Source: Sminthopsis crassicaudata
Lineage: Eukaryota
Assembly (NCBI RefSeq): GCF_048593235.1
Contig: NC_133620.1
Span: 276,287,765 to 276,351,764 of the forward strand
Direction of reading: 5' to 3'
Length of the DNA: 64,000 nucleotides
Position numbers and translations under genes: made by a program. Below, one piece after another: positions 1 to 64,000 of this stretch; within the stretch, counting starts at the first letter, position 1; every line of letters begins with the position of its first letter. The notes under the pieces were generated by a model. That model made no database searches. It was not told the DNA's origin and saw only the letters and a list, made by a program, of their open reading frames with translations.

Positions 1-19100: not shown

Positions 19101-22100
19101 AAGAACAAGAATTCAAATATTTAAAATGATCTTTTCTTAGAAAAAGAAATTGTGCAAACAATGAGCATCCCCCAAAAAGCCCCAAGACTAGGTGAATTTA
19201 GAAGCAAATACTCTCAAACATTTAAAGAACAATTCAAATACTACATAGACTGGTCAGAAAATATAGTTAAAGAAGTCTTACTAAATTCCTTCGATGACAC
19301 AAATATGGTCTTTATAAATTAATTCAGAGAGAGCTAAAACAGAAGGAAACTATAAGCCAATTTCCTTAATGAATACAGTAATACATCATAAAGATGATAC
19401 ACCACTATAAATAGGCTGTATTCATACCAGAAATGTAAAGCTAGTTCAATCTTAGGAAAACTGTAAAAATAATTGACCATATTGATAATAAAAACAACGA
19501 AATCTTGATTATTTTAATAGATACTGAAAAAAACTTTTTGAAAAAATACACCATTCTACACAGCAATATTGTAAAAAGAAAAAATAATAATATTTGAAAG
19601 ACATAGTAACAGATAAACACGATGTATTACAATTAAAACCAAAGGCTTCATGTTGAAACAAGCTATCCACCTCTGTTCAGAGAATTGATGGATATAGAAT
19701 CCAGATTAAAACCGATTTCCCCCATTTTCTTGCTTTGGGAGGGGTGATAGAAGAGAAAATGTGACTAATATGGAAATTCATTTTGTATGACTATACATAT
19801 TTGTAATAGGTTTTGTTTTTCTTGACTTCACTGCAGGGGGGAAAAGAAAGAGGGAATTTGGAATTAAAAAAAGAATTTTAAAAAGTTTCTATGCTTAAAA
19901 AATATTAAAAGAAAGAATAGAATAGAAGTTAGGGGAAAAATACATCCACTCTGAATTAAAAAAAAAAAACACTAGAAAGTGTAAAAAATGAAGCTTTTTT
20001 AAAAATAATAAATACTAAAAAAAAAAAAATAAAAAAAGATACTGAAAAAGGGGCAGCTAGCTGGCACACTAGCCCTGAAGTCAGGAGAACCTGAGTTCAA
20101 ATTTGATCTTAGTCACTTAATACTTTCTAGTTACGTGACCCTGAGCAAGTCATTTAACTCTAATTGCCTCAGCAAAAAAAAAAAAAAAAAAAAAAAATTA
20201 AATTAAATTAAATTTTAAAAATTATAAATACTAGTTATCTAAAACCAAGAGAGCATGATTTGTATTATGAATACGTTAAAAGCCTTTCCAATCAGATCAG
20301 TCTTTTTTTTTTTTTTTTTTTTTTAAGGACAGTAGAGATGTTCATTTTTACCATTACTTTCATTGTTGTACTACAAATGCTAGCTATAGTAAAAAAGAAA
20401 AGAAAAGTAAATTATAGGAATAAACAGAGAAAAAGAAATAAACTAGCCCTTTTTGGAGATGATACAACCATTTGCTTAGACAATCCTAGACAGTCAACTA
20501 AAAAATTATTGAAACAATTAAAAACTTTAGCCAAGTTGAAGGATAAATAATAAGCCTGCAGAAATCATCCTCATTTCTGTATATTATCAATAAAATCCAG
20601 GAGGAAGATAAAGAAAAATTCTATTTAAAATAATTAGAGACAGTATAAAATACTTGGAAGTCTGCCTGCTAAGACACGTAGAAACTATATGAATGCAATT
20701 TTAAATTATTAGAAAAATATTAATTACTCATGGATAGACTGAGCCAACGTAACAGAATTGATGTTATTACCTAAATTATTGTATTTATTCAATGCCATAC
20801 CAATCAAACTATTAAAGGATTATTGGTAGAACTAGAAAAAATGACAAAATTCACCTGGAGAAACAAAAAAATCAAGAACATAAATGGAATCAAATTTTCT
20901 AATGTAAAGGAAGGAACCTAGTAATATAATCTTAAATTACTCTACCAAGGTGTAATTGTTTAAAAAAAAAAAAAAAGTTTGGTACTGGGTAAGAAATAGA
21001 GTGGTTGATCAGTAGAATAAGTTAGGTATATAACATACAGAAAAAATGAGTACAATAACCTAGTTTTGGATAAGCTCAAAGATCTCATGTATTAGGGCAA
21101 AACATCACTATTTTACAAAAAGTGTTAAGAAAACTGGGAAAACATTTGACAGAAACTGGATATAGGCTAATATTTGCAATGTGTAATAACCAAAACTGCA
21201 AATAAGTGCACAATTCAGACATAAAGGGTGATATCATAAGTAAATTAGAGGAGCATGGAAAAAATAAACTTTCAAATCTATAGCTAGGGGAAGAGATCAT
21301 GACCAAGCGAGACCTTTGCATCAGAGAAAGCAAAATGGACAATTTTGATTACGTAAAATTAAAAAGGATTTGTACAAACAAAACCAATATAGTTAAAATT
21401 AGAAGCAAGAAATGGTAAGTAGGTTGGGAGAAAGTAAGAGGGAGAATGGCTTTCTGCATCATGTTTCTTTGATAGTCTAAGATATACATGGGGGAACTGA
21501 GTCAAATTTATAAGAAGAACCATTTCCTAATTGATGAATGATCAAAAGATACAAATAGGCAGTATTTGTATCTTCCTACAGATACAAAGAAAAAATAAAA
21601 TATAGCCATTTGAAAACAGTGCCCTAAATTAATAATTGAGAAATTCAAATTAAAACAACTCCGAGGTACCAAATCACATCCATCAGATTGACTCAATTGA
21701 CAAAAAAAAAAAAAAAAAAAAAGACAAATGCTGGATTGAGCTGGGAGAAAGCATGTACTTTAATGCACTGTTGGTACTTTAATGCAGCTGTGGAATGATA
21801 TGACTATTCAGGAAAACAATTTGGAAATATATCCAAAAATGTATTAAACTGTATGTCCTTTGACCCAGCAATACCACGACTAAATCTATATTCCAAAAAA
21901 GTTCAAAGAAAGAGGAAAAGCAGTCATATATACAAAGATCTTTGTAGCAGCATATTTTTGGTGATAGCAAATTGGAAACTAAAGGGATGCCCATCAGTTT
22001 TAGAATGGCTGAACAAGTGATGTTTTATCAATGTGATGGAATAATATTATTCTGCATGAAATGAAGATGATTGTTTCAGAAAAACTAAGGTAGATGTTTC

Positions 22101-25100
22101 CTATGGTAGGAAAGCTGGGAAGTAGGAACCAGGCGCTCTATGAGAAGGGAACTGGTATGTTCAGAAAGATATAGAGAGGCACATATTGTGATGTCCTGGA
22201 GGGGAGGGAAATAGAAAGACATCCAGAAATACCTTTCCCTAAGGGTGTTTACATGGCTCAGTGGATAGAGCACTAGCCCTGGAATCAAGAGGATCAGGGT
22301 TCAAATCCAACCTCAGACGCTTAACACTTACTAGCTATATAACCCTGGGCAAGTCATCTAACCCTAAATGATTCTCAAAAAAAACAACAACAACAACAAC
22401 AGCATGATCTCCCAGCTACAATAACTTCCAGCCCCTGCAGGCCCTGTGTAATATGTTTTCCTTCCTGTTTTTTGACAGCCTGTGGAAGAAGAAGCCCTTG
22501 GTGAACTCAAAGTATCTGTGGAGTTGGCAGAGAAGCTGGTCCAGGCACTCAGTAAGCAGGCTCGAGGCAGCACCCACAATGACCTGCTTAGTTCGATTGT
22601 TTACAACAAATTCAGGTTACAGCCTGTGGGGAATTCGGCCAACCCTACTCCTCCTGAGCCTCATCTGGACACCTGCAGCCCTGAGGCCCCATTTCCAGAT
22701 ACCAAATCAGAGGTGGAGATGAAGGGGCAGATTAAATCACTAGGGGTGGAGGAGTCATCAACAGCACTGGAAGGTAAGACAAGCCCCTTTTTGGGAAATG
22801 TAATAGGTAATATCCAGTAGAGAAGGCAGCTGGGAAGAGACTGGGGAGGTAATATCAGGTGTTATCAAGGGAAATTTCTGATTTAAGAGCAGAAGGAAAG
22901 GATGTGATTATAGATAAATAATTTTTAGAAATGTTGAAATTGTGGGTGGAAGGTGGCTTTTTTTGCGTTATTGTTTTTGGTGAAGAAATTGACAATTTGG
23001 GGGAAAAGAGATAATTTGTACAGTGTATTTTTTTTTAACATTTTATGGAAGTCTCTTTGTTAATTTAAGAATGTATAATGTGCTCCATAGTACATATTGC
23101 ACTTCATCTATAAAATCATATTTTTTGGTTTTTTGGTGTTTTGTTTTGTTTTGTTTTTTTCTGTTGGAACATGTAAAGGCTATAGAGGCAAAAGCCTGGC
23201 AAAGTTTGGGGTGGGGTAGGTAATCAGCAGGGAACAATAACATTTGGCCCCTGACTTTTGAATGGAAGGTAACCAAAAGATGCTTTGTTCCCCTGATTCA
23301 TTTATTGAAGGGGAAAAATGTTTCCAGTTTATTTTTTAGGGTCTTCATCTCTCTAAGTCTAGCCAACTCTTGTCACCCCCTTTCTTCACCCTATGTTTGT
23401 TGGGGCTGCAGCTGAGCTGCTGTTTCGGAGCCTTGTGGGGGCTGCAGAGCCCTCTGGACAGCTGCTCCTGGAGCTGGAGCTAAGCATATGCCAGGAGGGC
23501 ATTGGGGAGGGTCAAGTGAGCCGGCTCCTGAGGCAGCTTCAGCACCAGCCCCAAGCCTTCCTGCTGCTGCTACAGAGCCTGGAGACCCCCGAGAACAAGG
23601 CCCTTCAAATGACTGGGCTGAGGTGAGGGGATGTGGGTAGGGGTGGGGGCAGTCAGGAGTTTGGAAGGAAAACAAGGGAAGTAAATAAGCAAAGAGGACT
23701 ATATCAGTCCCATGAAGTTGTATTCTTGCCTCAGAGGCAATTAAGTGGTTAGAGTGTTAGATTCAGGAAGACCTGAATTAAGATCCTACCCCATATACTT
23801 ACTAACAGTATGGACCTGGAAAAGGTCTCTGCTTATAACCCCATTTGAAAAAAAAAACAAAAAAAAAAAAACAACTTTCCAGGGTTGTTGTATGAGATGA
23901 GATAACATTTGTAAAGTACTCTGCATACCTTAAAGTGTCATATAAATGTTGGCGATTGTTATTACTGTTATTCATCTGGTAAACTGGTAGTTTTATCTTT
24001 GTGGACTCTAGCTAAAAAGCTGGAGGTGGAGTCCTGGGAAGGAGTCTACATCAATCAACAGACTGCAACCTCACACCAGAGTGGTTAGGCAGGCTCTCTC
24101 TGATGTGCATGCACAGCCTGCATGCCCATTCTCAGAGGTATAACAGGCAGATGGTCGTGCACATCTGCAAATGTGCAACAGCCCCACTGCTGCCCAAGAC
24201 CTCCTCTAGGTACTCTGAAAAAACAAAAAGGCAGCAAAAAAGAAATATAGGATTTTAGAGTTCATCTCATTCAGTGCCCTCATTTTAAAAGGGGAAGAAA
24301 TGGAAATCCAGAAAAATGAAATGGAGACACAAAGGATAACATACTGAGTAAATGACAGAACTAGGTCTAGAACCTAGATTTGCTGCCCCCAAATCCAGGA
24401 TTCTTTCCATTTGGTTGTGCAGACATCTGAGTATTTGCACAAACTCCTCCTTATCGAAAACAGAATTGAAATGTCAGAGCTCGATGGGATCTTAGAATTA
24501 GAATATTCCTGCACAGAACACAGGATCTGGGAGGGATTTTAGAATATATAACATTACAAGATAGACTATACAGTATCAGAGCTTTTAGTATAAAATGTCA
24601 TAGTTAGAAAATACTTTACAACATCTAGTCCAAACCTCTCCATTAGGGTCAGCTGGGTGGTTCAGTGGTAGAGTGCTAGCCTTAGTTCAAATCCAGCCTC
24701 AAATACTTTCTCACTTTGTGACCCTGGCCAAGTCACTTAACATGCTTGCCTCAGTTTCCTCACCTGTAAAGTGAGAATAATAATACTGATCAAATAAATT
24801 TTGTATAAGCAAATTGCTGGTTTCCAGTCATTGTAACCCAACCCATATTTCACCCAACCCATCCTTTCTCTCTTCGGAGTGTAAAGTGGGAAGTGGAGTT
24901 TTGAAGTATAAAAGAGGGTGACAAATATGGTCCTGACATTCAATCTACGTGTCCATCTTCTCATCTGAAACCCTTCTTCCTGGACTCTCAGAATACTGAG
25001 CTGTCTCCTGGATGTCTCTGTGGACTCAACTCTTCCTTGGCACAAAGTGGCCTCTTCGTGTTTGGCCAGCCTGAGAACACTCAGCAAAGACCATGAGGTA

Positions 25101-28100
25101 CCTAGAGGGTAGGGGCCGGAGAAAGTCCAGAGATTCCTGGAGCATTGGCCACCCTGGGGGTTCTCAGTTTTCACACAGCCAAATGCACCCATGGATACCT
25201 GGGTGGTGTTCTTAGTAACCTCAAGTAGGAGGAGCTTGTGGGTAAGGAGAGCTGAGCCCCAGGCACCCCTAGATGGGTACTGGATATGTAGCCCATTACC
25301 TGGCACACAGCAAGTGCTTAATAAATGCTTGTCAATTAGTTGCTTTGAATGGAAAGTGGCAGAATAAGGCTTATCTTCCTCTTGGCAGAATGGTCAATAG
25401 GGCATCCAAAGCAAGAGGGCTATCCTCCTGGCATCAGTAACAATTTTGATCCCTCCCTGCCTCGATATCCATTCTAGGTGGTCCAGGAGTTAATCTGTTT
25501 CCTGCATCGCCTGGTCACACTGCACAAGGACTGCGCAGTGGTTCTGTGCCAGCTGGGAGCTCGAGAGATTCTCACCAAGGCCCTGGACAAGCACAAGGAA
25601 CACCTGTTTCTGGGCTCTGAGCTCCGAGATCTCGTAGGCGAGTATGAGAAGCACGCCCAGCTTTACAGCAACCTCACCAAAAGCATCTTGGCCGGCTGCA
25701 TCCAGGTTAGGAGGAGTATAGATGAATGGGATAGAACTGGGGAGGAGATGGAATGGAGGCAGGTAGAGACTGGGGAGAAGACAGATAAGGGGTAGGAGAT
25801 GAGGCTGGGTGAGAGTGTGAGTTTAGAGCAAGAGAGGAAGGGGAAGGAAAGAAGAAGAGCACATGAGCCAACTACCTAGTTTGGTGAAGGGGAGCTGGCC
25901 TAATCTGATTGATCAGAGTTTATTTTTTTCTGTGCCTGATTTCATTTTTAAAATTTATTTTGAACTTACATATACATACATACATATATACATATACATA
26001 TATATATAATATATATTGAATTTAAACACCAAATAAGACAGGCATTTACATACACATAGTAGAATAGAAAAAGAAGCTTTATATGAGAAACTACAATTCT
26101 ATGTTGTTAACACCTTGATTTTTTTAAAAGTAAATTTAATTTTTTTTTCAATGAATAACAATCCAACATTTCTCTTCCCTGCCCATCTCCACACCTCACT
26201 GTTAATTAAAAAAGAGAAACAAAACCCTATAACTAACATAGTTTAGTCAAGCAAAACAAATTACTGCACAGGCCATGTCCAAAACAAAAATCTTGATTTA
26301 TCCCCTGAGTCCATCTGTCTGTTGTCAATTTCCTATGATTTAGATGGGGGGGAGTGAACAGAATTGCTTTATACCTTGACCTTTTCCAATACAGATTTAT
26401 TTTTGTCACTGTGCTCCTTCCTGTCCCTCTATGTTGCCTCCATCCTTGTGGTCTTACTACAGATGGTGCTCGGCCAGATTGAAGAGCACCGAAGAACCCA
26501 CCGGCCCATTAACATCCCTTTCTTTGACGTCTTTCTCAGGCATCTCTGCCAGGGTCAGTGTCCTCCACCTCCCTCGGGCTAGGGTCAATGGCTGTCTCTC
26601 CCAGCTCCAACTCCCAGCCCGATAACATTGCCACTCCTCCCTTGCTCCAACAGCAGAGATTATGATTCTCCTTATAATTCTCTGTCCTGTGTCCTTTCCT
26701 CAACCAGACAAATTTGTTCTTTCCTTCCTATTTGGCCCCAGGCTCTGATGTGGATGTGAAGGACAAGTGTTGGGAGAAGATGGAGGTGTCGTCCAATTCT
26801 CACGGGGCCAGCAAACTGACTGACCGAAACCCCAAGACTTACTGGGAATCCAGCGGCACTACAGGGTCTCACTACATCACATTACACATGCACCGAGGGG
26901 CTGTTGTCAGGTGGGGCAGGACACACATACACACAGACTCCATAGGTTAAAGGAAGTCTTGAAAACATCTTTTCTGTGCTATGCACAAATATGCTGTTAC
27001 ACTGCCTGTGCCTTAGTTTCTCTCTATCTGCCTTTATCTCTTTCTCCGTCTCAGCTCCATTAAAATTGGAGTTCTCACCTAAAACACGTTCTCTGTCTCT
27101 GTGTGTATCTCTCTCAGACACACACACACACCCTCCATAGTCTAGAAATACACTCGAAATTTCTGTGCCTTGGCTTGAGGGAAAAGCCAAGGTAACGGGG
27201 TTTTGTGAGCCTTCCTGTGGATCTGGTCACTGATGAGTTTCTTTCCTCTTATTTCCAGGCAGCTGACTCTCCTGGTGTCTAAGGAAGACTCAAGCTACAT
27301 GCCAGCCCGGGTGGTGGTGCTGGGAGGAGACCAAGCTCGCTCTGTCAGCACAAAGCTCAGCACTGTGAGCATCACTTCCCTGCCCCCACTTACATCTACC
27401 TATTCTTGGCTTCATGTGGGGAGAACCCAGGACCCCAGTGAACTCATGTGTCCTATTCCACAAGGAGAGAGGATTTGCCTCTTTCCTGAATGGGACAGAA
27501 CCAGAGTTCTAGATTTCAGAAGATCTGTAGAATCTGGGGAGGGGGTGGCAGTGAAGGAAGTGAAAGTGTCAGGAACAGGAGACAGAACTTTTTTTGCTTC
27601 TCTGTCATGAGGATTACAAACTCCTCTCAACCCAATGCAGGTAAACATCATGCCTTCTGACACTCGGGTGCTTCTTCTGGAGAACATGACCCGCTCCTGG
27701 CCCATCCTACAGATCCATATCAAACGCTGCCAGCAGGTAAAGGGGCTGGCATTGAGAGAGGGAAGAGGGAGTAGAGAGAAAGGGGTAAAGCCATTCCATG
27801 ATATTGAGACTGTGGAAGGGGAGGGGGAAAAGAGAGACAGAGAGAGGGAGGGAAGGAGAGAGAGGGAGAGAAACAGAAAGAGAGACAGAGACAAAGAGAG
27901 ACAGAGATAGACAAAGAGAGAGACAGAAACTGAGAGAGGGAGAAAAAGAAGGAGAGAGGGAGGGAGAACAAGAATGTATCTTAGGCAAGGGGATTTGAAT
28001 GGAGCTGACTCAATGTAAGCTTCCTGAGGGTTGGGACCTATTTATTCACTTTCCTGTATATAACAGGCATTTTAATACTAGTTTATTTAATTTAATTGGT

Positions 28101-31100
28101 TGAGAAGAAGTCCAATGAACAGTATAGTCCTAGAAATATGGGAGATGTATTGAGAAGATTGTGATATTTGGAATCAGTTGATAAGAGTTGGAGCATCTAG
28201 ATGTCATAATACAAAGAGCTGGAATCAAAAAGACTTGAGTTCAAATCCAGCCTCAGACACTTGGTGATCCTGGGCAAGCTATTTAACTGATATTTGCCTC
28301 AGTTTCCTCACCTATGAAGCTGGTAAAATAATAGTTTTTAGCACACTGCCTGGCACATGATAACATAGTAATAAAGTTAACTGCTGCTGCTACTATTACT
28401 TTTATGAAGTTTGGATTCTAATCTTGATTTTACCACTTACTACCTGAGAGACTTTGTATAAATAATTTCATTTTTCTAGGATCACAGTTTCCTACTCTGA
28501 GAAAAAAAAAAAAAAAGAGGGTTGGATAAAATAATAACTAGCTCTAGATAGGGCAGATAAATGGCACAGTAGACAAAGTGCCAGGCTGGAGTCAGGATAA
28601 CTTGAGTCCTAATCCAGCCTCAGACACTAAACACTTCCTACCTCTGTGATCCTGGGCAAGTCACTTAGCCCCAGTTGCCTTCAATGGCAGGGAGAAGGAT
28701 TTGGGGAGGGAGCCTGGCTGCTGCAGAAAGTCACTGACAGTCACATGTTTCAGGGGGGCATTGACACCCGTGTGCGAGGGGTGGAGGTTCTGGGCCCCAA
28801 ACCCACTTTCTGGCCACTGTTCCGTGAGCAGCTGTGTCGCCGCACTCACCTTTTCTACACTGTTCGAGCCCAAGCCTGGAGTCAGGATATTGCTCAGGAC
28901 CGGAAGCGCCTGCTGCAGCTCTGCCCTAGGTGTGGAGAGGGACATCCGGGGGGAGGGGGACTGGAGCAGGTGTGGTGCGGGTGTGGGGGTATGGGGGGAT
29001 GGGGGGGAAAGCAGGACAGAAGGGAAGAGGATGGGGGTGGGATGAGAGTCACAGCCTGGGAGAGTCTGGAGGATTCAGAGAGGGGGATAGGGCATTTCTG
29101 GGGGGGTGAGGCCCTCCTGATGTCTGTGGGGGCCTCTTGATATGGGAACATTCAGGGTATTGTATTGAGGGATAGTCTTGGGGCCAGGGGCTCGTGCCTC
29201 TAGCTCCTGACCCTGTCACCAGACTGAACGGGGCTTTGCGCCATGAGCAGAGTTTTGCAGATCGATTCCTCCCTGATGATGAGGCTGCCCAGGCATTGGG
29301 AAGGACCTGCTGGGAAGCCTTGGTCAGCCCCTTGGTACAGAGCATCACTGCCCCTGGTAACTATCCCCTTGCCTCTCTCCCAGAAACTGCCCCTGGTAAC
29401 TTGTACAAGTTCTGCTCTGGGAACTTCTCCTCAAAAGGTGTCCCTGGTAGCCATCCTGTAACATCTTCCCCAGTGACTGCCCCGGGTAACCATCCTATAA
29501 CTTTTACTTTGATACTTTTTTTCAAGAACTGCCCCTAGCAGTAATTGCTCAGCCTCTATCCCATCAATCAGCCCATAATTTGTTCTTTTTTCCTGATCTT
29601 TACCTGCTGTTTGTTCCCATATTGCAGTGTCTTCCTGAACTGTCTTCCCTTCTCAGATGGCAGTGGGGTGAGCCCCCTGGCCTGGCTGCTGAGCCAGTAT
29701 CTGGAGCACAGAGAGAAGGTCCAGCACAAACCGGAACAAACAGATGCTTTTACCTCTCGTGTCCGATGTCTCACTCACCTCCTGGTGCATGTGGAGCCTC
29801 CCTCGGGTCTCCAATCTAAGTTACTCACCTGGCCTAGTGAGTCTTTGGAAATGTCATCTTTGGGGAGAGAATGGCACCCACCTCCCTCCTTAAGTTTTTT
29901 TCCTTTAATTTGAAGCATTTGGGGTTAAATAACTTCCCCAGATTCACAGAGTTAGTGTTAAGTGTCTGAGGCCAGATTTGAACTTGTTTCTCCAGGAAAG
30001 TACCAGGACAGGTACTTTATCCACTGAGCCACCTAAGCTGTTCCCTCTCTTTACTTTCTCTTCCATGGTTTTATCCCTTTGATGGTCCTGGTTCATGCTG
30101 TCAATTCTTGGTGATGGTCTTCCTATTTCTGGCCCTCATCCTGGAATGCTGGGGAGGGGGGGCTGGACTGAGGACAGCATCCTAGGACTTTTTTTCCTTC
30201 TTTCTCTTTCTCCATAGATGGCAAGAATAGTAAGAGTCGGGAGCTGAACTCGGGGGCTGGACTGGGACCTCCTGGTGGCAGCCTGAGGGGTATCACCCAG
30301 TGTTGGAGGGGAGTGGTACAAGAGCAGGTGGGCAGGGTGGGGGCTGGTGGGTGTGGGGAAGGCCTAGAGGAGCCCGGCCGCCCCTTCATGCTCCCGCCTC
30401 CTGCCCTCAGGTGAGCAGGTTTCTGACAGCGGCCTGGCAGGCCCCGGACCTCGTGCCCAGCTACTGCGACATCTATGAGCGGCTCCAGAGTGCTGGGGCG
30501 GAGCTCTTTGGGCCACGGGCAGCCTTCACGCTGGCCCTCCACCAGGGCTTCTCTGGAGCTCTGCTTCAGCTCTCCTTCCTCACTGCTGCCCACGTGAGTC
30601 CTCCTTGTTTTCCTCCCCTGCCCCCATTCCCAGTGCCCTCCATTCTTCCCATCCTTCTGCCCCCTTTCCACTCCCTCCGCCTTCTGTCCCCGTGCCCAGG
30701 TGAGTGAGCAGTTTGCCCGGCACATCGACCAGCAGATCCAGAGGAGCCGAGTGGGTGGCCCTCAGGGGGAAGAGATGCTGGGCCAGCTGCAGCGGAGCCT
30801 GGAGCCCATGATGGTCCTGTCTGGCCTAGAGCTCGCCACCACCTTTGAGCACTTTTACCAGTGAGTGAGGGGGCCTCTGAGAGCCGGCGGGGGCAGCAGG
30901 GACGGCACCAGGGGAGGGAATCGTGGCTGAATGGGGACTCTGGGGGGGGCCTTCCAGACCCGAGGCGTGAAGCAGCTAGGAGGGCAGAGAGTCCGTCCTC
31001 AGTAAGGCCTGGGCTACATGCGCTGCAGGTACTATCTGGCAGACCGCCTCCTGAGCCTGGGCCCGAGCTGGCTGGAGCGGGCCGTGCTGGAGCAGATTGG

Positions 31101-34100
31101 GCTCTGCTTCCCCAACCGACTACCCCAGCAGATGCTGAGCAGCCTGAGCACATCGGAGGAGCTGCAGCACCAGTTCCACCTCTTCCAGCTTGAGCAGATC
31201 GACCAGCAGTTCCTGGAACAGGAAGAGGATGAAGAGCAAGGGCTGGAGGCCTATCCCCAGGAAGAGGTGAGGCAAAGGGCAGGGGCTGAGGCCCCAGCCT
31301 CAAGAGGTGGTGACAGACAAGGGCCAGAGACCCAGCCAGGTCTTGTGAGGTGAGAGATGGGAGGTCTGGGCCGGGGACCCTTTCCTAGGAGGAGGTGAGG
31401 TCTGGGGCCGGGGGCCCTTTCCTAGGAGGAGGTGAGGTCTGGGGCCGGGGACCCTTTCCTAGGAGGAGATGAGGTCTGGGGCCGGGGGCCCTTTCCTAGG
31501 AGGAGGTGAGGTCTGGGGCCGGGGACCCTTTCCTAGGAGGAGGTGAGGTCTGGGGCTGGAGGCCTATCCCCAGGAAGAGGTGAGGCAAAGGGCAGGGGCT
31601 GAGGCCCCAGCCTCAAGAGGTGGTGACAGACAAGGGCCAGAGACCCAGCCAGGTCTTGTGAGGTGAGAGATGGGAGGTCTGGGCCGGGGACCCTTTCCTA
31701 GGAGGAGGTGAGGTCTGGGGCCGGGGACCCTTTCCTAGGAGGAGGTGAGGTCTGGGGCCGGGGACCCTTTCCTAGGAGGAGATGAGGTCTGGGGCCGGGG
31801 ACCCTTTCCTAGGAGGAGGTGAGGTCTGGGGCCGGGGACCCTTTCCTAGGAGGAGGTGAGGTCTGGGGCCGGGGATCCTTTCCTAGGAGGAGGTGAGGTC
31901 TGGGGCCGGGGACCCTTTCCTAGGAGGATGTGAGGTCTGGGGCCGGGGGCCCTTTCCTAGGAGGAGGTGAGGTCTGGGGCCGGGGACCCTTTCCTAGGAG
32001 GAGGTGAGGTCTGGGGCCGGGGACCCTTTCCTAGGAGGAGGTGAGGTCTGGGGCCGGGGACCCTTTCCTAGGAGGAGGTGAGGTCTGGGGCCGGGGACCC
32101 TTTCCTAGGAGGAGGTGAGGTCTGGGGCCGGGGACCCTTTCCTAGGAGGAGGTGAGGTCTGGGGCCGGGGGCCCTTTCCTAGGAGGAGGTGAGGTCTGGG
32201 GCCGGGGACCCTTTCCTAGGAGGAGGTGAGGTCTGGGGCCGGGGGCACTTTCCTAGGAGGTGAGGTCTGGGGCTAGGGGCCCTTTCCTAGGAGGAGGTGA
32301 GGTCTGGGGCCGGGGGCCCTTTCCCAGGAGGAGGTGAGGTCTGGGGCCGGGGGCCCTTTCCTAGGAGGTGAGGTCTGGGGCTAGGGGCCCTTTCCTAGGA
32401 GGAGGTGAGGTCTGGGGCCGGGGGCCCTTTCCCAGGAGGAGGTGAGGTCTGGGGCCGGGGACCCTTTCCCAGGAGGAGGTGAGGTCTGGGGCCGGGGGCC
32501 CTTTCCTAGGAGGAGGTGAGGTCTGGGGCCGGGGGCTCTTTCCTAGGAGGAGGTGAGGTCTGGGGCCGGGGGCCCTTTCCTAGGAGGAGGTGAGGTCTGG
32601 GGCCGGGGACCCTTTCCTAGGAGGTGAGATCTGGGGTAAGGTCTGGGGCTGGGAACCCATCCTCAGGAGGAGATGAAGTGATAGAGAGGCTGGAAGCCTA
32701 TCCCCAGGGGGAGGGGAAGGACAGAGGATTTAAGATGGGCAGAACAGAAAATATATGGAGCTGAGGAAGCCCTTCCCTGGGTAGAAGAGGGATATGGGGT
32801 GTTTAAGTTTATATTCCCCAGAGCACCTGTCCCAGTGCCTCTTGCATAGATCAGACTGACTTGAAGGAGGAAGGTCCCTGAGAGACATTTGTCCCCACAG
32901 CCTGTGGAGGAGCTGGTGGCTGAGGAGCCAGTCCCTGAGGTGTCTGTGCTGGTCCTGTCTCCCCGCTGCTGGCCCGTGTCTCCCCTCTGCTACCTGCACG
33001 AGCCCACCAAGTTCTTCCCCCCAGCTCTCAGTACCAGCCTTACCCGGTTTTCCAACTTCTACAGTCAGAGTAAGAGGATGGGGGCACAGCTGGGACGTGG
33101 GGCTACAGAATAGGCAGGGTGGGTTGCCCATCCAGAAGGAACTCCAGGTTTAAGAGGAAAAGTAGGGGGGAAGTTTCTGGTCATGATCTGGAACCTTGAC
33201 ACGGGGTAGAATTGGGGTGATGGAGGAATGGGAGAGATGGAGATGAAGCTGAGCCCCTCTGGTACCATGGAGGGAGCATTAGCTTTGGTGTTAGAAGGCC
33301 TGCCACTAACTTGGAGCAAGTCACTTAAGTTCACCTGGGACAGCTGCTACCCCCGGCTCTGCTACCACCAACTGTTCTTTAGGATCCATCATTTCCTTTC
33401 TCTCTGGACTCCAATTTCCTTATGTAAAAAGAGAGGGGTGGTCAGAGGGCTCTGCAGTCCTTTCCCACTTTAAACCTCTGTGAGCCAGTCTCATGTTATA
33501 CTCAAGATAAAAGTTCTTTGGTATCAAAGGAGGGGACATTTAGGGCCCAGTGGATGGAGCCCAGACCTGGATCAGAGTGGCTCCTCTTTCTGAATTAGAG
33601 CTGGCTTCAGGCACTTCCTAACTGGCTGACTCTGGGACTTCTCTTTGTTTGCCTCAGTTTCCTCTTCTGTAAAATGAGCTGAAGAAGGAATGGGGTCAGG
33701 AAAAGCAGAACATGCCTGAAAAGACAGCAGAACCAAAGACAGACAAAAGCTTCATCTCTGTGCACCAGAGGGCGCACATCACCGTGCTGGAGAAGCACCT
33801 TCCCTCCAAATCTGTTTTTTTTTCTGGGGGAACAGAATGCTAAACAAGCTAGCCAGATACAACCTCAGGGGTCGTTTTGGCCAGTTTCCTCGTTTGACAG
33901 TTGAGAAAACTGGCCAAGCAAGAAGTAATTGGCCCAAGATCTCGCAAGTAGTCACAGACAAGCTAGACTAGAATCCTAGTGTCCTTCCTCCCAGACCAGG
34001 GCCTTTTCTATTGGGGGATAGCTCCTAAATATCTGCTATAAACAGACTCCTATATTGGATTCTGGAACTAGAAGACACTGGAAACAGGGAAAAATGTTCT

Positions 34101-37100
34101 CAGGGAAAACTTCCTATCTAATGAAAGAGACAAAGTCCTCAAGATTCAGGCAAAGCCAGGGCCAGTGCTAAGAGCAATACCTAGGGTCATGCAACAAACA
34201 TTATTTTTTTCTTTGCTTGCTTTAATTTAAATGTTTTTAATGCCAGAAACTTCTCCTTGACATATCAGAATTATGTTTTGTTTTGTGACATATCAGAATC
34301 AGACAAATGTGAAGGTTACCCACTAAGGGGACAATTCTCAAACCATGCAAGCAGTCTAGAAACATTTGATCCCTGCTCTGCCCTCACAGAACTCCAAACT
34401 TAATCCTGGAAACACAGTTCCTGCTCTTAGTCAGTTTCCACTCTGATGAGTCTCATCTTTCTAGCAGGATTGACAATAGAGATGGTGAAGGAGTAAAAAA
34501 AAAAAAAATGGGGAAAAATTTACTAAGTGACTGCTATGTGCAAAGTGCTACAAGCAAAATAATCCCTGTTCTCAAGGAGATTGCATTCTGAGAGAGACAG
34601 TACATATTGGAGGGTTCAGGGGCAGGGCTGAAGGGAAGTCCACATAGGCCTAAGGCCACTGTGCCCCTGCCATTTTGGGAGTGGACTGTGGGTGACAGTT
34701 CCCTGGCCATCCACAGGGTGAGAGTGGTCATAGTCACCTTAAAGCTGCAGTACTAGAAGGGCTGAGGCTCATAAAGACAACAGAGAGTTGAGTGGAACTT
34801 GCAAATTCTCTCCCTTGGGGGAGAGGGGGAATGGCATTTGTCTAGGAAGGAGAAAGGAGAAAAGTGATTTCAATAAGTTAAGAGAACAGGAGATTCTAAT
34901 GGCATCTGTGCAGATTAGTGGGTAGGGCTCTGGGAAAATGGCCCTTGCCCATCAACTAGTGAGATTAGGGGAATGAAAGAAAGGTTCCTGCCCTTAGTGT
35001 CATGAATCCTCCACCAGCAACAAGCAGAGTGCAAGACATGTAGTCAATAGAGACCCTTCATATTGCAGATGAGTGTTACCCTTGGGAGATAGATGAATTC
35101 AAATCCTACCTATTGACAAGTTATTAACATAAATGTCTCCCTGTTCCCCTCCTCTCTCCTCCTCCCTCTGTCTGTCTCTCCCTGTCTGTCTCCCTCCTCT
35201 GTCTTTCTCACACACAGCTAGTAACTATGAATGTATCTAAGGCCAGATTCGAACTCAGCTCCTCATGACTCTGGGGTTATTGCTCTATACACTGCATCAT
35301 CTACCTGTCCTAGTAGACATTTTTAAGACTCTTTTGTAAATAACTTACTTAATGTGATAGGGTTATTATGAGGCCTGTGAGGTTAAAAGGTTCTTTGTAA
35401 ACTTTAGAGCTCTGTATAAAAGATCAGCTGCTGTTACTGTCATGAAAAACTCCAATCACCATGCTTAAGGCAGATTTTCAGGAAGACAGGAATGAGGATG
35501 AGTAGACATGGATAGGTTTCAATCTGCACTGTTGGGACTACCAAAATAATGAGATTGCAGACACATCAGATTATCAACAAATATAAGATGACTGAGAGAT
35601 AGACACACAGAACCAATGGCCAGTGAGGTGGTGGGACAATTGTTCTATTTGGGGCTAGCAGACCTGAGTTCATATCCTAACTCTGCCATTTCTTACTTGT
35701 GTGTCCCTGGAGCAAATCACCTGGCTTTCTCCAACTCAGTTTCCTCCTCTCTGCAATGGACTTGAACTAGAAGACCATGAGATTCCTAGAAGGAAACTAG
35801 AAGTTTCAAATTTATAATTCTATGTACAGTACTGGTGGGGGAAGGACTACTATAGAGTATTCCTTCTTGTCCTACCTACTAGGTCAGAATCAGCCAGTCT
35901 TGGGGTCACAGCGCCTACTGCAGTGGTCATGGTTGGGCAGGGCTGAACTGTCATTTGGAGCCCAGATTCTTCATGTCTCTACTTTACAGATGTGGCTTCT
36001 TCTGCATTTTAACCAAATGGAGGTACTACCCCCCATCTGTCTCTTTATTCCCATCTTTACTCCTATCTTTTTTTAATTTTGTAATTTTTTTTTACATTTT
36101 TAGTTATATTTATATATATGTTTACATTTAGTTATATTTTTGATATAGATATACTTGTGGAACCATATAATATATACTTCCATATATCAGATAATATTTT
36201 CCTTCATAAATTCTTTGTGATTGATTTGAATATTTACATTATTCAGAATAGCTTGGTCATTCTTAGCTTTTCAGATAGTCAGACAATATTATCTCTTCGA
36301 ACAATATTGCTATTACTGAATACGATATTCTTTTGGTTCTGCTCATTTCAGTCTTCACTATTTCATGTAAGGCTTTCCATGTTTTTCTAAAATCAATCTG
36401 CTTATCATTTCTTATAGCACATTAATATCCCATCATAATCATATGCCACAAATTGTTTTCTGCCATTCCCCAGTTATTGGACCCTTGATTTCTAGTTCCT
36501 TGTCAGCACAAAGAAAGCTTTAAAGATTCCTTTCCTTTTCCCCTCATCACCTTGGGAAAGCCCTAATAGTATTATTTCTGGGTCAAATAATATACACAAT
36601 TTTAAACTCTTTAGGCATAATTCTAGGTTGCTATCCAAAATGGTTGGTTCTACCATTCTACAGTGCTACCAACAATCTATTTATTAGTGTGCCAATTTTT
36701 CTACATCCCCTCCAACAATTGTGGTTTTCCCCTTCTATCATTTTAACCACTGAGAGGTAGAGATGATGGCTCAAAGTTGTTTTAACTTTCATTTCTCTAA
36801 TCAATAATAATTTAGAGCATTTTGTGAGCAATATTTTCTATATTACTTTGATTTCTTTTTCCCAAAATTCTTCATATATTTTGACCATTTATCAGTTGGA
36901 GAACGTTCCTGTCTCTCTTGTCTTCCATACTTTTTCTCAGGCTTTTCTTTTTTCCCCTCTGCCCCTGTCACTACTAACCTGTTCTTCCAGAGTTGTAGGA
37001 GGTATTCATCATCAGGTCAGGGCTAGGTTCCCCCTGGAATCCCAATCTCTGCCTGATTCTGATTCCTTTCTCTAGGAGGTGGCCTTGGAGACTCTGCTGC

Positions 37101-38123
37101 AGACCTCAGACCTGGCCTCAGAGCTTTTGATGCAAGCACTTAAGCCCCTCACCGCAGGGCTTGGCCCCCTGACCCTGCAGAAAGGCCAGGGTCTCCCCCC
37201 TGGGGGTAGGTAATAGCAGCTTGAGACTTCTCTGCCCTAATGCCCCTCAGGACAGTTCGGGGAGTTGTAGAAGGGGAGGAGAAGGAAAGAGCAGGGGGTT
37301 CTAGGTCTTACTCCCTAGCCTAAGGAGAAATGCCCTGCCTCCAGATCCCATAAGTCAGAGAAATATATGAGTATACATGTGTGGGGGGGGTGTCTCAGGT
37401 GTGCTGCGGCTCCGGAAGCTGGAGAAGGAGCCTGGGGGGGAGGCCTTGTGGCTGCTCCCCCCGCAGACATACCTGAGTGTGGAGGAGGATGAGTGCCGAA
37501 CCCTGGAGAGGAAGAGGAACCTCCTGAGCTGCCTCCTTGTCCGAATCCTCAAAGCCCACGGCGAGAAAGGCCTGCATATTGATCAGCTTGTGTGTCTGGT
37601 ACGGGGGAAAGAGGTCCCTGAAAGGTGGTGACCTAGGGGTTCTCTAGGGAGTGGTTATTGGGAAGCAGCATCTGCATATCCAGCTCCATAATGAAGAGGC
37701 CCCCCGGGGAAGGGGCACGTGTGCACCCACGGGGCTTTCTTGTTCTGAGGGGGGATTCCCATGGAGAATCAGGGTGGGATGACTGTGATCTTCGGGTGTC
37801 CCTAGGTGCTGGAGGCCTGGCAGAAGGGCCAGTCTTCACCCAGAGAGCCGGGCAGCAGCGCGGGTGGGGAGGAGGAGTGCAATGGGGCGGATGTCCTCTC
37901 CTGCATCCTCCATCTCCTGGGGCAGGGTTATGTTCGAAGGCAGGAGGACTGGCCCCAAGTCCTGGCATACGCAGCCCCGGAGCCAGAGGGGCCTCCCCTT
38001 GCGCCCCCCAACCTGGTTGCCTTAGGACCTGCCCCACCCTCTACCTTCCACACCCTGGAGATCCGAACTCGCACAACCCCCAGCCCCTCTCCTCCCACGC
38101 GGACTTTTTCCACCTTCCGATAG
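10143..38123 (+). CDS. CUL7: Cullin-7, 1685 aa predicted, 25 coding exons: 10143-10746, 11129-11283, 11399-11920, 12387-12525, 12703-12899, 22479-22773, 23412-23622, 24992-25097, 25478-25705, 26463-26553, 26742-26910, 27259-27364, 27641-27736, 28754-28929, 29223-29356, 29657-29836, 30218-30327, 30411-30593, 30700-30860, 31029-31266, 32901-33069, 35883-36022, 37076-37205, 37399-37598, 37806-38123
   Basis: All introns are GT-AG and the exons total 5058 nt in frame. Domains seen: N-terminal [21 protein letters not shown] domain ([43 protein letters not shown]), DOC/APC10 domain ([23 protein letters not shown]), cullin domain, and neddylation-site region ([17 protein letters not shown]). The CUL7-type end ([13 protein letters not shown]) has no RBR module. 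Position between MRPL2 and RRP36 matches human CUL7. Confidence 0.93.
13127..13375 (+). pseudogene. Decayed duplicate (pseudoexon) of CUL7 coding exon 6 (22479-22773)
   Basis: Follows a caatag acceptor. With frameshifts corrected it reads [54 protein letters not shown], versus [54 protein letters not shown] for the intact exon. Read in phase 0 it stops at TGA 13154-13156. Confidence 0.8.
14160..14295 (-). mobile_element. WSINE1-type SINE (antisense)
   Basis: Reverse complement of the WSINE1 head and core, with a T-rich tail at ~14160. Confidence 0.7.
15480..22075 (+). mobile_element. Degraded near-full-length LINE-1 (ORF1 ~15900-16890, ORF2 ~17430-22070) with nested L1 3' ends (17818-18193, ~19555-19940) and a WSINE1 (20050-20195)
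   Basis: ORF1-like [17 protein letters not shown] near 16640-16700; endonuclease start VNVNGMNS near 17430; ORF2 C-terminal CPS..EWLNK motif near 21985; A-rich + strand; many stops and frameshifts. Boundaries approximate. Confidence 0.85.
22240..22400 (+). mobile_element. WSINE1-type SINE immediately upstream of CUL7 coding exon 6
   Basis: GGCTCAGTGGATAGAGCACTAGCCCTGGAATCAAGAGG..; (AAC)n tail. Confidence 0.75.
27770..27975 (+). repeat. (GA)-rich polypurine low-complexity tract
   Basis: Runs of GAGA/GACAGA/GGGA in the CUL7 intron after coding exon 13. Confidence 0.85.
28548..28685 (+). mobile_element. WSINE1-type SINE
   Basis: GGGCAGATAAATGGCACAGTAGA..GATCCTGGGCAAGTCACTTAGCCCCAGTTGCC. Confidence 0.7.
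29347..29490 (+). repeat. Degenerate repeats of the exon end / donor motif ACTGCCCCTG|GTAAC
   Basis: Copies at 29347, 29386, ~29440 and 29476. Confidence 0.7.
31361..32640 (+). repeat. 37-bp GC-rich minisatellite, about 30 copies, in the CUL7 intron after coding exon 20
   Basis: Unit GAGGTGAGGTCTGGGGCCGGGG(A/G)CCCTTTCCTAGGAG; period 37 confirmed directly (31801 vs 31838); some 34-bp variants; interrupted once by a duplicated unique block (~31553-31675). Confidence 0.97.
33761..33777 (+). promoter_or_regulatory. CTCF-like motif
   Basis: TGCACCAGAGGGCGCAC resembles the CTCF core; motif match only. Confidence 0.4.
36070..36910 (-). mobile_element. Antisense L1 3' fragment
   Basis: Reverse L1 3' UTR/ORF2-end sequence similar to 5600-6150. 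Confidence 0.7.
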
Positions 38124-38618
38124 CCCAGCACCTGAGGCGATCTCTGGGGTAACCGGATCCGGGACTGAGCACAGTGCATGCTGTAGGGAGGCTTGGGAAG
38201 GGAAAGCGGGAGTTGTCACCACGACCCGGAAGGAGGCAGCCCCGGGCACCGGGGAGGAAGGGCAGTCGTTAGGGAGAGGTCTCGAGGCCATTTAGATGCC
38301 AAACAACTTGTAGGCACACCGAGTCACTGGAAAGAGCACCAGGCGGGAGTCTGGGAAGACCTGGGTTGGAATCCCTACCTAGAGACACTAAGTAGTTGGG
38401 CGACTGCGGGCAAGTCAGATCATTCTGTCCCTGGGCCTGTTTTCTCAGCTGTAAAATGGAGATATATGCACTGCCTACCTCAAGGGGGTGCTGTGAGCCT
38501 CAGAGCCCTAGAGAAGGGAGGGGTGCTATTATTCTAAGGACCCGAGCACGCTGCACCAGGGGCTCCCTAAACCTGCACAGGGAGCTAGCTGCCCTGGCAC
38601 GCACTCTCCAGTGATCTA

Positions 38619-38770
38619 CCAATAAGCCGAAGCCCCGCCCTCTCCGCTTCCCCCGGCCGACTCTGCGCGCGCCGCCGCGCTGCCTGGCCTCGGGTCCCTC
38701 CCGCATTGCAGCGGAGCGGCACGCCCAGTCCAGGGCCGAGCCCAGGCAGGGGCGGGGCCGCGGGACAGGT
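38619..38770 (+). promoter_or_regulatory. CpG-rich promoter candidate of the TMEM121-like gene
   Basis: CCAAT at 38619-38623, GC boxes at 38633-38640 and 38749-38757, dense CpGs, about 350 nt upstream of the ORF. Confidence 0.6.
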
Positions 38771-39127
38771 TCCTCCTAGTGGGGAAAGAGTTGAGAAAAG
38801 GGGAGATTCAAGGGGCCGTGTCCTTCATGAAGCGACGGCACCAACCGCAGGCTGCCCAGGGAGGTGACAGAGAGGGGCGAGAAGGGAGCAGGGGACCGAG
38901 GACAGTCCCTAGGGACAAGAGAGTGGGTATGCGTGGGCCCAGGGTGGAGGAGGGAGGCTCAGGCAGGCAGTAGGGGAAGGATACCCTAAGAGAGTGGGAG
39001 GAGAGGCTCAGCACCTTAGGACCCAAGGCAGGGGCAAGACGAAGGGGAATGGGAGCTAGAGACAGAGCAGTAGGCAAAAGGCAAGAAGGGATGCCCAGCT
39101 GTGGGTGGGCACGAAGGGCTTGGCAGG

Positions 39128-40000
39128 ATGGCATCCTCTTGTCCCACATGGCTGGTAGTAGGCCTCATTTCAGGAAGCATGCTGCTGGCCGATGGTTATC
39201 TCCTGGGACAGAGCCCAGGAGGTTGGTGGCTGGGTCTGGTGTTGCTGCTTTCCGTAGGCAACATCTGCCTGATCTTGGTGCTTCGCCCTGTGATGGCTAG
39301 TGCCAGTACCCAAGCCCGTACCACCCGGCGGAGCTGCGCCATGTTGCTCTGGTTTCTCTACATCTTTGTATTAGAGATGAAGGTCTACTTCATTTACCGG
39401 AGCTGCCGGGCTGAGGGTCACTGCCCCGGGCCCCCCGCCCGCCAGGCCTTCACCCTGGTGCTAGCCCTCAGTGTCCCTGGACTCTTTGCCCTGCTGGGGT
39501 CTCCAAAGATGCCCGAGATCCTGTCAACATTCCGATGGCGAGAACTCCGGAGCCACCTGCTGTGGGTGGTCATGGACTTGCTGGATGTTTTAGACATACA
39601 GGCAGGGCTGTGGGAGCCACCTCAGAGGGTGTTGCCCTTCTGGGCAGAGGGCGTCATCTTCTTCTACTGCTATGCCCTGCTGCTCTTGCTGCCATGTGCA
39701 GCCCTGGGTGAGCTCAGTCTGCAAGGCCCACAGCCCCTGCCACATCGCATGGTGCTCTACCCTCTTCTCAGCCTGCTCACGGTTAATCTGGCTACAAGCC
39801 TCATCCGAGCCACTCATCTCCTCCTGTTCCACGATACCTATGTCTCCAGCATCTTTTTAGGAAAGAACCTGCTGGCCTTGGCCCTCAAGCTCTGCATGTT
39901 TCTGCAGTACCGGAAACAGTGGCTTTCTGGTCCACCATCAACCCAGCCGCCCACTGACCCTGGCCTTCTAGGCCCAGCTCAGGCTGTGAGGCCAACATGA
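39128..40000 (+). CDS. TMEM121/CECR6-family multi-pass membrane protein (TMEM121-like paralogue), 290 aa, single coding exon
   Basis: ATG 39128 is in strong Kozak context (cAGGATGG); the ORF track start at 39101 is a GTG. Family motifs seen: AMLLWFLYIFVLEMKVYFIY, DLLDVLDIQAGLWEPP, LPFWAEGVIFFYCYALLLLLPC, MVLYPLLSL, SSIFLGKN..KLCMFLQYRKQ. About 6-8 hydrophobic segments; no stops or frameshifts. Confidence 0.9.
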   Translation: MASSCPTWLVVGLISGSMLLADGYLLGQSPGGWWLGLVLLLSVGNICLILVLRPVMASASTQARTTRRSCAMLLWFLYIFVLEMKVYFIYRSCRAEGHCPGPPARQAFTLVLALSVPGLFALLGSPKMPEILSTFRWRELRSHLLWVVMDLLDVLDIQAGLWEPPQRVLPFWAEGVIFFYCYALLLLLPCAALGELSLQGPQPLPHRMVLYPLLSLLTVNLATSLIRATHLLLFHDTYVSSIFLGKNLLALALKLCMFLQYRKQWLSGPPSTQPPTDPGLLGPAQAVRPT

Positions 40001-40262
40001 CCTGCTCTGGTTGTGCAGGGAGATGGGATGGACATGGACTATCCCCCTAAGCTATCACTTTCAACAGCACAACTCGCCTGAGTCCTTTCACCTTCAACCT
40101 GGACCTGCAGATTGGAACTGTGAGGCAGGACCTGTCTACAGGTCTGGTGTTTTAAACCAAGTATTCTCTGCAGAGGCTTGAGAGGGTCTTTTGTCAATAT
40201 GCTGTCCAAATCAAAGCAGTCTGATGCAGGATGAGGTCGTCCTCAAGTGTCAGACTCAGCAC

Positions 40263-40268
40263 AATAAA
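40263..40268 (+). terminator. AATAAA polyA signal for the TMEM121-like gene
   Basis: First AATAAA on the + strand after the CUL7 stop, 263 nt after the TMEM121-like stop. Confidence 0.65.
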
Positions 40269-41133
40269 GGTACAACTGACGCCTGAGGGGTTTTGACATC
40301 TCTGGTTTGGGGACTGAAGGCAGGGAAGGATAGAGGAATAGCGGGAGGAAGGATAACATTACATTCTTAGCATGTAGAGACTTCCTTTGGGCAGAAGAGA
40401 CTCCTGAAAAGAGTAAACCTCTGCCTTAGTATCCCAGAATGATTCCCAGCGAGGTGACCAACTATGGGGCTCATATCTTTCCTGAAAAGATAATGTAAAC
40501 TAAAAAGCTAGCTTTCCCCCTTTATCTCCTACTCATTCCCACATGCCATATATTATTCCTATAAGACTCAATAACTGTGAACATCTCTTTCACCTCCCAC
40601 TCTTAAAAACTTAAGAAACAAAGACAAAAGATGTGATCAAGTGTTTACAGAAGTGTTTATAGTACCCTAGCACTAAGTACAGAATTCCTGAGCCTTCTCT
40701 TAACCCTGGCCAAGGGACCAGGGTACAACCTCCAGTTATCCACTAATAACCCCTCAAACTCCTTCCTTTTGCATAAAGTTGTCCCCTAAAAAGGCACTTC
40801 CTTCCCTGAGGGAAGAGAGGGAACCACAATTTGATCAGAGGAATCCATATGGAGCCAGACTAAGCCTATCAGTCTGAAGTATTTTCTTTCTTTTGCCTTA
40901 ATGATTAACCAAAACCCCAGACAGACAGCAGCAACACTTTGGCTGACCAGATCTATCCACTGCCACGAAGCCCCAGATCCCGGTGTCCCAGGGCTTACAG
41001 TACTCAACCAAGGGTAGAAAAGCAGAACCACAAGGCACTAAGTTCGTTCCAAGACTGCCTTCACAGACATTGTCCCAGTGAGGAAGAGGCCAAGCTGGAA
41101 AGGGACAGGAAAGGACTAGCCTAGCCCCTTTAT

Positions 41134-43663
41134 TTAGTCCTTGCCTGGGGGAAGCCATCTTCGGTCTTTTCCAGCATTTCGGCGCCTCTTTCTGCTCAAG
41201 AAACTCTCCAACTTCTGGCTTCGCTTTAGCTTCTTGTATTTTTCAGCCAGTGCCAGCTGCCTCTGTTCAGCTAATATTAAGAAGAATCAGGAAGAAAATG
41301 TGAGCTATGGTAAGATCTCACCAGCTACTGTTTAGTTTTAAGGGACCCATGGGATGTGCTGGCCTAGTGCATCTCTCACTCTGTGTGGTCCCAGAAAGTC
41401 AAGAGTCCCTTCTACCATTCTCTTATTTTCTCCTCTCAGACCCTGCTTCAGATAAAAGCAGAACCTAATACCTGTTCTTAAAAACTTGTTCTTCACACAC
41501 AAGTTTTTCACCATCTCTACTACAGGGCCCTTCTCCACATGAGTTTTCACCAACAGACATGACCTGTTCAATCAGTTACACAATAGCCACACTAAAGCCT
41601 TGAAGGCTATTTCCTCTACTCACATTTCTTCAAAAAGTAAGGCCTATGACCCTGCTGGGCCTGGGCTCTCTGTTCCCGTTTCAAGGCCAGGCGCTGCTCT
41701 TGCTGCCGCTGCTGCTCCTGTTGAGCAGCCTCCTGCTGATCCTAGTGGAAAAATGGTCAAAGTGTATCAGATTCCATAAAGGAGAGGAGTCATACAGAGA
41801 ATATGTATGAATGTCTTATTACTCACCATTCTGTGGAGCAGTTGCTTCAGCTTTTCCTGTTCTTCTCCTGGCTTGCTCTTCTTTAGATGCTTTGCCACCA
41901 ACTGTAAAGCTGAGACCAGGGTTAGGAATAACCTGTATCCTTCTTATCCCTTTTATCCATAAATCTAGGCTCAAGTTTACCCTACTTTCCCCATCAACTC
42001 CCAAAGCCTAGTCCCTGTGTGCACCTCCTTTTCCTTTGCACGATACTCATTCAAAAATCTGTATGTCTTCTCAAACACTTCAGGATTATACTCCCCTGAC
42101 AAGTCATCAAATCGAGGGTCCCGGGCCACCTGTGAAGAATATCAAAAGGAGTGAAAAACAAGATCGGGCTTTTTCTTCTATTTTACCCAAACAGCCTGTG
42201 AAAAACTGTTATTCATCCATTAGGTGGCTATTATATAACACTGAGAGAAATAACAAAGTTTAGAAAAAGTCTCTAAAGTTACTTCATATAACTTGTAGAA
42301 GATGGACTGGAAAGTAAGGTGAAAGAGCAGGTTATGTATCAGAAAACATCGGATGGAAGAAGACTTTGAGATAAAACACAATAGTAGAAGTTCTTAACTT
42401 TTTTATGTCATGGACCTTTTTGACAGTCTAGTGACTCAGAATAATGCTTTTAAATGCAAGAAAGAACCTATGATTACAAAGAAAACAATTGTTTTGAAAT
42501 GCAATTTTTGAAAATGTTTAAGAAAAACTTGACTCCAAGTTAAGAATCCTGTCCATTAGCAGATAAAAGGAAAAGGATATTTTAAGCACAAGGAAAGGCA
42601 CTAACGAAAGCATAGTGTAACTGGAGACAGTGATTCAGTTCCTCAGGTGTTTTATGCATTACGGTGTCAGTTATCAAAGGCACTGAATGGCAGGTAAAGG
42701 AGCCTGAACTTTTTACTCAATGGGACAGTAGTAGAGACCTCCGAAGTGGATTTTTCCATAGGAACAATATTAAGTCTGATACCAGTATAAAGGATGAATC
42801 ATAGAAACAGGAAGTAGAAGCAAGACAGACAAAATGAGGAAACTATTAACAACCCCACAGGTGATAATAAGGATCTGTAGCAATGGGTATTAACACACAG
42901 AAGGTGATGGAGTGAAAAATAAACAAACAGGAGTCATCAACGAGCCGAGTTAAAGAATGACAAATACACAATCTTCGCTATCCTCTTTCTATTCCAACCC
43001 AAACAATGGGCCGTGGGAATCTTGTCATGGCTGAGCCCTGATTTTTGTCTGCTCTGGGGGTCCCACCTTCTTTCTGACAGGAACGACCTGCCGCAAAAAC
43101 GGCACCCGGGTCTTCGAGGACATTTCCAGAGGCCTGAGGATGGCGGAGAGGAAGAGTCAGGGGAACGCCGGGTAACACCACTCAGTATGTCCTCTGCCCC
43201 GCCCACCCCGTCCCCCACCCCCGCCATCCCGAGAGGCCCAGGCTCATTGGGGAGTCGGGTTCCTGGGCGGCCCGCAGTCCTCGCCACCTCTGCTTCTCTG
43301 CGGCCCCGTGATCCCGCGTGGGCGCCGCCCTCCGCGGCTGCCCCTCCGATCGCGTCCCCGTCACCAGCTGCCGGTACTGTTTGGTCCCCACTCGGCGCTG
43401 AAGCTCCAAGAGCTCCTCGAAGGACATGGCGGCCAGATCTGAAAGAAGCAGCCGCCGGTCGCTCAGGGGGGTGCTCGGCCCGGCCTGACTCTACCTGAGC
43501 CCTCCCGAGAGCCGCTTCTCGTTCACTCCCACCCCACATTCCCGAGGTTCCAGGATTCCCGCCCGATATCAGCAGACCCACCAGCCTCGGTCCCGCCGCC
43601 ATTGGGCTCCCGAGGCCGACCAGGACAGGCCATGGAACAGCGCGACTTCACGGGTAACGGCAT
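41134..43663 (-). CDS. RRP36: rRNA biogenesis protein RRP36, about 244 aa. Exons (5'->3') 43663-43582, 43438-43288, 43133-43067, 42129-42025, 41901-41827, 41741-41624, 41270-41134
   Basis: Translation contains MSFEELLELQRRVG, RPLEMSSKTRVPFLRQVV, VARDPRFDDLSGEYNPEVFEKTYRFL, GHRPYFLKKSEQRQLALAEKYKKLK..KRRRNAGKDRR. Exons total 735 nt in frame. The start is uncertain (ATG 43663 or in-frame ATG 43633). Confidence 0.93.
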
Positions 43664-43689
43664 TTACAAGATAAAAATGCCACTCCAAA

Positions 43690-43800
43690 CACCTCCGGCA
43701 CTACTTCCGCCGCGGCCCTCGAAGCACCGCCCCTTCCGGCGGCACATTTGGCTATCAGAACGAAGCGTTTGCCGGAAGTAGGCCCGGCTCTGCCCTCTCA
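43690..43800. promoter_or_regulatory. RRP36 CpG promoter with ETS/GABP motifs
   Basis: CCGGAAGT at 43772-43779, plus ACTTCCG and CTTCCGG copies near 43703-43739, in CpG-rich DNA just upstream of the start codon. Confidence 0.65.
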
Positions 43801-44739
43801 AGGCGGAGCCAAAGTTGGGGCTTTGGGTGCTGGAGCAGGTGTGATCCAGCGGCGCTGCCGGCCTTTTAACTCCAAACAGGTCCCCGGAGTAGAGAGGCGA
43901 GGAGGCTCCTCGTGCCGTAACTACCTTATGGGCAGGTGAGAAGGCAGGTCACGTATGTTGGGCCACGTGGGTGTCACCCAGTCCAGCCTTGTGCTAGACC
44001 TCTGTCCCCAAGTCCCGTGTTTTTCTGCACCCCAGGCTTGGGCTCTTGGCCCCTTCACCTGGCGGACATTACACCCAGCCAGCCTGAGCCCGCACATTTG
44101 TTGTTACACGGCAGCCGAACCTTTACTCTTCTCCCAGTGACTCCTCACATTCCGTGTGACCTGTGGTCCAAACCTAGCATCACCTGCCCCTCCCCTTCCC
44201 CCTTTCCTGTCAACAAAACGTCAACTTCCGGGGAAAAGCCGAGGCTACCTAAGGCGAGCTCCCCAGTTCCTCACTTCAAATAATGTCGTTTCACCCTGGT
44301 GTCCACTGCCAACCCTTCCATTTAATCCAGCGCCCACTGAGGACCATCTGCCCCAGTCCTCAGCTGATCGTCTCTCCGTAAGCTTTGGCTTTTCCCCGTG
44401 ACCCACAGTGAACTGAGAGTGCCAGGAAGACTTCAAACACAGCCTCAGTCACTGGATGACCTTGAACACTCACTTACCCTCTGCCTCTGTTTCTTCTACT
44501 CCTGTGGAGATGGGGATAACAGCAGCACCTACCTCCTAAGGTGGTTGTGAGGATCAACTGAGGCAATAGTAGTAAAGCAAAGGGTGTCCACACATAGTAG
44601 GCCCTTAATACTTGTTCTCAACTTTAAAAGGCCTTTACTTGACCCTACTCTCAAACTATCTTATCCTTTTCTAGTAGCCAGACCCTAAGAAAATATTTTC
44701 ATCCCCACTCCACCTGTTCCCAGGATTCAACAGAAACTA

Positions 44740-46045
44740 TTCTCCAGAGGATATTTTTGTGGTGAAATCCAATGATTTTCTTAGTCCATGACCTCTTCAG
44801 ATGCTTCTACACTACTGGCATCTCCTCCTTCTGGCTACGTTTTCCCTAGATTTTCAAGGCCCTAGACTGTTCTATTGTGATTCCCTTCCTAGCAGTCGAG
44901 TCTTGTCTCCTTTGCAGGATCATCTTCTATGACTTGCCTCCTGGGTTCCATGAGCATCTCTCTGCAGATTACTTATTCAACCCCCACCTTCTCTCCTGAG
45001 CTCCAGTTCCACATCCTCAACTGCCTATGGGACAATTCATTCTTACCTAAATGACCCCCTCAAACAATTTTGTGACCTTTCTCCCTAAAAGCACCCCATC
45101 CAACTTCCTTATTTTGTTGAGGGCAATACTATTTTTCTGATGAACTAAGTTTTCTTCCCCCCCACCAACTCTTACATATACAGCTAACCAGTTACCTAGT
45201 CTTATTCCGTCTTCATCCATATCTCTTCTATCCTTTTTCCTTCACTCCCAGGGCTACTAGCCTGGACACTCATTTCTCTCTTAGGTTAATGTAATAGCCT
45301 AATTAGTCTCCCTTCATCCAATCTCTTCCTCTCCAAACCACCTCTTCCCAGAGCTGCTAAAATGACATTCTTGAATACCATGTAATTCCTATGCTCAAAA
45401 GCTATGTGTGGGGGCAGCTAGGTGGTGCAGTGGATAGAGCACCAGCCTTGAATTCAGGAGGACTAAAGTTCAAATCTGGTCTCAGACACTTAACACTTCC
45501 TAGCTGTGTGACCCTGGGCAAGTCACTTAACCCTAAGTCTCAGGGGGGGAAAAAAAAAAGCTATGTATGGCTCCCTATTGCCTCTAGAATACAAAGCCCT
45601 CTTTTGGCACTTAAAAGTCCTTCACAATGTAGATGAAGCTTATTCTTCCAGTCTGATCACGTTAATTCCTTTTCACATGTTCTACATTCTATAAAAACTG
45701 GCTTACTTGCTATTTCCCAAAGATGTATTTATTTCATACTTCATCTCCCTGTTTTTGCACAGTCTGTTTTTTATACCTGAAATGCTATACTCCTTCCCCC
45801 ACCCCTACACACTGCACACCTTCAAAAGTCCAGTCAAGTGCTACTTCCCCTTAGGGGTCTTTCCATTATTCTCAGTTGTTGGTACCCTGAAAATGATCTT
45901 TTATTGATTTTGCATAGATCTTGCACTTACTTATTAGTGAATGTTGTATTCCCCCCAGTAGAAGGTAAGCTCCCTGAAGGCAGAGACTGTCTCACTTTTT
46001 TTATTGCATCCACATCTAGCGCATTGTAGGCGCTTAATAAAGACT
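44740..46045 (+). mobile_element. L2 LINE remnant interrupted by a WSINE1 (45411-45555)
   Basis: Ends in the L2 3' signature TAGGCGCTTAATAAA. The SINE is flanked by AAAAGCTATGT(G/A)TGG at 45397-45411 and 45556-45570. Confidence 0.7.
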
Positions 46046-46867
46046 GACTGGCTTTGGTGACCGATTGGCTCTAGTTTGATGAGAAGTTGAAGGTCCAGTT
46101 CCGATCTCAGTCCCTTCCCTTCCGAAAAGCAGTGACTTCTCCCCAGCGTGTTGCTCTCCCTTTTTTGGAGGGGGCATCAAACCTACCGCCTCCATTTCAT
46201 CCTTCCACCCTCCAGAAGGACTGTCCATGTGCCCCACAAACAGACAACACTGCTTTGGGTTTGTACACATTTTTATAAAATCCGCGCTGGCTGGTTTTCA
46301 GGGAACAGTAACAACCTGGAAGGGGTAAGTGGGTCAGGAATGAGGGGAGGAAGGGATCACCTGATGGGCACCCCTGTCCCCAAGGAGGGTGAAGAGAGGA
46401 TTTCAATTCAATAGCTCTATACCTCTTAGCTCCCGGACACCACTCATGGCTCAGGCAGGGTTAAGGAGGTGGGGTTAAGGGTTTCTCCTTAAGGTGGAGG
46501 AAGCAGTGAAGTTATGCTTAGATACTGATGCTTCCTCACCTTCCCTCCCTCAAACCCCATAAAATAGGTGGATGCCTCAAACAGAGGGCAGATGCTAAGG
46601 AACAATCAAAGGGAAAGATGAGATGGATGGGGGAAGAGCACCAAGGGAGAGGGCCTGAGCCCCAGGGGAGAGGAGATAAGGGGAGGGCCCCAGTACTCCC
46701 CCAGCTGCCCCTCCAAAAGTCCACAGCACAGAAAAAAATCCCTAGTCCAGCACCTCCAGCTGCAGGGGAACAAAGTCCAGGGGCCCATGGTGGCAGGCTC
46801 GCAAATGATGGGAAGGGGTGGTGAGGACAGCAGCAGGATCAGTAGGGAAGGCAATGAAGGCTTCCCC

Positions 46868-49800
46868 CTACCCATGGGATGATGCAATGGGGCGGCTGAT
46901 GTTGCTGTTGGTGGTCATGGCAGTCAGCTCCCACCTGTAAAACCGGGAAGGGCAAAGAAGGCAAGAGATTGGATTAAGGTAAACAGAACAAGAAAGATTG
47001 TCGTACACTAAACCCAATCCTTCAAGGCTTCTAAAAGATCAACATCTTACTCCTTCCCTCCTCCACACAAACCTAGGCTTAATAGCAATTGAACTCCACC
47101 CATTAGTAAACCCTATACAACCCACTTTCCCCACCTCCACATCTGTACTGATATCCTGTTTATATTTGTATATTCAAATGTCTGAGCACCTGGAGAAAAG
47201 TGTGTTCATGGATCTGGTGTAAGCAATCAAGAAGGAAGAAGCAAAGAACAATTTATATTGCTTATAATTATGCTAGAGTTTTAAAAACTCACTATAGTGA
47301 CATCCTCTTGCCTCATTTTCTCCTTAAGACTATCAACAAACTGGCTAAGCTATATGTACTTGCATCCACACTCACCAACTGCACAGTATCTAAGACAGTA
47401 CTAAATAAATGGTACAGGATAGGATGGAACTAAGTATAGAAGGAGCAGGTATTCTTGTCCTCTCTCCTGTACCTGATATCATGGGGCAGACAGGTCTGGT
47501 CCAGGTTATACTGAATCACAGCCAGTTTGCACAAGGTCTTCAGGCTGGGACCTGAGGTAGAAAGAGAGTCAGGAGCTTAGGAAAGAGAACAGCCCTGATT
47601 TCCCTGCCCTAGGACTGAGTCCCTTTTTGCAAAAGAGTTTGGGGAATGGAAACACTTACTAAAGTCTAGAATGTGTAGGTCGGAGTGGTCCATAAGATCA
47701 AACTCATCTCCTAGGCCTTCTTCAGGAGAAGGACTATAGGTATTGAGAAAAATCATAATAAGGAAATGAACATTCCACCAAAATTCTTTTAAGCAAGTAT
47801 TATAGTCTCATGTCCCTCCCTGATCCCAAAAGTCCCTCCCCCACACCCCTCATCCTGACCTAGTGCCTCCAAAGAGGACAATCTTGTCTCCCACGATGCA
47901 ACAGCACTGGCGCCGGCGGGGGCATGGCCCCTTTCCCTTAGGCTCAATCTTCTTCCAAGAGAAGGACACTAAGGAGAAGTTGTGGAAAACACCAAATTCA
48001 ACCCCCTGCCTATTCCAACTACTCCCTCAATGAAGGCCAAGTACCCAGGAGCCACTCTTCTCACCCTGCTTGACCCTGGACAATCCTACCAGTCTTATTC
48101 TATGGATTTGCCCACTCCAACATACTAGACCTTTACCTGGGTTGAACTTCCAGAGGTCATGAAAATGCCGATTCAACCTTGCATTGTAGCCGCCAAATAT
48201 GTACAGCTCCCCATTATACCCAACTGGAAAAGGAAAAGAATGTTAAGAAAAGAGATTTAGGAAAAGAATTTTGGGTGGGGGGGTGATACTCACAGGCAGA
48301 GTGGCTTCTTCGGCCCTCAGGCAACAATGGGGTAGGTGGACACTCCAACCAGGCCTCAGCCCTCGTGTCAAAGATACGTATTCGGTTACAATAGATCTCA
48401 TTATTGGAGTGAAAAGGTCCAAATCGGTCAGCTCGACCTCCAAAAACATACATGCGGTTGCCTAACATTGTGGCTGAGTGAAAGTCCCGCCACCGTGCAG
48501 GAGTGCCCTGAGAAGAGACAGAAATGGAGAGAAGATTCATTAGAAGAACTGGAATGGCTGTTTAAAGAAATAAAGTGACCATTCCTCCCGCTCCAACCTT
48601 ACAAAAAGAACAACTCTGATATCTTTTTCTACCACTTCTAAAATAAAGGTTCTAGTCTTTATTCTCTCATTGTTTATGGTTTTCAAGTCCTCCACTGGAA
48701 TGGAAGTGGGAACCAAGCATAAGTAATGAAGGAAAGGAAAAAAAGGGACTTGGCGAAATTCGGGATAATGTAAGAGCTTTAAGGAATAGTCTCCCCATTT
48801 ATTGTATGATTTATTGATCCAGGAATGAAAAAAATATATAAAGAGAATACAAAAGTACAGACCTTTGCCGAAATGAGGGTCCACGTCATGCTGCTGGTAT
48901 CCAGCTTATGGATATCATTGGAAAAACAGTCAGCCTAAATGGAGGAACGGAAATCCAGAGAGAGAGAAGCATAGAGAAAGAAAATGGAAATGAGAGGGAG
49001 AAAAAAGTTATTTCTTATTACCATCAAAGTCTAACAATCTAGTGAAGGCCTCCTACAAATTCCACATCCTTCTTTATATATATTCTTTAGTGTTCTCCAT
49101 TTTCCCTCATGGACTTACCAGCTGCTCGTAACCCCCGAAGACATACATGTTCTTGCCCAGGACACAGGCTGAATGTCCATCTCGGGCCCCTGGCACTGTT
49201 CCAGAAACCCTGGGTGTGAACCACTTGTGAGTATCTAAAGAAGAGCAGAGAATGTCAGGGTCTAAGTGGTCAATATTTTTCACTACTTCCTTGTCCTCTA
49301 GAGTCTTCTCATTCCTCCTTCCTAATATTTTAAGTTTCCCTCCTCCCCTCAAGATATGTACACAATCTGTACAAGTTCAGCAGCTGAGTCAATACTCACT
49401 GATATCAAAGCCATAGAGCACATTGCAGGCTCCTTCTGTGTCATTGCGTCCACCCCACAGGTAGACAGTGTCATCGATGAGGACGGCTGAATGTCCATAA
49501 CGCATGTAGGGCACTTCCCCAGCTTGTCCACTGGACCGCATTGGGGGCAGCTTCGTCCAACGAAGAGACACTGCAGGCATAGCTTCATTCAGATTTGGGA
49601 CCCTCCTGGCCTCCCCATCTTCCCCATCCACCTATGTCATGGATCTAGGATTAAAATACCATTCTTCTCCCTCCTCCTATAATGATGATATCTGTCAAAC
49701 TTTAATCGTCTGCCTTTTTCATCTTCCCTATTCCTATTTTTCTCAGAGCACTCAGTGCAATTTCAACTCACCTGCATTGAAGACATGTACATCAATCTGG

Positions 49801-49925
49801 CGTAATGTCTCATAGTCTTCTCCAGAGCAGTATCCTCCAAATGAATACACCCGGTGCCCCACAGCCACTGCTGCGTGATTCACCCTGCGGGGCCCGCCCT
49901 CCAGGTGCACCGTCCACCGTAACAT
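46868..49925 (-). CDS. KLHDC3: Kelch domain-containing protein 3, 380 aa. Coding exons 49925-49772, 49570-49400, 49234-49119, 48934-48863, 48507-48294, 48223-48137, 47968-47860, 47733-47660, 47551-47473, 46934-46868
   Basis: MLRWTVHLEGGPRRVNHAAVAVGHRVYSFGGYCSGEDYETLRQIDV...; kelch repeats; C-terminal SPSLKTLCKLAVIQY box; ends SRPIASSHG*. Exons total 1143 nt in frame. Non-coding exon 1 donor at 52448/52447; exon 2 acceptor at 49993. Confidence 0.97.
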
Positions 49926-51636
49926 TCCCCTTTGATGTGGCTATCGACACATGCCCGCACAGCTCGGCCAGCCTGCCCCGCTGTCTCTGCTACCTGTGCA
50001 GATACAGGTAAAAGGCCTTTAGACAAAACCTGTCCCCAGAGCTAAGCCCAATTCAGAATGCTTTGACTACCTCTGTCTTTCAGTTATCATTCTAGCACCC
50101 CTCCCACATCATCCTTCTTTGAAAAGATCAGTCATAGTCCAGGTGACTACCCCCACCTCAGGGGAGCTACAGAGGTCAGAGTTGATCCTAACTCCATTCC
50201 CCAACAGCCTGAGGCAACCCTGACCTAATTCTTCCTCAGTATAGGATACACTGACCAAAGGCTCAAGACATCTAAGGACTCTGGGGATACAGGGGGCCCA
50301 TATACTATCCCCAGATGGGGAAAAGCTCCTAGAATGATTCAGTGTGCTCCTCAGCTAGGGATTGCAGAGATAAGAAACAGATCCTGTTGCCTCTGTTACC
50401 AGGCTTCTTAAGTGCCAAAAGTTCTTAAGGATCCTGGGCACTCGCTAAAGTGGGGAGAGGGACACTGAAATACCCAGGGGCTATTAATAACCTAGCCAGC
50501 CTAGACAACCGCTGTAGTCTGGCATTACTTCCAGGAAAAAAAGCTTCAGGTCCTTGGAATGGGTAAGGCACTCATCTCCTTCTCCAGGCTCCTTGTCCTG
50601 GTTGTACCTTGAGAGGACACAGTGTGCCCAGACTCAGGAAACTCCAGTATAACTAGGGGCAGCTTGGCAATAATAGGCAGCTCCCACCAGGTTCTGTAAT
50701 TGGAGTACCTGGGACTCCCCATGGGCACAAGGAGTTCCCCTGACAGATGAATGTGGAACCTGGCCAGGACCAGGAACTCAAGCTTGTTAAGAGTATGGGT
50801 AGGGACAGGCTTTTGCCAAGCCATGTTGTCTGAGGGGCAGAAAATAACTGCTGTCACCCCTCCCCCAACTGGGCCCTGGAGGGAGTCTGGTAAATAGGAA
50901 AAGCAAAGATAGCCTTTGGGAGGTTAAGAACGAGACCCTGGCCACAGACTCGCTACCAAACAAAGCAATCAGGTGATTAACAAGCCTCTATTCAGCACCA
51001 ACTAGGCAATGATAACCATTTATGTTTGTGTGAGAAAACAACGGATATAATATGCCTTTGAGTCCAAAGGGTCTGCATTTAGAGGTTGCCTTTGAGCTGC
51101 ACGTAGTCTTAAAACCGAACTATAATGGTCTGGCAAGAACAGCAACTTGAGAAAATTAAATGCCATTTTGTTAGATTATAGTTGATGACGTCCCAACTTT
51201 ACGTATTATCTGTCTGACCAAGGGCAAGCCCCTTAGTTTTCTCGTCTAAAAAATGGAGGAGGAGGAACGACCCCACCCCTAAGATCCCTTCTCCCCTAAA
51301 TCACATTACGTAACATGTGGGCAAGTCATTTAACCCTCCAGTGTCCTAAGCACACTTCACGTTATATAAACTGCAGACAAATCTGTGCGTGCAGCAGTAC
51401 CAGGATTAGTCATTCTGACAGTCCCATTTGTTAGGACTGCAGTAGGGAGAAAAGGACGCATTTAGCCAGATGGCTTCTGAGGCCCTTTCCGACTCGGAGA
51501 ATCGGTTATTCCGAGTTTCCGACAGACAAAGATCAGAGTCTGGATCAAAACAAAAACAAATAAAAAATCTCCCCACCCACCACCCCCGGAAAGCTTCAAG
51601 GAGCTGCCCAGAATCCAGTGACAAAAAGAAAGGTCA

Positions 51637-51654
51637 CCCACCAGGTGGCGCTGC
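51637..51654 (+). promoter_or_regulatory. CTCF-like motif
   Basis: CCCACCAGGTGGCGCTGC matches the CTCF core consensus; motif match only. Confidence 0.55.
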
Positions 51655-51967
51655 AATCTCCAAAGAGAGTGGGCTGGGTTCAAGCACATCACCCCTTCCT
51701 TGCCCAAGGAGACCTAAGGGAAGGGACCAGCTCGCTCCAGGGCTCGGGCACACGTAAGCCTGGGGGAGGAACAATGCCCCCCCCAACCTGCCAAGGGTCA
51801 AATCTCCTCAGGTCTTAATACACGACAACCCCGCAGAGCAACATCCTCCCCCAAATACAGACTCCCTATCTCTGCAATACAAAGCAGCTGCTGGATCCAG
51901 GAGAAAACGACCCTTATCCATCACTCTTCCTCCCTCTCCTTCGCGATCCCCACGGGAGAGAAAAGGA

Positions 51968-51998
<31 letters not shown>

Positions 51999-52447
51999 CT
52001 CGCGTCGATCACCAGAGGAAAAGGAAAACGCAGGTCGTTCGCCACAAGGACAAGCCAAACTCTCGGAGGCGGAGGCTTCTTCCCAGCCTGAGGGACCTCC
52101 AGGCCCTCTCTACGTCCCTCATGCACTTACCTAGACCCTTCTACGACAATCCTCGGGATCTCCCTCCTTCCACTCTGCCCCGTCCTCCCTTCCTTCCAGA
52201 CTGTCTCCCTTCCCCCCTCCATCCCTCCAAGCGCACTCTCGGCCTTTTCTAGTCTCACAATACTCCCTTCCAAACCAATCCAATCTCTCCTCCCCGACCT
52301 TAGGGCCCCCTCCCTCCCCACCTCAGTGACCCCTCCCTGCCCCTCCTCCACTTTATCCCCTCACTCAATGCCCCTCCCCCCTTCCAACGTCCTGATCCCT
52401 CCCAATTCTGCCCTACCCTCCTCCCATCAGGCCCCGCTCCCTGGTAC

Positions 52448-52893
52448 CTGCCAGGCCGGGCCGGGGCGGGGCCCGCAGGTCCGCGAGCTCCCAGCAGGCT
52501 GAATCCGGTTCCGCTCTAACCGACGGGCCGGTCCCAACAAGACAAACACAAGTGAGCTCTCTAGTTCCGGTCAGGCAGTGGTTTGCGCATGCGCACTTCC
52601 AAGCAACGCTTCCTAAACCTCATGGGAAATGTAGTCCGTAGCATGAAAAGAGGCGGGAGGAAAGGAAACAGTATTTCTTGCGGCTATATACGTGAAGATG
52701 ACCCAGGAATATCTGGGTAATGTAGTCCTGCATTCTCAACACCGAAAGCGGGTAGGGCGTCCAGGCCACGTCAATCATTAGAGCAATTAGGAGTGGGAAC
52801 CAGAAGTGGGCGGAGCTGAAGGAACGTGTAATTCGATCCCACAATTCCGTCCCCGGAAGTCGGAGTGCGGGTTCGGCCGCGGGCTCGGAGCAG
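52448..52893. promoter_or_regulatory. Bidirectional KLHDC3/MEA1 promoter
   Basis: NRF1 palindrome TGCGCATGCGCA 52584-52595; two ZNF143/THAP11-type TGGGWAATGTAGTCC motifs (52623-52637, 52714-52728); ETS CCGGAAGT 52853-52860; outward-facing first-exon donors at 52448 (-) and 52893 (+). Confidence 0.8.
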
Positions 52894-53099
52894 GTGAAGT
52901 TCTTTCAGTAGTGGGGGAATCCGAGGGATGGGGGATGGGATTCTGCAGATGGGGCCGAGGAGTAGGGTGAGGAGAGATTCCCGTATGTGGAACCCAGAAG
53001 ATGGAAGCTCCCAGAGAGGGGTGAGGAGATCCCCGTGGGGAGCCAGAAAGAAGAGGAAACAAGAAGAGGGGAAAGCACATAGCAGAGAGCCCGAGGAAG

Positions 53100-53560
53100 G
53101 CGTTCCTGGAGTAGAGGGGACACCACCTGAGGGGGAACCAAAGGACGGAGCCCGGGGGGGGTGGGGGAACACGTTTAAGGAGGGGACCAGAGGAGGGAGC
53201 CCCTGGAGTGGAGGAGACACCATATTGGGGGACCAGCGGAGGGAGCTGTTGGAGTGAGAGGACACCATATGGGAAGAAACAAAGGTGGGAACCCCAGGAG
53301 TGGGGAGGAACCACATAAGGGGGACCCAGAGGAGGGAGCCGGAGCGGGGAGGACACCCTATGGGGAAAAGAGAGAAGGGAGCATCAGGAGTGGGGAGGAC
53401 ACCATATTGGGGAGACCAGAGGAGGGAGCCCTTGTAGTGAGGAGACCAGAGGAGGGAGCCCCAGTAATGGGGAGGACACCCTAGGGGGGGGGAGACCAGA
53501 GGAGGGAGCACCTGCAGTGGGAGGCCAATCATCCCTAGGAGGAGCTGAGACCTACTGGGG
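53100..53560 (+). repeat. Degenerate ~45-46-bp purine-rich minisatellite in MEA1 intron 1
   Basis: Recurring GGGGACCAGAGGAGGGAGCCC..GGAGTGGGGAGGACACCATATT; GACCAG at 53185 and 53231 gives a period of 46. Confidence 0.75.
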
Positions 53561-53779
53561 AGGGACAGAGGAAAGAAACTAGGTGGGGGGGGAGGGGAGA
53601 GACTCCTATGGGGAGGACGGGGAGTATCAGAGCCCCAAAGGAGGGGAGGAAAGCAGTGCTGAGAGTGAAGTTGGGGGGAAGGGGCTGATGTAGACTTGTT
53701 TTTAAGATGGGAGGGAGGAACTAGAAATGGGCCTAACGGGTCCAAACCTCTTTCTCCCTGTCTCCCAGTCCGGGCCTGC

Positions 53780-54646
53780 ATGGCAGCAGTGGTTCTGGGG
53801 GAAGATAAGATGGGTCCTGAGCGGATCTTCCCAAACCAGAATGAAGATCTGGGGCAGCACCAGGGCCCCACAGATGGCACAGGTGACTGGAGTGAAGAAC
53901 CTGAGGAGGAGCCTGAAGACTTGGGCTCAGGCCCCACAGACTATTCCTACCAGCCTCTGAACCAGGACCCTGAGCAAGAAGAAGTAGAGCTGGCACCAGT
54001 GGAAGGTATTGAAGATGCGGTTACTGACATTCAGGAACGGATCCAGGTGTGGTATTCATGGTAGTTCTGGGCTGAATGGGAAGGATGGGCAGCCAGGGGC
54101 CCTACAGAGCCAGCTTACAATCCCATTCTTTCTGCTTTAAAGGCCCTGGGGCTGCATCTGCCTGACCCTCCTGTAGAGAGTGAAGATGAGGAAGAGGAAG
54201 GAGCCGTAGCACTGAGCAGCAGAAGCTCCATACCCATGGACCCAGGTAATGACAATTTCTGAATTGTTCCAAAATTAGGAGCAAGTCGGTCGAACTGAAT
54301 CTTAAGTAAGTCGGGAACTGTCATTAGCAGTAGTGAGCCCTGAAACCAAAAGGAGTCAGCTGTTCTGTGGGGTGGTTTAGTTTTGGGGAATTTCATCAGT
54401 CTGAGGCCTCAGGATGCCCCACCCCTCCCAGGAAGCAGGCTGGTGATAGGCCAGTTTCCTTTGTTCCCTAACTGAAACTTGGGTATGGTTTTAGAACATG
54501 TGGAGCTGGTGAAACGGACCATGGCTGGAGTAAGTTTGCCTGCCCCAGGAGTCCCTGCTTGGGCCCAGGAGATTTCAGATGCCCAGTGGGAGGATGTGGT
54601 ACAGAAGACTCTGCAGGCTCGACAGGCAACCTCTACATGGAAGTGA
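53780..54646 (+). CDS. MEA1: Male-enhanced antigen 1, 173 aa. Coding exons 53780-54046, 54143-54245, 54495-54646
   Basis: [102 protein letters not shown]; 522 nt in frame; AATAAA at 54873 and 54985. Confidence 0.96.
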
Positions 54647-54800
54647 CTACCACTGAGAACAATCTTGTTTCCTTTTCCCCCCACTCCAGACCTGGTACCA
54701 CCTTGATACACAACTGGATAAATTCCTGGTCCCAAATTATTTGTTCCTCTTACTCCCTTCCACATTACAGGCAAACTCGGACTTCTCTCCAGAGATCCAC

Positions 54801-54806
54801 TTTATT
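54801..54806 (-). terminator. PPP2R5D polyA signal (AATAAA on - strand) inside the MEA1 3' UTR
   Basis: TTTATT on the + strand at 54801-54806, about 1.05 kb after the PPP2R5D stop and before the MEA1 AATAAA at 54873. Confidence 0.7.
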
Positions 54807-55852
54807 CAATTCTGTACATATGGGGACATCTGCCCAAGCCCAACCCACCTTAGCATGTAACACTTTGCAGAGAATAAAGCACCCTATGTACACAGCCAAC
54901 AGCGGCGCCATCTGTGCCCCAGCACCCCAATCCCCCAGTAGTGCCAATGTGAGGCAGGTAAGGGTCTGGCCTTGGGTACAAAGAAATAAATAGATGTTGG
55001 GACAACTGAAGCTGGGGAAGAACCTTAAGGTGCTACCCTTTTCTCTCACCCCATTTCTGGGGCTTTGCAGGACAGGGATTCAAGCAGGCCTAGGGTGGTC
55101 CCTTTTAGTGTTTGTGATCCCTGGACTGCTGCTTAGAGAAAGGAGGAGGACTAAAAGGTGGTAGTATCTCCCTATACATTCCTCCCCTCCCACCCTTTAG
55201 TCCCTAAGAGGCCTCAGACGGTATATCTCTTATGTGGGATCTTTTCCCACCCCCAGTCTGATCTGAGTCAGGCAAGGTCACAGGGCATATGCATCAGAGG
55301 GCTTCAGTGATTCTACCCAAAACCCCTTTTGGGAGATGTGAAGGGTCCCCTGTGAGTCTGATGCTTTAGGGACCAGCCTTTCTTCACCTGCTCTGCCTCA
55401 GCCTCTAGCCCTCACAACTAGGAGACTGTCCATCCTGGCCCTCAATGGGGTAGAAGCAACTTTTGAGTCTGTAGCTCTTTGCTGATCTTTACAGATCCCT
55501 TTGAGAAAGGGATATACAGTAGGGATCTTCAACTCAAAGATGGGAAAGGTTGGGAGGGAGGAGTGTTTAAAGAGATTTTCAGAGTTGGCCCCAAACACCT
55601 GGGAGATTAGAGAATGGGAGTCAGCGCAGGGGGCATCCCAGCTATGAACAATGAGCATCTTCAGGGCATGTCTACACTAGTCACAGGGAGGCCAGGCCAC
55701 AGTGAGAGTCTTTGACCCAAGTATTCTGTTTTTAGGGAGCTGGTGCCCACCCCATCCTACCCCCAGGTCAGCTGGGGGGCAGGGGCTGAAGGGCCAGAGC
55801 AGTGTCCCAGGGGTGATTGGGCAGTGGCCCTGGGTGAGAGAGAGGAGGTAAG

Positions 55853-60649
<4,797 letters not shown>

Positions 60650-62289
60650 CTACAGAAACAGGTCCTTGTTGAAAGCCAAATACACTGAAAACTATAGGGA
60701 GAATAGTAAGTAGCAGGATGAATGAATCCATTTGGGGCATGGAATTGGAGAGGGAAGCAGAAATTGTACTTTCTACTCTGGATTTTTAAAAAAATGACAT
60801 TTTGACAAATATGAGAGTCAAGAAATAAGAAACTAAAAGTTAGATTCACTATGCAGTCTCAGGATGGAGAGAAAAAGAGCAGGACAAAGAAACATTTATC
60901 CAGGAAATGAGGATTTGAAAAAGCAATGTGCTTTTCCAAACCCTAGCCAACCTTTAAGGTACATGGCAAATCAAGACTCCACAAGCCCTTTTTAAGACCA
61001 TTCCAATTCTCAGTAATTACTCTTTCTTCTGATTTCATAACCTTTTTTTTGCATCATTCCTTTATCAATTAAAGACAGTCTTGTGACAGATCATATATAA
61101 TCTTTGTCAGTATTTAATTGTGTGCCTATCAGACAAGATCACAAGGATCATAAAAGCAAAAGCCCTGTTGTACCTCCCTCACTTTTCACAGAAAAGTGAG
61201 AACAATAAGATTAAAGTATCTTTGGGAAATGTAGAACTAAATAAATTAAAAATACAATACAATGTTGATAATGTTAATTTGTAGGTTTTCAGTTCTTTTT
61301 ATTTGGGTTTGACAGCACTGCAACACAGCATCACAGTACCTTACTACACAAAAAAAAAGAAATAGAGGACCAAAATTTAGAACTGAAAGAGATCTTAGAA
61401 ACCATCAAAAGCTGAGTTTTGAGATACGCAATAACTTGCCTCAAGTCTCTCAGATAGTGATAGGCCTAGGTTTTGAACTCAGGTCTTTGGACTCCAAAGT
61501 TAAGAGTTCTTTCCACTGTACCCTACATTCCCCCCCCCCCCCAGCTTTCTCCTGTATCCCCTTCACTGAAAGAGGCTGCTGAGTACTCACTGAGCTTGCT
61601 GTTAAGTGCTTCCACTGCCACCCAGAAGGGGACCAACTCTTTCACTTCCTTTTTCATTAAGGGTCAAGTATTATTCCTACCTTGACCAGGATAAATCACT
61701 AAATAGAAACAAAAGCAAAGTATTCATGTTGATAGGCTAACGGACCCCACAAAAGACTAATTAACACAATGACCAACCACAATTCTGGGAGATTCATAAT
61801 GAACAACGCCATCTTTCTCCTAGCAACAAGGTGGAATCAGGAGTCTTACAAAGTAAGAGATAACTTTTAGCCATGGCCAATGAAGAAATCTGTTTTGTTT
61901 GATTATAAATAATTTGTTATTTAGGATTTTTCTTTCTTTTTTCCAATAAGGGTTGAGAGAGGTGGGAAGGAAAGGAGGGTTTTTAGTTAATTGGGAAAAA
62001 ATTTTTAATTTAGCTTAAAAAGAAAGAGAGAAAAAGAGAGAACTGAAGAAAGAGGAAGCCAATGGGATGCATCATTTTGGGAAGCTCATCTTCTATACTT
62101 TCATAGATCAGCTATTCACACATCATAATTCTCTAACAAGAATTAAATCCTATACTGAGTGTTAATATAACATCCAATCAAGAATTTTCTATTACAGGTT
62201 ATAAGGTTAGGAAGTAAAATACCAGTATCTCCATCTCTTAACATGAAATAATTGGACTAATTCATAGTTAAAATCCTTTATAGGCTGTA

Positions 62290-63660
62290 AAATCAGTCAA
62301 CTAGCATTTATTAAGGGCTTATTAGGTCTCCGACATGGTGCTAAATGATAAATATATATCAAGAAAAAACAAAAAACAATTCCAGCTCTCAAGGAGCTCA
62401 CAGTCTAATGGGGAAACTATGCAAATAACTTTGTACATACAAGCTATATATAGGATAAACTGGAGATAGTCAACAAAGAAAGAAAGATATCAGAAGGATA
62501 GAAGACTGGGAATGGCTTCCTGGAAAAGTATTTTATCTGAGACTTGAAGAAAGGAAACCCTGAAGAAAAAGATAAGGAAGGACAGGCAGTAAAAATGGCC
62601 AGAATCAAAGATGAGTGTGAGGCTCAAGAAACAGCAGGAAGGCCCACGTCACTGGCTTGAAAAGTACTTAGGGAAGTGTAAAGTATGAAAAGACTGGTGG
62701 GAAGTAATTTGGCACAGGATGGGCAAGGCAAGTTACAAAGAACTGTGAATACTGACCAGAAGATTTTATATTTGATTTTAGGTTTTATTTATAATTGATA
62801 GGGGGCCACTGGAGTTGATGAAGTGGGAGAGGGGAGTTGACAGGGTTAGATCTGCATTTGAGGAAGGTCACTCAGGTAGCTGATTAGGAGAATGGACAGG
62901 AATGGGGGGAGAGAACAGAAACAAGGAAACCAAACAGCAAGCTATTTCAACAATCCAGGTGAGAAGTAATGAGGATCTGTACCAGGATAACAGGAATGTC
63001 AGAAAAGAAAAGTCTACTAGAAATGACTTGAAGGTAGAAACATCAGACTTTAGGAATAGATTGGATATTGGGAGAGAGTGGTGGCAGGGAGGAGGTAAAA
63101 GAGTAAGAAGTCAAGGACACCTAGGTTGTGATGACTAGGAGGATGTGAAGGGAAGTTCAGGAGAGGAGATTTGTGGGGAGATGAGATGAAGTTTAATTTT
63201 GGGCATGTCTATAGGACATCCAGGTTGAGATGTTTCATAAATAGTTGGGGATAGAAGACTGAAGGTCAACAGAGAGGTTAGGGTTGGATAAGCAAATCTG
63301 AGAATCATCAGCAGAGAAATGATAATTTAATCCATGGGGACAGATGAGATCACCAAGTAAAACCGTATAGAGAAAGAAGAGAAGTGGGACCAGGAGAAAG
63401 TCCTGTGAGACACCCACAGATTTTGGAAATCAAGCCTTAAAAGCCCTTGGAAGAGTTGGGGGGGGGGGGACAAAGGAGACTGAGATGAGTAGGAAGAGAA
63501 CCAAGAAAAAAATAGTGCCATGAAAACCTAGAGAGGAAAGAGTGTCAGGGAGAAGAGGATAATTGATAAAGTCAAAGCCTGCACAGAGGTCAAGAAGGAA
63601 AACAATTGAAAAACGCCATTAAATTTGGCTATTAAGAGATCATTAAGTTACTTGGAGAGA
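62290..63660 (-). mobile_element. L2 LINE remnant (antisense)
   Basis: Starts with the reverse L2 3' end (..TAGCATTTATTAAG..), followed by typical purine-rich antisense L2 body. Confidence 0.65.
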
Positions 63661-63807
63661 GCAGTTTCAGCTGAAAGATAAGAGCCTGGAGGTGAAGCAG
63701 CCTGGCACATGAGAAATAGGGACCCTTTAAGACCTCTAAAGCTCTCAGACTTTATCACTGTAACTCACAATTGAATAGAGCTCTATAGTCTGTCAAGAAT
63801 TTTTCTT

Positions 63808-63887
63808 TCTTTTTTTTTTTTTTTCCATTTATTCACTACTTTTTTTATTTAGAATTTTTTTTTCCCACAGTATCTATGCATGAGTAA
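63808..63887 (-). mobile_element. Very short (~80 nt) L1 3'-end insertion
   Basis: PolyT plus the reverse of TTACTCATGCATAGATACTGTGGG; flanked by AAGAATTTTTCTT at 63795-63807 and 63888-63900. Confidence 0.75.
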
Positions 63888-64000
63888 AAGAATTTTTCTT
63901 ATAATATCCCTGTTTGACTGGCAATATTTCATTATTTATTCCCACTTTTCAGATCACAAAAGTTAAGATCCAGATTAAGCAACTCAGAGGTTAAGCTCAA

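Follow-up and report, generated by a model that had tools for sequence, protein, structure and literature searches.

In human, TMEM121 lies at 14q32.33 and TMEM121B (CECR6) at 22q11.1, in the cat-eye-syndrome region. TMEM121, also called 'hole', has been described as a six-pass membrane protein which suppresses MAPK/ERK signalling, and the human protein carries an N-terminal basic ERK-docking (D) motif as well as a Pro-rich motif at the C-terminus (PMC9366253). A further gene, TMEM121L, was reported by Weng et al. in the vicinity of RRP36. The legend of their Fig. 1C gives the order KLHDC3-NPAS4L-RRP36-TMEM121L for chicken, Anolis and zebrafish (Weng et al. 2020, PMC7604627). According to the same paper, chicken NPAS4L has KLHDC3 as its neighbour to one side, with RRP36 and TMEM121L to the other, and these genes are called missing in mammals (PMC7604627).

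In our study we analyzed a stretch of 64,000 nucleotides from the marsupial Sminthopsis crassicaudata, which is referred to as the window and to which all positions refer unless another locus is named. Positions 39128-40000 of the plus strand very probably encode the marsupial orthologue of TMEM121L, an ancient jawed-vertebrate branch of the CECR6/TMEM121 family, whose members are multi-pass membrane proteins. We identify the marsupial gene with TMEM121L because position, literature and tree agree. Public gene models already exist for this gene, and the synteny of TMEM121L has been published for non-mammals, as given in the synteny legend cited above (PMC7604627). What is new is the assignment of orthology to TMEM121L, the finding that marsupials retain a gene described as 'missing in mammals', and the division of the family into three clades.

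The gene model at 39128-40000 and its neighbours

The ORF is read without a break over 290 codons in a single exon; it begins with the ATG at 39128 and is closed by a TGA at 39998-40000. Its translation matches the Pfam profile PF14997 CECR6_TMEM121 over its full length (E=1.3e-45, 156 bits at a cut-off of 25, profile positions 3-194 of 194). An identical 290-aa product has already been called in GCA_048593235.1 on chromosome CM109184.1, where it is flanked by CUL7 and by a call for RRP36/KLHDC3. The start codon stands in the context GGCAGGATGG with A at -3 and G at +4, which is the same in Dromiciops. Kyte-Doolittle analysis yields about eight hydrophobic segments, and the AlphaFold2 model contains nine helices. 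The earlier note on this DNA had named an uninterrupted 290-codon ORF with a strong-Kozak ATG, six to eight hydrophobic segments, membership of the TMEM121/CECR6 family, a CCAAT/GC-box CpG region upstream, an AATAAA at 40263 and a position between CUL7 and RRP36, and all of these features were recovered. Besides the ORF itself, the Pfam match and the exact gene call, the coding sequence at 39128-40000 is backed by dN/dS and by RNA contigs. Compared to the assembly, all four RNA runs carry T>G at 39240 (Val38Gly) and three additional in-frame nucleotides, AGA, after 39540. Therefore, the RNA runs encode a form of 291 aa, as in other marsupials, and the assembly one of 290 aa.

Upstream of the ORF, a CpG-rich block on the plus strand at 38500-38899 forms a putative TMEM121L promoter. 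It has a GC content of 0.66-0.675 and a CpG observed/expected ratio of 0.65-0.71, compared to 0.13-0.3 in the adjoining stretches, and it holds a CCAAT at 38619 and GC boxes. One contig of RNA run X1 begins at 38689. TMEM121L appears to have a CpG-island promoter of its own about 250-600 bp upstream of the ATG, although the RNA contigs are unstranded and continuous from the last exon of CUL7. Within the same block an AATAAG at 38621 represents a possible weak poly(A) signal of CUL7. A uORF in another frame (39049-39300, plus strand), with two ATGs at positions 39049 and 39091, overlaps the main ATG. Both ATGs are kept in Dromiciops together with their contexts (positions 9922 and 9964 of locus L002). 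Since this uORF overlaps the main ATG, the strong Kozak context is no guarantee of efficient translation. The overlapping uORF presumably has a regulatory role in tuning the translation of TMEM121L, and it may limit it. Downstream, the 3' UTR covers 40001-40280 on the plus strand and includes the putative poly(A) site. The AATAAA at 40263-40268 lies about 265 nt beyond the stop codon, and in Dromiciops an AATAAA is found 197 nt past the stop.

The ORF is flanked by the 3' ends of CUL7 (plus strand) and RRP36 (minus strand) and is convergent with RRP36. The last coding exon of CUL7 (37806-38123) terminates with a TAG at 38121-38123, where the gene call also ends, and its start near 37806 was read from the splice acceptor. 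Further upstream on the plus strand, CUL7_CUL9_N of Pfam matches an ORF near 10134. RRP36 occupies 40637-43490 on the minus strand, with coding exons at 41137-43490 and a 3' UTR reaching to about 40637, as established from exon peptides and spliced RNA joints. The minus-strand joints (CT..AC) are 41270/41624, 41740/41826 and 41901/42025, one RNA contig covers 40637-41270, and the exon peptides also match RRP36 of Dromiciops and Numida. Kelch-like exon translations place the kelch-repeat exons of KLHDC3 at 47400-49940 on the minus strand. A gene call of GCA_048593235.1 with Kelch Pfam families spans 41134-49925 and merges KLHDC3 with RRP36.

Synteny and phylogenetic placement

Protein searches and maximum-likelihood trees divided the CECR6/TMEM121 family into three well-supported clades of jawed vertebrates, termed A, B and C. 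Clade A contains TMEM121 of mammals, frogs, a ray and some teleosts. Clade B is found in squamates, turtles, salamanders and caecilians, coelacanth and ray-fins, and in one gecko and one Danio the gene lies in an intron of MRPL11 on the opposite strand. It includes the 'TMEM121-like' genes of squamates and turtles and a group of teleost proteins with 340-360 aa. Clade C, to which we apply the name TMEM121L, comprises sequences of sharks, ray-fins, coelacanth, lungfish, salamander and caecilian, crocodilian, turtles, squamates and birds, and it adjoins RRP36 in the guinea fowl Numida; NCBI lists it in birds and reptiles as 'transmembrane protein 121-like'. Clades A and C are distinct, since Umbra has one copy in each and the genus Triplophysa, in different species, has copies in A, B and C. 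Sauropsids are represented in our sample by clades B and C only.

The marsupial gene adjoins RRP36 tail-to-tail, with its stop at 40000 on the plus strand and that of RRP36 near 41137 on the minus strand. A comparable arrangement was found in Numida (locus L006), where the order is PACS(-), TMEM121-like(+), RRP36(-) and a PAS-domain gene(-). There the clade-C gene at 10001-12208 (+) and RRP36 at 15006-18912 (-) likewise lie tail-to-tail, 2.8 kb apart. Adjacency to RRP36 was thus seen directly in one non-mammal, Numida, and is taken from the figure legend for chicken, Anolis and zebrafish. No RRP36 was found within 10 kb of the clade-C gene of Scomber, which like the family genes of Discoglossus and Xenopus has no neighbour at all over this distance. 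In addition to the convergent adjacency to RRP36, TMEM121L of non-mammals and the marsupial gene have in common the Pfam family, the clade and a single main coding exon. They differ in that clade-C proteins are otherwise slow-evolving, whereas the marsupial protein is only about 50% identical to them. Moreover, TMEM121L of the guinea fowl has a PACS-family gene as its upstream neighbour and NPAS4L close by, whereas the upstream neighbour in marsupials is CUL7 and NPAS4L is gone. Clade B belongs to the same Pfam family and is about 40-50% identical to the marsupial protein, but it lies inside MRPL11 and forms a distinct clade with support of 100/100.

In the tree calculated without the cyclostome and tunicate outgroups, the marsupial proteins fall inside clade C with support of 96/93, and clades A and B each receive 100/100. 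The best blastp scores of the marsupial protein also go to clade-C proteins. When both outgroups were included, the free maximum-likelihood tree left the marsupial proteins unplaced at the vertebrate base beside the long cyclostome branch, and the tree program warned of long branches. When, with these outgroups, the marsupial proteins were constrained to join clade C as a whole or its sauropsid part alone, lnL rose by 10.8 over the free tree; the gain was 1.3 with clade A and 0.4 with mammalian TMEM121. The AU tests rejected no alternative placement (p = 0.51-0.79), and therefore we regard the grouping with clade C as support and not as proof. The stem branch of the marsupial proteins measures about 3 substitutions per site, compared to 0.02-0.11 for the crown branches, which argues for a burst of change before the present constraint.

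This long stem branch would also be expected if the gene were a mammal- or marsupial-specific duplicate of TMEM121, arisen as a retrocopy or by segmental duplication, which inserted by chance beside RRP36, evolved fast and was then retained. Such an origin would agree with the intronless coding region, with an identity to TMEM121 of about 50%, which no other branch exceeds, and with the AU test, which does not reject a grouping with mammalian TMEM121 (p = 0.51). However, the absence of introns is uninformative about a retrocopy origin because the whole family, TMEM121 included, has a single coding exon. Furthermore, the gene has the same position and orientation as TMEM121L in guinea fowl and, according to the published figure legend, in chicken, lizard and zebrafish. 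In the outgroup-trimmed tree it falls into clade C, apart from the clade of mammalian TMEM121 (100/100), and in the constrained trees clade C leads by about 10 lnL units. Beyond the poly(A) signal there is no A-tract. We therefore consider a mammal- or marsupial-specific duplicate of TMEM121 improbable.

The earlier note had offered two readings of the gene, namely an extra family member kept in marsupials and lost in eutherians, or an old retrocopy which had gained a promoter. The latter is not supported in view of the ancestral position beside RRP36 and the place inside clade C, and a processed retrocopy was also rejected on account of this position and the missing A-tract after the 3' end. 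The former stands in that the gene is a paralogue of TMEM121 with an omega of 0.12-0.18 and that no protein nearer to it than TMEM121 turned up in eutherians. The term 'extra' does not apply, as the gene is an ancient paralogue with orthologues from sharks to birds. A relocated one-to-one orthologue of TMEM121 was rejected as well, since a separate TMEM121 of 325 aa exists which forms a clade (100/100) with eutherian TMEM121. This protein is annotated on other contigs in Sarcophilus, Antechinus, Monodelphis, koala, Macrotis, Dromiciops and Sminthopsis. The marsupial TMEM121L is therefore a paralogue and no relocated TMEM121, because TMEM121 proper is annotated separately in most of the same species.

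Selection and transcription in marsupials

The gene identified here as TMEM121L is annotated as 'TMEM121-like' in ten other marsupial species, which makes 11 including Sminthopsis. A 90% cluster unites Monodelphis, Gracilinanus, Sarcophilus, Antechinus, koala, wombat, tammar and Trichosurus, and Macrotis and Dromiciops are found in separate clusters. The order CUL7, TMEM121-like, RRP36/KLHDC3 also occurs in Gracilinanus, Macrotis and Dromiciops, which represent three other marsupial orders. In Dromiciops the ORF is intact with a slightly longer C-terminus. The comparison of this one pair, Sminthopsis and Dromiciops, resulted in dN=0.055-0.059, dS=0.34-0.46 and an omega of 0.12-0.18, against the value of about 1, with frameshifts, which the earlier note had named as refuting evidence. 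Within the coding sequence, codons 1-262 gave an omega of 0.10 and the C-terminal tail one of 0.29. At the level of the coding sequences, this demonstrates purifying selection on TMEM121L across crown marsupials. Identity among marsupials amounts to 87-92% for TMEM121L versus 99.7% for TMEM121; judged by these alignments, TMEM121L is clearly constrained, though less conserved than TMEM121.

The ORF is covered along its entire length by RNA contigs of four RNA-type runs, which belong to four studies; these contigs are unstranded and their depth is given as an average only. In runs X10 and X14 the contigs end at 40270 and 40280, just past the AATAAA. Depth is zero at 40346-40542 and remains so up to the 3' UTR of RRP36 near 40637, which fits a poly(A) site on the plus strand. 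In runs X1 and X4 coverage extends on into RRP36. Part of the RNA signal could result from read-through of CUL7 or from antisense read-through of RRP36. All RNA runs also contain a loose contig end at 37984, which has no match anywhere in the window and probably belongs to another transcript.

The possibility of read-through raises the question whether the ORF is a transcribed but non-functional passenger of a long CUL7 3' UTR or a slowly decaying pseudogene. In runs X4 and X14 the contigs are indeed unbroken from the last exon of CUL7 (37920) onward, reaching 40280. A canonical poly(A) signal is missing from the stretch that separates the CUL7 stop from 40263, in which the AATAAG at 38621 is the sole hexamer resembling one, and the uORF of the upstream ATGs overlaps the start codon. 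Nevertheless, a non-functional ORF is hard to reconcile with a dN/dS of 0.12-0.18 at a dS of about 0.4, with protein models in 11 marsupial species across the crown group and with an ORF that is unbroken both in the window and in Dromiciops. Moreover, 67 of 78 residues conserved in the family are kept, Dromiciops has preserved the poly(A) signal as well as the Kozak context, and the indel between individuals is in-frame. We thus regard a non-functional ORF as very unlikely and retain a marsupial TMEM121L under selection.

Human CUL7 and RRP36 are neighbours only a few kb apart and are not known to have an annotated coding gene between them. In a search of 5.8 billion proteins and in an exhaustive search of representatives, no eutherian protein was closer to the marsupial gene than TMEM121 with about 50% identity. 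Eutherians have therefore likely lost TMEM121L, as judged from protein databases, the published statement and the human gene map. In birds, lizards and fish, NPAS4L, the cloche gene of zebrafish, is located between RRP36 and KLHDC3; the corresponding interval of the window is 43650-47400. Using tblastn with exon translations of Numida NPAS4L against the whole window, we detected no remnant of the gene in this interval. This result agrees with the loss of mammalian NPAS4L as stated in the published report (PMC7604627). NPAS4L thus appears to have been lost in all mammals, and marsupials have kept TMEM121L and lost NPAS4L. The missing NPAS4L is no argument against the orthology of TMEM121L because it is a neighbouring gene only.

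The predicted protein and its meaning for the family

The AlphaFold2 model of marsupial TMEM121L reached a pLDDT of 70.9 and a pTM of 0.70. In Foldseek it aligned with the models of chicken, mouse and human TMEM121 at a TM-score of 0.81-0.85 and 47-49% identity, and with human and mouse TMEM121B at 0.68 (by query) and 18-19% identity. TMEM121B belongs to the same Pfam family and has a related predicted fold, but it measures 572-578 aa and contains long insertions. That the marsupial gene is an orthologue of TMEM121B at a new locus is extremely unlikely, since apart from the common Pfam family these values lie far closer to TMEM121, and synteny and tree favour clade C. The trees contain no TMEM121B sequence, so that only the Foldseek identities bear directly on TMEM121B. 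In the word-indexed protein search the length window left out proteins of 578 aa. An 813-aa tunicate query retrieved tunicates only, no TMEM121B was among the best 120 of 341 matches of a gecko query, and none of 50 clusters in the exhaustive representative search was clearly TMEM121B. One candidate (P0157) turned out to be a teleost clade-B fragment on a 1-kb contig.

Sequence conservation is concentrated in the core of marsupial TMEM121L. Over 44 family sequences, the marsupial ones included, 46 columns are invariant, and of 78 columns with at least 94% conservation in jawed vertebrates, 67 are retained in at least eight of nine marsupial proteins. Since these positions are retained, the core membrane fold and the core activity of the family are presumably kept. 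In contrast, seven conserved positions have been replaced and fixed in marsupials (D45N, Q91R, Y93C, L108F, S113A, R143H and R238Y). Identity to the majority residue of the family is 33% in the N-terminal 70 residues versus 57% in the core. TMEM121 of clade A and marsupial TMEM121L have the predicted fold, the core motifs and the single coding exon in common and are 48-51% identical. TMEM121 is, however, a separate gene of 325 aa in the same marsupial species and has a longer Pro-rich tail, and for its human protein an N-terminal ERK-docking motif has been described. The basic docking motif is absent from marsupial TMEM121L, which has no Lys or Arg before residue 53. The shorter Pro-rich tail, already remarked on in the earlier note, consists of 25 residues with few prolines, evolves at an omega of 0.29 and has another length in Dromiciops.

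By analogy with TMEM121, the one member on which functional reports exist, marsupial TMEM121L might dampen MAPK/ERK-type signalling from within the membrane or serve as a scaffold for it. Given the short Pro-rich tail and the lack of the N-terminal basic docking motif, it would probably couple to this signalling in another way. We tentatively suggest a modulator of kinase signalling which is embedded in the membrane and whose partners have changed. A search of the PDB revealed no fold relative of the model, and any molecular activity is for this reason a guess by analogy. It is conceivable, although rather unlikely, that the burst on the stem followed by lock-in through purifying selection reflects a new function specific to marsupials, in which case the gene would be no relic and might be co-transcribed or co-regulated with CUL7. 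Under such a scenario, the burst would have occurred after mammals lost NPAS4L and gained CUL7 as upstream neighbour. It would have proceeded at roughly ten times the later rate, and in its course the N-terminal motif would have been lost and the seven replacements fixed, at sites which otherwise show conservation from sharks to birds. In the frog Discoglossus, clade C shows a parallel acceleration. Taken as a pointer, it hints that clade C was released from constraint wherever clade A (TMEM121) was also kept.

For the poorly known TMEM121 family our results describe three ancient branches of jawed vertebrates with distinct and stable genomic addresses. Anonymous LOC genes labelled 'TMEM121-like' thereby gain an orthology and a history. 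The published impression that the RRP36-linked TMEM121L is missing from mammals, like NPAS4L, is corrected, as marsupials retain the gene under selection. If the chicken gene 'hole' (Q8QFN3) belongs to clade C, it would be orthologous to marsupial TMEM121L and not to mammalian TMEM121, which would matter for carrying chicken results over to human TMEM121. The likely loss of TMEM121L in eutherians versus its retention in marsupials would represent a natural experiment on the function of a family without known biochemistry.

CUL7 3' end and the TMEM121L reading frame in RNA contigs

Between the stop codon of CUL7 (38121-38123) and the AATAAA at 40263 no canonical poly(A) signal was found (window positions 38124-40280), the sole candidate in this stretch being AATAAG at 38621. 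In addition, continuous RNA contigs, which are unstranded, covered the region from the last CUL7 exon to beyond the end of the TMEM121L ORF (39128-40000, + strand) in two of the four runs. Therefore, some CUL7 transcripts may carry the whole TMEM121L ORF within their 3' UTR. All four runs also contained a contig that departs from the window sequence at 37984, and the contig sequence beyond this position had no match anywhere within the 64-kb window. This contig possibly represents a related transcript, e.g. of CUL9, or is chimeric. Just 3' of the CUL7 stop, the stretch 38330-38510 resembled a MIR-type SINE core ('...ctgtaaaatgg...') when read by eye.

Within the ORF, two differences from the assembly were present in 4/4 RNA runs. 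A T>G exchange at position 39240 changes Val38 to Gly, which is also the residue found in Dromiciops, and an in-frame AGA insertion after 39540 results in a TMEM121L of 291 aa with the sequence 'REEL', a form found in other marsupials. The assembly carries either a minority allele of the reference individual or small errors at these positions.

The interval between RRP36 and KLHDC3

NPAS4L (zebrafish cloche) is located between RRP36 and KLHDC3 in birds, lizards and fish. No NPAS4L exon was detectable in the corresponding part of the window (43650-47400), a result that agrees with the reported loss of NPAS4L in mammals. The GC-rich region at 43000-44000 takes in the 5' end of RRP36, with the first coding exon at 43185-43490 (- strand), and only its right-hand part lies within 43650-47400. 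Moreover, the longest product recorded at the locus was a Kelch-domain protein of 549 aa in all four marsupial assemblies (the window, Gracilinanus, Macrotis and Dromiciops). Its gene extends over 41134-49925 (- strand) in the window and spans both RRP36 and KLHDC3, which looks like a read-through or a merged model rather than one gene.

Three clades of the TMEM121 family

The family comprises TMEM121 proper (clade A), genes nested in MRPL11 (clade B) and the RRP36-adjacent TMEM121L (clade C). Clade-B genes were located within an MRPL11 intron on the opposite strand in the gecko Eublepharis (10001-11320 of its locus) as well as in the cyprinid Danio aesculapii (10001-11038). This nesting dates back to the bony-vertebrate ancestor and has been conserved since. 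Directly upstream of the bird TMEM121L, a PACS-family gene was found in Numida meleagris (1-5235 of the locus). In human, PACS2 is situated near TMEM121 (14q32.33) and PACS1 near MRPL11 (11q13), and 6p21.1, 14q32 and 11q13 are linked through paralogues of KLC, PPP2R5 and CRIP. On this basis, the clades may be whole-genome-duplication paralogues on sister blocks.

The TMEM121-like protein of the frog Discoglossus pictus (P0045) showed a very long branch and had clade-C proteins as best matches, and clade A is also retained in frogs. A parallel acceleration of clade C may accordingly have occurred in both of the tetrapod lineages that keep TMEM121 proper. For sauropsids, none of the sequences fell into clade A in the three gene trees; the genes of birds, crocodilians, turtles and squamates called TMEM121 or TMEM121-like all belonged to clade B or C. 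If the chicken 'hole' gene (TMEM121 in Swiss-Prot) shares this sauropsid pattern, it may be the orthologue of TMEM121L and not of mammalian TMEM121.
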